From Yuukianura sp. NJ FZ-2021 (lineage: Eukaryota): a stretch of 64,000 nt of DNA. Both the position numbers and the translations under genes were made by a program. Positions within the stretch are counted from its first letter, which is position 1, and every line of letters starts with the position of its first letter. Positions 1 through 64,000 of the stretch are shown one piece after another. Where the stretch lies: contig CM102284.1 of the NCBI GenBank assembly GCA_046563655.1, forward strand, positions 9,176,001 to 9,240,000. Reading direction: 5' to 3'. The notes under the pieces were generated by a model. The model did no database searches. It saw only the letters and a program-made list of their open reading frames with translations, and was not told the DNA's origin.

Positions 1-2959
1 AGTTGCATAGTTTAGTGTTACGTAAAGTTGCAATTTTAATGTTGTGTGACCTTTGATGATACAACGGTGCATGGACAACAGAAGCCACTTTTAAAGGTAA
101 CTTTTGACCTTTGACCTTGTTTTCACCCGTCTTCATTTTGTACGGTTGTATTTCTTCCACCTAATGGAACATATTAAATCTATTTTCTAATTTTTTCTTC
201 CAATCTCGCTGTATTTTAAATTTTGAATGGCGTCATGGTTTGTTCAAAATTTTTAAACTTGCCAAATTTTTGGTAACTTTTCGAAAGAAGCAAAAAATAA
301 GGGCTATCTTTGCTCCAATTTTTGTTGTTACGGTTTCGTTAACTTCATTTTCAAAACAAGAAATTGCTGTGGGTCAAATTGGACTCACGAAAAAAAGTTT
401 TCTAGCCCGGGTAGATTTGGAATTAATAAATTTGGAATTGGATTGATTGAATAAGAATGGAATAAATTTTTTCTCGTCCAACAAAAGAATAGTGACACCC
501 CGAAGCAGCATTTGTTGTCACCGTTTATGTTTTTGAATGCTGGCGAATGTTAAGTTTTAGAGTAGAATTGAGCATTGTTGTTGTTACTGCACAAATAAAT
601 GGGGCTGCTGAACGGAGATTATTTCCGGCATAATTGTAATTATGTGGCAACTAAATTTAGTAAGTGGAGATTACTCTTATGCTTCTTGTTCATGTAATTT
701 TTGGACCAGAAGACTACAGTAGGGAGCCTACAAATCCTTTGTTTTGGAACGAAGAAGACTCTGTGTGAGTGATTCTAATTAAAAGTTATTGCAAAATGGA
801 GAGGTTCGTAATGAGGATGATGTGGAAGAGTGGACTGAGGTTTTAAATGGACTTAATCAGAGCGAGCGACTCACAATGTTCAACTTAACTTCCTTGTCTG
901 CTCCAAATTCAACTTAAATAGGATCTACAAAATCAAAAAAATACCCCGAAACTAAACTAAACTAAAAGAGAATTTAATTAAAGAATTAGAATTAACTTGT
1001 CTAATAATAATAATTATTATTATTGAAATGAAAGCAAAATGGTGTAAACTTCAATAGTTATTTTGAATGTGTTAACTTAATTTCATGAGTTTATTTCACA
1101 AGGCAAAGCAGATAAAACAAAATAGTTAACAGTAATGCGATGCCCATCTATGTTAAAGTGGGCGTGTCAACTGGAGGCGCCGGAATGTCTGGGAAAGCCC
1201 ATGACGTCATAGATTTGAGTGTATAACGGCACTAGTTGTACGCAAAGTGCGTAAGCATGCGCACATCTTCCCGCGTATTTCATTCCTAATTCCTCATTCA
1301 GGAAAATTTTATTCACAAAGTTTCCAGCATGGTAAATGTTTTTTAACTTTCATTCGGCCCTTAAGTTTTACAATTTTTTTCATGAATTGCAAGTTGGATT
1401 CAGATTAATTAACTAACGATAAGTTAGTTAATTGATATACTTATCTAATTCTTAACCAACTAACGCAATTGTAAAGTATTTTGTTCCATTTAACGAATTG
1501 TGTCAAATCGTTTAGCGTTCGTACATTTTTGGTAAACAAAAGTAGGAAGTAGGTCTACAGGCATTCCTCTTGTGTTGTTCATCCTTCTGCTGCCAATTTG
1601 ATGATTTCATGTGTCAAAATTTTAAAATTTGAACCAAACCAATTTTTTTTCAAAAACCACGAGTGAAACCACATGAATTTGGTGAAAACGCACTGATCCG
1701 TTAAAGCATAAAAAAGCTAACTAGAAATATGAAACCACCGCTGTGACCCACACGGTGACAACTGCTGTTCATACTAAACTGATGGTGACTCTCTAAAAAT
1801 TGAGTGTCGATGTCACGGTGGAGTGGGTCCCACCCATGTCCCACGTCTTTTGATTAACAAATATTCCTTTTCAATGCTATTCTAATGTTCGGTGTATTGT
1901 CCTCCACCAAAACCCAGTAATTAGTAACTGTAGGATGAATGAAAACCCCACCCTTAACGTGTATCGTCTGTGGACCCACTGAAGTTGTGAGTCGTGACAC
2001 AGTTCGTAGAATAAGCATACACTAACAAATCATGAATGACTCCCTACGTTTAAACACATAGTCTAACATAACCTAACCAGAGACACAGGTTCATTGGGAA
2101 TTCACTGCATCAAACAACATAACGGCACTCATGCCTCAATTTACATAACATGATCCCATTCCACTCATCTTGCTACTACAACAGCTTCTTCTCTAATTCA
2201 AACAACAGGAAGCTACAACATCATCTTTCATAAATTTCAAATTTCAGTCTGAAAACGAAGCTAAATGACAAATTTAAAAAAAATCGTTTTGCTAACCAAT
2301 TTAAAACAAATCAAATCGAAATTACGTGAAGAATTACAATCTGTTTGCTAAGAACTAGGGAATTTCTCTGAACTAACAATTAGATGGGTGTTTAATTCCC
2401 ACAAATTGGTGAGAATGTCAAACGGTGCGGAAGAACGGCATTGCAAAAAGTTGGCAAAACTGTGCGAAATTGAAGATTTTGCGAATTTGCAATTTTTGGT
2501 GCCGGACAGCAATGGTCAGATGAAAGTCGAAATTAGATACCTAATGCAAATAGGAATGGGCGTGTGAATGAGGGCGCCAGATTTTGAGAAGGGAGAAAGT
2601 CAAATTGAGACGGAAGTGACCAAGCCTAATACGAATGAATCAACAACCGCATTCGTTGTTGTTGTTCTTGTTGTTTGTCACTTGACACACTTAAGTAGAG
2701 GTCAAGTTGGAATTTAAATTTTAAAATTCCAAATTTTGATATGGATTTTCATAAAAGATTAGGATTTTCTGTTTGAGAAAGTTTATAATCGGTTTTTGTT
2801 TTTGCAGATTTGAATCCTTGGAAGTCAGCCTTGAAACAAAGTTTGAGACAGACGACATTTCACATTTGGACTTTCCTGAAGTTTGAACTTTTTTGCACGC
2901 AGTGTAATGTCCTGTTCAAAATTGGCCTAACAAATTTTTAGTTTGAAAAAGCTTCGGAA

Positions 2960-5900
2960 ATGGCCAATCACACTGAAGATTCGAGTCGGCGTCGCGTCAA
3001 AGTCAATTCGACTTTGATTGAATCTCGAACTGGTACAGGCTCTACAGCAACTCAAAGCCCCACCGCAGACCCACCACACCCACCCACCACTTCTGTAATT
3101 GTGCCCCACGCAGACAATGTGTATGACCTCAACAACAACGTAAGCCTTCCAGGTCAACCTGTGCCTCCAACTGTAGCCTCAGAGCGTAAACGATCCGTGG
3201 AAGAAAGTCATGCGTCAAGGCTCATCAAAAGATTCAAGTGGACGCTCGGACTGGCTCTCGTCCTCTCAATCCTCCCTGTAAGTTTTACACGCCCAATACG
3301 TTAGTACGTGTATTTTGTACGTGTACGTGTGTACGTGTGTGGATTTTACCAATTTGTTACACAGACAGACAAATTTGGAAAATTTGTATTCACTGCACCC
3401 TTCTAGTACTTGATTGTTATTCTATTGTTGAATTGCGTGTTAAATTTTTGTTTTTGGTTTTGTAGAGGCTGAAGGCAGAGCCACCCGGAAATTCGCTTCA
3501 GAATTGGGACCGTCCCGCCGGAATGCCGAAAATAGCCCAGTTAGAGGTCATGTGCGGGGCACAGCACATGGAAGTACACTTGAATTTTGACGCTCCCTTC
3601 CACGGACTGGTCGCTTCCAAAGGAATGTATGGTCAACCAGGCTGTGTCTACGTCCCACCAAGGTAATTAACACCTCAACATTAATTACAATATATGTAGT
3701 TTAATTTATAACATGTTCTACATTGATTTGCGTTACCTTCAAACACAACTTCTATTTTGGAATGAGAAGTGTCCGAGTTTACACGCCATTTGAAGAAAAC
3801 AATTTTTCTTACTAGGAAAATTTCCTAACTCCCGATTGAAAGTTCATTTGGTGCAAGAAACCATTGTTTTACAATAAAACATAGAAATATAAATTAAAAA
3901 TTCGTTGATTAATCAATTAATCAATAACATTAATTAACTAAAATTCACAATTAGGGTACACAGTGTTAGTCTTTTTTGTTGTTGTGATTAATAGCGTAAA
4001 TTTCGAGTGCGGAAAAATCGAAGATGCAGAACATAGTTTAATTTTAGACTTGGAGTGTTTTTCCTTCTGTGGCTAAATGCTGAATCGTGAAAGTACGATT
4101 AACTGTGTTACTAAAAGTAGAAATGAAAACAAATTTTGGATTAATGATGCCACTGTGCTGAAAAAGAAGAAGCCCTTGTGGACATTAGGATGGGACACGA
4201 TGACCCAGATGATGACGAGACCACGTCATTGGTGACAGTCCTCACGGATCTTGTGAAAGAATCTTAATAGGACTAAACACAGTCCTAAAAGCGGGACAAG
4301 AGAGGAGGGAATATGATGACAAGCCTGTAAAAGGAACCAAATTATAGGCGCAATGCGCTAAAACTTTTTTAAAAGATCAAATTACACCCTGTTGATGAAA
4401 AGACGCCGCTTTTAGAGATGCTTAGACGCCGTTTGTAAAAATTTTGTTTTAGGTTTGACAGTTTGTAAATTATGGATTTGAAAGTTGATCGGATACTTTT
4501 TGTTTTTACCCATGATCATAATGTGTATAACAAATACAGATTTTTTTTTCCTTTCAAAATTTTGAATTTTTGACTTTTTTGAAATTTCAGAACGGGTCGT
4601 ACTAGTTTTGTGTTTAACATCTACTATGACAAATGCGGAACTAAACCGGACAATCATGGGAAGTTTTATGAAAATACCGTAGTTGTTCAATATGATGAAG
4701 AGCTGATTGAAGCTTGGGATGAAGCGAAGCGTCTGCGCTGTGAGTGGTTCAACGACTACGAAAAAACTGCCACCAAAACGTCGCCTATGGTCATCAGTGA
4801 CCTGGAAATTGTTGAATTGAACTTCCATGGTGACAATGTCGACTGTTGGATGGAAATTCAGGTGAGAGGTCAAAGGTCAAGGTCACAGTTCCGGTTAAGG
4901 TGAGATGAATTTACATTTTGTGTGTTTTGTAGGAGGGTAAAGGACCGTGGGCGCCACCGTTGAACGGAATCGTTCCGCTTGGCTCTCCTTTGACAATGGT
5001 AGTGGCAGTGAAGGATCCCACTGGTGAGAAACTGAAAACTAAAATTTCAAAATTTCGTTTTCAGTTTATTTTTCAAAATTTTGAATTTTATGAAATTTAG
5101 GTGAATTTGACATGAGGGTGAAAGCATGTGAGGCTTCTGATGGACAAGGAGGTCATGTCCTTCCGCTGAGCGATGCTGATGGATGTATCGTCCGACCGAA
5201 ATTACTTGGAAAATTTTCAAAGGTAATCCAAATGCTTCTCAAGTTAATCTTGAATTTTGGTAGAATTTGTTCAAAATTTTGAAAAAAAGAGACTCATTTT
5301 GGTTCGAAACTTGTTTAGATGAAAATAGACGACGGAAAAGCTACCGTGCTGACCTACGCTTACATAAATGCCTTCAAATTCCCTGACATGCTCAACGTCC
5401 ACCTCCGCTGCACCGTGGAAATTTGTCGTCACGGTTGTCCAAACCACTGTTCGTCGCAGTACCACCTTCCAGGGGCCGCGGGTTCGAAACCCAGTCCGTC
5501 CAAGCCAGTCCATAATTTTCTGGAACCAATGGCCTTTGAGTCCCAGAATATCCCCACCTTCGGCCGCCCGAATGCTCTGCAAGAAGAAAAGCCACCAGTA
5601 GAACCAACTGCCCCACCACAACAACAGATATTCCACCAACCTCAGGCTCCACCACAACAGCAACTGTCCCATCAGCATCAGGCCCCACCACAACCGGAAG
5701 TGTTCCACCAGCATCAAGGCCCACCGCTAGGTGGCTTGAGACCTCCCACTCCAGAAGTCTTCATGTCCCCACCACCTCCTCCTCAGCAATCCCAAAATCA
5801 ACAAGATCAGCAGGGAGAACCAAGCGTATCGATGGCCCCACCACAGCAGTTTCAGCAGCATCAGCCTCAGCAACATCAGCATCAGCATCAGCAGCGTCCA

Positions 5901-7082
5901 GGCCCACCCCCAGGCAGAATGCCACCGCCCCAGGGCAGACCGCCACAACACATGCAGCGACCCCACGGTCCGAACAAGTACATGCGTCAAGGTCACGGTC
6001 CACCCCCAGGGGTTTTTGGCCGTAGTGGACAGAAGTACCCCCCAAGAAGGTTCCCCAAGTTCCCTTCAGGGCCGAATCGTCAAGGACTTCCACAGGGAGA
6101 GGATAGTGAAGCGGCGAAGGGGTCAGAGGACCAAGGTCAATCGGAAGGAGTTGACCCGCGAAAACTTCCAGACGATTCGAACCAAACTGTTGACAATTCC
6201 CCTGAAAATGAAGGTCAAGGTCAACCAAGACCTCTGGAGGAATCCACGGCAGAGCAACTCAAAGGTTAGCTAACCAAAGTAACATGGTTTTACGTAAAGT
6301 TATCTTCGCTGATTAGAAGTCTTCGAAATTTTAGCCCAAGCGTGACTTTTTCTAAAGTTATCCTGTAGAAAGTTTCAAAAAACAATATTTTGGAATTTTA
6401 AAATTTGTCATAAATTTAGGAAAATACACTTTAGTGATTTTCTCAGCCGAATCGTGACTTTTCTAAAAGTAAGAAATAGTGTTCTAAAACAAACAAAATT
6501 TTGAAAATTTTCAAATTATGACTCAGGAAATTAACAGTTTTACTCTGCTATGAATGTCGGGGTGTACAAATTGGTGGATTTTTGAAAAAAAGACTGAAAT
6601 TTTGAAATTTTTTAGGTGATTCGCCCGTGAAGGAACTGCCGGACACCTTGACGTTCCCTAAGGGCCCTCGTCAGTTGACTCTTCGTCGGAGGCGGTCTGT
6701 TGTGGCCAATACGGACACAATAGGAATCCAAGGTGCTTTTCGTGTCATTTCTCAAGCTGACCTTGACTTTGCTCTCAACTTGACCTCGACTGCTCCAAGT
6801 CGAGCGTCCCCAGTGCTAACAGGGCGCATGCCCCTTGGGGATCCAATTTACGGCGTCTGCTTGCCTCGTCTTGGCTTTGGAATTGTTTTCTTCGGCCTTG
6901 GTCTGGCCACTCTCGTGTCAGTTCTCATCGCTTCCTTCTTTGCTTATGCCCACTACAGAGCCACCAACTCTGGGAAATGTGGGGCCAATGGTGGGATCAT
7001 GACCGTAACAGAATCTATGCCCCCAGGGGGAATGCCACCCCAACCAATGTTTCCCCTGGTTGTTCTACGTAACTTTTGGTGA
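2960..7082 (+). CDS. m: ZP-domain transmembrane apical matrix protein, miniature-like (7 exons)
   Basis: Phase-consistent GT-AG exons 2960-3277, 3466-3662, 4591-4861, 4933-5023, 5101-5222, 5319-6264, 6616-7082. The translation has the ZP motifs MPKIAQLEVMCG, CGTKPD..FYENTVVVQYD, WDEAKRLRCEW, VDCWMEIQEGKGPWAPP and AFKFPD..CTVEICRHGC, close to Drosophila Miniature as I recall it. These are followed by a Pro/Gln-rich linker, an RRRRS furin-type site and a C-terminal TM helix. Confidence 0.88.
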
Positions 7083-8525
7083 TCAGTTTTGGAAACTAAA
7101 GGCCAATGTTTCAAAATTTTGAGAATCCATGGTTAATTAAATGTTGTAAAATTAAATATAAAACAGTTTAAAATAAACTTTTAGGAAAACTAGATAAGTC
7201 GTCCGACAGCAGTCTTTGACGTTTATGTTAAATGCGATGCCAATCAATGCAAAGTGAAATATAAATTGTATTTAATTGTAATAGTTATTATATTTAATTA
7301 CTTGATTTAACATAATGTACTTTTATATTTTTATCAATTGCTGCTAATTTAGGATCAAATCTGGATTTGGTTTTTTTCATGGTTTGGTTGTATTTTTTAG
7401 ATTTTGAAACTATTTTTAAAACGCTTAACTTTTCTTAAGTTATTGAAAATCCGTCCAATGCATTTGGTAATTTTTTCTCTTCATACAAAAAATGGCGAAT
7501 TCCATAAACCTCCTGATATTGCTCAAATCATAAAATTATTAATGCTGACTTAATTATCTTATTTTAAAGGCCGGCCTGGAAGACTTCAATAGGAAATACA
7601 TATTTTAATAATTATATTATTAACATAAAAATGGTTTCTGATTAGTTTAGTTAGCCATAGTTTCTGAATTGTTGATTAATTGTTATTTACTGAAAGTAGT
7701 ATGAAGATGGGTATTTATTGTAATTAATAAAAACTATTTATGTAATTATACCATACAACGAAAGAAACAAGAAGTTCAATACGTCATAATATCGTCATTT
7801 TTTGTTAAAAATTTGACAATGCAAAAATTTTGCACGGATCGTATGCAAAAAGGATTTTCTGCAACTTGAGTCAAGCGATGATGGAGTTATAGAAGTGGCT
7901 GCAGGTTTTAATTTTTTAAAACTTTCTAGATGCAAAATCCTGCTTTTGTTCTGAAAGTCTTTGAGGAGTGTTTCACGTATAGTTGTTTTCAATTATTGAC
8001 TTAAATTAAAACTAATTAATTGATTAGCAGAAGTGTTAACTAGTTTGCTAAAAGTAAAAAATTTGTACTAACTATTGAAATAAAGATAGAATTTTTCATT
8101 GTCACAATCAGACGCCAAATAAAAATTAATTTATATCATGCTACTTGGTATTCAAGCAGAAAGCTGCAGAACAAAAATTAAAAAGTTTTTAAATGGCGTG
8201 AAGATGTAACAACAGAAAAAACAAAACTTTTTTTTTTCAGAAAATTCCATTATTCAGCAAAAAATTGAACGATAAAATGAAAATAAAACGCGTTCCTCAT
8301 GTTTTCAATTTCTTATGTGTTGCGTTATGCGTTGATATAAATTTCAAAAACGATGAATTCCATGAATTTTGTGAAAAACTTTTTAAAAATTTGCTTTTTT
8401 GTAAATTTTTTTCACTAAAGGATGTGAAATGACGTTCTGCAACTTCAACTGGTCGATGAAGTTGCAGAAATTGCAAACGACTTCAAATTTTTAGAAATTT
8501 CTGAAATGGGAATTTTGCTTATGTT

Positions 8526-8701
8526 TTTGAAAGAGTCTTTTACATGGGATGCCTTCGGGAAAGGACAAAAGTAGATCGGAGATTATACGAAACGAAGAGG
8601 CGAGATAGGTCCTTTGCTCTTGTGTGTTTTTTGTATGGGGGAGGTCGCCAGCGGGAAAAAGTTGAGAAAGGTGAGGAGCCTTCTTGCTTCGCCTAATCCC
8701 C
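8526..8701 (+). repeat. Dispersed ~175-bp module, copy A (copy B on the minus strand at ~54529-54705)
   Basis: AAAGTAGATCGGAGATTATACGAAACGAAGAGGCGAGATAG matches the reverse complement of 54622-54662 at 39/41. The TTTTACAT, TTTGTATGGG and GCCTTCTTGCTTCGC.TAATC blocks are also shared. Confidence 0.85.
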
Positions 8702-9093
8702 GCATAGCTCCGGACACTTTTTCAAGGAGCCTCCAACTTCACAATGGAAAATCTCTTTCCAAAAAACTTTCAAAATTTATATCTCTAGAACAGAATGCAA
8801 TAAATTACTAATTCCTTCGCCAATGAGTTCAAAATGATCCAAACAATTTTAAAAATCATAAAAACTTCAAAACTAGAATTTAAAAAAAAAAGTTTATGCC
8901 AACGTCCGTCCTCAAGTGTTAACTGTTTCTAAATATGACAGAGGAGAACAATGTAGCAAAATATTTCCATTGTGTTAAACTTTGATCAAAAGCGTAATTG
9001 TTTCGATTGAATTTCCAGTTTGCAATTTTATGAAAAACTTTCTCTTTAGTCCATTTTGACTTTACGGTGATCTAATCCATTCCAAACTAAGTT

Positions 9094-9845
9094 ATGGACA
9101 TTTTAGGAAAATATTTGAAACTGTTGACCTTCGCTCTCACTTTACTCATCTTCGGAGCCTGTAACGGTCGGGGTTCAGGAAATTTCGACAACCTTCATTC
9201 TAGGAAAGGTAAACCCAAATTATAATTTTCAAAAAACTGGTTAAAGAATTCAGTTTTTGGAATGTACAACGTTTTCAGCTATTCGTCCAGAAGACTATCC
9301 ACATCATGATGAAGCTTTTGATGCTTTTGAACCAAGCACATCCGCTAGAAAATCCATGAGTCGTCCAGCTGGTCAAGGTCAAGGGTCACGCGTTAACCAG
9401 AGGGGGATTTTTCTAAGCGATCGCGTTGTTCGTGGAATTTGCAAATCGCTGGCAACTTTTGCCAAAACAGGAGTTGCTCCTGTTGGTAGGATGAAACGCG
9501 GTAGTGAAGATACTGCAACGGAACCCTCCGGTTGGTGGAGAAGTATACCTTGTGCCACCGACGACGGTAACTTTTCAATTTTCAGAAACCATTTTCAAAA
9601 TTTCGAAAATCTTACCCAAAAACATTATTGTAGTTGGAGACTGTGGTTTTGAATGGGTGGAAAGTAGAGACATTGAAAGCGGTGACATGACAGGCGGCGA
9701 ACCTGCAGAGGAGTCCAATCGTGTCAATCGGAAGAGCTCGGGTGTTCCCGGGGACGAAAGTGAGCTGAATCTGCAGTTACCGTCGTCAGCCGAATGGAAT
9801 CGACGTTCTGCTGCAATGGCGAATTCCACCAAGGACGAGGATTAG
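9094..9845 (+). CDS. Uncharacterised secreted Cys-pattern protein A (3 exons)
   Basis: Exons 9094-9208, 9279-9566, 9634-9845, both introns phase 1. Signal peptide MDILGKYLKLLTFALTLLIFGACNG; motif WWRSIPC...DCGFEW; dibasic sites. Confidence 0.7.
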
Positions 9846-10046
9846 CCACCCCCTCGAAAATTTTTTAGATTGACCTCGTTTAAAGTTTTGTGACCTTCCG
9901 TTTTGATTAAGAAACAATGGAAATTAAATTTCACGAATTAATGGACTTAATTAGACTAAAAATGAACTTAAAAAATTTTTTTTATTTCGAATTTATTAAA
10001 ACAATCAGTTGTCGATTTTAAAAGTTAAAACGCTTTTCGATCCAGA

Positions 10047-10819
10047 ATGTCCGACACTAAAAAGTTAATTGCGTTTGGACTACGATTTCTAAGCGCTGTA
10101 TTTCTTCAAGGTTAGTTGAAGAAACAAGAAGAATTCCAAAATTCAAAAAAGTACATATTTTCAAAATTTTGAATTTGTTAGAATTTGGAGGAGTTTTGGG
10201 TAATATTGGAGGTCAAGCAAATTATGACCTCCAAGTTGAAGATTTGAACGGCTTTTGTCCATTGGCTGGCTACGATGAATTTGATGCTTCGATAGACAAG
10301 AGGTCACAGGGCAAAGCGTGCTACAAATATACGTGGAAACCGGAACCTTGCAGTAACTATTTCATTTTCAGAAATTTCCAAATTTTGAAAAATTTCAAAC
10401 CATTTTTTGAAATTTAAACAGCAATGGAGAAAAGTGGGAGAATTGAATCTGATTTGCTCCACTGTGGTTACTACTCGATGGATCCATGCACATCATCTGG
10501 TGACACTGGTAGGGGATCCGATTCATCAGGCCTGTTTGGCTTTGACCTGCCCTGGAGAGAGGTCAAGGACCTCTGTGACCCTGTTAACATTAAAGGAAGG
10601 ACCAAGAAAGCAAGAAAAGTCAAACCCATGTACTGGAAGTGGACATTTTGCGGTAAATCTAAAAAAAGGAAACGATTTTTTAAAATTTCATTTTCTAAAA
10701 CTTCAAAAACCTTGAAACTACTTTTGGCTTTTTTAGAAAAAGAAATGGGAACAGAGTTGCGCCCTTGCGGCCACTACTCAATGGCTCTTTATCAAGACGA
10801 TCCTTGGAAGCACGCTTAA
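10047..10819 (+). CDS. Uncharacterised secreted Cys-pattern protein B with two module copies (4 exons)
   Basis: Exons 10047-10110, 10182-10352, 10422-10652, 10737-10819, all introns phase 1. Hydrophobic N-terminus. Modules ACYKYTWKPEPC...HCGYYSMDPC and MYWKWTFC...RPCGHYSM. Confidence 0.72.
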
Positions 10820-11064
10820 GACAAGAACAATTAAAATCTACTTAATTACACAATTAATTGATTCATTTTTAGTACCTCTGTAAGTATGTTTTAAAAGTGA
10901 AAGTTTGTAAACTTGCAACTTTCACTTTTTCGATTACAATTGGCAATAAAATGAATTCCTTCGAACAAATTCATTCCACAAAAATGTTTTCTGAAGAAGC
11001 ACTGTTCTATTTTCTACTTTTCAAAATTTTGATATCTATACGAAGACTCACTGTAATTTGAAAA

Positions 11065-11856
11065 ATGATATTAAAGTTGTTGCTCCTACTTTGTCTTCAT
11101 GACCTCCAAATTTTGGCTCAAGATTCACAGAAGTCGAAAGGTCAGGTAAGAATTTTACACATAAAAAATCTCAAAAAAATTGAACTTCGATTGTTGTTTT
11201 TTAGCTCAAGTGTCAATATTTCTGGACGAGGTCATCGACCCCATGCCATCTTTGACCAGATCGAAACGCTTCATTAAGCAAACGGCCGATTCAGCCGCGG
11301 CTCCAGCAGCACGAACTATCCGTGCACGTCCGACTCCTCGCTCTGCGGGCAAAATGCCCGCCAAACGACCAAACCAAACCCCTGTACAATCGGAAACTGA
11401 GCCTCAAATGGGACGAGCGATCAATCGGGATCGGAATTCCGGTAGCGGTACCGGTGCAGTACCGGTTTGGTCGTCAGGGGAATCTAGTCGAATGGGGTCA
11501 AGAGGTCAAAATAAAGCAGAGGTCAACTTGAGCCTTACAATGGACAATGCAGCTAATCTATGTGCCCTCCGCGATGAACTTGATGAAACAAGAGTTAAAC
11601 CTCAGAGGTCAAAGGTCACTGCGGGGTCAAAGTACTTAAGTAAATACAAGGTCAACGGAAAAGGTTGCCACTTGCTCCAGTGGGTTCCTTGCGGTAAGTC
11701 TACTTGAATTTTTTCAAAATCCTGAAATTTTGAAGCTGCTTTAAATTTTTAAAAACTAAGGTAAACCATTTTCAAAATTTTCATTTTTCATATTTTTTAG
11801 GAAACAGCGCCGCTTCTGGAAGACCTTGCGGATGGTACGAATTTACTACTTGCTGA
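11065..11856 (+). CDS. Uncharacterised secreted Cys-pattern protein C (3 exons)
   Basis: Exons 11065-11140, 11205-11693, 11801-11856, phase-1 introns. Signal peptide MILKLLLLLCLHDLQILA; RSKR furin-type site; ends GCHLLQWVPCGNSAASGRPCGWYEFTTC*. Confidence 0.72.
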
Positions 11857-12167
11857 GTTAACTTTTAACCTTAACTTCAATTAATCGCAGTACTTTGATT
11901 CTAATCAAGATCGTAAATAGTTAATTATTGACGCAACTAAACAATAAACTTAACATTTAAATCAACTACGCAGACCTTGCACTTTGTCGTTACAATTTTC
12001 CTTGAAAAAATTAAAATTCAACCATTGTTCCATCAAATTCAGCCTTGCCAGTGTCGAAATACCAAAAAAAAACAGAGTGTTAGCGCTTTTTAACGTCAAA
12101 AAATCAACGACAAAACAGTTCAGACTGTAACAGAAATCAGTGAAAATAAAATTCTTAAAAATTTGAA

Positions 12168-12859
12168 ATGACTTCGAAAATTATGTCAAGCTGTTGGCTA
12201 GTTTTTGCTATTTTGTATCTGAACTTCTACGGTAAGATCACCAAAATTCTACAAAAAATTTCAAAATTTTAACCTTTTACAAAATATATAGAAACTACAG
12301 CCGAGGCAAAGGAGTCAGCGCCACCAGGTATTACGAAAACCAAAATTCCTAAAACTTTTCAAAATTTTACGAAAAATTACTAAAAAGTTACTCAAAGTAG
12401 TTTCTCCTGTTTGATTTTCATTACATTTTTTTTAGCGGAAAACCAAGTTTCGCCGTTGCTACCGATGGACGAAGGCACCGATAAAGAAAAGCCTGCTGGC
12501 AAAGGAGGTTCAAAATTTAGAAAATCATCTTACGAAATCTTCTTTTTTTTCAAAATTTGTTTAAAATGTTTGTTTTTTAAGATCCGTTTGCCGTGAGTTC
12601 TGACCCGGGAGCTCAAAAGAGCATTTTGGAATTTCGTTTGTCGAATCGGTTGGCCGTTGCAGTTTGTGACACATACGACAACTACTTGGCCACTGGGAAG
12701 CCCTACTCTGGTCAAATCAACTACAACGTCACTGTTCAAACTCTGCGCTCTCCAGTTCCACCCTCAACTTGCCAATCATTCAAAATCAAACGCTGCTACA
12801 ATCTACAAGAAGGAACAACGGCTCCAGATTGTGGCTGGACCAAAGTCGCTACTTGCTAA
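12168..12859 (+). CDS. Uncharacterised secreted Cys-pattern protein D (4 exons)
   Basis: Exons 12168-12231, 12292-12327, 12436-12507, 12582-12859, all introns phase 1. Signal peptide MTSKIMSSCWLVFAILYLNFYETTAEA; ends TCQSFKIKRCYNLQEGTTAPDCGWTKVATC*. Confidence 0.72.
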
Positions 12860-13113
12860 AAATTCTTCAAAATTCAAAATATTTTAAAGAAAAACTTAAA
12901 TTTTTGAAATAAAAATTAAGAATAGTTTTTTTTTCATAAACTTTTTTCATTTCAATTGAAACACTAATCTAACAGACTTCTCATCTCGTAGTAAAAGTAG
13001 TAAAATTATTCTGACGTATTTTTAGGCCAGTACTTACGTGTTTGAAGTGCGTTGTGATGAAATTTTAGTAGATGTTGAGATTTTTTATGTTGAATTAGTT
13101 GGACGTTGAAGTT

Positions 13114-15577
13114 TTAGATAGCAATCAAATCCGGTAGACTGTTTGCCGCCTTTCTTTTGAGTATTTTTGGAACCGGTTTCTTCTTTATGTAAACAAACTT
13201 GTGATACTTGTTCAATTTTTCCAAACTTGCATCTCCAAACTGCATCTAAATCAAGAAAAATTCGATTTAGAACAAACCTAAGTTTAAAAACTTTGAAAAA
13301 GTTAAAAATTGCGTACCGAATTTTCGCCAAAAACGAGTTTCTCGAGCGGTTGCATCTGAAGAAGAGCGAGATCCACTGCACACGGTTGGATACAGTACGC
13401 TCCACTGAAAACCAGCACTTTCAAATCTGAAAAACAACAAAAATTAAGCTTTTTTGAAACAGTTGAGGTCAAAGGTCAAGTAAACTTTAAACTTTATTAT
13501 GATTCTTACTGGTCATGCTACGGATAGAGTCCACGGCCGAGGCTAAGATGAATTCCAGTGCATTATTCTTCTTGTCCGCCGGAACGAGTGGATTCTCCGA
13601 GTATCTTGCCACCATTCTAGCATGTACTTCTGGATACTCCAGTCCAGTCAACACTGGACTCAAATCCAACTGCAGCAGAGCATTGGTTGATCGAAATCCC
13701 CGGCAGATTTCCAAATGCTCCAGTTGACGAACATTTCCAAAGAGAGTTGCCAGTGCTTCTGGATAAATTTCAACCACTTTGAGCTTTCTGAGTGCTGGAT
13801 AAATGAGCGTCAGGTTCTTGATGACTTCTTCGCCGGAGTCAGTTCTAGGCCGAGCGATGGGCAACGGAAGAGCCATTTTGAGAACAACTTCCGTCACACA
13901 CGGAGCCGTGAACTTGCCAACACTCATTCCTTGCAGAACTCCACGCGAAGTGATCATTCTTTTCAAATACGGAAATGGAATTTGAATTGGCGTGATGGAC
14001 AAGTTGTCTCCTTGCGGACTCCGCTCGACGTTATGGACAGTGTCAAGATGAAGCGTTTCGAGTAAAGTCATTTCTGGAAAGGAAATGAGTTCCAGTGGCC
14101 GAGTATTGTTGATTCGGATGTCCATGTGGGTCAATCTCGAAGCATAGACTTTGAGAACTTCCAGTAAAACGGTTCCATGCTGCGTAAGGTAAACTTCACC
14201 AAATGTGATGGAAGTTAAGTTCGGTAGATCTTTGTGGCTTCGGATAATGTAGATCAAATCTTTTTCTTCGAGACATCGGATACTTATGGATTCCAGTTTT
14301 ACTAAACGTCCAATCCCGACCATAAAATTTTGAACGATGGAGCTCCGCAGAATGTCCAGTTCCAGGCGTTTCACTTGAGGAACGGAATTGAAAACTGGCA
14401 ACATAATTTCAAAATTTTAAAAATTACTTTCAAAAAGAAAATTCAAAATTTTGACCTCACCATCAGCAAGGTACTGTTGACAATGCATATTGAGCGGTCG
14501 CATGTCAATTCGTCGGGCCGCCGAAGGTAGAAACCATCCCGTAAAATTCAGCGTCTCCACACTGAAAAACAATCAGAATCAGAATCAAAAAATCAGAAAC
14601 AATCAAACAAAGAAAATTTTGAAATTTTGAAACTCAAATTTTGGAATCCATGAAAATTTTTGAAAACGTTTTGCTAACCTGTTGACAACCAGTGGCGGTG
14701 GAGCACTGAGCGTTGCATGGTCAGGCATCTGTTGCCCCGCCGGCAGTTTTGGAAATTCAATATTGACCAGCATCAATTTCTTCACATTTGGCAAGTATTT
14801 CAGCATTTTGAACACATCGGGAAACGAAATTTTGGCAGCATTATGCCAAGCATGAATTTGGATTTGTTTGATGTTTTGTCCAAATGTGCTGAAACTCCGT
14901 TCTATTGCTGCCGTAAACCGTGTTTGGAATTTGAACTTGTTGAAAGGAAAGTTGACCGATTTTTTGAGCAGAGGCTTCAGCGCAAGCGTACGATCCTTGT
15001 CCAGGACAACAGTGTCATGGCGACTGCGCAAATACGTGTTTGACACTTCGTTCCACACTTTGCTCACGAGGCGACATTTCATCAGAGTGTCTGCATCCAA
15101 ATACTTCATGACTTCTTTCATCACCTAAAAACAACCAAAAAACGCAAAATTTATGAAACTTGAAATAAAATTTTGAAAAGTCTTACAACATCCACATTCA
15201 TTGCATTTGGCCCGCTGTTGACAGTCGTCACATTCTGCGATGAATCTTCTCCAGCGTCATTTTCCAATCGCTTCAAATTCATCGCTTCATTTCGAATTTT
15301 CATACGCCGAGTTTGAACTCCTGGAGGACTTGCGAATTTCCGCTTCTTCGCTGCAGTTTCATGCGGCGTATCAACTCCAGCCACCGTCAGCGCAACTGCA
15401 AAAAGCAAAATCAAAATTCAGTTTTTCGAAAAATTTCTTATTTTCAAATTTTTTTTTATAAACTTGACCTTCATCCATAGTAGACTCAAATCCAGACACT
15501 TCGGGGCTAACAATCCGCAGTCCGGGAGACACACTCCGCGGAATAACCTTCGACTTGCGACGTCTCGCGCGTGGCAT
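13114..15577 (-). CDS. F-box / leucine-rich-repeat protein (7 exons)
   Basis: Exons 15577-15469, 15395-15187, 15124-14679, 14561-14461, 14394-13510, 13426-13317, 13245-13114 join in phase. F-box-like VMKEVMKYLDADTLMKCRLVSKVWNEVS, then repeated LxxLxL motifs (LPNVKKLML, LPNLTSITF, LLETLHL, LRKLKV, LEHLEI). Basic NLS-like N-terminus. Confidence 0.8.
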
Positions 15578-16699
15578 TTCCTACTTTTACTAAAGATCCA
15601 CTTAAGACGTTAATCAATTAATCCGGAAATTTTAATTAATCGTTCCAATTAAACGATATCCTGAATTCTCATATAGAGCAATCTCTGAAAGATGACCTTA
15701 CTCGGCACATCTCTCATCCAAAGTGAACGTTTTCGGCAAACTTTAACCAAAATTTGATCGCAAACTTTCAAAACATCTTGAAACATTTCAAAATTTTTAA
15801 ACCGTTGACATGACAATATGCTAACTTCCACTAGAAAAATACATTTAGCGCAAATACTTCAAAATTTTACAACTTTTACATCGCTTTCCCTAATTCTTTG
15901 TTACTTACTTTTTATTGCACCAAAAACAAATGAAAGTTTAAATAATTTAAGATCTAAAAAATACGTTGTTGTTCGATCACTTTTTGTAAGATCGAATTGA
16001 ATTAAACAAAAACTACACTTAAAATTATTACAAAAAGGATCAAAAGTACACAAGTTTATGGGAATTTGACCACCAAAAACTAAATGGTCAATGTAGTTAC
16101 TAAAAAAATCTAAGAATTTTTTAGTTTCATAGCATGAACATGATTGCAAATTTAAAATAGACTTCTCAAGAATCTATCTACATCAGCAGCCCTCTGTTCC
16201 TTGTTTAAGTTTTTCCGTTTCAAAAAGTAAATGTGTTTACCTTCCGAATGTATTTCAAAAAATGATTTTTTTGAAAAACCTAACTTCATAACAAAAAAAA
16301 AAACGAATCATAATTAAAAACCTGCATCTACTTAACATTTTAAAACCTTTACAAAATCAATTAAGTTACTAAAGTTCACAAAAAACTGAGGAACATAAAA
16401 ATACGTGAGGATTCATATCCTTTTAGTTTTAAGTTCTAACTGTTAATCAATGGATTTCCAAGCATGAAATCAACATAAAATTAAACATTTTGGTCGTAAG
16501 AAGTGAAAAAATGGGCATTTGAACAGGAAATGAGTCTCGGGAATTTGTAGAAACTCGTTCCTTTTCCATCTTGTGGATTTTTATCACCTAAAAAACATTA
16601 CACATTTTGATAGCGCTTACACAACTCAACGCTTTTTAAAAAGTAAGTGCCAGAGACTCCCTAGTTGTGGTGGGACAGTTTCCAAGTTGGGTGGGACTT

Positions 16700-19600
16700 T
16701 TACTTTATAAAACAACTCTCAATGTTTAGCATCTTCTTGACTACATCGTCGTACTTAATTAGAGCAAGGAGATCAGAGGATAAATTCAAACGAAATTTTA
16801 CTCCTAGAAGAGCACGACAGTGGACATCTTCCAGAAAATCATTAGAATTTAGTTCAACTAGTTCCGCTCCCGGATGACTCTTCAGGATTCGATCTTTCGG
16901 GAGACCCAAATAATTTATCAAGTCTTGCAGCAGAATGTATGGAACATCCTCCTAAAATTGTAATTAAACACATCAGTAATTAATTACACAAGTAATTACA
17001 CAAATTAACTCTAAATTAAAAAAAAATCAATCAAAACAAATTCAAATTAACCCATCAAAATCACAAGCGATTTGAAGCTGCAAAGTTCAAAGAACGAAAT
17101 TTCTCATCAAAATACTCAAATTTCGAACTTTTGTGGTATGAACTAACGAAATACTTTGGAAAAAATAGGATTTCGAACTTCGGCTGGTGCTACCAATTAC
17201 CGAAATAACTAGGAATAAGGTAGAATTTCGAACTTTTATACTATGAGCTTTCGAAATACTTAAGAAAAAAGAATTTCAAACTTTTACGTCATGAACTACC
17301 GAAATACTTGAAATAAAAGGTTGAAATAAAAATAAAAGTGTAAAAATATGAAATAAAATATTTCGAACTTTTGTGCTACAAACTACCGAAATACTTGAAA
17401 CAAAATAAAATTTCGCATTTTCAAGCCATGAACTACCGAAATACTTGGGAATGAAAGAGAATTTGGAACTTTTGCGCCATGAACTACGGAAATACTTGTA
17501 AGAAATGGAATTTGAGCGTTGTTTTGATTACCTTGAGCATGTAGATTGGCGGTAGAGGTAATTCGCTAGCCTCGAACTCCATTTCCTCCAAGTCAAGGTC
17601 ACTGGAGGGAGGTTGTTTGGCGACAGGAGGATCTTCTGTGACATCAAATCCAGAATCATGCCTCTCATCAGCCCATTTTCCACTCCCGCGAAATTCCCAC
17701 GGCTTCTCCTCTCTCCCTTCCACATCTCTGATATGTTGCTCCAGAAGTTTCTTCACAGGTTTATGATGCTCTGCTAATTCGATCGGTGTTTGGCCTGCGT
17801 ATGTTGCTAGGAGGGGGTCTGCTCCAAAGGCTATGAGCAGTCTCACTAGTTCCACGTGCCCATTCTCACACGCTTCATGCAGAGGCCTGAAATTCACACA
17901 AAATTAAACAAAATTACACTTTCCTCCCACACAGAGTTTCAGTTTCAGCGGAAAATCTATTTTTAAAATTGCATTTCATTTTTAGTGTTGTTCCTAAAAG
18001 TGTAAAACTGACCTAATCCCACCCGGAGCTGCTTGAGACGGATTGGCTCCATAGGCTAGCAGAATTTTGGCAACTTCCAGGTTTCCTTTCATACAAGTTT
18101 CGTGGAGAGGAGAGTAGCCAGCATTGTCCTTACAATTTGGTGAACAAATGTCATGTTCCAAAGTGTAGGCAGCTACGTCTGGATAGCCAAGTCGCGCTGC
18201 TCGGTGCAGAATCGTTTCTCCAAGCCCTTTATTCAGAACCCAACATCTCAACTCATTTTGTACATCATCCTCAGTCATATTCTTCTCCTGAGACGCCTAA
18301 AAGTACACAAAAACACAAGTTTAGACAAAAAAAAACTTTTTCAAACTCAATTTTAAAGTTGAAATTCAAAATTCACTCAAATTCAAAAATCAAAACAGGC
18401 CAGAAACGTCAAAAAGCGAAAACGCTACCACTTTCCGTCTCCTTTCATACTACACATAAAGCTATTCCCTGTTTTCAAAAGTTTCAAATTTTGAATTTTC
18501 AAAATTTCAAATTTTGTTCAAAATCTCTTCTCATGTTCGTCCATACCTTTGTTCGTTTTGGTGGCGGCGGGAGTCCAGGATCTCCAGCCTTCTTCTTTTT
18601 CCTGATATAGTCAAATCCACTTTTGAATTTGTTTCTTCTCAGCGCCTTTTTCGGTGGGACTGGAACGGTTGCTGCTGTACTTGGCGTCGAAACTGAATCC
18701 GACGTTGATGCTGGGGTCGATGTCGCTCCAAGCGTCGTCAAAGCATCTTCGCTCGACGGAATCACAACTCCCAACACAGATTTGATGCTCATCTTCTTAT
18801 TGAACTTGACCCCTGACCCCCCACCAGGCGTCGGCAGCAGTTCCAGCCCCTTATCCCTCTCTTCTCTTAGGAGCCCATCTCCATTCACCGTCGTCTCAGC
18901 TCCTTTCCCTTTCTTTCCTTTTCCGGTGGGACGTGCCCCACCTTTGGTCCCACTTCCTGGCTCCACCGCAGCATTTTTCTTTCCTTTCGGTGTTTTCGGT
19001 GACTTCTTTGGCTTTTCAACTACTGGTGGCTCTCCTTCTTTCTGCGGCGTCCTATTTTTCGGTGGCCTGCCTTTCTTCGGAACATGTACTGGTGGTGGGG
19101 CAGGAGTTTCTCCGGGCGGTGGACCTTGAGATCCACTTTTAGCAGGACTTTTGTTCTCTTTCGTAGATTTGGCTGGAGAAATGACTACTACTGGCTGTAA
19201 AGCTGCCGAATCTGGATCTTCTTTCCCTTTACCACTGGGGGTAGAGCTCAAGGACGAAGGTTTGGCTACTCGAATCAGCTTAGAAGGCATCCTTAACTTC
19301 TTCTTAAAGTCAATTAACTCCTCTTCCCATCCAGGTCTTCTAAATTCTGATCCATCTCCATACACTACCCTACATTTTTCCTTCTTCCGCTTCCCAAGTT
19401 CTCCTCTCATGATCCACTCTTCTCCAGACGAACCTCTTTCCTCCTCACCTGGAAACAAAATTAAACACAGTTTGTTAATTATTTACAAAATACTGTCAAA
19501 ACTATCAAAAAACTGCCAAATTGCAAACAAAATACGGCCAAACCAAAAAAACACTGAAGAAAAATAACACATTTACGCTTACACTTCCCAGTTTTACAAA

Positions 19601-22600
19601 ATTCCAAATTCACAATACCACCTTTCATCATGCCACAATAAAAACCAACTGAAACACAATTTTGTTGAACCTTTTTCCCACAATTTCGAAATATTACATT
19701 CAACTTCCTCAGCCTGCTTCAAATTCAAAATCTGTTTTAGTTTACTCACAATTAAAATTAAATCCCCATCCTCCAACTTTTTACTAAACTTACTACTATA
19801 GTCTATGCACTTTTCAAAATGTACAGACCAAAGACATGGTAAACCGCAAAAACTAGCAGTAGCAGTTAGCAGCTGTCGAAACCAACCAAAAGCACCAGTC
19901 AGTCTCACTTATTTAGCTTGTCACTCGCACTTTCACAGTTTTAGTTTCAGTTTAAGGTTATAGTAATTTTTGCTCATCCTCTCAGGGCAAGGACGACTAT
20001 AGGAGGAGGCAAAAACTACAAAACCTAAAGTAAAATTAAACATACTATAACTTATAGACTAAAAACTAAACTAAACCTAACTGACAATTCACACAAGCCA
20101 GAAAAATCGCACTTACAACCTAACTATTGTCTCCAACTCTCAACTTGCATTCCAAACACAAGTTAGACTAATTTTTTCCAACTATACCGTAAGAACCCCC
20201 TAACTTCACTTAACATTAAGGATGACGTGGTCCCATCATTAACCTAACATTAGCATTGCCACTATTACCCTATGCTTCCCAATCCATATCACCCACTTAT
20301 CTCATCACACTTAACTACGCCCCGCCCACAACTAAAAAAACAATACTCACACTATGAGAACAACTTCTCAGTTTTTTCAGTTGCTAATCATGAAATTTCA
20401 AGCAGCGGTTCTCACATGTTGCAATTTTTACATTTTATGCGTAGTGGCTACTTTTGGCATTGACAAGAAAAGAGCGTCTTCATTACCAAAACAAATTTTT
20501 CGCACAACACACAAAAGTAAATGCTAATTAAATTCCACATTTCAAAAAACACAACACAACACTATTTTTCATGTTTAACTCAATCAAACTCTAACTTCTA
20601 CATGCTACTTTTGTTATATTTTCCTTGAAACTTTCAAAATTTCATGAAAAATAAACCTTGATCTAAAAGTAATGAAAACCTATTGAAGGGCAGAGCAACA
20701 AAAGTACTCGATGACCTCAAAAAACTCAATTTCAACAAAATTCTTTGCAAAACTTCTTCTCTCTCTCAGTCTCAACACGCATGCCACTTTTCAATATTTT
20801 CTTGAACTCTTGGGAGTTGTTGTACAGCAATGTAAAAAAAAATCTCGAAAAAACTCATGTAAACCAGTAAAAATCCATATTTTGCTCCATACAAACCACA
20901 CGAAGGATCAAATTACAAAAAACGTTTCTATTTGGAAATCTATGGTACAAGAGATTGAGTTAACAAAAAACAAATAAATAATTTGTATGACCTAAATTCC
21001 AAAAAATTCAAAACTTTCTTTAGTTGCGAAAAGATGACAAATCTCAACAAATCCAAAAGCCTGATTTGGAAATTAGAAATTTGAAACTCCGAAAAGAAAA
21101 GTTGGGAGGACAAAAAGTGAAAGTAGGAAAAAGGGGAAAGGAATCGATAACTTTTGTGACGGTTGTCTCTTACTTTATCCATCACAGACTACTAAAAATA
21201 CTGGGAATCTGTGGAAAAGAGCCTCCAAACAACAACAATATATTTCGGATATTTCATTTCTCTCAGTACTTTCTACAAAGATATCCCAATCAAAGTATTA
21301 CTTTCTCCGCTTTCTCCGGAATTTACGACTTATCCAAGTCTACTATTTTCCTGCATTTCCGCTCCTTCAACTTTTACATTTTTCAAAAAACACAAAGCAT
21401 TTAGTTCATTCAAACCAAAAGTTTACATTTTGTCAAAACGCAAAAAAAAACATATATGAAAACCAAAATGTTGATGAGGAATCCAAAACCGCTTCAATTT
21501 GTTCCCAAAATTCAAACTTTAAAACGAACAACTAAAAATCTGAAAAAAAAATCGGATATTAAAAAAAAACTTCAAGTTAGGGTTAACTTATTTTAGGTTA
21601 ACCCTAACCTTCTAATTCGCGCGAACGAAAGTCAAACGTCAAAGTTATTCCAAAAATCCCCTTCAAATCAAGACATATCTAAAATAGTGCTAAAATTTTC
21701 TCCGTAGAAAAACAAGTTTATAACTTACGGCGTCCACTTCTTGTAAAGTGTCCAAATTCCACAAAAATCTTTCCGTAATTCCAAATTTTGGCAAACCTGC
21801 AAACTTTTTTCTTAGTCTGCCAATTCCTGCCTTTCCTGGACAAGTTCTGCACACCTACTAGCCCCAACCACTATCTTTTGCAAAAATGACTGCTCTACCC
21901 GTGTGTCCCACTTTCTAGGTACGAATGACAATGGCCAAAATGAAATGGACAAAAATTGGAGTCCTCCTCTATTATGTACAACACAAAAGGAGGACACTAA
22001 AGTTCTAAAACTCACCTCAGAGAAATGGACAACTTTATGAATTAAAAATCAACCAATTCCTTTCTATCCTAAACCAGCAATTTTATACTTTCTCTCTACG
22101 CATTCTCACAACAAACACTTTTTCGAGGTCATTGCGTCCAAAAAGAAACAACGGGCCACAAGTGACAAGTGAACATCCACCGCCTCTGCTTTCCCACCCA
22201 CTCTACCAAGGTTCGTAAACAAAGAAAATATTTTTTCTACACCAGGCTGTCCAATAACAATTCTCACAAACCAAACGGATTAAACTTCGCCTCCATTTCT
22301 GTAACAATTTTTCAATTTTTTTTTCACTTTTATTTTATTCCTATACGATTTCAAGTGTTCAAAGTTTGAAAAAAAAATGGGGAAAATGTATCAACAAAAT
22401 TGGTGCTAAAAGTTGTTTGAAACAAGATTTTTGAAAACCCTGAGTTACTGGACAACCTGTTGTAAGAAATACAATTCCGTTGTCAAGGAACCTTGCACCT
22501 CTAGTCCCACCTCGCAGATTACCCAGCAATTTTCAAAATTTCAAACAGAAAATGTAAAAGTTTTTGGCAAATGGACAAAAAAAAATTCAACACTCTGTGT

Positions 22601-25600
22601 TCAAAACTTTTTTCAAATGTGACTCACATCCTAGAAAAAAAAAGTTAGCACAGCACACAGGGGAAAAGAAAGCAACAGGAAAAGGAAAAAATTAAAAAAA
22701 AAAAAATGAAACCATAATTTTTAAAACAAACAAATAAAAATAGAAATGAAAAAAAGAGAAAAAAAAATTACCTAGTGTGAAACTATGCGATTGAGCATGA
22801 GCACTCTGATTCGACGTCACTAAAAATAACAACATCACATCAAATTTTTTGGTTAAAATGAAAATTTAAAAAAAAGTTGCAAAAACAGCTTTTAAAAAAA
22901 GAAGCCAAAAATAAGAGCTGCACAAAAGTGAAAAAGCTTTGCAGAAATTCTTCAACTCTTTTTTGAAACATCAGAGTTTCCAAAACAAACAAAAAATTAC
23001 AGTTCAGCCCGGAAAATTTTTTCCCAAAAACTTTTTGTTCATTTTTTTAAAAAGCCCATTTTCTAAAAACATTTTTAAAAACTTGTTTTTCAAAGCAAAC
23101 TTACTTTCGCCCGAAATCTCTTTGAGTTTTCCTTTGGCACAGTTCCGTGTTGGTCTTAATTTCCTCTTGTCCTTCTTCCCTCGACGCTGCTTGTCTCTTC
23201 CTCCGACGCTTCCAGCGCTTGCGCTTCCGGCGCGCTTTCCTCTTTTCAGCGACGAATTCCTCGTACTTCTGCGTCTTTCCAACTTTAGTTGACCTTTGGT
23301 TGACCCCGACCTCACTTTTTTCTTGACCTTCTCCGATCCCTTAGAATTCACACTTCTATCATCTCTGTCCGAATCCGAACTTTTAGCATCTCCATCATTA
23401 CTGTCCGAACTATCGTCGCTATCCGTTGACGAATCGCTGTTAGCACTTCGACTATCATCAGAAGAAATTGAAAAACTGGCCACTGACACATCACTTTCGT
23501 CACTTTCTCCACTTGACTGGTCATCAAGGTCACTCAGCGATTTGGTCACAAGACTTCCCACACTTCGGCGTTCACGCAACATTCGCTTTCCGACTTTACG
23601 ACCTTTGACCTCCTCCGCACTGCTGTCACGCTTCTTCTTCTTCTTTTTCACTCCACCGTCCAATTTCCCCGAACTTTTTCTTTTTCCTTGCTTCATCTTT
23701 TCAGTCTCATTTTCATTTTTCCCGCTCCCATCATCACTCTCTTCTTTCTTTTCAGTCTCATCTTGACCTTTGACCTCCGCCGTTGACATGGCCGTGGAAC
23801 CCGAACTTTTTGATTTCTCAGACTCCGCTTCTGAAGACTCTGAATTTTCAACATCTTTGTCCCCCTCTACACCATTTTCCTCTTCTTCTTCTTCCTCAAT
23901 CTCAAAATCAGCATCAACTTCTGCAGAAGCACGACGACGCCTTCTCCCTTTGGACTTTTTCTCTTTCGATGTTGAATTACTTTTGATTTTGGCCCAAAGT
24001 CCTCCACGTCTGGACTTAATTGTGGTTGGATTAGCTGAAAGATCATCCAGAAACGAATCACAAGTAGCCCAAAACTCATCCATGTTGTCAATCGCCGGAA
24101 CTCTATCCGTTGTACTGCTACTACTAATTCCATACGAACTTGTAGTTGGAACTGGAACCACCGAAATTTCACTTTTATGATGAATTCCAGTACTCATTCC
24201 TTTGCCTCCACTTTTGTCTCCTGGAACGCCTACTGGTGGAATCCATTTGTTCAATTTACTCGTAAACTTTTTACTTCCAGATCGTTTTTTCGGTGTAGTT
24301 AAATTAGTAATTGGTGGAGGTGGCGGAATGACTGAAGAAATTGAAGCTACTGGAGACGTCGAATGTCCAGGAGAACGTCTACTTAGACTCAAATTGACTC
24401 TCGCTTCTTCATCTTCATCTTGGAAGTCAAAAACGGAAGTTTTGGAGGTAGAACTGCTCGGAGCATTGTACTTTTTATATTTCTCAAGTACAGAAGAAGA
24501 CTGTTGTTGACCTCCAAATGGTGACTGTTGGAGTTGCTGTTTATTTGCATTTTCTTGCTCAATTTGACTCAGGAGATTAGGAAATACTTGTTTCTTTTCT
24601 GCTTTCGTGCGGATTCGATTTAGTGAATTTTCGGTATTAGGTGAGAGGGCTCCTTGGCTAGCTGCTTGTCGTTCTACAAAATTAGTTCGTTGATTTATTC
24701 CAAAGAGTCCTGGATAGTTTCCAACACTTCCGCCGTTCCCCTGGGCATTTTGACTGTCACCACTAGTCCCTTGGTGGCTCAGCCCCGTCAAAATGCTCCC
24801 ACCAGCCCCACCTCCTGTTGCCATCGTGGCTCCACCAGAAGAAGAAGATGCCGGCGGTGGCAAAGGATTGTGATACTTCTTCCCATGAAAGTTCCACGTT
24901 TGACGATGGTTCACTTTCTCTTTTTCTTGCTTCTCATGGATTCTTGTTTCCAGTGAATTTCTGAGTAAATTCAAAAGATTCTTTCTCTTTTCTCCCGTTT
25001 TCGGTCCACCTCCAGCTCTTCCTTGCTTCGCGGGAGATTTTGGTGGTGGAGTTGGAGGTGGGGCGGCTTTTGGTGTGGGGACGTTCAGTGGAGCTGACAT
25101 ATTCTGTGCATTATAACTGCTCGGAGGTGCAGATACTGTCGGTGGGGCTTGCGATGGTGGGGCTGGTGGTCGTGGGCCATTGAGGTGGGACGGGTATGGG
25201 TACCCACTGGGCAGTTGTGACTGGGGATTCGGTGGAAGTGTCTGGGGAGGTGGGATTGGGCGTGGAGTGGGTGTTTGATGCAGATATGAATAATAATGCG
25301 ACTGGATTTGATTGGGATGTGGACTTCTCGTGCCTGCCAATGGTGATGCTGGTGGAGGTTGATAGTGATTAGAATAGTTGGATACTGCAGGGGATTGGTA
25401 ACTGGTGGGATAGTGTGACGGAGACTGCGCATGGGCATATGGATATGACAGTGGATACTGCGCTGACGTCTGTCTTGATTGTGGAGTCGCTGGAATCGGT
25501 GTCGCTTGTTTTGGTGTCGCTTGATTTGTTGACCTTGGACTTTCTCCAGTCAGATGAGCATAATAATGCGGAGGATAAGAAGGATAATGTGCTGGAGAAG

Positions 25601-28600
25601 CATTTGGAGTCACCGTGGGATGGCCATAACGTTGCGGCTGCTGTCCAGCAGTACTTTTGGATCCAGCAGCATTAGAAACCGAATGATTTTGGTAAACTGT
25701 TGACGGTGTTTGTGAAACTTGCTGCGTCGGTTGACCTTCATGACCTTTCTGATTACTGCCAACATTTCTTGACGCAGAACTGGCAGTACTTTGATTACTC
25801 CCTGCTGGACTACTGGCAGTCTGTGACGACGGATGTGCTGGAGCAGTATGTGCTGGGGAAGCATGTGCTGTCTGTCCATAGTGTCCAGCATAATATGGAT
25901 GTGTATTTTGTCCAGGACCAGGACCAGGTTGCTGGATATGATAGGATCCATATGGATTTGGAGCATGGTAGGGAGTATGTGTCGGAGTTTGTTGTTGTGA
26001 ATGATGATGGTAAGCTCCCAGTCCAAAAGTGGGTTGAGGTGGATTGTACGGTGGGATCACAGAAGATCGTGACTGTGGTGGCTGTTGCGACTGCGCCGCC
26101 GCGGTGGGAGTCGTTGGCGTACTGGTCGCCGTGCTGCTGTTGGTCACAGATCCACTTTGATTTTGATTTGGATTGCCGGGAACATTTGAACTGGAACTTA
26201 TAGGTGATTGGAAGTTATGAGATCCTGGAGTTTGTTGATGCTGTTGTGGATTTGGTAGACGGTAGGGACTATGTTGAGACTGGAGGTAGTGATGACTATA
26301 GATTTTAGCGGGGTCATGACCTCCCGGAATGTTGAGTTGAACTGGCGCCGGCGAATGATATCCCACTCCAAACAAATGATGACTCTGTGACGACGCGTAT
26401 CCCGGAGTACTGGCCATCTGAGACTGCGCAGATACCTCCGCAGTACTTTGATGCTGAAGTCCTGAATTTTGTGTATGGTGAGTCGGAAGAGGCGGAGCGA
26501 GTCTTGCAGCGTCTTTGCCGGTCGTCGAATTGGCCACAGCAGCGATTACACTACTGACGCTGTTTCCAGCTCCAGCAGCGTTTGGCGTCGACGCTCCAGA
26601 CGACGACAGCGACCTCGTGCCACTTCCAGCCGTGGAGTTCACTACACAATTACTAGACTGTGGTGGTCCTGCACTGCTTCCTTCCGGCAGGTTATTATTC
26701 GTGGACGAGTCAGCTGATTGGCGCACAGTTTTGACTGACAAGTCCAATGGAGATTCCCTTCTCACTCCAACTCCTGGCCCACCGTTGTTTGGACTGATAT
26801 TGGTCTGTGCACTTCCACTACTTGTCCTTGGAGCAGTGGGAGATGCAGAGAGTGTGTTTCCTAGTGGGATGTTGAGAACACTGCTGGCTGGACTGGCTGG
26901 TGGGATGGTGGCAGTGGAGCCTCCACGGAGATTCAAATGGTGCTCACGACTGCCAGGACTTGGACCTCCACTAGGACTGTTTTTTGGTGACGAGGAGGAT
27001 GCGGGTATCCGTAAGGTTGGTGAAACTGTATTGTACATTTGACTTAAAGTAGCTCCCAGACCTTCCTCGAATTTCATTCGGTAGGGATTACTCTGAAAAA
27101 CAAAACAAAAATCACTCAATTACGATTCTTCTTCATTTAAAAAAAAAAGTCAACTGCGATTCTTCATTTTTGAAAGAAAAAGCAGACAATTACGATTCTT
27201 CTTCATTTTTGAAAGAAAAAGCAGACAATTACGATTATGCTTCATTTTTGGAAAAAAGAAAAAGTATCAATAAGAATGAATTAAGATTCTTAATTTTGAA
27301 AAAAAAATCAGCAGCAAATTAAGACTCTTCGTTTTTGCAAAGAAAAAAAAATCAGTAAATCGTGATTCTTCTTCATTTTTGGTAAAAGTAAATTCTTCAA
27401 CAGTAAATTCTGACTCTTTTGAAAAAAAAAATCAGCAGTTTATGATACTTTGTTTTCATCTTTTCACAAAAACTAAAATGTTTCGTTACAAAAATCTTTT
27501 ACAAAACTTAACTACTGCTTAATTGCTTTTAAAAATCGGTTTTCAATTAAAATTTCTAGCAAATTCCAAAAAACATGAAAACCAGAAGCATCATTAAGGG
27601 AGTCATTTAGTGATTTTCGTCCACACGCAGCCCTCTTTTTCGCATCTCTCGTCAATTTCTTGAGGAAGAAACTACAGTTTGTGACCTAAATTACCCCACA
27701 AAAACAGAAAACACAAAGGAAAAGGCAACTCCATGACCTTATTACCCCTCAACGTCTCTCTTTCTCAACAATACTCTCAAAATCCCATCCAATCATCCAC
27801 CGTAACCATAAACTTAACATAATAAGAATAATAACTTATTCAATTTACCATATCTAAATCATAACTTCCCAAAATCCAAACCAGGTCAGAGGTCACTAAT
27901 CTCGCGAAACACTTCCCTTTTCATAATTTCCCCAAATCCAAAATTCCAAAATTTCCACTTCCCTACCCGAACAAAACTCTCAAAATCCACGTCACTTCCA
28001 AAATTCCACGTCATTTCCAAAATTAAAAATCCTCAACTTCCAAAAATCCACCGCTTTCGAACATACTAAAACAACCGTCCGTCGTCAACTTTTCACATCA
28101 AAATCTCCGCTGTTCTTCTTACTGTTTCTTGAAACAAAGCAAAGATGAAATTATCCGCCTGGAGGGCACCAGGCACAGAAAAAAAATCAAAAAAGTAGAA
28201 AACATTAGGAAAGAAGGAAGATTCGAAGTCGCGTCCACTGTAGTTAGCAGCTCCAACTTGAAACCACTCTGTTTGAACTTTCTGAGCCACTTTTTGTCTG
28301 TTGCAGCCCAAAGTGAAGACTGGAGAAGGTTGAAGCTGGGAGTTGGAAAAGATGATGATGTTGACAAAAGTTGGCTGTGGTGCAGGAGCATGGTGCATGG
28401 AGGGGATTCAGTCCTAAGATGAAGGGAGGGAGAGAGATGAAGTCGGTCGGTTGAGCCAAGATCTCACTCCGAGTCGAGTCGAAATAACAAATAAAAAGAC
28501 TATAGGCGGAGGGAGATAACATTTTGAACAGCCAGAGCACAGCCGCTGCTTATTTCCAGTCCAGTCCAAACATCCCACCACTTTTTAGCAGAATCTAACC

Positions 28601-30956
28601 AGAAATAGGAGCGTCCTCACCAAGTAACTACCAACTTCTGGACAAAATACTCCATTTTCCCACACAACTTCAGTCTTAACAAGATCCTTAACAAAACTCA
28701 ACTTTCAAAAAAGAAAACAACAGTTAGCATAAAACATCAACAACTAACATTTTTGAAGAAAAAAAGAAGTAACGATTCCTAAAAAAAGTTGCGGGCAGAT
28801 GGACGGACGGACAGACAAAGTCGAATCAATAGTCCTCTTCAGTCCCCAAATTACTAAAACTAACAATCTGTCGAAAAACCAACAATTTCTCGAAATTTCA
28901 AAAATTTCGAAAAACAAAAGAAGGCAACTTTTCAGAATTTGCGAAACTAAGTTTTATGTAAGTTCTTCCACTTATTAGTAATAAGTTATTACATACTACG
29001 TTCCAGCTAACTCAAAAACCACTGAATATGCAATTCCAAGAATCGCACACTTAATCGGATTCTGAGAGAAAAAATTCACAAAAACTCGACAAAAACAACA
29101 AATTCTGCACAATAATTTGGAAAATAGCAAAAACTTGACTTTAACGCTTCAACTGCACTTCAAGTGTAAAAAGTAAAAGTAAAATTGGGAAAATAAAAAT
29201 CCCAAGTTTACAACCGATATTGCACCTCCCTAACATAACTTTTGCAAAGTCGTCATTCAGTTTACAGCCTAATCACAAACAACACACAGCAGGTTCACCC
29301 TAACCTACATACAAAATCTAACCTCAATTGAATTCCAATTCCTCAGATACAATTCACAATTGCGACTCAAAACCCCTCTCACTTTTAATAAAACCCATCA
29401 CTTCTAAACAAAAAAAAACTTCAAACAATACTTTTTCGAAATTAATTTCTCAAAATAAACTTTTTTAATAATAAAGTTAGCCCACATTTCTTCTCACTCA
29501 CTGCGTCACTAACAGCTCCACCCCTTTTCATAATTAACCAACCATCCATTAAGAAAACAACGTCCATAATTTAACCCAATTCAAAAAACTTCAAAAATTA
29601 CGAACCCAAAAAGCTAGGAAAAAAGTTTTGAAATTTTGAAAATTTCAAAACATTCTAACTTCTAACGTATAAATCTATCTTTGTCATAAAAATGAATCAT
29701 CATTCCATTAAATAACCCTTTTTAATAAAATTCCTTAATTGCTAAAAAGTGGTCACAGGATCAAACCCTAAACGAAAAAAAAAATCCGAAAAAAGCAAAA
29801 GTGCAAAAACGACATTATTTTTTTTTTTTGGTGAAAAGGAAAAATGATATAGTAATAAAAATTGAGGTCAAAGGTGAACTACCTCCCAAAGAAATCATAC
29901 GCCACAAAACTTACACACTAATTAATTCATTTACTAAATTACGTCGAGACAAACAAAAACAAGACTAAATCATTAAAAAGTGTCTAAAAATCTTGAGGTT
30001 TTTAAAATCACAAGAATTTAGCTCAAAACCAAAAATCGACCAATAGAAAATGAACAGACAAGTTAGAAACTTCTACCATACAACTGTCAAATTCGTCTCT
30101 TCTCTTTTCCATTTCTCATCCAAAAAAAAATGTTTTATACAAAAACACGTTTGAACGTCATTTCAAAAAAAAGCTTAGAACAAACACACACATTTTCAGA
30201 ATCTAAAAAGTTAAAAAAAATCCTACTGTGTCGAAAAATAACAAATCAAAATCAGCCCAATTCAACAGAAGAAAATCACCACCGAAAATTTTAGACCACC
30301 AAAAATCCATTTTTCATTTTTTCAAAAATCAATTTTTGTCACTTTTTAACCTCCCAGAAAAAACGTCTCTCTTAAGTTACCACACACTGAACTTTCAAAT
30401 GCCTCTTTCGAAAAAAGAAAATTATTGTAAATTCTTTTCTCCTTCTTCCGTTTTCTTGCCATTACTCAACAAATTTCGTCGTAACCAGAAAACAGCAGTT
30501 TGCCAAAATTCAGAGTTCTCTCAAAGTTCAAGGTCAACCTCGCAAAAAAAATTGCCCAACTCCACAAGCGTGTCAAAACTGATTCCTTTTCCCTTTCACT
30601 TTAGTGCGACCTCAATTCAAGAGCACAGTTTTTAGCAAACTACACAACGTCAACCGCAATTTATCCGCTCTTGACACCTCTATTCCCTAGCTATAAACTG
30701 AAATTTCCTCTGTATACCTACAGCACACCAGGAATATATTAAAATATATTAATTTACATATTTAAATCATATAATATATAATATATAATTCAATTAATTG
30801 TACCTGTGGAGAGTTCTGAGGCAGAGACATTGGTGACTGATGGGCATTTGACGTCGTTCCTCCTGTTGAATTCAGTTGTACAGGAATAGCCGAACTGGGC
30901 AATGGCAAACCCTGAAAAAATGGACGCGTCCCTTCCAGAATATTTTTGTAGTCCAT
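16700..30956 (-). CDS. BCOR: BCL6 corepressor (BCOR/BCORL1)-like ankyrin-repeat protein
   Basis: Exons 30956-30804, 27092-23105, 19448-18547, 18296-18013, 17886-17532, 16951-16700 join in phase. PLDLS CtBP-binding motif in the large low-complexity exon. Three ankyrin repeats (GETILHRAARLG, GYSPLHETCMKG, GIRPLHEACENG...GADPLLATYAGQTP) typical of BCOR, then a C-terminal domain in the PUFD position. Confidence 0.82.
17121..17500. repeat. Degenerate ~55-60 bp tandem repeat in the last BCOR intron
   Basis: About 7 diverged copies of TTTCGAACTTTT...ATGAACTACCGAAATACTTG. Confidence 0.7.
27118..27450. repeat. Degenerate ~40 bp tandem repeat beside the large BCOR exon acceptor
   Basis: Repeated AATTACGATTCTTCTTCATTTTTGAAAGAAAAAGCAGAC-like units. 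Confidence 0.6.
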
Positions 30957-33211
30957 TTTCTAAAAAACAAAAAAACACACACACGAAATGAAAAATCCGA
31001 AAATTTTAACAAATTTTAAACCAACAACTTTCTAAAAACTACACCTAGAAAGCACAACTTTGCAAAAACCTCAACTTTGCCCGTTTTTGCTGTAGTCAAG
31101 ATCAGCACAATTTTGTTTTTTAAACCGGAAGCAAAAACATCAAAAGCAATGCAAAAACAGCAAAAACCAAGCAAAATTTGTTGTGCTGGAGCCTTTAAAA
31201 AGCAGAATCTTCATCTTCTCACACTTTTTGTGCGAGAATTCGTAACATTTAAAGGAACCAACGAGGTCAACGAACCGACAAACACAAATATATATTACTC
31301 ACGCTCTCCATCCTCCAAACGTGAAACTAAGCCATTAAAATGTGCAACTCACAAAAAAACGTCAGCCTTCCTTCCTTTTAGGCACTGCACAACTAAACTT
31401 AAGGCATGTGCAGAGCCCAGCAAAAAGTTCCCATTCAAATGCAGATTCAAAATGGAAAACTCAAACTGTCTGCACAGTTTCTCCACTTTTCCAAAACGCA
31501 AAAACCGCAATGAATGATCTGCGTCTCCTCCAAATTCAATTCAACCTCAACTCTCTCAGTTGTTGTTTCAACAGACTTCTGTCAACACTCCCAAAAATCA
31601 ATGTCCTTCAGACACTTCAAGACCAACCTAATCACACCTTACATAATTACATAACTTACATTAATACATCATTTTTACATGAAATGTAACAAAACACTCG
31701 ACTCATCATCAACATCATCTTGCTCATGTTGTAAAACACTATCACTTTTCAACAACTTGTTCTCTCGTAGGAAATAGCCCGCATTTCCGTATCCGTGTCA
31801 TAAAATTCATTTTTGGCAATAACATGCATTTTTCAACCATAAAAAAAACTAACAACATTAATTTTTTTTTCCATTTTTGTCATAATTGTAAAATTAAATG
31901 CAACTAAAAAGCATGAAAGGCTAAAGATCAAAGTTATTCGAACCACGCAGCTTACCTAAGTTAAAAATTCATACAGAAAATCTAAAAAGCAACGAAACAC
32001 AAAATGGAAATGGTTTTTAGCATTTTGAAAATAATTTCAAAGACTCCATTTACTTCCGACTGAGCAGCAGCACAGCCCCCGCAGGGCAACCAGACACAGT
32101 CACTCCAAAACAGTTATTCTAAATCTAAACATTTCAATTTCAAAATTTCAAAATTGCGCAACACACTTCAAAAACGAACATTTCACAAAAACTCCACTTA
32201 CAACGCAAACACGATACCAATAATTTCGAGGACACAGATTCACTTATGACTAAAAAAAACACAAAACACAAAAATTTCAAAATCTTTTTTGCTACATTTT
32301 AGATTCTAAAAAAAAATGTAAATTGACGCCGACTTTACAGCCCTTGTCAGAGGTCAAGGAACAACAAAGCCTAGATTTCTTTAGTAAAGCAAAGCTTAAG
32401 GTTAAAGGGGGCCCTTAAGGACCTCGTCTTTTCATAGCCTTTGAAGAAAGTCTGAAAACTTCTTCCACAAGACACGTCTTTCGACAAACCAGACCCCGGA
32501 AAATTCCTAGGAAAAAGGCACCAAACTACCAAAACGAAGAGCAGAAGAACAAAATGAAGGTTTTCGCTTTTCGGAAAGTTGGTTGCTGCGTTTCCATGTT
32601 GGAAAACCTTAGACTTCTGCCTTCTCCTTCCATTACGACGGAAACGATAATCAATAAATAACACCCCAAACTCCCTTTACTTTTCTCAAACTGTTCAGGT
32701 TTCAGACTTACAATAAAACTCCCTTCTCTCTACTTCCCCTAATCTTACCATTTCAAACTCTCCCGCCTCAATCCCATCTTACTCCCTCTTTTACCAAATT
32801 AAAAATTAACATTCTCATTCTTCACACAAAAATTAACATTTCAAAAAACTAAACTCAGAGCATCAAAAACCGAATACTCCCGTTCAAAAAGTTTACCGTG
32901 AAAGCACGCTAACTTTCCAAAAACCCATATCCGTCAACACACAACCTCCGAAAAAAATTTCAACCGACTTTGAATTTTAGCATGAGATCACAAAAATATT
33001 TAAAAAAACCAGGGTTCGAAGGCTGTAACTTACGTCCTGTAACTTACGTAACTTACGTACGTAAGTTACGTAATTTTCAGAGGGGTTGTAATTTTCGAAA
33101 TTTTCATTCTTTTGAATTTTACGCGGGAGGGAGACAGCGTAGGAGTAAGGGGAGCGGGAGAAGTTAAAAATAACAAAAGAGCAGTGATTTAGATGATTAT
33201 TTTTTCGGTTT

Positions 33212-33745
33212 TTTCTCGAGCAGACTGCTCGAGAAATACCAGGATATTCTTCGAGCAGTCTGCTCGAGAAATACCAGGTACCAGGATATTCTTCGAGCAG
33301 TCTGCTCGAGAAATACCAGGATAATTCTCGAGCAGTCTGCTCGAAAAATACCAGGTACCAGGATATTCTTCGAGCAGTCTGCTCGAGAAATACCAGGATA
33401 ATTCTCGAGCAGTCTGCTCGAAAAATACCAGGATAATTCTCGAGCAGTCTGCTCGAGAAATACCAGGATATTCTTCGAGCAGTCTGCTCGAGAAATACCA
33501 GGATATTCTTCGAGCAGTCTGCTCGAGAAATACCAGGATAATTCTCGAGCAGTCTGCTCGAGAAATACCAGGATAATTCTCGAGCAGTCTGCTCGAGAAA
33601 TACCAGGATATTCTTCGAGCATCCAGTCTGCTCGGGAAATACCAGGATAATTCTCGAGCAGTGTGCTCGAGAAATACCAGGATAATTCTCGAGCAGTCTG
33701 CTCGAGAAATACCAGGATATTCTTCGAGCAGTCTGCTCGAGAAAT
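33212..33745. repeat. Tandem array of 35-bp units, each carrying a 19-bp palindrome
   Basis: About 15 copies of CTCGAGCAG-T-CTGCTCGAG-AAATACCAGGATAATT (variant ...ATATTCTT). Two units have an extra TACCAGG. Confidence 0.95.
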
Positions 33746-33803
33746 AGGTTAGGTTAGGTTAGGTGAGGTTAGGTTAGGATTGGTTAGGTTAGGTTAGGTT
33801 AGG
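33745..33803 (+). repeat. Interstitial arthropod telomere-type (TTAGG)n tract
   Basis: About 12 TTAGG units, two of them variant (TGAGG, ATTGG), directly abutting the palindrome array. Confidence 0.9.
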
Positions 33804-36356
33804 AAATTTGAAAAAAATCGGTGGTAGTACACGATAGTAAAATTATAACTAAAAACTAAAAACAGAAAATCAAAACTGAATACGTCCGTTCAAAAAGCTT
33901 ACGAAGAATTAGGCTAACTTTCCAATAATCCATGCGTTTACATACCAAGCTTGGAAAAAAACTACAACCGACTTTAACTTTTAACATGAAATCGCAAAAA
34001 CATTTAAAAAAAAAAACTAAAAACAAGGAAAAACTGAATACGTTCAACTCTAACACCTTTCCAAATTAAAAACCATAAAAAAAAAGCTCCGGGCTAAAAA
34101 AAAAAACGTGGCTAAAACTTTCCAAAAAATCCATTCACAACCTCCGAAAATTTTTTCAACCAACTTTGAATTTTGGCACAAAATAAGAAAATTTAACCCA
34201 GAAACACATCAATTCTCAAATTAACTTTTAACATTCCCAAAAGTTTCAAGGGCCCAAATTTCACCCAACCTTTTCAAAACTGCATCTCAAAATACCCCGT
34301 CCAGGTAAAATTTTTACCCGACTTTGAATTTTGGCAAAAACTAAAAAAATAAAATAAAATTCGTTCATTTCATTTCTATCATTCATCACAGTTCGCGACA
34401 ATAAAAAAAAGTTAAAAATCAAAAAAAAAAAAAAATCACCCGAAAAATTCACAAATTGCCAAATTAATTGTCAACTTCAAATTAAATCCTAAACTTCTAA
34501 GGGCTTCGTAAATCTTCTGAGGGCACAGAGGAGCCCTTAGAGGCAAACCAAGGGACCCCGTCACTAGGGGAGACACGACACGCTTAATCTCAATGTCAGA
34601 CAAGTGACATTGTGCCCAATTTTTCAAAAAACGAAAAGCAAGGGTCCCCCTCCCTCAATCCAAGTTCTGGTCCACAGTTGGATTCGTTTTTGAGGAACCT
34701 GCTACGTCCCTTGGACAAAACCCAACAATTCACCCAAGGGCTCCGCAATCTCACAAAAACTGAAACTCTGAAAATGCTGAGGGGCACTCTGGAACACTTT
34801 TCCTGCTCAAAGTGGATCTCGTCATTTTTCCATCTTCTGACGATCGTGGTGGATCTCGGTGGGGTTCCTCCCTGGGCTCAACTACATTTTACACAAACCA
34901 CTTTCAGCATTTCCCTTCTACATTTCTAGTACAAAAGATCCACGCCTGTGCATTCGAGACTTCATACCGCAACAATCCTAACGAAAAGCACCAACTCACA
35001 AACTAAAACTCACAAACACCAGCAGCCAGTCTCACAATTCCTTTCTTCATATCTTCAATTCAACGCAAAAATTCATAAATTGTGCCCTTCTCAAGTCATC
35101 TTCTCCCTCACGAAGTAATTAATCCACTTTCAGTTTCACATTAACAAAAAACTTCACCTTTCGCTTTCTCTCATCAGCATCACGAACTAAACTAAAATGC
35201 TATAAATAAATCAATTACAACTAAATTAATTATGTTTTTACAAAGAACAATAGACAATGAATCTCACTGTCTCCAAAAAGTATTGCACAAAAAAACACAA
35301 AGGAAAAAATAAAAAACCGACACACTTTCCGAGACATCTTTTTATAAACGAAACAAAAACAACAACAAAACATTCAAAAAAATATCAGAAAGTCACGGAT
35401 TTTTGTCAAATTTTTTGAAAGAATTTTTTTCATAGTTTTCAATTTTTACGACAATTCAAGCCATTTCCAGCGGATTTCCGTAATAAAAACTATTAAAAAA
35501 AAATATTTTCATTTCGCGTTATGAAACGTGAAGTGAGGCAGAATTTAAAAAAAAAACTTTTAAACTAGATTCAAAATTTTGCGGATCCGGAGAAGATACT
35601 ACTTTTTCTTTTGACATTTATTTTCTTTTCACTTTTTGCGACGTTACAAGTCATTTCCAATCGTCTTCCGCAAAAATCAATCAATCTTTGCCAAAACCAA
35701 GGGGGCGAAACCCAGCCCAAACTTGGCAGACAGTCGCAGAAGCGTTTAGCGAAAACCAAAATTACGAAAAATCATTTCCAAAAATTGAAGAATAATAATT
35801 TCATTTACAACGCAACAGGCAGGACAAATCGAAGAGACTGCTGGATTAGGAAACGTCACTTAACGAAATGCACAAAACAGAAAATCCTTTGAGCTTCTAC
35901 TTAAGCTCAGAGCCTGTTGGAAGTAATTTTGCACATCAAGTGCTATTTTAATCATTGCAAATTCTCAACGTCATCTTCCTCCAAGGTTCCTGTCTCACTC
36001 CTTCTACAGATTGCAAACCTCCAAACTCAGTTTAAACCTTGTATCTCCTCATCCATTATTACGTCAACTCAATGCCTTTTCCTTTAAGCCACAAAACACT
36101 CATCACACAACCACGCCTCTCTCTTTTTAACTCCAAATCCTCCAAACTATCTTCCATCTGCACAAAAAATTGCAAAATTCACAAATTCCCCTAAAAAATT
36201 CATACTTCTTTGCAAATCCTTTGTTTTTCATTCATTCTAGTACTGCAACTGCCAAGTACTTCCATACTTTTCCAATTCGTCATCAACCCTAATGCCCTGG
36301 ACACACACAAACACTATCATAATTTAACATAACCACTACTTAATACCCGATACCTG

Positions 36357-36425
36357 AACCTGATAGCTCGATGGTTAGAGCTCTTCCCGGATTGAAGAGA
36401 TGTGAGTTCGAGTCCCACGCAATTC
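36357..36425 (+). pseudogene. tRNA-derived fragment (tRNA pseudogene or SINE head)
   Basis: A-box/D-arm TAGCTCGATGGTTAGAGC, stem TCTTC-CCGGATT-GAAGA, and B-box/T-arm GTGAG-TTCGAGT-CCCAC. The acceptor stem does not pair and U33 is absent. Confidence 0.55.
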
Positions 36426-39400
36426 TATATTTTTTATACAATATCACTCGTTGTCTCTCAAGCAATGTCACAATGTTAGCCCTAAAGCCTCACAACTTCA
36501 CAACACTTTCTCTCTTATTTTGGAACTTTACGGTATCCCAGCTACAAAAGTGTTTTCCCCAGCCTGTAATTTAGTGAAAAATGGACACTAGGGTGACGGG
36601 GGGAGCCTTAATTCTAAAAACTGTTCAAAATTGGTCAAACAATGAAACTGAAAATGAAAAGAGCAGAGCATAAAGTTCTCATGAGGATTCCCCGCACAAA
36701 GCCCGACATCTGCCATTTCCATTTGTGCAAATCCTCAACCCTGCACAACTTCAACGTCCATGCACTAAAAAACTATGACTTACTTCATATGCCAACTCCA
36801 TTCAACTGCAAAAAAACGAAATATTCCAACTCTTTTCCCGCACTGCACAAAGATCAAAAACCAAACACCGCCATACTTTAAACTTCCTTCATCCTTCAAA
36901 ACCTAACATTTTCATCAATAAAATCTAAGTTTTTCTCCAGGCGTTCACTTTTTACCCGAATTTTAAACCAGTTTCGAAAAGTTAACTTTAGTAAAAAAAA
37001 AAATATTGATTCACCATGTTCCGGTAAACCAAAAATTGGTAAATGTGCCTACAACACGCAAAACGACTCCGAATTCATGCAGCCTCTGACCGCTACGGTG
37101 GTGATAACTAAAGATAACACTGACTTAACTGCATCAAAGAATTTAAAAGTCTTAAAATAGTCCCAAAAAGAAAATAAATGGAACCGAAACTATTCAATCT
37201 TTGTATTTTTTTTCCAAATTGGCTCATCATCCCCAAATTTCTCACTTCCGAAAAACTGCAGACAAATACAAGCCAAAACTTCAAAAATTTCAAAATTACC
37301 AAAACCTAATCATAAAAACAAAAAAAAATCGAATCGAAAATGCTTGAATCAGAAATGGAGCTAGTGAGTGTATGACGATGAGTCAAAACTAAAATGTCAG
37401 GAAGGAACTAGCACGTGACTCATATTTATATCCTACACAATTTTACTTTTCAAAACACAAACCAACACACGCACTTTGCCCAATTTAACTCAAAAATCCC
37501 CCCAAAATACAAAAATCGGCTCATTTCGAAACACTAGGTACTATCCCAAAAAATCTAGTTTTTTCAGAACCATTTCTGAAAAAGCAAAATTCTAAAACTA
37601 TTTTAATCGATTGTCACCATTGTTTCAATCCTTTTTTCATTTCCATTTTCTCATTCCTTCTCGTTCAGACTTCTATTTTCAAAATCGAAACTTTCAAGGT
37701 ACGAAACATTAATTAAAGTGCATTGATTCGAATTTGAAAAGTGTATAGTCATAAACTCCACCACCAAACAGCATCTCTCTCAATCTAAAGAGGCTTCCCG
37801 TCAATGTCACTCACCTGCCTTTGTCTTCCAATGCCCAAGGCCATTCATTATCCAATCTCTAACATCCCTACACTTAACATTACCACCATCCCAGCCTAAA
37901 AAATACTCAGAACTACTTCTACATAACTCCTCTCCTCAAAAAGTATCTCTTCAAAAAATAAGCATCTCACTACACCATTTCCTTTGAAATTTGGAATCTA
38001 CGACTCAAAAACATAAAAACAAGTCTCTTCCAAATAAAAGTGCTAGACTGACTAATTAATTAATAAGCAATCAATGCTCTCTAACCCACAAATCACCTCT
38101 TCACTCTATCAAATCCACCAACTTCAAAGCAATTCCAACTTCTGCCTTTTGCTAAACCACTCTCCAAAGTACTACAAAGGAAGAGCCAAAACTTGCCAAA
38201 AACTTTTATGCACAAGAGCACAACTTTTGCACAACGGGACTAGGAAAAGGAAAATTAGGTCACAAGGCTTCACACAACCTGCAAAAACAGCCTTCCCAAT
38301 ATGCATACCAATCCAAAATTCACAACCACTCTCCCCGTCAAGCACTGGAACATTTTCAAATCCAAAATTCCAAAAAAACATTCAAAAGTTCGAAGAGAAA
38401 AAACAACAAAAATTTAGTTGAATTTGATTTTTTTCTAAAACTAAACCGAATAATTCTGTGAAAAATGGAAAATAAGGATTTAGAATTCCAAAACTCTCGA
38501 AAAAACAATTTTCCGAAAACAAAAATGCTGAAATTTTTACTCACATATTTTCCAAATTTTTTCTTTGTGGTTCCGCTGCTTAAGTACTAACCATTTTGCT
38601 AAATTTCGACAAAAGTTGGCATCTAAATTCGCATTCGCAGTAACTACACGCAAAAAAGTTTGGACTCAAGATAAAAACTAGCCCATTACCTACTTTGTTT
38701 CGCCCATAAAAATCATGCCAAAAAACAAAATTTCGTTTTTTTTCCAACATAAGGCATCTCCTACGGCGTTTCTTTTGGAAATGTAATTTAAGCAGGTAGG
38801 TAGAAAAGTACAAGAAGGAAGAAGAAGAAGATCAGAAGAGGAATGAGGCCAGTCCTTATTATTCCAAGGAAGTTTCAACCAAAAAGAGGCAACGCCGATC
38901 GAAACAGCACGATTACCGTAATTTCCCAAATACTAGGCCCCACATTTTCCAAAAATTTGTCCCTCAACCTTCAAATCTGCACTAAAAAACAACAATTCTT
39001 TCCGTAAATTAACATCAAGGGTCAAAAGTTCAAATTGTCTAGCACAGCGAATTTTGAACAGAACAAAATTGGACCTTCTTCCTCCAGAATCTTACAAAAA
39101 ATACCGAAAAAAGCGGAGTAAGAGCAAGAAAATGAAAGGAAATTGGACAATAGTTGTGGAAAGAGAAAGGAGAAAGAAGCTAAACCCATTTCTAAAAATT
39201 CAGTTCACGGAGCGAGAAATGGGATCTCCCTTCCCAAAAATTCATCTTTCACGTCACCCTCTCTGCTCGCAGTTTCCCCAGTCGCCCTCTCCTTTCTCCT
39301 ATTCATTCAATTAATCAAGGCGGAGACTCTGCTCCTGCTCCCATTTTACCAACAACTTTAAAAAAAAAAGACTTAAAAAAAACTTTTTTTAAACAAAGTG

Positions 39401-39475
39401 GGGACAGAAGCACTGCTCAGCAGCTTTCTCCATCCCTGTTTTAGCACAAAATCAAAATCGAGCAACTTCTACTAC

Positions 39476-40272
39476 TAATGTTCGTCTAAAAACGCAAGAC
39501 CCTTTATTTATTTTCACAATTTAATATTTTTGAGTTTTTCGGGGCGGGTTGGGCTGCGCTTATGCAACACCATGTATACACCAGCGACTGATTGGGTTAT
39601 TCAGGAACTTACTATCACCGAACGTCGTCATTTGTCAAAATTCATCTTCGTTTCTTTGTCACCTTTTTCTGTTACCGTTTTCTGGTCCATTCTTTTCATT
39701 TTAGTTAATTAATTCGACTTTTAGCTGTGTTAATTACTAAAATGCCTAAAGCGAAGAGCAAAGAGGAGAAAGCATTGACCGACTTGCATAACAATTATGT
39801 ATTAAAGACAACTTAGATAAAGTTGGCATGCAACAAAGTAAAATATTTCAGAAGTGAAATTTTCACTGAAATGAAGCGCAAACAAAATGCAATGCAAAAT
39901 CACACCAAGTGCAAGAAACGATAACAATTTTTGCACCTTTTTTGCAGTTTTGTGCAGTATTTTTACTTTTTTATTGTGAAATAAAATGAAAAGTTTTTTT
40001 TATTCCATTTTATTTTATTGCACTTTATTGCATTAATTGCATTTATTTCACTTTCTTGCAATTTTTTTCACCTGCAATGGAAAAAAAAACAAGCGTAGTG
40101 CAAAACTTCCAACTTTGAGTCCGATATTAGTTTTGATGAAGATTCGGATGATTAGTGGTTACAAATGATATGTCGCACGTTGTATTCAACCTTGCGGTAA
40201 CGTATGGCAACAAATCCAAAATCAGCGAAAATTTGCGTAAACAAAGGGTCTTGCGTTTTTAGACGAACATTA
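39476..40272. mobile_element. Non-autonomous TIR DNA transposon (~800 bp)
   Basis: 35-bp terminal inverted repeats (39476-39510 and 40238-40272) TAATGTTCGTCTAAAAACGCAAGACCCTTT[A/G]TTTA with 1 mismatch. TSD is either TA or the imperfect 5-bp ACTAC/ACTAT. Confidence 0.85.
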
Positions 40273-43200
40273 ACTATACTGACTCAATTGTCGCTTAAAC
40301 TTGCAAATACAATAGAAAGGGTAACGAACGCTCACAACAACTAAATTCAAAAAATAAAAAAATCAAAAAACAACGCTAAAAAACTAAGAAAAGAAAAGCA
40401 ATGGCAAAAAAGCATCGCAACTTGTGAGACGCTGTTCGAAATTTTTGGTTTTCAAATTGTCAAAAAAAAAATCTCCCGTTCCAAACTCCCACAAATCACA
40501 AATTTTCAAATTTAGCCACAAATTCTTTTAGTGAAAGGTCATATCCAAATCCAAAGTTTAATGGAATTTGCTCACATTGGAACTCCGAATTCTTGAACCT
40601 CAAAAATTGCAGGAATGATTACGTCCATTTTTTTTTTGCAAAATGCAAAACTTCTCCTACTCAATCTTTCATTCTCCTCCTCTTTATTCAGACAGTGGTT
40701 TTTTGGGATACAAAAGTAGCACGCACAGAATTTCGTATCCTTATCCTCCCACCTTCAGATGCAAAAGACTCTACGTCTCTCATTGTCATGCATTCTCAGC
40801 CTATAACAGTAACAAACGGACCAAAAAACTTAAATCATCTTTCAAAATTACAATTTTTAAAACCCTGCCATAGGAAATTTCAGTTTAGATTTGAAATTGG
40901 ACGACTTGAAAAAACATCCCGCTCATACTTCTGCATTCAGCGTGTTTCTAAAACCATGGAGCCCTCAATTTCAAAATCTTCCTTCAAAAACTTTTTTGAA
41001 AACTTTGAAACCTTTAACCCACTCGTGCAGCATCACTTCTTATTTCAGAGCACACAAAAGGCGAACAGACGCAAAAGGTCCTTGAATTTGAGGTTTCAGT
41101 CTAAATTTGACTGAAAAATGCCTCCAGCCAAATAAAAAAAAATCTCTTCCCAAAAATGTTTTGGGAAGCTCAACGTTGAATTAGATCTTCAACGCTCAAC
41201 ATTTTTTGAAGCAGTTGGAACCTGACCAACAAAAACTAAAGTCAACGCGTAGCCAGCACATGAACAAAAAAAAAGTTTCGAAAAGCGAAGTAAATACACA
41301 AAAAAAAAAGTTTTGAAAAGTGGTAAGTAATAGCTTATCACTCCCAAAATGGAAAAAAAAAGTTTTCACTAAAAACCGCAGAATTCCGAAGCCGGGCAAA
41401 GCAAAAGCTCCCATTTTGTGAAATTTTGAAATCAAGTATGGTTTATGGTTTTTCTAAAATTGTGAAAAGGGGCTGCTAAAAGCCTTGAAGGATCGGTCGG
41501 AGGTTTTAATTTAGGAAAACGGTTCACAAAATTTCAAAAAAAAAAAAGTTTTTCGTAAGTAAAAAGAGCGCATGAGAAGTTTTTCATCCACCATTCTACA
41601 CGGCATAAAAAAAACTGAAAATCCATTTCCTTCCAAAGTACAAAAAAAATCCTCCTCCCTCCATCATCCTGTAAAGAATGCCACCCAAAATCCAATTGTT
41701 TCAAAAGGTGTCACGGACTAAAGTTATTGCAAAACAAAGATTTACTTTTTCAGCACAAAATCTGAAAATCTACAAGAAAGGAAGCGTCAGTGTCACCAAA
41801 AACAAAAAAACGTCAAAATATAAAAAAAAGCTAAAGCATCAAACAATTCGAACTAAACAGATCAAAACAAATCAAACGAAACTAACAAAACTTGCCATCC
41901 AGCGGACAACTTGTGCAAAAACTGTCCAGCAGAATGATTCTCAAAACTAAGAATTCTCACATACAAAAACCGAAAAACCCGAATTCGGGTTTACGATTTA
42001 TCGAACTATCGGAAACAACTAGACAGTGGGTTGATTTGCTCCGAGTTTTGCTTTTCAACATACACTTCGAAACATCGGTTTTCAAAAGAAAGCCAAGAAA
42101 TGCAGACATTTCAGCCAAAAATCAAGTTGTACGCAAAGAAGAAGTTAATAAGGTTTATTACTAAAAAAGCAAAGCGAGATTTAAACAGAAAGCATTTTGC
42201 ATTACAAAATAAATAGTATGTTGACGTACCTTGTTGTTGTTGATGAATCAGCCAACCATTGATTAGGATTTTACTTGCTAAGTCCAAGGGATTAACAAAA
42301 ACGGAAATCTTCTCACTAAAAAACGAAAAGAAAATGAAAAAAATGGAATTGAACACTTCGGTAGTAGAGATTTGAAACATGAGAAACTTCCGTTGTTCCT
42401 GATTTAAAACTTAGTTTTCAAGATGAGTTCTTTTGAAATGGCGGATTGTCATTACCACTACAAAACTGCTCCAGAACAAGGCCAACTTTTGAGTTTAACG
42501 TTTAAAGTTGATGTCAGTTCTAATCAGTCTGTCGCTGCTTGGGAATTGCGAAATAATTCTAAGTGTTCGTGAATGAGATGATGATGACGAGGAGGTTTCG
42601 GACCACTGAGGAACCAAAATGGATGACGGACGACTAACTGTATGCGTGAGGACGAAGATGTTGAGTTAGATAACACACACGCCTGTATAAGGAATGTGTA
42701 GGTCACTCAAAACTGTCACAAATCTAAGGTTGATTGTTGATTAATCGTCACAGGTTACTTGATTTTTAACACCAACTATCAATTGTCTCCGGATTTGGTT
42801 TCTCCAGTTCTTGCCGCGAGCCGCGGTGATACTTCGATACTTGCCATTCATTTGAAACTTGTTGAAAAACGACGAACTACGAACTAGCGTCAATTTGAGG
42901 TCTGTCTGTCATTCATAATCACAACGATTACAGAACTTCCAGAAGATGCTGATGCTGCCGCAGTGTGAGGTTGAGGTTGTGAATCTCCAATTCAGACGCG
43001 CAGATACAAAAATCCGGTAGGATCACTGAACGCTCCTCTTTTATTCTCCTGTGAATAACAAATAACGAGATATTTCCCAATAATTAGCTCAATAAATTTG
43101 AAGGGATTGTCAAATGCAATTGTGAACAACTGTTATTTGATGCATGCAGAAGATCGTTAATAACCATTACCCGTGTCGTCGTCCTCTGTGCCTTTTCTGT

Positions 43201-44168
43201 AAGAATCTCCCGAATCCGGGTAGTTGCGGACTCAAACTTCCCAGCCCAAAGTTCGACTCCAATCGATGCGCAGAGGAAAGACAAAATATAGTTTTAGACC
43301 TCTGTGAGGAGCCGAAGCGGGCGACGGCACTTTCCTTGTTCAGTAAGCGTGACTTTGACTTGGTGTGTAGGTGAATGTCCTTTAGCAAAGAGAGGTGGTT
43401 GTGAAAATTCTGTGTTCAAAGTACTTAAATAGTTGGAGATACTTTGACCCTTTGTGACCTGCGGACGAAACGTATGGAGGGACCCTTATCAGGGCTGGTT
43501 ACTTGACATGACCACGTCACTTAGCTCGTCAAATACTGACTTGTGAGAGCTGGCTCAGATGATAAACAGAAGAGGTGTGAAGATTAACGACACTTTCCAA
43601 AATCAGCTGATATGACACAACAACCTCACTCACCAAAGGCTACTGCCCGACTGAAGTGAAGAAATCATCTTCACTTTGCAAAATGATAAAAAAAAGGAAA
43701 ATGCAAGGGGGAGAGACAAAAAAAAATAACAAAGAACTTGTCATATTTTTCTTGTTTGGACTATGTGTTAGTACTGTGCAAAATATAGGACAAGTAAAAC
43801 GCAAAAAATTCGAATCTGTAAATGACAAATCCACAAACACTTGGTCACTCAAACGGTTACTTACATTACCCTTTCACCCGCTTGAAGTCACCGCACCGTT
43901 GCCATCTTTTTCTTATTTATTGCAAAAAATATCATTTAATTTCTGTTTTTTAGTTAATTTGACTTTAATTGCCATACTTTAGTTAATTCTACTTTAATTG
44001 CCATACTTTAGTTACTTTTACTTTAATTTGCTTTAATTCACACACCTAAAATACCTAGCCAAAAAAAACTAAAGATTTGTAGATAGTATGTATCTCACTG
44101 TTTTCTACTTTGTATTCTGTATGTAATATCATCAATTCAATTTTCCCTTAATGATACACCATTATCTC

Positions 44169-45439
44169 CAGAGGCCGGCAAAGAAAGATAGATCTTTTTT
44201 AAAACTTTCCTGTTTTTAAAAACTCTTAAAAACCTTAAAATCTTATAAATTCTTTTTTGCAATAAAAATTTTTTGGAACCTTTTGGAAACTTTTTCATGC
44301 CAATTCAACGAAAACCCCAATTTTCTTAACTAAAATCAAAATTTTCCTTTAATATGTGTGTGTTTAGCTTATTATTTATCTTAAAATTTGGAATTTAGTT
44401 GATTAGAAAGAGTGATTTTCCTGCTAAACTTTTAACTTTTTGGAATTTGGAATTTAGTTGATTAGAAAGAGTGATTTTCCTACTAAACTTTTAACTTTTT
44501 GGAATTTGGAATTTAGTTGATTAGAAAGAGTGATTTTCCTACTAAACTTTTAACTTTTTGGAATTTGGAATTTAGTTGATTAGAAAGAGTGATTTTCCTA
44601 CTAAACTTTTAACTTTTTGGAATTTGGAATTTAGTTGATTAGAAAGAGTGATTTTCCTACTTTAACTTTTTGGAATTTGGAATTTAGTTGATTAGAAAGA
44701 GTGATTTTCCTACTAAACTTTTAACTTTTTGGAATTTGGAATTTAGTTGATTAGAAAGAGTGATTTTCCTACTAAACTTTTAACTTTTTGGAATTTGGAA
44801 TTTAGTTGATTAGAAAGAGTGATTTTCCTACTAAACTTTTAACTTTTTGGAATTTGAAATTTAGTTGATTAGAAAGAGTGATTTTCCTACTAAACTTTTA
44901 ACTTTTTGGAATTTGAAATTTAGTTGATTAGAAAGAGTGATTTTCCTACTAAACTTTTAACTTTTTGGAATTTGAAATTTAGTTGATTAGAAAGAGTGAT
45001 TTTCCTACTAAACTTTTAACTTTTTGGAATTTGAAATTTAGTTGATTAGAAAGAGTGATTTTCCTACTAAACTTTTAACTTTTTGGAATTTGAAATTTAG
45101 TTGATTAGAGAGAGTGATTTTCCTACTAAACTTTTAACTTTTTGGAATTTGAAATTTTATGTACTTGCCACTGAAATGTGGCCACCCATTGTAGCTACAA
45201 AATACGGCTAGAGTGACTACACTGTGCAGCTACAATAACGGTCGTTAATCCTTACCTTGACCTACTAACTGACGGCTAATTTAAGTACTCTTTTTGAGCT
45301 TACTTTATTTACCAAAAGAGGTTAAATAAGGCTTATTTTGACTTTTAAGAGAATTTTTTTTGAGCTTTTTTGAACCATTCTTAAGAAATTATTAAGATCT
45401 TAAAACAACATTTTTTGGATCTTTCTTATCCGGCCTATG
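44169..45439. mobile_element. Non-autonomous TIR element with a 5-bp TSD and an internal satellite
   Basis: Left end CAGAGGCCGGCAAAGAAAGAT; right end reverse-complemented CATAGGCCGGATAAGAAAGAT. Flanked by ATCTC at both 44164-44168 and 45440-45444. Confidence 0.8.
44384..45158. repeat. 59-bp tandem repeat, ~13 copies
   Basis: Unit GGAATTTG[G/A]AATTTAGTTGATTAGAAAGAGTGATTTTCCTACTAAACTTTTAACTTTTT. One copy carries a short deletion. Confidence 0.95.
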
Positions 45440-46356
45440 ATCTCATAACTATTGCTCTAAATGAAATGTAGTACGTTATCCAAATTGGGTTAGACTAACT
45501 AGTATGTTTTGCTTGATTTGATTATTAACGGCAATAAAGATTATGATTATTTTCTCCAAACCTTAGGATGTTTACATTTCAGCGATAATTGTAATAAAAT
45601 GTAAGCAGAATTAGGCAACACCGCAAAGACTGTGGAAGGTAGTGAAGCTGAAGTAGCTTGTTGTCAGACCCAGAGCAATACCCGGCTAACAGTTAAATTA
45701 TTTTGTGAATAACTGAGACTTGCTTGCAATAACGTTAGAAAAGACGTTGCTTCATTAACAGTTTTTATTAATTAATTGATTCATATAAGTATTTGATACA
45801 AATGTTAATTAAAGATAATTATTCCATATGTGTAAAAAATTGTTCTAGTAGAAAGATTTGTATGGTTTCAGTGGATGTTGATCTCAATTTTTACAGAGAC
45901 GAAGCGCGGGAAACTTGTTTTGTTTCAAAATATTTGAATTTCAAAACCAGAGTGACTCGAAAGAAAACCTGCGAACAAGACGAGAGAGGCCGAAAATTGC
46001 ATTGTCATTCATTTCGTAGCATTGGAATTTGGTTGTTCACCGTATTCACTGATTGACATTCTCATCTTCTCTGGCGTGATTTTTTGGTAAGTGGACTGAT
46101 AAAGGTCAAGTCCGGGTCAACACACCATCACTTCAGAAGCTCTTGTAACAAACTGTAAAACTTTCATACACAGATAACCTGTGACAGGTTCATGGTGTTG
46201 GGGTAGAAAAGGATGAAGCTATAACTGTACTAAACTCAGACTCAATGAAACTAAATCGTTAAAATCATACTATTTTGATTTTTAGAAGTGCGAACGCGTT
46301 AAAGGAAGTAGCTGAAACGGAAGGATAAACGTTTATTTCACCGGACGTAACCTGTC

Positions 46357-49300
46357 ATGACTGCGGTTCTTACATCAGCTGGTAAGTAATCGTTGTCTCT
46401 TTTGTAATCGTTGTCAAAAGCCGAGAAAGAGTAGTGCCACCATGAAGTGCATGTCATGTTTCGAATCAGAGTGTTAGTATTAAGTTTAGTTGTAGGATAT
46501 ACAGAGGGAACTGGAATGAATAACGTATTAGGTAGAACGAGTTTCAGAAATCAATCCAATACAACTTGTATTACAAGTGTAAAAAAAGGTACCAGGAAAG
46601 GAACATGTCGGTTTCATTATCCCATCATCCTTAAGTTGGTGTCAGTAGATGAATGTACTGGAAGCGTTGTTTAGTTGCTAAGACTTGAAAGGTGACTGTT
46701 TTCACTGATCGCGTTCTCTGTTATGTTGTAGGTTCCTTGTAAATACGAGCAGTCGAGGCGACAGTACTATCAAGTCACTATAAGTAGCTTCCACCGTCAT
46801 TCATCTACTGAACCTTCCATTTCTTGTCCCTTCGTACTTAACACTACAGTATGGGCGGAGCAAATACGAAGTTGGACGATGATCTCTGGGCAGGGTCTGG
46901 AGCCATGTCACGTTACAAGTCAGACTCAGACTCAGTTCCTCCAAAGAAGCCAAGTTCAGTTCCACCAAACAAAGGAGAAATCCGACCAAGCGAAAAGCCT
47001 TCTACAGATGATAGCAATGACCCCGATGGGGAAATTGCTGACCGGGATCCATATGATCCTAAAACTGCCGGTCCTATTTTTCCTAACGGAGAAATCAATT
47101 GGGACTGTCCATGTTTGGGAGGTGCTGCTCATGGGCCTTGTGGTACTGAATTTCGAGATGCCTTCTCATGCTTCCATCACAGGTCATTTTTCATAAAAAT
47201 TGTAAAGTTAAAAGCCATCAATAGTGAAACGTCTTTCCAAAACATCTGATGTGTGTATACAGCAAAGAGGAAATCAAGGGAAGCGACTGTTTTCCCCACT
47301 TTCGGGAAATGAGCTCCTGTTTCGCCCAATATCCAGAACTTTATGGAGCTAAGGAAGTTGACGACGATGACGAGGATGATGGAGACGACGACGGAGAGAA
47401 GACGAAGAAAGATGAAGTTGAATTTGATCAAGAGGAACTTGATCTTATAAACGAAGAAGATGGTTCCGGTGACCGAAGGAAGGAAACGAAGGTCAAGAAA
47501 GACGATGATGAAAACAAAGAGAAGGCCAAGGCTGCTGAGGAAGTTCACGGCGAACCCAAAAAATCTAGAAAGTCAACTGGAGATGTGAAGCAGAAGAATT
47601 CTCTTCCCCTTCCAGGGACACAAGCTGTCCTGTGAGTTGTCAGTTACACTCCCGGAACAATGGAATGACTGCATTTGTGTAGCAATAGTTCAAGAGAGAT
47701 AGTAGACTTCATTTTGGTATAAAATTCTGTTGTTTGTTCCTAAGTTCCATTTATAAGGTAACGCACACGTACCTTTACAATGTCCAGGTTCTACCAGTAC
47801 TTAAGTAGAAGTGAATGCAGGAATAAAATACTCAGAATTTAAAAAAAATCCTTTTTTTTAGTTGTACTCTGTACTATTTGAAAAAGGGAACATGACATGC
47901 GTTTCATGGTGGGAGTTGAGCATTGAGGTACCTACTAAGAAATGTTTTACAATTTACGTAAATTTTACGTGAATTTACGTTTTTACGACTCACAATTTTT
48001 GAATTTTTGTTTTACAGCTGGGATTATTTCCCTCCTGGATGAAAACCAGCACAATGTCAAGGCTTTTGCTCTCACCAAGCTCAATGGAATCGTTAACGAG
48101 TTTTGGCCAGAAATCGCTGATGTTATTAGCAAAATGTAAGCTAATTAGTTAATCATCGGATTGTTTATGATTGATTAGAATAATTTTGATTTTGTTTTTA
48201 GTGAAATGATCTTTGAAGATCCGAGTTTCCCAGATCACAATCGTCAACTTGCAGCACTTTTAGCAAGTAAAGTTTACTACCACCTTGGAGAGTTTCCTGA
48301 TTCTCTGCAATATGCTCTTGGAGCTGGACCACTGTTTGACTTGGCACAAAGAAACGAGTATGTGGAGACAATACTTGCCAAATGTCTGGACACTTACATC
48401 AAAAGTTGCATCGCAGCTTGGCCAAACACTCCAACAGCTGAGCAAGTTGATCCTCGTCTCAAGAGCATTGTGGATCGAATGTTTGACCAGTGCTTGCAAG
48501 ACAAACAGTTCAAACAAGGATTAGGAATTGCTCTTGAAACACGTCGGATGGACATGTAAGCAGCAGTCACGAGCTGAATCATAAACAGTTTTCAATTTCG
48601 AACTTTGAAGTTCAAAATTTTGGAATTTTGAAGTCTAAAAATTTTTGAAATGGTTCATCTTTACTTTATCTTTAGGTTTCGACGGTCCATTGGTGAAGGA
48701 GAACACCAAGCTGAAATGCTGTCTTATGCCTTCCGTGTTGCAATGACGCTGATTGGTCAACGGGAATTTAGAGACGAAATCTTGCGTAACCTCGTCGGAC
48801 TTTACTCTGGACTTCCAAGTCCTGACTATGTCAACATGTAAAAGCCAACAGACGATTCAATAATATGTAAAGTTTATGTTTTTAGCAAGTTTTATGAAAA
48901 ACGTTGTTCACTTTGTAGGTGTCAGTGCTTGATTTTCTTGGACAATGCAGAAGAGGCTGGAAACGTTTTGAAGAAGCTGTCGAGTGGAGACGAGAGTGGA
49001 AAATTGATGGCATATCAAATTGCTTTTGACTTGTACGAGAGTGCTACACAAGCATTTATTGGACGAGTACTGGCCCATCTCAGAATCATTGCAGCTCCTT
49101 TCGTCCAGTCTTCTACGCCGGGATCTGAAAATGGTGCAGAAGCTCCAAGAAATGGCGAAGAATCTCAAGATCAAGAGATGAGAGAGGAGTTGGTAGAGGC
49201 GAGACCATCCAGAAGCGATACGCAAGTCACTGATGAAGGAAAGAAACACTATGAACAATTGTTCCAAATTCTGAGTGGAGAGGTGAGAATTATAAAACAT

Positions 49301-52300
49301 CAACTTTCAAAATCACGATTTCTCAACGTTTTTTGGCAATTTAAACTGAAAGTTGTCATTTTTTTTAGACCACACTGGCCCTTCATCTCCAATTTTTGAT
49401 CCGATCCAATAAATCGGACTTGGCAATTCTGAAACAAACGAAAGATGCTGTTCGAGTTACAATTTGTCACACGTCAACTGTCATTGCAAACGCTTTTATG
49501 CACTCTGGCACAACTTCGGATCAGTTCTTACGTGAAAATTTGGATTGGCTGTCACGAGCAACGAATTGGGCCAAATTCACTGCTACAGCAAGTCTCGGAG
49601 TGATTCACCGTGGACATGAAAAGGAAGCCATGAATTTGATGAATACTTATTTGCCACGTGAGGGTGGAGCCACCAGTGGCTACTCAGAAGGTGGAGCCCT
49701 CTATGCCCTTGGACTCATTCACGCCAACCATGGAACTGCCATTACCAATTACCTCCTGAGTCAACTGCGTGATTCAAACAATGAAATGATTAAACATGGA
49801 GGATGTCTGGGACTGGGATTGGCAAGTATGGGAAGCAAGAAGACGGAAGTTTACGAAGTACTCAAAAGTACTTTGTATCATGACGATGCTGTTACTGGAG
49901 AAGCTGCTGGAATTAGTATGGGGTTGGTCATGCTGGGCTCGATGGACCAGAAAGCAATTGAGGATATGGTGGCTTATGCACAGGAGACGCAACACGAAAA
50001 AATATTGCGCGGACTTGCACTTGGAATTTCGCTGTTGGTGTTTGGACGACTGGAAACTGCTGATGTTCTTATTGAACGACTTTTGAAGGACAAGGTATTG
50101 GTGAAAAATCAAATTTTTTGTTGTTTTTTTTTTCAAGAAAAAAAAATTTCAAAATTGATTTTTTTTCTTTTGAAGGATGCACTTCTGCGACGTGCTGGTG
50201 TTCTGTCGGTCGCAATGGCATATTGTGGAACTGCTGCCAATTCGGCTATTCAAAAATTATTGAAAGTCGCTGTATCAGATACGAATGACGACGTTCGTCG
50301 AGCTGCCGTGATTGGTCTAGGATTTCTTCTTTTCCGCACTCCCGAACAATGCCCGAGCGTCGTCTCCTTATTGGCTGAAAGCTATAATCCGCATGTTCGA
50401 TACGGAGCAGCGATGGCTATCGGTATTGCTTGTGCTGGAACTGGAAGCAAGGTTAGATACTCGAAAAAGTGGAATTGTCGCCTTTTTCGAAATTTTTTGA
50501 AAATGGTTTATGATTTTTTTTTTGTAGGAAGCAATTGCTCTGATTGAACCCTTGACCCAAGATCCTGTCAACTACGTTCGTCAAGGAGCTTTGATGGCCT
50601 CTGCCATGGTTTGCATCCAACAAACGGAAGTTCTCTGTCCAAAGGTCAAGGACTTCAGAGCCCTCTACGCCAAAGTGATTAACGACAAGCATGACGACGT
50701 TATGGCCAAGTTTGGAGCAATTTTAGCCCAAGGAATCATTGACGGAGGTGGTCGAAATGTCACGGTGACGCTGAGTTCCAGAACCGGCCATGTTTGGCTG
50801 CAGGGAGCTGTTGGCATGTTGCTGTTTACGCACTACTGGTATTGGTTTCCAATGTCACTCTGTCTCGGACTCGCCTTTGCTCCTTCTACCATCATTGCAG
50901 TCAACAAAAATCTTGAGGTTTGCCAAAACATTTTAATTGCTAAGCGCGTAGCTGCTTTTTCGCGAAATCGAAGTGCAATCAGGTTTGTGATGCAGGATTT
51001 CATGATTCACACTGGATTCGCATGAAGCGAATCTACTCTTTTCCTTCTATTGTGGTCATAAACCACTTCCTCTGCTGGACTAGTCAGGGTGCTCTGCGTT
51101 GTTTGGTTAGGCGAGGGACGCTTCTGAGAATTTTTCGTCACTCTCCCTCTCCCCCTCTTCTGTTCGTGTGAATTTTGAAGAGGTCGTACTTAAGCCGAAG
51201 TGGGGAAAAGGGTGAAAAACAGTTCTAAACATACGGCAGGTTTCAGAGTTTGCTCGTTTTGTTACAATTTGCAACTCTAACTTTCATCTACCATTTCAAT
51301 TTTGAATTTCAGCTTGAAATTTTTAAAGCTACCCGGATAAGTTTGTTCGAAATTTTGCTAGAATTTCAAAGTTTAGGCTGAAACTATTTCGGAAATGGAA
51401 GCTACAGCTAAGGATCAGCTGAGAGACGCTTGTTCAAAGTGTCCAAGTCCAAAAGTTAGAAAAAATCAGGCATCGATTCAGTGCTGTCAGTGTAAAAACT
51501 CGTACTTCAAGATGTGTCCACTTCTGAAATCACAAAACCAACATTATCAGAGCAAAAACCAAAAGAACGGAACTTGGCACTGTCTGACATGTCGCTCTGA
51601 CCGTCCAAAAACTTTCTGTTCGATGTGCTTAGACGACCGGAACGTTAAACTGTTGAGCTGTAGCGGCTGTGAGTACAAGTATCATGCTGACTGCGTCAAC
51701 CGAGTTGACCTGATCGTTAAGGTCAAGGGAGCTGTTGACGGGTCAAGAGATTGGAACTGTTCGAAATGTGAACCATCGTCAGCATCACCAGTGAAACATC
51801 CAGTGGCTTCTTTTGAAAAATTTCTGAGCTTGAAGCAAGATGGGCTTAAAATTTTGCATTTGAATATCAACTCACTTTTGAACAAATTTGGAAAAGTGGA
51901 GGAACTTTTACTTAAAAATCGAGTTGATGTTTTTGGAATTTCGGAAACGCAGTTAGTCAGCAGTGATGCTCGGGAAAGTTTTGAGGCAGAAGGTTACCAA
52001 CTAATTAGAAGAGATCGTCCAAGTATTCATGATACTCGTAAGAAAAGTCGTGGCGGTGGATTAGCATTGTACGTTCATAAGGATTATACTGCCAAAGTTG
52101 TTGAAGAAGACGAGCAGTACTATAGTTGTGACCTCATCGAATATTTGGTGGTGAAATTAAGCTGTGCAGCAACAGGAGTTTCATTTTCAGTGATTTTAGT
52201 TTATAGTCCGAAACCAGGAAATCCGAAACTGAAAGACAGGCTGGCAGAGTTAGTTGTTGAAGCTAAGAGATACAAACCCCGAAATGAAGTATTTATCCTT

Positions 52301-53492
52301 GGAGATACAAATATTGATTTGCTATCGGAGTCCAAAGTGGCAGTCAATCTGAAGGAGATGCTGGCGGAGAGGGAATTTTTGCCGCTGGTGTTGCAACCGA
52401 CTCGAGTGGACAGAAATGGCGGAAAGTGTATTGACTTGATTGCTACGGATGCAGACAGAAAAGGAATCGGTGCTAAGGGGGTCGTCAATTTGAATTGGGC
52501 TGATCATTACATTGTGTATGGATTCCGGAAAGCGTCGACGCTGGAGTTGAAAGCAGGATAGAACGGCAGGAGAGCAGAGACAGCGATGTGGGCTGTCGAA
52601 TTTGTGTTTGTTTGTGTTTTCTTTGTCCAAAAGTGCTGCGAGTGAGAGTCAAACTTTCTGGAAAAATCAAAGTGTAGGTTGATTCTGTCAAAATTCTTAA
52701 TACTTTTATAGAATTTGGATTTAAACAGTTTGAGGTTGACGAAACGCGAGGATAATTCACAGGGAATTTTAAATTTTGACAATTTTTGGAGAATTTGTTG
52801 GTAATTTGTGTTTTCGTTGTTTTTGCAGATGCCGGTGTTGCAGTTCAAGTCAAATGCTAAGCCGTCGACATTCGCTTATCCTCCACCATTGGAGGAAAAG
52901 AAGAAAGAAGAGAAGGAACGCGTAGCAACAGCGATTTTGTCCGTGACGGCAAAGGCCAAGCGTCGTGAAGAAATCAAAGGCAAGAAGGAGGAGGAAGCGA
53001 TGGAAGTGGAAGAAGAACCACCGAAACCAGTAGAGGAAGAAAAGAAAGAAGTCAAAAAGGAAGAACCGAACTTTGAGATGTTGTCAAATCCAGCTCGAGT
53101 GATGAAGCAGCAGGTAAACATACTTTGGAAATGAAAATCTAAAAAATTTTGAAAAGCTTTATTTGAAAATGTTTGAAAAGTTTACTTACTGTGTATTTTT
53201 GAAATTGTAGGTCCGTTATATCGAGTTTTGCGATGAGAAGAAGCGATGGCGTCCGGTGAAGGAAGGAACAACCGGTGGAATCCTTGTCGTGAGAGACTAC
53301 GCTCCCGATGAACCTGTCACTCTTGTCCAAGCCGTTGCAGGTACTTTTTGAATTTAACTTAATTGAGTAACTTAATTAAAGTGTGCTAAAACTTAATAAT
53401 TTGTGTGTTTTGCAGCTCACGGACCACGAAGGGAAGAGGAAGAAGAAGAGCCAGGTCCACCAGAGCCGTTTGAGTACAACGATGAAGATTAA
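46357..53492 (+). CDS. Rpn2: 26S proteasome non-ATPase regulatory subunit 1 (Rpn2/PSMD1), 11 coding exons
   Basis: Exons 46357-46381, 48018-48135, 48202-48555, 48676-48837, 48919-49282, 49369-50094, 50176-50451, 50528-50917, 52829-53113, 53211-53340, 53416-53492. Spliced product: [17 protein letters not shown]...[17 protein letters not shown]...PC repeats...[11 protein letters not shown], all hallmark PSMD1 sequence. Confidence 0.96.
46851..47635 (+). CDS. CHCHD4: Mitochondrial IMS import oxidoreductase MIA40/CHCHD4, nested in an Rpn2 intron (2 exons)
   Basis: Exons 46851-47182 and 47263-47635. [18 protein letters not shown] (CPC redox motif), twin CX9C ([22 protein letters not shown]), YPELY and an acidic tail. 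Confidence 0.93.
51395..52561 (+). CDS. Tandem PHD finger + APE-like (EEP family) endonuclease, non-LTR-retrotransposon derived, no RT; nested in Rpn2 intron 50918-52828
   Basis: Uninterrupted 388-aa ORF. PHD1 CxxC..CxxC..(K)xC..WxCxxC (His replaced); PHD2 canonical C4HC3. EEP motifs in order: [49 protein letters not shown]. Stop follows shortly after the DH motif. Confidence 0.85.
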   Translation: MEATAKDQLRDACSKCPSPKVRKNQASIQCCQCKNSYFKMCPLLKSQNQHYQSKNQKNGTWHCLTCRSDRPKTFCSMCLDDRNVKLLSCSGCEYKYHADCVNRVDLIVKVKGAVDGSRDWNCSKCEPSSASPVKHPVASFEKFLSLKQDGLKILHLNINSLLNKFGKVEELLLKNRVDVFGISETQLVSSDARESFEAEGYQLIRRDRPSIHDTRKKSRGGGLALYVHKDYTAKVVEEDEQYYSCDLIEYLVVKLSCAATGVSFSVILVYSPKPGNPKLKDRLAELVVEAKRYKPRNEVFILGDTNIDLLSESKVAVNLKEMLAEREFLPLVLQPTRVDRNGGKCIDLIATDADRKGIGAKGVVNLNWADHYIVYGFRKASTLELKAG

Positions 53493-54044
53493 AAGCATCA
53501 AGAAACACACAAGAATTCTAAATAATTACTACAATGTTTCCCTAATTTAATAATAACTTAAAACATACTGTAAAAATGTTGCACATCTGTTTCTCAAAAT
53601 CTATCTATTAATAAAATATAATTACTATAATATGATAATAATTATTATTACAATAAAAGGAGTTGTTAGAATTGCTAAGCGAAATAAAAGAAAATGACTT
53701 TGTTCAATTGCACTTGCTTCACGCCAGTTACTAAATATCAGGGAGGAAAAGAATTAATTTTAATATGGCGTTTGGTTGTAGCACTGAAAACTTATTTTCG
53801 TTTTTTTTTTAATTTTAAGCATATTGTAATCTGAGTTAATAATCTTAATAATCTGAGTATTGCCTCAATTATTAACTGAGCGGAATTAATTTATTTTTAT
53901 AAAATCGTACTAATTATAATTAGTAATTTATTAATTAATACAAGTTGATTTGTTGTTGTTTCAGACTTTTAAACGGAGAGAAAACCGACTTGAGACACGA
54001 CATTCTCAAAAGAGCGGGAAAATGGATGAAATTAGTGTTTGAAT

Positions 54045-54575
54045 AATTTGTGTGGTTGGTGTAGCAGTTACTCACACAATTCTTGTCACCCTGTGAATTT
54101 GTGTGGTTGGAGTAGGAGTTACTGCACACCACCCTTGTCACCCACTCTGATTTTGAACTGAAGTTTAACATTGGGGGATAGGCAGAAGAGAGGAAAAGTT
54201 GAGAGGAGATTATGCGAAGCAGGAAGGCTACACTCCCTTCCCTATCCTTACCCTCTGAATTTGTGTGGTTGGAGTAGGAGTTACTGCACACCACCCTTGT
54301 CACCCACTCTGATTTTGAACTGAAGTTTAACATTGGGGGATAGGCAGAAGAGAGGAAAAGTTGAGAGGAGATTATGCGAAGCAGGAAGGCTACACTCCCT
54401 TCCCTATCCTTACCCTCTGAATTTGTGTGGTTTTTGTAGGAGTTACTGCACACCACCCTTGTCACCCACTCTGATTTTGAACTGAAGTTTAACATTGGGG
54501 GATAGGCAGAAGAGAGGAAAAGTTGACAGGAGATTATGCGAAGCAAGAAGGCTACACTCCCTTCCCTATCCTTCT
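54045..54575. repeat. 162-bp tandem repeat (~3 copies) in the Rpn2-RSF1 convergent intergenic region
   Basis: Near-identical units start at about 54096, 54258 and 54419, preceded by a shorter diverged sub-repeat. Confidence 0.92.
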
Positions 54576-54705
54576 CCCGGCACATGCATTCCCATACAAA
54601 AAGCAAAGGAGAGAAATAGCCCTATCTCGCCTCTTCGCTTCGTACAATCTCCGATCTACTTTTCTGCTCTCTCGTCCATCTCCGATGTAAAACACTGCTT
54701 CCAAA
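54529..54705 (-). repeat. Dispersed ~175-bp module, copy B
   Basis: The reverse complement shares four blocks with 8526-8701 at identical offsets. Confidence 0.85.
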
Positions 54706-55407
54706 CTTCGCAAAAGACATTCTTTTCTTATGTCATCCCGTTTTAGATTTTTAAAAATCTTAAATTCATCATTTCAACGTTTTATCATTTCTGTGACTCC
54801 AGTGCTCGTACTAAAAATCCAGTTAAGTATTTATTCTTGGGCTCGCTACAATAATACTTTTCATTTTGAGAATTTTTTTTAATCAAACTTGTTCTAAAAA
54901 CGGAAGAATTAGGTTTAATGGACCTCTCTTTCGTTCCTCGCTTCTTCTTAGATGTTCAAAGGTCAAAGGGTAAGTTGTAGTTGTGCTTGCGTCAAATTTA
55001 ACGAAATTTTTATCAAAACAAAAGTGTCACGTTAAGTAAAAAAAATCCAAACCGAAAGCTGTCATTTGACATTCCAATAAAAGTATAGGTACATTTACAA
55101 TATCTAATTGAATAACTACTAGTAAATAATAATAAAGTAATCCTAACTTTTAGCATAGGTAACGTAAAGTACTAAGGGGTTATCGTTGCACTTGCAATTA
55201 CAATTTAAACAATTCACAACTGATACAACTCGGATTCTAAGAACTTATGACTAAAACTTAATTTATAAACTTATTATTTTCTATGTTAAATATAACTTTA
55301 ACTCTATTCATAAAAAACTGATCGTTACGCTTAAAGTTTTGTGAATACTTCCAAAGGTAGTACGAAACAATTGTTCATGTGACATGCCATGTCTTCTGGA
55401 GGGTCCT

Positions 55408-58400
55408 TCAAGTGTCCATGTCTTCTTCCCCTCGTTGACTACTGAAGTACGACACCAGACCGCCGAATTCTCCATCAGATTTGTTCTCTTCTTTTGGTAC
55501 AGCAGCAGGGGACGAAGGTCGACGCTCCTGGCCTCCTTCTTCTTTGAATTCAGCTTCTTCCGGTCTAAAAACAGTATTAACCAGATCAAAAACTTAGTTA
55601 ATGGGACTAGTCAATTAGTAATCTAGTCTCACCTGTAGTCAAATTGCTGTGGTTGTGTGGCAGGATACAATGGGCCTTGTGGTGGAATTCCATAAGAAGT
55701 TGGTGGCCCACCGAATCCTCCGTGGGGCCCAAAGAATCGTTCATGACTGGATTGGAGATGGGCAAGAATATTTGGCGGTGGGATTCCTCTTCCGCCACAG
55801 TTTCCTTGTGGTGGCATTCGGTACATCATTTGTGGTGGTCCCGGTGGTTCTCGCTTGAACTGTTGAAATGACTGCAAAGGTGGACCAGATCCTGAACCAG
55901 GATTCGGTATTCTCAATGTTGGTGGAGGAATGTAACCGGACCTGCAAATCGTTTAAAATTCAAAAATCGTTTTCATTTCACGAAAATAGTTCTGCTTGAT
56001 TTGAAACCTGACCTTGGAGGATAAATAGAGCTGCTCAGCGCCTGCGCTTTGCCCAATCCTTGCGGAGGTGACGGAGCTCCTCTTACTTGGTACGGAGGAG
56101 GTGGAGGTCCAATATTTCTTTCCCACGGAAACCTAATTAATTAAGTATAAACCAATTAATCAAGTCCTAAATGGTTAGAAGTACTTGGAATACCTCATTC
56201 CTTGATTTTGGGGGTAGTACGCAGGATTAGGCACTCGAGATATTTCGGAAGGCGGGAGAAGTGTATGTGCTTGATGTGGAGGGGAAGATAACCCTCGATG
56301 TGGTGGTGTCGCTTTGCCAGAAAATAATGCCGCACTTCCTGGAATCGGAGCCGTCGGAGGTGGAATTGGAATTTGCGGAGCCGTCACTCGAGGTCCAGGA
56401 AGTGGGATTTGTGGCGGGACACCAGGAGATGGTGGTGGAGATGCTTGGTGTTTAGCTTTTTGTGTTGTGGGTGCTGGTGGAGGCGGTGTTTGTTGTTTCT
56501 TTCTGCCAGAAGATGCCAAGATTTCACTCATCATTAGATTCGTCGATGGTTGAGATACTGCTGGAAGTGGAGGAGCAGGAACTACTGGTGGAGTCGTTGA
56601 CCGTTGCGGGGAAGCAGTTGTTGGTGGCGGTGTTTTAATTCTCGGTTCTTGTGGAACTACAGTAGGAATTACCGGAACTGGAGGAAGTACTGGAGGCGGA
56701 GCTGTTGGAATCACGGGCCTTCTGATTGGTGGAAACGGTGGAGCCGGAACTGGTTTCAGTAACTGAGCCACCAACTTCGACGGTTCTTCAGACGCTGAAT
56801 CTTCGCTGCTGCTTAGCAACGCCATTGATTTCTTCTTTGGAGTACTTTTTCCCGGAACTAAGGAAATTGGTGGTGAAACTTTTTGTTTCTTTGGATAGAC
56901 TTTGGGAGACTTGATCTTCAGTGGAGGAATTTTATTTGGTGAAGATTTGCTGGGTTGCAGTTTGGCTGGAGTTGCTGCATTAGCCAGTGAAGTTGTAGCT
57001 GCTAGAGCTTGCGCAGCATTCAGTTCTGCTACGAGTTGCTTCGAACTGGATGGTTCTTGAGAATCCATGTCAAGGTCAGGAACAACAGGCTTCCTAAATA
57101 GAACAAAAGAACAGGCAGAGTTAACATTTTGTACAACAAAACAACATTTTTGTAAACAAAGTTCAAAATCTCATTACTGTCTCTTTGGATGAATATTTCC
57201 ATCGTCATCGGATTCACCAGATTCCAAAATTCCCTTGAAGTCGATCTGTTTCCCTCGTGTTGAACGTTTTGTAGACGATTCCGTGTCGGCCTTCTTTACT
57301 TTTCCACCATGTTTCTAAAAAACCCAATAAAGCCCGTTTCAAATGAAAGAAAAGTTAACTTTTGAAAAGAAGTTTTATTTTACATGATTTTCAATTTCTG
57401 GAAAATGAAAATACCCCTAACGTTTACAGCCAAGTTTAAACAAACAAAAATTTGAAACTTCAAATTCGAAATTAGAATAAAAAAAAAAACTATGAAAAAT
57501 TAAAAATCCATCAGTGATTTCTAATAACCTTGAGCTTTTTCGGTTCCTGAAACTTGAATGCGCTCAAATCAAACTTTTTAACATTGCTATTATTTCCTTC
57601 AGAAAAACTACTCATAGCTTTCTCTCTGACCTTAAGTCGTAGCATCTCAGCCCTATCTTGTCCACAATTATAATTTTCAGAACTTACACTCCAAGCGCGA
57701 TCAGAGTCATCTTCGTCCACCTTCTTCTTTTTCTTTAGACTTGGTCGTTTTTTAGTCTTGGATTTGGAAGATGATGATCCGCCAGAATTCAAAAAGAACG
57801 CTGATTTTCTAAGTTTCGATGGCGGATGATACGATGTCTTCTTCTTCTTCCTTTTCCCCCAAGTTTCGTCATCTGATTCAGAAAGTGACGAAGCCTCCGA
57901 CTCCGAGCCCCAACCACCAGCAGGTTCGTCATCGTCATCCTCTTGATCACTCTCATCATCTGAAACACATTTTAAAAACTGGAATTACCAAAAACCGACC
58001 TAAACTGTCTAAAAATTGAGAAACTTAGAATTTGAATTTCAAAAACTTACAAACAATTCGAGATCTTGCTTTTCGACTTGACCGACGAACGGATCCGACA
58101 TCCAAATACTTCTCTTGTCTTCCAAGTTTTCCCTTCTTCCCTCTCTTGGCAATTGAATCATCCGATTCATCAGCATCTCTATCTCCAGACCACTCTGAAT
58201 CTTCATCTTCAACTGCATAGGGCTCATCTTCCTCATCATCTTCTTCAGATCCTTTGAAATCTTCATCAGAATCTTCATCACTCGGAGCATCCAAATCATT
58301 GAGTCTCCTTCTAGATTTTCGATTACTCTGTTTCTCCAGCTCTTTTCTTCGATTTCTCTCCGTTTCGTCAATATCTTCTTCGTCACTTGACTCATCCTTC

Positions 58401-61400
58401 TTTTCCTTTGCTTGATTCTCTTCCTCGTCTTCTTCATCTGATGATCCCGGCATTACTTTTCCTTTGCTCGGAACCAATTTTGGTGGCGGTGGATCGTTTT
58501 CACCGGTTTCCCCATTTTCTTGTGGTGGTGGTAAAATTGGCTTTGTCGCTTCGCCCTCCAGCAGCGGAAGTTCATACTCATCTTCATTCTAAAAAACAAT
58601 TCTAATTTCAAAATTTCAAAATCCAGGGAGCATTTTGCCCATTTGGAACAATCAAAAACTTTACCCTGAGAGCAGAGTTGATCATATCATCATATTCTTT
58701 AAAATTGAACGACTTCGTAGTTCTTCTAGCCCGCAACTTATACATTGGCTCATCTTCTGATTCTTCGGAATTGTATCTGGACAGATTACTGGAATCATCA
58801 CGGTCATCAATAAACGTTTCTCTTCCTCCGCCTTGCATAAGTTCATCTTCTTCATCATCTGAACTAATCTGCCTTCGTTTCTTCTTTATCCTCTCCTGTT
58901 TTATTGGTTTCCCATTTTGAGTTTCCTCTTTTTGGTTATTCGGTGGAAGAACATTGTCCAAGCTTATCCCGACATAAGCCAGTCTTTGTTTCCGCAAAAC
59001 TTCCAGCTCGTGCTTCTTCACAATCTTGTCATACTCAACTAAATTCTCGTTCAGCTTCTCAATCAGCATTTTCTGAAATTTCCGAAACCAAAACTATTGC
59101 ATTTTGGAAGGATTTTTCGAAATGTCTGGAAACAAGTTGGTTCTGTAACTTACATGCTGGCAAGTAGGACAAAACCATTGACCTTCCGGAATGACCCAGA
59201 TGACGGGACGCAGACACGACGCGTGCCACCCCTTGTCACACGAATCACAGAGCAGAATCCACTCGGGATGGTCGCCTTTCCCGCACTTATTGCAATTCGT
59301 ATCAGCATACTTGTCTTCCTTCACTTCACCTAAAAAATGAAAACAAGTAATGAATTTTAAAATTCCTACCTGAGTAGTAAAAGAAACGAAAGACAGATGA
59401 CAAATGAAGGATTTAGTTTGAACATTTGGAAAAACGAGTGTTTTTAGTTTAAAGAAAAGTGTCATACCCCGTTTGACAGTTCGAGCATGTCGACTTGGTG
59501 AAGCATCCCCGTCATCTTCTCCCATGTCACTCTCCGGTGAAAATTCATGGTCCGATCGGAGTGTCATGTCCTCCTCTTCTTCTTCATGGATGTCATGCTC
59601 CTCTTCTTCTTCCTCAACTTCATCTTCATCTTCAGACGAAGTGTGAATCCATGGATTCAAACCTTTCTTCATCAACGTTTTTGGTGGCTCTTCATGCTTC
59701 CTCTTTCTTCCGCGCTTTTTCGATCGCTGAATCGCTGTTTCAACTTCTTCATCTGACTCTGTTCCGGAAGGCGTCGGAAGATACTTTGATGCTGTTTTTG
59801 GAGGTCGACCTTTCCTTGGTTTCGGTTTTTCAGTTCCATCTTCCTCCTCGGCAAGCCCCTTCGTCTGCAAAACGAAATCATATTTTCAAAATTCGATTCA
59901 AAATGTTCAAAATATCAAAAAACTGAAACTTTTTCAATCACCTGTTTCTGCTCTCGTTCTTGCTGTTGTTGCTGCTTCCTTATTTGAGCTGCTTTGAGTT
60001 GCGCTAGTCTCTCTTCCTCTAATTTCCTTCGCTGCTCTTCCTCCTTTTCTTGAATTTTGGCAATCCGACTGCTCTGTCTCGTCGGTATTTCAACTGTGAG
60101 TCGTCCATTGGATTTTTTCTTTATAGAAGTTGGCGTAGAGTTGGCACTAGCATTTGAAGATTCGTCCAAGTCTTGTACCACTGGCTGTTTCGGTTTTCGC
60201 CCACTTCCGGGCTTCCTCGGAGCTCCACTTTTGTTAATCCCCGGAGGCTTCCTTCCAGGCGGTCTTCCTCTTCCTCGTCCTCTCGTTGGTATCGCTGGAG
60301 AAACGTTTTCATCACTGGAACTTTCAGATTCAATAGATTCTGCAGTGTTATTCAATGATCCTGTTCCAGCGTATCCAACTTCTGGATTTCCTCCTTCCAG
60401 CTCAGCTCCGGCACCTTCGCCTACAATGAACATCATCTCTTCCTCTATCGCTTCACCGATGATAGGGTTCTCTTCTGGAATCGTGGGATTCTCTTCTGGA
60501 ATCGTGGGGTTCTCTTCTGGAATCGTGGGGTTTTCTTCTGGCATCGCGGGGTTCTGCTCGGGGACCGTGGGGTTCTCTTCTGGAATCGATGGAGCTTCCA
60601 AAAGCGAAGCTTTTGCCTCAGAAGTCTCAGTCTGGTTAAGGTCCAACTTTGGCAATTTTGAAGGATTCTCCAGAATTGGAGATTCGGCTCTCCTTTTTCC
60701 TGGAGCTTCTTCGTTAACAGCATCTGCGATTTCTGAGGACTTGCTTTCAGCGATTTCCGGAGACTTCCTTTCAGGGATTTCTGAAGACTTGCTTTCGGTG
60801 ATTTCAGAATACTTGCTTTCAGCGATTCCTGGAGACTTGCTTTCAGGCATTTCTGAAGACGAAGACTTGCTTTGAGCGATTTCTGAAGGTTTGCTATTAG
60901 CAGTTTCTGAGTTGCTTTCAGCGATTTCAGTTTGTGGAATGGACGAATCTTGGGCATCTTCATCCTCATCAGAACTAAAATCATAAGCCACCAAACCCGA
61001 CAATTGGTTAGATACGGTAGACTCCGTCTGCGTGATTCCGGAATTTGTTGAAGCGGTAGCTTGAACTTCACATGCTTCGGAAACTGTGTCCATTGCTTCT
61101 ATATTTTTGGAATCGCTGGTCCGCGAGGCAACCATTGCTTCAGTAGCTGGAGAGTTCAGCGGTATCAATTCCACCTTACTGGAAACAGTCTCGTCTTTAT
61201 CAGAAACTCTACCGCCATCGTCTGATTGTGTCGGTTGGACTTCGGCTTCATTGTTTTCCTCTTCGCCAACTAATGTTGAATTGTGAGGAGCAGAGTCCAT
61301 GTCACCCTGTTGCTGCTCAGTTTCGACAGGAACTGAAGAATCTAGTTGATGCTGGTCGTCATGAATTTCACTCGGTGGATTAGCATCGCTAGAAGTACAT

Positions 61401-64000
61401 TCATCCCCAATTGTTTTCAATTGATTCTCTTCCGACACTTCGTCTAAAATTTCCAAATGTTTCTGCAATGGTGATGGCGTATGCAGCATTTCAACGCCAC
61501 TGGGAAGAATTAGACCCTGCTCCGTATCGATAATCGGAGACTTGGTTTCAGATTCGATATCCAAAACGTCGCAAATGGTTTCAACAATGGTTTTTACACC
61601 TTCTACTTCCTGTTGAGCTTCGACTACATCAGTGTTGGTAGAAGATTGGACAGCATCACAAGTATCGGTCGTACTCCCTTCACAAAAGCGCTTCTCAACA
61701 GGTTCCGTTTCGGACACTTGAACTGATTCACTTTCTTCGCCCACGTTTTCTCCACGAAGCTCTCGCTCAACGTTTTTACTTTCCAAAATCATTCCTGATT
61801 GACATAGATTTGAATCATCTTCGAGTATCTCTGGCTCAGTGTCGACGTTTCCAGTAGTATCCGCAGCATCTTCAACTACTGCTGGAACTAAATCTGTTTG
61901 AGAAGTGACTTCACTTTGCTCTGGAGATTCCACGGGTTTATCTAAAGTGGGAACTGCGATGATTTCTGAATTCATTTCCATTTCTTCAGTCTCCCCTGCT
62001 ACTTCAGGAACTTGTCCAGCAACTTCTGGAGCTTGTCCAGCAATTTCCAACATTAGCTCTGGGGCTTGTGACTGTGACAAGGTGGTGACAATTTCAAGAG
62101 GAACTTGTTGGAATACTTCCGGGACTTCCGATGCCTGTCCAGCGTCTATCGGCTCCGGATCAATTTTGATAAGCTTTTCATCCTCTTGGATCTCACTCTG
62201 CATTTCGATGTCCATCTTTTCAAAATCATCTGTAGAATGTACCGTTACCGGTAGTTCTTGACAAAGTTCCGTAGTGGATTGGATTTCCGTTGGTACATCT
62301 GGTTGTACAGCTTGCTCTGGAGATAACGACGCCTGAGGCACAGTCTCCACAAGATGTTCGTGATCATCAGGAAGTTCTTCGTCACTTCCCTCTGGCAACA
62401 TTGGCACTGATGGACTTGACATTAATTCTTTTGATGATGAAGGACCATGGATCTCAGTTTCAATTTGCTCCCCAGTTTCCACAGCTACTTTTGGAACAGG
62501 CTGTATTTCCGTTTCCATTTCTCCACAAACTTCTGTAGTCAAATCTGGAATTGAATTTGTCTCCTGCTCCACTTGTCCAGAATGTTCCAAAACCGAATCC
62601 AACACTGGTTCTGGTAGGGGCCGAGGCTGCTTTTCGTAATTTTCGTCTTGATGTACTTCCATTGGTTGATTCTCCGAACTGACGTCCATGATTTCATTTG
62701 AAATTTCCTTGTCTTCACTCTGACGAACTCCCAAATTCTCTTCAGTCGAATCGTCCTGAAGCTCCTCTATGTTAGAAGAAACTGAAACTTTGCATTCCGG
62801 AATAGGAGTTTTGGGTACCATAGAAGGTGATGCTTGTGACTGTTGCACTGGAGGTTCTGTACAAAGCTGTTCCTCCAAGTTCATTGCTGGGTCCTTCCCT
62901 TGCAGAGGGACCAACTCTTCTTCATTTTCTTTTTCATGTTGAACTTCCAATGATGCTGCCGGAGAAGACGCAGTTTCTTTTAGTTCGGCAACAACCAGAG
63001 GCATCTTCAAGTCAATCTCAATGTCTTCAGTAGCTTCCATATTTGTTTCAGAAACAGGAAGTTTTTCGGAATCCGCCTCTATTTCCACACTAGCTTCCGC
63101 ATTTACTTCTAGAACAGGCGGCAGGTGGGATTCGACTTCCGGTTGATCGCTAACTTCCAATTGGCCACTAGCTTCCGACTGTTCAATAACTTCCGGTTGA
63201 TGACTAACTTCCGGTTGACCGCTAACTTCTTCACTGGATTCTGGAACAAAATGTGCAGTGGACTGGACTTCTTCCATTTGTTGTTTAGGTTTGACGATTA
63301 CTTCAGGAGATAAGGGCGTCTGAGATTCAATGTATTGAGTGTGGTCTTCCCTTCCTTTTGCTTCTGTGATTTGATTCTCCACAATTGGAACTTGATCTTC
63401 ATGCTTATCATCAACAACTTCCAGCATATTTTTCTCGATAGAAATCTCACTTTGTTGAATTACATCCTCTTCAATTGAAGTTTTGACTTCTGTCGATTCA
63501 ACAACGTCCAGCACATCCTCCTTTGGAAACTCCATTTCAGAAGGACCTTGTTGACTTGCAGCAGGTGAATGTTGTGGTACTTCCTCCGAGACAGAAACAA
63601 AAGGTGAATGTTCCAAAGGCGCCGATGATCTGACACCAATGGGTTGGTCTTGCTCTTGTTCAATTTCTTTAACTTCAACTTGACGCTTTTCATGTTCGTC
63701 TTCCATCGTAACTTGTTCAGCTTCAGTTCCAAGTTCGGTGGTACAAGGAACTTGTACGCTTGGATGAACAAACTGAGCTGCTGTTTCCTGTACTGAAGTA
63801 GCGGATGAAACTTGTGGTTCCGGAATAATAGATGCTTGCACACTCTCACATTCAGCAGTATTTGATTCAGAGATGGGCGACATTTTAGTCAAAAAGGCCG
63901 TGTCGGACTCCGAATGGACGTCAGTGTCATCTTGCTGTTGCTGAGTCCCTGAATCGCTTGCAGCCTCCATTTGATTTGTAGATTCTTCTTCTTGAGATCC
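55408..64000 (-). CDS. RSF1: Remodeling and spacing factor 1 (RSF1)-like, 5'-partial
   Basis: Exons >64000-59942, 59864-59468, 59329-59154, 59072-58665, 58588-58051, 57959-57529, 57314-57178, 57093-56194, 56132-56013, 55941-55633, 55564-55408 join in phase. PHD CNKCGKGDHPEWILLCDSCDKGWHASCLRP...WFCPTCQH followed by RKQRLAYVGISLDNVL (RSF1 hallmark). Long acidic region; ends EFGGLVSYFSSQRGEEDMDT*. Confidence 0.88.

Follow-up and report, generated by a model that had tools for sequence, protein, structure and literature searches.

We found that a complete, two-exon MIA40 (CHCHD4) gene (46851-47182 and 47263-47635) lies within the first coding intron of the Rpn2 (PSMD1) gene, on the same strand, in the window (the whole 64,000-nt stretch of DNA analysed here), and the same layout is present in L001, L002 and L004. 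In springtails MIA40 appears to be expressed from the Rpn2 promoter and first exon, and we consider it likely that the two genes form one transcription unit, conserved in springtails, in which the splicing partner of exon 1 is Rpn2 exon 2 in one message and a MIA40 leader in the other. The part of the locus that holds the two genes is laid out as follows.

46286-46381, plus strand: putatively shared exon that carries the start of Rpn2 (ATG at 46357, 25 coding nt); 46294-46380 are contained in a spliced RNA contig.
46382-48017, plus strand: Rpn2 intron 1 (1,636 nt, GT..AG), which encloses the entire MIA40 gene and is skipped in the RNA contig.
46851-47182, plus strand: MIA40 coding exon 1, with the CPC and the first CX9C; match to human MIA40 (PDB 2k3j) at E 8.7e-18.
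47183-47262, plus strand: MIA40 intron, phase 2, with its GT after the same codon in the window and L001-L004.
47263-47635, plus strand: MIA40 coding exon 2, with the second CX9C, an acidic tail and TGA at 47633-47635; tblastn matches in L001, L003 and L005.
47822-47827, plus strand: candidate MIA40 poly(A) signal AATAAA, inside the Rpn2 intron, 187 nt past the MIA40 stop.
48018-48135, plus strand: Rpn2 exon 2, both junctions of which are in the RNA contig.
48202-48555, plus strand: Rpn2 exon 3 (RPN2_N), Pfam RPN2_N E 8e-42, with the RNA junction 48135>48202.

The Rpn2 product matched the Pfam families RPN2_N (E 8.1e-42) and PC_rep (E 9.7e-31) and was 73-84% identical to the top-listed proteins among the matches listed; the top-listed relatives that bear names were mostly called 26S proteasome non-ATPase regulatory subunit 1 or regulatory particle non-ATPase 2. 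Later Rpn2 exons, located by tblastn with P0001, reach at least 53339. For MIA40, the redox-active CPC and the twin CX9C (CHCH) core were found in the translations of the two exons. Pfam gave no match with the window exons taken singly, and the contiguous MIA40 orthologue of L005 matched CHCH (E 2.7e-6; 27.8 bits vs a cut-off of 27.2). The MIA40 intron listed above (47183-47262, phase 2) is a small correction to the first-pass annotation.

One 350-nt spliced contig, from one RNA run, covers 46294-46380, 48017-48135 and 48202-48345 with four mismatches to the window and contains both the 46381>48018 and the 48135>48202 junctions. The first-pass annotation had read the Rpn2 start as the ATG at 46357-46359 followed by 25 coding nt, an exon end at 46381 and GTAAGT from 46382, and had joined 46381 to 48018; all coordinates of this start proved correct, the AG is at 48016-48017 directly before exon 2, and the join is the one present in the spliced contig. 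That the MIA40 coding sequence sits between Rpn2 exons 1 and 2 on one strand, as had been proposed, was also borne out by the coordinates and the RNA junction. The RNA of the window species is one run of low depth, in which the Rpn2 form alone is represented. RNA pieces at 47359-47393 were rejected as MIA40 cover: they match through acid-rich low-complexity sequence, their ends are loose, and they come from other organisms.

The synteny check suggested earlier showed that the nesting is kept in three of the four related genomic contigs: in L001, L002 and L004, Rpn2 exons 2 and 3 lie 3' of MIA40 on its own strand, and L003 stops 428 nt past the MIA40 stop, too early to show the Rpn2 exons. One clade with support 100/99 unites the window and the related genomic contigs with Folsomia candida and Orchesella dallaii, and L004 groups with Folsomia at 100/99 support; as judged from its sequence, the window is DNA of a springtail-clade arthropod. 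Because the arrangement recurs in L001, L002 and L004, these sequences indicate that the nesting exceeds chance. No Rpn2 exon was found at E <= 1e-3 in any of the 12 sequences L006-L017; several of these are short, and the set is only weakly informative on the spread of the arrangement. A search of open-access PMC and bioRxiv found no report of the MIA40 (CHCHD4) and PSMD1 gene pair. The AATAAA that had been noted at about 47822 is indeed at 47822-47827, and all five genomic sequences have an AATAAA past the end of the MIA40 coding sequence, before Rpn2 exon 2 begins or the contig stops.

That one unit splices exon 1 to either Rpn2 exon 2 or the MIA40 leader, as the first-pass annotation had suggested, found support in a related springtail. 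L005 is a spliced MIA40 message, since the MIA40 intron present in 5/5 genomic sequences is absent from it. It starts 111 nt 5' of the Rpn2 ATG, and the end of the Rpn2 5'UTR and the 25-nt start exon (at 112-136 of this mRNA leader; the counterparts are at 1193-1217 in L001 and 1124-1148 in L002) precede MIA40. The leader runs ...VGEGDPN-MTTYLTSA and then departs from Rpn2, closing as an 11-codon uORF; positions 88-147 read, from stop to stop, VGEGDPNMTTYLTSAAEV, and no GT follows the exon. The 3' end of L005 lies 163 nt past the stop and has neither a poly(A) tail nor an AATAAA. The Rpn2 protein P0005, from the same or a sister species, has 993 aa, comes from a 3,286-nt contig and begins VGEEDPNMTTYLTSAAGIISLL; its N-terminus reads VGEEDPN-MTTYLTSAAGIISLL. 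The MIA40 message and the Rpn2 protein therefore have the leader ...VGE(G/E)DPN-MTTYLTSA in common, as seen in one contig and one protein N-terminus of metagenome data. For the window species, exon sharing is predicted from conservation, because its RNA covers neither MIA40 nor a 46381>46732 junction.

The elements around the start of MIA40 are the following.

46642-46655, plus strand: hairpin 5' arm (intronic), part of the top inverted repeat (14 nt, 100% complementary), with an exact 14-nt match to L001.
46697-46731, plus strand: MIA40-specific proximal 3' splice site, with a CTGAT branch candidate, a pyrimidine tract and AG at 46730-46731.
46732-46850, plus strand: MIA40 leader exon (5'UTR), in which the uORF closes (TAA, 46740-46742) 108 nt ahead of the MIA40 start codon.
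46798-46811, plus strand: hairpin 3' arm (leader exon), reverse-complementary to the 5' arm at 46642-46655 and part of a 17-nt run identical in L001.

Two acceptors had been proposed in front of MIA40, and both AGs are present; the one at 46730-46731 is conserved in L001 (AG 1568-1569) and has an equivalent site in L002 (AG 1431-1432), and the one at 46848-46849, a single base before the MIA40 ATG at 46851, is conserved in neither and was rejected. With the acceptor at 46849, the frame of the Rpn2 ATG would be that of a 119-codon ORF across the MIA40 start. By pyrimidine content, the proximal acceptor ranked first among 38 AGs in the window and first among 10 in L002, and just sixth among 32 in L001. 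When we computed the join 46381 to 46732, the Rpn2 ATG opened an 11-codon uORF ending at the TAA, exactly as predicted earlier. In the window, L001, L002 and L005, the uORFs have 11, 11, 14 and 11 codons and end 108, 95, 45 and 62 nt before the MIA40 ATG, and in the three genomic loci a stop codon lies 3 to 6 codons past the acceptor. The 119-nt leader of the window has no ATG and the 350 nt upstream of the acceptor have 8, and L001, L002 and L005 are alike in this; pooled over the four leaders, 0 ATGs were found in 363 nt vs 6.6 expected from the intron parts (Poisson P about 0.001). The proximal acceptor, the short uORF and the ATG-free leader are thus all kept in the window, L001 and L002.

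In the same three loci, the proximal acceptor is bracketed by the top inverted repeat, the letters of which differ in L002. The hairpin had fold z-scores of -5.21 (window), -3.73 (L001) and -5.74 (L002); none of 200 shuffles equalled it at any of the three loci. In sliding z-score scans it ranked 2/83, 1/73 and 1/36, respectively; a 200-nt scan replaced a 150-nt scan, since the hairpins of 178 nt (window) and 146 nt (L001) were missed at 150 nt. The top-structured 200-nt stretch in the window scan is another one, at the distal acceptor. Outside the coding sequence, the window and L001 have exact runs of at least 9 nt only at the promoter block, at the acceptor and in both arms of the hairpin; the MIA40 intron, the 3' region and Rpn2 intron 2 contain no such run. 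Both arms are invariant between the window and L001, and this pair showed no compensatory changes. Three-way RNAalifold on a MAFFT alignment gave just -5.6 kcal/mol with L002 mis-registered, and was uninformative.

Upstream of the shared exon, the window contains the following candidate elements.

45998-46007, plus strand: 10-nt block TGCATTGTCA, candidate core-promoter or TSS element of the shared promoter.
46008-46086, plus strand: putative non-coding exon 1a, with 0 ATG and G|GTAAGT next.
46087-46285, plus strand: putative 5'UTR intron (GT..AG), which contains all three ATGs that lie downstream of the conserved block and upstream of the Rpn2 start codon.

The block is identical in the window, L001 (982-991) and L002 (776-785), where the surrounding upstream DNA is unalignable. 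It occurs three times in the window vs 0.15 expected; the other two sites are unlike gene starts, so we regard it as a locus-specific conserved block and rejected it as a general start-site motif. The letters given earlier for the upstream donor (GGTAAGT, 46086-46092) and acceptor (AG, 46284-46285) were confirmed, and L001 is without a matching donor at the aligned position; an upstream non-coding exon is plausible from the sequence.

The model that we favor is as follows. Transcription would start upstream of Rpn2, probably near 46005, and the exon-1 donor at 46381 would have two possible partners, the distal acceptor at 48017 or the proximal acceptor at 46731. With the distal choice, the entire MIA40 gene would leave as an intron to give the Rpn2 mRNA, whose junction was seen in RNA; the proximal choice would give a MIA40 mRNA ending at an intronic poly(A) site near the AATAAA at 47822, a form found as a spliced contig in the relative and presumed for the window species. 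On this mRNA the Rpn2 ATG would open the 11-codon uORF, and MIA40 would be translated via reinitiation or leaky scanning past it. By analogy with Drosophila Nmnat, the hairpin, with its 5' arm in the intron and its 3' arm in the MIA40 leader, would most likely act by hiding the proximal site, so that part of the transcripts reach the distal acceptor and the MIA40:Rpn2 ratio is thereby set. We regard the chances as about even that the hairpin does mask the acceptor and set this ratio.

An ordinary nested MIA40 gene could instead have its own intronic promoter, with a TSS near TCATTC/TCATCT at 46798-46814 and with transcripts joining exon 1 to the leader as a minor by-product. Nested genes usually carry their own promoters, and the 17-nt block conserved with L001 resembles what we take to be the arthropod initiator; an ATG-free 46732-46850 would fit an unspliced 5'UTR equally well, and the RNA of the window species, being one low-depth run, leaves the question undecided. 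The initiator-like motif is, however, contained in the 3' arm of the hairpin: the conserved block is the exact reverse complement of an equally conserved intronic block, and because of this exact complementarity its conservation is explained without a promoter. Moreover, the acceptor and the stop that follows it are kept in all three genomic loci, and L005 begins well upstream, 111 nt before the Rpn2 ATG, and crosses the initiator-like motif; since this is the form that was assembled, it must have been well covered. We therefore consider an own promoter unlikely.

Doubt could also be cast on L005 itself, which is a single contig of a metagenome-type assembly, prone to mis-joins, and might be a chimera or a rare read-through with no functional sharing between the genes. 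But its join falls exactly at the Rpn2 exon-1 boundary, the relatives have MIA40 in exactly that intron, and the two messages have no repeat in common that could cause a mis-join. An artifact would also leave unaccounted for what three other species conserve, namely the acceptor, the stop of the uORF, the leader free of ATGs and the hairpin, and we judge it very improbable. Operon-like co-transcription with trans-splicing of a spliced leader onto the AG at 46848-46849 is harder still to credit. An acceptor directly before the start codon is typical of trans-spliced genes, and this AG is one base away from the MIA40 ATG, but it is not conserved in L001 or L002, the leader of L005 is the cis exon of Rpn2 and no spliced leader, and the Rfam scan of the window matched no family and hence no SL RNA. 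To our knowledge, SL trans-splicing does not occur in hexapods, which also speaks against it.

Under the shared-unit model, an import receptor and a core proteasome subunit are apparently bound to one promoter and one splice decision across a hexapod lineage. The proteasome clears intermembrane-space proteins that fail to be imported, and its activity rises when import is defective (UPRam). The hairpin-gated choice between Rpn2 and MIA40 might then let cells balance proteasome capacity against intermembrane-space import, as a hard-wired genomic form of UPRam, which seems to us a decidedly long shot. In that case, mitochondrial or proteotoxic stress could shift the choice, for example if a helicase, an RNA-binding protein or the speed of elongation acted on the hairpin, and if reinitiation downstream of the uORF depended on eIF2. 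Were the ratio regulated, the locus would offer a simple system, open to tests in Folsomia candida, in which to study how two essential proteins are kept in proportion by RNA structure, intronic polyadenylation and reinitiation. If MIA40 merely hitch-hikes on a housekeeping promoter, the locus would be a clean, conserved case of a nested gene losing its own promoter and would also show a host start codon turned into a uORF.

A nested locus with a shared first exon is a kind already known from the cholinergic locus; the MIA40/Rpn2 gene pair is new. In both, the nested gene lies in the first intron of the host on the same strand, one first exon is spliced to the nested ORF exon or to host exon 2, and one promoter serves two unrelated proteins of one pathway theme, with the MIA40/Rpn2 side taken as modelled above. 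Unlike in the cholinergic locus, the shared exon bears the host start codon, which would open a short uORF in the message of the nested gene, MIA40 is itself interrupted by an intron, the pair is a proteasome subunit and a mitochondrial import receptor, a conserved hairpin surrounds the alternative acceptor, and the arrangement is so far seen in the springtail clade only. In holometabolous insects, Su(var)3-9 and eIF2-gamma are likewise unrelated proteins of a single transcription unit, whose common 5' exons are followed by alternative splicing; both of these proteins include the translation of the common exons, whereas MIA40 excludes the shared coding piece.

For the hairpin, the closest precedent is intron 4 of Drosophila Nmnat, where complementary boxes flank the proximal acceptor of a terminal exon with a poly(A) site (Raker et al. 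2009, PMC2724269). In mutant and compensatory minigenes, as given there, breaking the stem lowered distal splicing and restoring it rescued distal splicing (PMC2724269). Conserved complementary boxes bracket the proximal acceptor in the same way in all three springtail loci, and in our model, as in Nmnat, splicing to the proximal site leads into a terminal exon that has a poly(A) site of its own, and splicing to the distal site carries on with the host gene. The Nmnat outcomes are isoforms of one protein and the effect of the stem was shown by minigenes, whereas the MIA40/Rpn2 outcomes would be two different genes and the effect of the hairpin is presumed.

A second fly locus concerns MIA40 itself. 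Drosophila CG7950 is dMia40 (PMC7659709), and Hayden and Bosco (2008, PMC2276209) place CG7950, at 99D3, in a dicistronic transcript that has upstream a complete ORF of 111 residues, annotated as a tRNA-processing subunit; Rpn2 and the proteasome have no occurrence in PMC2276209. Fly dMia40, being the downstream frame of another gene's message, is without its own leader, and like springtail MIA40 in our model it is the downstream frame of a message that opens with another gene's start codon. The upstream frame described for the fly is a complete ORF, whereas that of the springtails is an 11-codon remnant of Rpn2; the springtail arrangement parallels a different, dicistronic Mia40 solution in flies.

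Reading 45400-48700 bore out each coordinate of the first-pass annotation, and a complete MIA40 gene was confirmed within the first coding intron of Rpn2, on the same strand. The MIA40 intron is likewise present, with limits one base off those that the annotation had implied.

Features of the Rpn2-MIA40 locus
46357-46381, + strand: Rpn2 start exon, 25 coding bases from the ATG, then G/GTAAGT
46851-47182, + strand: MIA40 exon 1, from the ATG at 46851
47183-47262, + strand: MIA40 intron, 80 nt, phase 2
47263-47635, + strand: MIA40 exon 2
47822-47827, + strand: AATAAA, inside the Rpn2 intron and 3' of MIA40
48016-48017, + strand: acceptor AG of Rpn2 exon 2; 46381 joined to 48018 gives the Rpn2 reading frame

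MIA40 exon 1 matched human MIA40 (2k3j; E 8.7e-18), and the CPC and two CX9C motifs are present across the two exons. The flanking exons belong to Rpn2/PSMD1 (Pfam RPN2_N, E 8e-42; PC_rep, E 1e-30); among the matches listed they are 73-84% identical to the top proteins, most of the named ones being 26S proteasome non-ATPase regulatory subunit 1 or regulatory particle non-ATPase 2. Further downstream, a LINE-like ORF that encodes a PHD finger together with an endonuclease/exonuclease/phosphatase domain (51377-52561, + strand) lies on the same strand within a ~1.8-kb Rpn2 intron, where exon matches end at 50926 and resume at 52763.

The splice of Rpn2 across the MIA40 gene, proposed earlier from the reading frame, is established in RNA of this or a nearly identical species. 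One metatranscriptome run (7% of sampled words) was mapped to 45000-51300, and a 350-nt contig with 4 mismatches to the window covers 46294-46380, 48017-48135 and 48202-48345, skipping 1,636 and 66 nt, both with GT..AG ends. Its 5' end lies 8 nt past a putative acceptor at 46285 and is neutral on an upstream exon. MIA40 was without cover in this single, thinly sampled run; pieces at 47359-47393 were rejected as MIA40 RNA, being acid-rich low-complexity matches from other organisms.

In a tree built on Rpn2 exons 2-3 (23 rows), the window, three metagenome contigs, Folsomia candida, Orchesella dallaii and four unnamed proteins formed one clade (100/99), separate from insects, Daphnia and chelicerates; the metagenome contig L004 paired with Folsomia (100/99) and the window with the contig L001 (95/92). 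The Rpn2 N-terminus MTxxLTSAAG is common to this springtail clade, whereas insects have MNITSAAG. Metagenome contigs were scanned with MIA40 exon 1, which gave 17 loci, and Rpn2 exons were then sought by tblastn. Exons 2 and 3 of Rpn2 lie downstream of MIA40, on the same strand, in three of them.

Nested order in related genomic contigs (MIA40 and downstream Rpn2 by tblastn)
L001: Rpn2 exon 1 at 1193-1217, then GTAAGT; MIA40 1676-2473; Rpn2 from 2782
L002: Rpn2 exon 1 at 1124-1148, then GTAATT; MIA40 1663-2010; Rpn2 from 2504
L004: MIA40 74-391; Rpn2 from 1112

Synteny in related species, a check suggested with the first-pass annotation, is thus kept, and because the MIA40-Rpn2 order recurs in these three contigs the nesting is old within springtails. 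L003, the fourth of the related genomic contigs, extends 428 nt past the stop and is too short to show nesting. In the other 12 MIA40 loci, whose taxa are not known, tblastn found no Rpn2 exon. The loci L008-L016, ~70% identical to the core of the window's gene, come from other organisms and lack an intron where springtails have one; no Rpn2 exon was found within up to ~10 kb downstream of their MIA40.

Messages of a relative join the same start exon to both genes. L005, a 1,068-nt metagenome contig with a complete MIA40 ORF (210-905) matching Pfam CHCH, is a spliced message, because at the MIA40 intron site, where the window and L001-L004 have GT after the codons ...CA(C/T) (C/T)A(C/T) AG, it continues directly into exon 2. 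Its leader holds a single ATG, at 112, and positions 88-147 translate from stop to stop as VGEGDPN-MTTYLTSA-AEV, that is, the end of the 5'UTR, the Rpn2 start exon and three further codons with a stop; the bases following the start exon are not a GT donor. P0005, a 993-aa Rpn2 protein of the same or a sister species, was among those found by searching with the big exon; it starts with VGEEDPN-MTTYLTSAAGIISLL, and where it and L005 overlap they disagree at a single residue. Its contig is spliced, since it is 3,286 nt long for 993 aa. Because the L005 leader and the P0005 N-terminus agree, one leader with its start exon runs on into either Rpn2 exon 2 or the MIA40 leader in a single species or in two sister species. 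The splice predicted for the window, which turns the Rpn2 ATG into a short upstream ORF (uORF) on the MIA40 mRNA, is therefore seen in a relative. That L005 is a mis-assembly is very unlikely, because the false join would fall at an exact exon boundary and would link the very pair of genes found nested in relatives; a processed retrocopy as its source would equally record such an mRNA. The shared-exon interpretation is thus supported by conservation and by the relative's messages, from which we infer it for the window species itself.

Neutral DNA is saturated between the window and L001 (global identity 0.40-0.46), and the intron and 3' region of MIA40 and Rpn2 intron 2 were each free of exact runs of ≥9 nt. 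Exact runs occur in four places: the putative promoter (45998-46007), the acceptor (46724-46733), and the segments 46642-46655 and 46798-46814. The context of the proximal acceptor, which opens the MIA40 leader (AG 46730-46731, with CTGAT, a pyrimidine-rich tract and AG/GT.CCTTGTAA), is near-identical in L001, and L002 has its own strong acceptor at 1431-1432. A second acceptor offered by the first-pass annotation, at 46848-46849, was dropped: neither L001 nor L002 has an equivalent, and with it the ORF begun at the Rpn2 ATG would run for 119 codons across the MIA40 start.

uORF, distance from uORF stop to MIA40 ATG, and leader exon
Window: 11 codons, 108 nt, 119 nt
L001: 11 codons, 95 nt, 106 nt
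L002: 14 codons, 45 nt, 65 nt
L005: 11 codons, 62 nt, 73 nt

The four leader exons contain no ATG in 363 nt against 6.6 expected from intron parts (18 ATG in 986 nt; P about 0.001). Both start codons, of Rpn2 and of MIA40, have a purine at -3, and the MIA40 ATG has G at +4 as well. Because the uORF residues past the junction vary (GSL, GPL, GLLAVH and AEV), the uORF probably matters through its presence and shortness and not through its peptide. Its stop is in frame with the MIA40 ATG in 3/4 leaders (46740-46851 in the window, 1578-1676 in L001, 1450-1498 in L002; 111, about 98-99 and 48 nt from the first base of the stop) and out of frame in L005, and in the window a further in-frame TAA follows at 46839-46841; the shared frame is probably a coincidence.

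Two of the conserved blocks are mutual reverse complements, and the top inverted repeat brackets the proximal acceptor in all three genomic loci.

Hairpin arms, complementarity, fold z and rank in sliding z-score scans
Window: 46642-46655 / 46798-46811; 14 nt, 100%; -5.21; 2/83
L001: 1489-1508 / 1614-1633; 20 nt, 95%; -3.73; 1/73
L002: 1373-1400 / 1443-1470; 28 nt, 82%, different letters; -5.74; 1/36

In each locus 0/200 shuffles were as stable, and when each 2-kb locus was scanned, as a guard against after-the-fact choice of region, no other stretch of any of the three surpassed the hairpin in energy per base. Its 5' arm belongs to the intron and its 3' arm to the MIA40 leader; the L005 leader has a 3'-arm-like stretch a few bases past the junction. 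No compensatory changes were found within the arms between the window and L001, and a sequence-based three-way alignment mis-registers L002. Judged from folding and position, the predicted RNA hairpin is a conserved addition to the shared-exon architecture. Among 200-nt stretches of the window's locus, the strongest structure by z-score is at 47850-48049 (z -4.53, rank 1/83). This stretch holds the distal acceptor of Rpn2 exon 2, with TTTACG-type palindromes just upstream of it; the matching part of L001 is unstructured (z about -0.9), and the structure at this rival splice site may be peculiar to the species.

A TGCATTGTCA block precedes the Rpn2 ATG by 200-350 nt and is invariant in 3/3 loci (window, L001 and L002). 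The window has 3 copies against 0.15 expected, a number reached in 0/100 shuffles.

Copies of TGCATTGTCA in the window
7814-7823, - strand: not at an obvious gene start
14478-14487, - strand: not at an obvious gene start
45998-46007, + strand: upstream of Rpn2

One of the two minus-strand copies looks exonic. Upstream of the putative shared promoter, ~8 kb (38000-45900) are without a convincing ORF on both strands; G+C falls to 29% over the final 2 kb, and no divergent neighbour gene suggestive of a bidirectional promoter was seen there. In the 5' region, 3 ATGs fall inside a putative intron at 46087-46285 versus 0 and 0 in the neighbouring parts; L001 has no matching donor. In the mechanism that we propose, a single promoter near the invariant block would serve both genes and the 5'UTR intron 46087-46285 would be removed. 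The hairpin would mask the proximal acceptor and so let some of the transcripts splice to Rpn2 exon 2; the intronic AATAAA would serve for the MIA40 3' end, and MIA40 would be translated after the uORF via reinitiation. A link to proteasome/import crosstalk (UPRam) is speculation.

We found no published Rpn2-MIA40 unit in the open-access PMC and bioRxiv literature. For the hairpin step, a tested precedent is Drosophila Nmnat (PMC2724269), where the proximal choice leads to a terminal exon carrying a poly(A) site; distal splicing falls when the stem is disrupted and recovers when compensatory changes rebuild it. The same study reports an enrichment of conserved boxes in introns that combine alternative acceptors with internal poly(A) signals. 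In springtails the masking itself is presumed. The architecture is that of the cholinergic gene locus, in which the first intron of ChAT contains the VAChT ORF exon and exon 1 is shared by alternative splicing (PMC7524744), with the difference that the shared Rpn2 exon holds the host start codon and so gives a uORF. CG7950 is the Drosophila Mia40 (PMC7659709) and is listed in a further study as the main, downstream ORF of a message that begins with a 111-residue reading frame; this upstream ORF is conserved to Neoptera and carries an annotation as a tRNA-processing subunit, and the study has no mention of Rpn2 or the proteasome (PMC2276209). Given the probable sharing with Rpn2 in springtails and the dicistronic CG7950 in Drosophila, hexapod MIA40 appears to use the promoters of other genes in at least two different ways, and the lack of a separate leader in its expression may be more widespread among hexapods.

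What the first reader, a model, noticed from the sequence alone, without database searches (positions are those of the whole stretch)
51395..52561. Intact double-PHD + APE endonuclease ORF without reverse transcriptase, nested in an Rpn2 intron: candidate domesticated chromatin-targeted nuclease
Seen: a 388-aa ORF with no stops or frameshifts, on the Rpn2 sense strand, fills a 1.9-kb intron in a gene whose non-hosting introns are only ~65-120 nt. It encodes two PHD fingers and an EEP endonuclease with the expected catalytic positions in order (N, E, Y, D-x-N, D, D-H). The TAG falls about 17 codons after the last catalytic His. The 267 nt left to the Rpn2 acceptor have no RT sequence, poly(A) or 3' microsatellite tail, and I found no TSD. 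A candidate 73-nt GT-AG intron (51240-51312, CTAAC branch) lies upstream of the ATG. Known: PHD and APE domains occur in CR1-clade non-LTR retrotransposons, where APE is normally fused to RT and dead copies are usually 5'-truncated (lose EN, keep RT). Inference: the opposite pattern here suggests either a host-recruited histone-reader nuclease or an RT-less element mobilised in trans.
Basis: partly seen in the sequence, partly recalled or inferred. Interest (0 to 1): 0.8.

Follow-up and report, generated by a model that had tools for sequence, protein, structure and literature searches.

The report
Conserved retrotransposon-derived endonuclease gene without RT
An intact gene for a zinc-finger plus DNA-cutting module, taken from a LINE retrotransposon and stripped of its reverse transcriptase, sits in the same proteasome-gene intron in two divergent relatives and is kept by strong purifying selection, so it looks like a rare host-adopted LINE endonuclease rather than a dead insertion.

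Summary
The ORF is real: window 51395-52561 (+), 388 aa, inside a 1,911-nt Rpn2 intron (50918-52828). Pfam, a PDB profile search and AlphaFold/Foldseek agree on a LINE-type APE/EEP endonuclease. All mapped catalytic residues are present. Upstream lie one canonical PHD finger and one PHD-like finger that has lost its His zinc ligand.

A collinear metagenome contig (L001) carries the same arrangement: Rpn2 exon, 385-aa ORF, Rpn2 exon. Its ORF stops at the same point, just after the endonuclease. The two ORFs are 58% identical in protein. Their synonymous sites are saturated (18 of 67 four-fold sites identical) and the intron flanks no longer align. Pairwise ML omega is 0.045, and omega = 1 is rejected (2dlnL 194.5, p 3e-44). 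Of 12 listed within-species variants in the ORF, 9 are synonymous.

No RT homology exists in the window or in L001. The nearest RT-bearing relatives are about 30% identical LINEs built as 2A-like peptide, PHD, PHD, APE, RT.

Verdict: a domesticated, RT-less LINE endonuclease gene, not a recent truncated insertion. Expression, genome-wide copy number and biochemical function are untested: no RNA run and no whole genome were available. Chromatin-guided nicking is inferred, not shown.

The parts
50528..50917 (+). Rpn2/PSMD1 exon upstream of the hosting intron; ends in phase 0 (...AVNKNLE)
   Evidence: tblastn with Rpn2 proteins P0160 and P0165. 126 of 130 aa are identical to the L001 exon; pS 0.61, pN 0.03.
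50918..52828 (+). Hosting Rpn2 intron, 1,911 nt, GT...AG
   Evidence: Sequence. Exon borders are fixed by the alignment to L001 and to Rpn2 proteins. The L001 counterpart is 516-2244, 1,729 nt.
51240..51312 (+). Candidate 73-nt GT-AG intron in a possible 5' UTR (CTAAC at 51277-51281); unverified
   Evidence: Sequence only. L001 has a comparable 77-nt GT-AG candidate at 788-864, ending 54 nt before its ATG. No RNA data.
51395..52561 (+). Intact ORF, 388 aa plus TAG: PHD-like finger, PHD finger, APE/EEP endonuclease
   Evidence: An in-frame stop lies 6 codons upstream. The L001 ortholog is 57.8% identical; omega 0.045.
51431..51592 (+). PHD-like finger 1 (residues 13-66): seven Cys in canonical positions, W61, but F38 in place of the His ligand
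   Evidence: Alignment A2: His in 15 of 15 LINE relatives, F or Y in the 2 orthologs that have this region. Predicted fold matches the Pygo PHD finger, Z 5.7, rmsd 2.8 A over 60 residues. Not called by Pfam in the window protein.
51617..51769 (+). PHD finger 2 (residues 75-125), canonical C4HC3 (C75, C78, C89, C92, H97, C100, C122, C125)
   Evidence: Pfam PF00628, 28 bits when residues 1-135 are scanned alone, cut-off 24. Fold matches BRPF1 and JADE1 PHD fingers, Z 5.5.
51845..52531 (+). APE-type (EEP) endonuclease domain (residues 151-379) with N157, E184, Y270, D304, N306, T336, D347, D370, H371
   Evidence: Pfam PF03372. Family profile against PDB: human L1 ORF2p, E 8e-47. AlphaFold model has block pLDDT mostly 89-98 across this region, apart from dips at about 211-220 and 241-250. 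Best Foldseek matches are L1 ORF2p and its EN domain, E 8e-14, target-normalised TM 0.73.
52532..52561 (+). Non-conserved C-terminal tail (ASTLELKAG) and TAG
   Evidence: L001 stops directly after ...VYGVRK, and P0003 ends at ...VRKE. One run carries a 7-nt deletion at 52544 that rewrites only the residues after position 383.
52562..52828 (+). 267 nt of intron between the stop and the Rpn2 acceptor; no RT remnant, no poly(A) signal, no repeat
   Evidence: tblastn with four RT-bearing relatives finds nothing here. No AATAAA-type hexamer. No tandem repeat.
52829..53116 (+). Rpn2 exon downstream of the hosting intron ([15 protein letters not shown]...)
   Evidence: Against L001: pS 0.75, pN 0.044.

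Best explanation
This is a single-locus gene derived from the 5' part of a LINE (non-LTR retrotransposon) of the single-ORF type with 2A-like, PHD, PHD, APE and RT parts. An ancestral copy landed in sense orientation in an Rpn2 intron. It lost the 2A-like leader and everything after the endonuclease. Since then it has been kept as a protein-coding gene in at least two, probably three, deeply diverged lineages.

Shown: orthologous or collinear position, identical domain boundaries, intact frames, strong purifying selection on all three domains, a complete catalytic residue set, and absence of RT.

Inferred: the protein starts at its own ATG, because in-frame stops lie just upstream in both species. 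It would be translated from a transcript that starts in the intron or is processed from Rpn2 pre-mRNA. It would act as a Mg2+-dependent DNA nicking enzyme, brought to chromatin by its tandem PHD module, most probably through PHD2 binding a histone H3 tail.

What the nick is used for is open. The options are a host DNA transaction, or interference with related LINEs.
For: (1) Synteny. L001 is collinear with window 50526-60448 over about 9 kb of exons. It holds a 385-aa ORF between the same two Rpn2 exons.

(2) Selection. Nei-Gojobori pS is 0.815 and pN 0.285 over 372 codons. Of 67 four-fold sites, 18 are identical, which is saturation. Identity by codon position is 0.66, 0.73 and 0.41. ML GY94 gives omega 0.045; omega = 1 is rejected with 2dlnL 194.5, p 3e-44; omega = 0.10 already costs 2dlnL 3.96. 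By part, pN is 0.33 for PHD1, 0.26 for PHD2 and 0.24 for EN, against 0.54 for the linker.

(3) Intron flanks. They give no blastn match. Global alignment against shuffles gives z 1.5 for the 5' flank and 4.1 for the 3' flank.

(4) Within-species variation. Four DNA runs from two samples and two studies cover the ORF. No indel lies in 51395-52531, while the flanks carry four. Of the 12 listed ORF variants, 9 are synonymous against an expected share of 0.22 (binomial p 1.2e-4). All 8 variants listed for run X4 are synonymous.

(5) Catalytic residues N157, E184, Y270, D304, N306, T336, D347, D370 and H371 are kept in 3 of 3 orthologs. The EN model is confident and closest to human L1 EN.

(6) Origin. 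The three orthologs form a clade (support 1.0, stem 1.25 substitutions per site). That clade is sister (support 0.79) to RT-bearing PHD-PHD-APE LINE proteins. Of 8 scanned relatives, 4 carry RVT_1. Of 15 LINE relatives, 7 have an NPGP motif just before PHD1.

(7) A shared derived loss of the PHD1 His ligand (F or Y in 2 of 2 orthologs, His in 15 of 15 LINEs) points to a single origin.

(8) No RT homology in the window or in L001.
Against: - No expression evidence: no RNA run holds the stretch. The promoter, the 5' UTR intron and the 3' end are unknown.
- The window has no AATAAA-type signal after the stop; L001 has one at 2149.
- No whole genome is held, so genome-wide copy number and the presence of related active LINEs are untested. 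The contig depths are similar for the ORF and its flanks, but the tool warns that they are not copy numbers.
- DNA is available for only two orthologs. The third (P0003) is a 240-aa fragment whose context I could not fetch.
- L001 could be a diverged paralogous segment rather than another species. That would not change the selection result.
- dS is saturated, so omega has only an upper bound.
- PHD1 lacks a zinc ligand. The PHD module matches histone readers only weakly: Foldseek found nothing at E <= 0.001, and the best VIA Z was 5.7. No histone-binding residues were established.
- A369 replaces the Ser found next to the D-H pair in the other two orthologs and in L1.
Confidence: 0.72

Rival explanations
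1. Recent 3'-truncated or internally deleted LINE insertion that is still open by chance (a dead element).
For: The domain set (PHD, APE) is that of LINE ORFs, and distant relatives are LINEs. Predicted proteins of about 430 aa with PHD and EEP but no RT form clusters in Cnidaria and Mollusca; these are probably LINE fragments.
Against: The nearest RT-bearing relative is only about 30% identical. The same ORF with the same ends sits in the collinear intron of L001 at saturated synonymous divergence, with omega 0.045. The chance of a 388-codon open frame is about 8e-12. Target-primed reverse transcription normally truncates 5' ends, not 3' ends (established knowledge).
Confidence: 0.03
2. A non-autonomous, RT-less mobile element family. 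It encodes its own PHD-endonuclease and is copied by an RT supplied in trans. The two Rpn2-intron copies are independent or site-specific insertions.
For: Purifying selection on an ORF is also expected for an active element. Genome-wide copy number could not be measured. P0013 (493 aa, on a 4,594-nt contig) also ends about 10 residues after the EN domain.
Against: Both copies lie in the same intron, same strand, within a collinear gene order. They share a derived loss of the PHD1 His ligand. There is no 3' tail, poly(A) or microsatellite and no second copy in 64 + 12 kb. Only two relatives above 50% identity turned up: among 2,874 word-sharing candidates from a database of 5.8 billion protein clusters, and among 1.84 billion representatives that HMMER read in full. 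An active family would normally leave many. Contig depths of the ORF match the flanks (weak evidence).
Confidence: 0.05
3. The ORF is an alternative coding exon of Rpn2 (a proteasome-subunit fusion isoform), not an independent gene.
For: It has the same strand as Rpn2 and the intron is phase 0. In L001 an acceptor-like ...TTTTTCTCGTAG ends at 864, exactly where the open frame begins. Splicing from the upstream exon would therefore be in frame there. LINE ORF1-derived exons fused to host genes are known (PMC12129022, abstract and passages read).
Against: In the window an in-frame stop lies 6 codons before the ATG. The only acceptor-like site (51312) is out of frame and runs into a stop after 22 codons. 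A fusion is therefore not conserved. The one-in-three frame match in L001 may be chance.
Confidence: 0.05
4. A domesticated gene whose selected role is not DNA nicking for a host process but defence against related LINEs. It would compete for target sites or chromatin marks, or act as a dominant-negative EN module. This is a variant of the best explanation, not an alternative origin.
For: It keeps the targeting (PHD) and DNA-engaging (EN) parts but lacks RT. A repressor role has been proposed for L1TD1 and Lyosin (PMC12129022, passages read). The long stem branch after separation from the LINEs fits a change of function.
Against: A pure competitor would not need all nine catalytic residues kept in 3 of 3 orthologs. 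No related LINE was seen in the 64-kb window. Nothing was tested functionally.
Confidence: 0.2

Closest known systems
Single-ORF APE-type LINEs with a 2A-like peptide and PHD domain(s) upstream of APE (Crack-17_BF, CR1-1/17/26_BF, STR-24/25/34/35_SP in PMC3708506; single-ORF PHD-first elements of L2 subgroup 4 and CR1 subgroup 6 in PMC4120745)
   Same: Same order of PHD-type fingers directly before an APE endonuclease. About 30% identity over residues 12-382 to RT-bearing proteins P0012, P0014 and P0016. The EN tree places the gene as sister to them.
   Different: No RT, no 2A-like NPGP leader, no 3' tail. Single conserved locus under purifying selection. PHD1 has lost its His ligand. The LINE clade was not assigned, because no RT classification tool was available.
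BCNT-p97 (ruminant bucentaur paralogue), which carries an intact endonuclease domain from the LINE RTE-1 (as described in PMC12129022, passages read; the original Iwashita et al. 2006 paper was not read)
   Same: A LINE APE-type endonuclease retained without RT in a host gene. Its molecular function is unknown.
   Different: There the EN is fused to host BCNT exons, comes from the RTE clade and is ruminant-specific. Here the module stands alone with its own ATG, carries PHD fingers, comes from a different LINE lineage and sits in an arthropod-like genome.
L1TD1 and Lyosin (LINE-1 ORF1-derived host genes or exons; PMC4161310 search listing only, PMC12129022 abstract and passages)
   Same: Rare examples of LINE protein-coding sequence kept by purifying selection in host genomes.
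   Different: Those derive from the non-enzymatic ORF1 RNA-binding protein. This gene derives from the enzymatic endonuclease part.
Human LINE-1 ORF2p endonuclease domain (PDB 1vyb, 7n8s, 9k6i)
   Same: Closest solved fold: Foldseek E 8e-14, target-normalised TM 0.73. The catalytic residues align.
   Different: 16-19% identity. L1 EN is the N-terminus of an EN-RT polyprotein and has no PHD fingers.
Tandem PHD histone readers (MOZ, MORF, DPF2/3 double PHD finger; Pygo PHD)
   Same: Two consecutive PHD-type zinc fingers. The best structural matches to residues 1-135 are all PHD modules.
   Different: The matches are weak: Foldseek best E 5e-3 with rmsd about 10 A over the pair, and single-finger Z no higher than 5.7. 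PHD1 lacks the His ligand. No histone-binding residues were established.

Membership tests
APE-type (EEP, Pfam PF03372) endonuclease of non-LTR retrotransposons | EEP fold with significant family match | tested here: met
   PF03372 E 1.4e-7, 32 bits against a cut-off of 24.5. The model's best matches are L1 ORF2p and its EN domain, E 8e-14.
APE-type (EEP, Pfam PF03372) endonuclease of non-LTR retrotransposons | Catalytic residues equivalent to L1 EN N14, E43, Y115, D145, N147, T192, D205, D229, H230 (L1 numbering recalled; equivalence read from the alignment) | tested here: met
   N157, E184, Y270, D304, N306, T336, D347, D370 and H371 are present in the window protein and invariant in 3 of 3 orthologs.
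APE-type (EEP, Pfam PF03372) endonuclease of non-LTR retrotransposons | DNA nicking activity | not testable with these tools
   Needs purified protein and a plasmid or oligonucleotide nicking assay.
Autonomous LINE / LINE ORF2 | Reverse transcriptase domain downstream of EN in the same element | tested here: not met
   tblastn with four RT-bearing relatives matches only their PHD-EN parts (query residues up to 537). There is no RT match in the window or L001 at E <= 0.01. The ORF stops 17 codons after H371.
Autonomous LINE / LINE ORF2 | 3' tail (poly(A) or microsatellite) and multiple dispersed copies | tested here: inconclusive
   No tail or repeat in 52562-52828 and no second copy in the window or L001. 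Genome-wide copy number could not be tested.
Autonomous LINE / LINE ORF2 | 2A-like NPGP leader, as in the closest LINE relatives | tested here: not met
   7 of 15 LINE relatives have NPGP directly before PHD1. Neither ortholog with an N-terminus has it.
PHD finger (C4HC3 zinc finger, PF00628) | Cys4-His-Cys3 ligand pattern, finger 2 (residues 75-125) | tested here: met
   C75, C78, C89, C92, H97, C100, C122, C125. Pfam 28 bits on residues 1-135, and 34.6 bits for the L001 protein. VIA Z 5.5 to BRPF1 and JADE1 PHD fingers.
PHD finger (C4HC3 zinc finger, PF00628) | Cys4-His-Cys3 ligand pattern, finger 1 (residues 13-66) | tested here: not met
   Seven Cys are in place, but the His position is F38 (Y in L001), against His in 15 of 15 LINE relatives. 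The predicted fold is still PHD-like: Pygo PHD, Z 5.7.
PHD finger (C4HC3 zinc finger, PF00628) | Binding of histone H3 tails | not testable with these tools
   Needs peptide arrays or ITC. No reader-pocket residues could be assigned from the weak matches.
Domesticated transposable-element gene | Same (syntenic) locus in diverged lineages | tested here: met
   Same Rpn2 intron, same strand, collinear flanking genes over about 9 kb in L001.
Domesticated transposable-element gene | Intact ORF under purifying selection (dN/dS well below 1) | tested here: met
   Omega 0.045; LRT against omega = 1 gives p 3e-44. 9 of the 12 listed polymorphisms are synonymous.
Domesticated transposable-element gene | Loss of mobility functions and single copy | tested here: inconclusive
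   RT, 2A leader and tail are absent. Single-copy status is only suggested by equal contig depths and could not be checked genome-wide.
Domesticated transposable-element gene | Expression as a host transcript or protein | not testable with these tools
   No RNA run holding the stretch was listed.
BCNT-p97-type host/LINE-EN fusion | EN domain translated as part of a host protein | tested here: not met
   An in-frame stop lies 6 codons upstream of the ATG in the window. The only acceptor-like site is out of frame.

The most novel reading that the evidence does not exclude
A LINE endonuclease with its own chromatin-reading fingers has been adopted as a stand-alone, catalytically active host enzyme. 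It would be a histone-guided DNA nickase, nested in and perhaps co-transcribed with a housekeeping proteasome gene, and used for a host genome transaction such as programmed nicking or breakage, or retroelement control, in an under-sampled arthropod-like lineage. It would be the first free-standing domesticated LINE APE module, and a natural handle on what PHD fingers do in LINEs.
Probability: 0.4. Interest if true: 0.8.

Novelty: new variant of a known kind. Interest (0 to 1): 0.65.

Why it matters
Host adoption of LINE proteins is rare compared with DNA transposons and LTR elements. The papers I read name only L1TD1, a few ORF1-derived exons, and BCNT-p97 with an RTE-1 endonuclease of unknown function (PMC12129022, passages read).

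A free-standing PHD-PHD-APE gene is kept under omega below about 0.1 across saturated synonymous divergence. That shows the enzymatic half of a LINE can be retained without RT. It gives a single-copy, tractable protein for two questions. Do LINE PHD fingers read chromatin? PMC4120745 states that no functional study of them exists. What can a cell use a retrotransposon nickase for?

It is also a clean example of a same-strand nested gene in an intron of an essential housekeeping gene.

Tried and rejected
- **Whole-genome copy number.** No genome is held for this window, so copy number and RT-bearing relatives in the same genome could not be searched.
- **First metagenome scan.** The scan with the single protein found no relative. 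The second, with alignment A1, found one locus, L001.
- **RNA evidence.** No RNA holder was listed for 50500-53200. Only DNA contigs could be laid, so expression, transcript ends and the 51240-51312 splice are untested.
- **Earlier notes of this scan.** Nothing for this genome or this sequence.
- **Rfam and tRNA scan of the window.** No hit. They gave no help with taxon or with spliced-leader RNA.
- **Taxon.** The Atlas search of an Rpn2 fragment was uninformative. A protein search put the best named Rpn2 relatives in arthropods: the springtail Orchesella at 79%, Daphnia at 77%, and Folsomia, horseshoe crab and mites at 76% over 196 aa. The species remains unknown.
- **Single-sequence PDB search.** It gave only weak PHD hits, with best E 0.034. 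The family profile was needed to reach L1 ORF2p.
- **Foldseek with the N-terminal model.** No match at E <= 0.001. VIA-align gave modest Z values, at most 5.7, all to PHD fingers.
- **Rpn2 fusion isoform.** Rejected as a conserved feature; see the rival explanations.
- **Conserved promoter or flank elements.** There is no alignable flank. The 3' flank gives z 4.1 in a global alignment, which I did not interpret.
- **My first dN/dS run on the upstream exon** used a coordinate off by one. It was corrected.
- **Two literature searches** failed on term syntax and were re-sent.
- **Literature on this kind of gene.** Searches returned no paper describing a stand-alone PHD-APE host gene. That covers only the held library. 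Supplements were not consulted.

Full report
**Observation**

The window holds an ATG-to-TAG ORF of 388 aa at 51395-52561 on the + strand. An in-frame stop lies 6 codons upstream of the ATG.

The ORF sits in an Rpn2/PSMD1 gene on the same strand. tblastn with two Rpn2 proteins maps exons from 48017 to about 53340. The upstream exon ends at 50917 (...AVNKNLE, phase 0). The next exon starts at 52829 (MPVLQFK...). The hosting intron is therefore 50918-52828, 1,911 nt. Three other introns resolved by tblastn gaps are about 76-82 nt.

With the base composition of the intron flanks, the chance of a 388-codon open frame is about 8e-12.

**Domains**

Pfam finds Exo_endo_phos at residues 155-352 (E 1.4e-7). 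It finds one PHD finger at residues 75-125: 23.3 bits in the whole protein, 28 bits when residues 1-135 are scanned alone, against a cut-off of 24.

A profile of 77 relatives matches human LINE-1 ORF2p in the PDB at E 8e-47. That alignment maps the catalytic set to N157, E184, Y270, D304, N306, T336, D347, D370 and H371. All are present, and all are invariant in the three close relatives.

An AlphaFold model has mean pLDDT 84, with block values mostly 89-98 across the endonuclease region. Its best Foldseek matches are L1 ORF2p and its EN domain (E 8e-14, target-normalised TM 0.73).

Residues 1-135 were folded alone (mean pLDDT 78). They resemble tandem PHD modules only weakly by Foldseek: best is the MOZ double PHD finger at E 5e-3, and nothing reaches E <= 0.001. 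Each half does align to single PHD fingers. Residues 5-68 match Pygo PHD (Z 5.7, rmsd 2.8 A over 60 residues). Residues 73-128 match BRPF1 and JADE1 PHD fingers (Z 5.5).

Finger 2 is canonical C4HC3. Finger 1 keeps seven Cys and the Trp, but has F38 where the His ligand should be.

**The decisive result: a collinear copy elsewhere**

Only two proteins above 50% identity exist in the searched collections. A word-indexed search scored 2,874 candidates from a database of 5.8 billion clusters and found 10 hits at E <= 0.001, 2 of them close. Among 1.84 billion representatives there were 4,418 hits at E <= 1e-3, and only 3 at E <= 1e-30.

One of the two close relatives lies on a metagenome contig that I could fetch as L001. 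L001 is collinear with window 50526-60448 through a series of exons. Between the same two Rpn2 exons it carries an intact 385-aa ORF (919-2076) on the same strand. That ORF stops directly after ...VYGVRK, the end of the endonuclease domain. The L001 intron is 1,729 nt.

The flanks around the ORF give no blastn match. In a global alignment they barely exceed shuffled controls: z 1.5 for the 5' flank and 4.1 for the 3' flank.

The third relative, P0003, is a 240-aa fragment that also ends at ...VRKE. Pairwise protein identities are 57.8% (window vs L001), 56.0% (window vs P0003) and 65.5% (L001 vs P0003).

**Selection**

Over 372 aligned codons, pS is 0.815 and pN 0.285. Of 67 four-fold sites, 18 are identical, which is saturation. 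Identity at codon positions 1, 2 and 3 is 0.66, 0.73 and 0.41.

For comparison, the flanking Rpn2 exons give pS 0.61 and 0.75 with pN 0.03 and 0.044. The two genomes are therefore deeply diverged, and the ORF evolves faster than Rpn2 but clearly as a protein.

A pairwise GY94/F3x4 likelihood fit gives omega 0.045. Omega = 1 is rejected (2dlnL 194.5, p 3e-44), and omega = 0.10 already costs 2dlnL 3.96. Because dS is saturated, only the upper bound is meaningful.

All three domains are constrained: pN is 0.33, 0.26 and 0.24, against 0.54 in the linker.

**Variation within the species**

Four DNA runs from two samples and two studies cover the ORF. No indel lies in 51395-52531, whereas the intron flanks carry four. 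One run has a 7-nt deletion at 52544, which rewrites only the residues after position 383.

Of the 12 variants listed inside the ORF, 9 are synonymous and 3 are conservative (I107V, T260S, D281E). The expected synonymous share is 0.22, so binomial p is 1.2e-4. All 8 variants listed for run X4 are synonymous. The tool showed only the best-supported rows: 22 further rows for the 2.9-kb stretch were not shown.

**Origin**

The next relatives, about 30% identical over residues 12-382, include proteins of 907-1,261 aa. Four of the 8 I scanned carry PHD, EEP and RVT_1 together.

Seven of the 15 LINE relatives aligned have an NPGP motif immediately before the first PHD finger. All 15 have His at the finger-1 ligand position. 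All that extend far enough run on past ...VRK toward RT.

This is the single-ORF LINE architecture described for Crack, CR1 and Rex1 elements, with a PHD domain between a 2A-like peptide and APE (PMC3708506, passages read). It is also described for L2 and CR1 subgroups with an N-terminal PHD (PMC4120745, passages read).

In an EN-domain tree, 71 of 77 sequences were kept (those with at least 170 aligned residues). The three close relatives form a clade with support 1.0 and a long stem of 1.25 substitutions per site. That clade is sister to these LINE proteins with support 0.79.

tblastn with four RT-bearing relatives finds only their PHD-EN parts in the window and L001, and no RT at E <= 0.01. 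The 267 nt after the stop hold no poly(A) signal and no repeat.

**Interpretation**

The ORF is in the corresponding intron of a diverged relative, omega is far below 1, and there are no close RT-bearing copies.

The shared boundaries argue for one ancestral event followed by retention. Both copies have lost the 2A leader, both stop right after EN, and both have lost the finger-1 His. This is a domesticated LINE endonuclease gene.

The complete catalytic set in 3 of 3 orthologs makes an active nuclease the most likely selected function. PHD-guided recruitment to chromatin is inferred from the domain family only.

What the enzyme is used for is open. I rate a host DNA-nicking role somewhat above a LINE-antagonist role, because a pure competitor would not need catalysis.

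**How it is expressed is unknown**

In-frame stops just upstream rule out a conserved Rpn2 fusion. They lie 6 codons before the ATG in the window, and 18 codons before it in L001, where the stop TAG sits at 862-864.

Both species have a GT-AG candidate of 73-77 nt ending 54-82 nt before the ATG: window 51240-51312 and L001 788-864. This could be a 5' UTR intron or an acceptor used on Rpn2 pre-mRNA.

**Limits**

- No genome is held and no RNA run was listed.
- DNA is available for two orthologs only.
- L001 might be a diverged paralogous segment rather than another species. That would leave the selection result intact.
- The organism is unidentified. Its Rpn2 is closest to arthropod proteins, at most 79% to any named species.

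**Comparison with known cases**

The papers I read list few LINE-derived host genes: L1TD1, ORF1-derived exons such as Lyosin, and BCNT-p97. BCNT-p97 keeps an intact RTE-1 endonuclease fused to host exons, and its function is unknown (PMC12129022, abstract and passages).

My searches returned no description of a free-standing PHD-APE host gene. That is a statement about the held library only. I therefore rate this a new variant of a known kind.

Noticed in passing
window 54088-54573: Tandem repeat of 162 nt x 3.0 copies with 98% matches, downstream of the Rpn2 exons. It underlies the repetitive 216-aa minus-strand ORF at 53935-54585.
   Followed up: no
window 52544-52550: A 7-nt deletion is carried by the only contig of run X3 that covers this place. 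It shifts the frame after residue 383 and lengthens the protein to 426 aa, so the C-terminal tail beyond ...YGFRK is variable within the species.
   Followed up: yes
L001 853-865: An acceptor-like TTTTTCTCGTAG ends exactly where the L001 open frame begins. Splicing from the phase-0 Rpn2 exon would be in frame there. The window has no equivalent: it has a stop 6 codons before the ATG.
   Followed up: partly
window 59157-59294 (-): Weak tblastn match (E 0.003, 33% identity) of the PHD region of LINE protein P0016. It is probably a PHD finger of an unrelated host gene in the collinear block.
   Followed up: no
proteins P0013 (493 aa) and P0017 (357 aa), not in the window: These roughly 30%-identical relatives also end about 10 residues after the EN domain. 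P0013 lies on a 4,594-nt contig, so its end is not obviously a contig edge. Other RT-less or broken forms of this LINE family may exist.
   Followed up: no
LINE relatives P0012, P0013, P0014, P0016, P0018, P0049, P0054 (not in the window): A 2A-like G-(V/I/T/Q)-N-x-x-NPGP motif sits directly before the first PHD Cys in 7 of the 15 aligned LINE relatives. This matches the 2A-PHD-APE layout reported in PMC3708506.
   Followed up: partly
window 51395-52561 vs 50528-50917 and 52829-53116: GC3 of the ORF is 0.41, lower than that of the flanking Rpn2 exons (0.52). The same holds in L001: 0.43 against 0.54-0.59. The nested gene's codon usage therefore differs from its highly expressed host.
   Followed up: no
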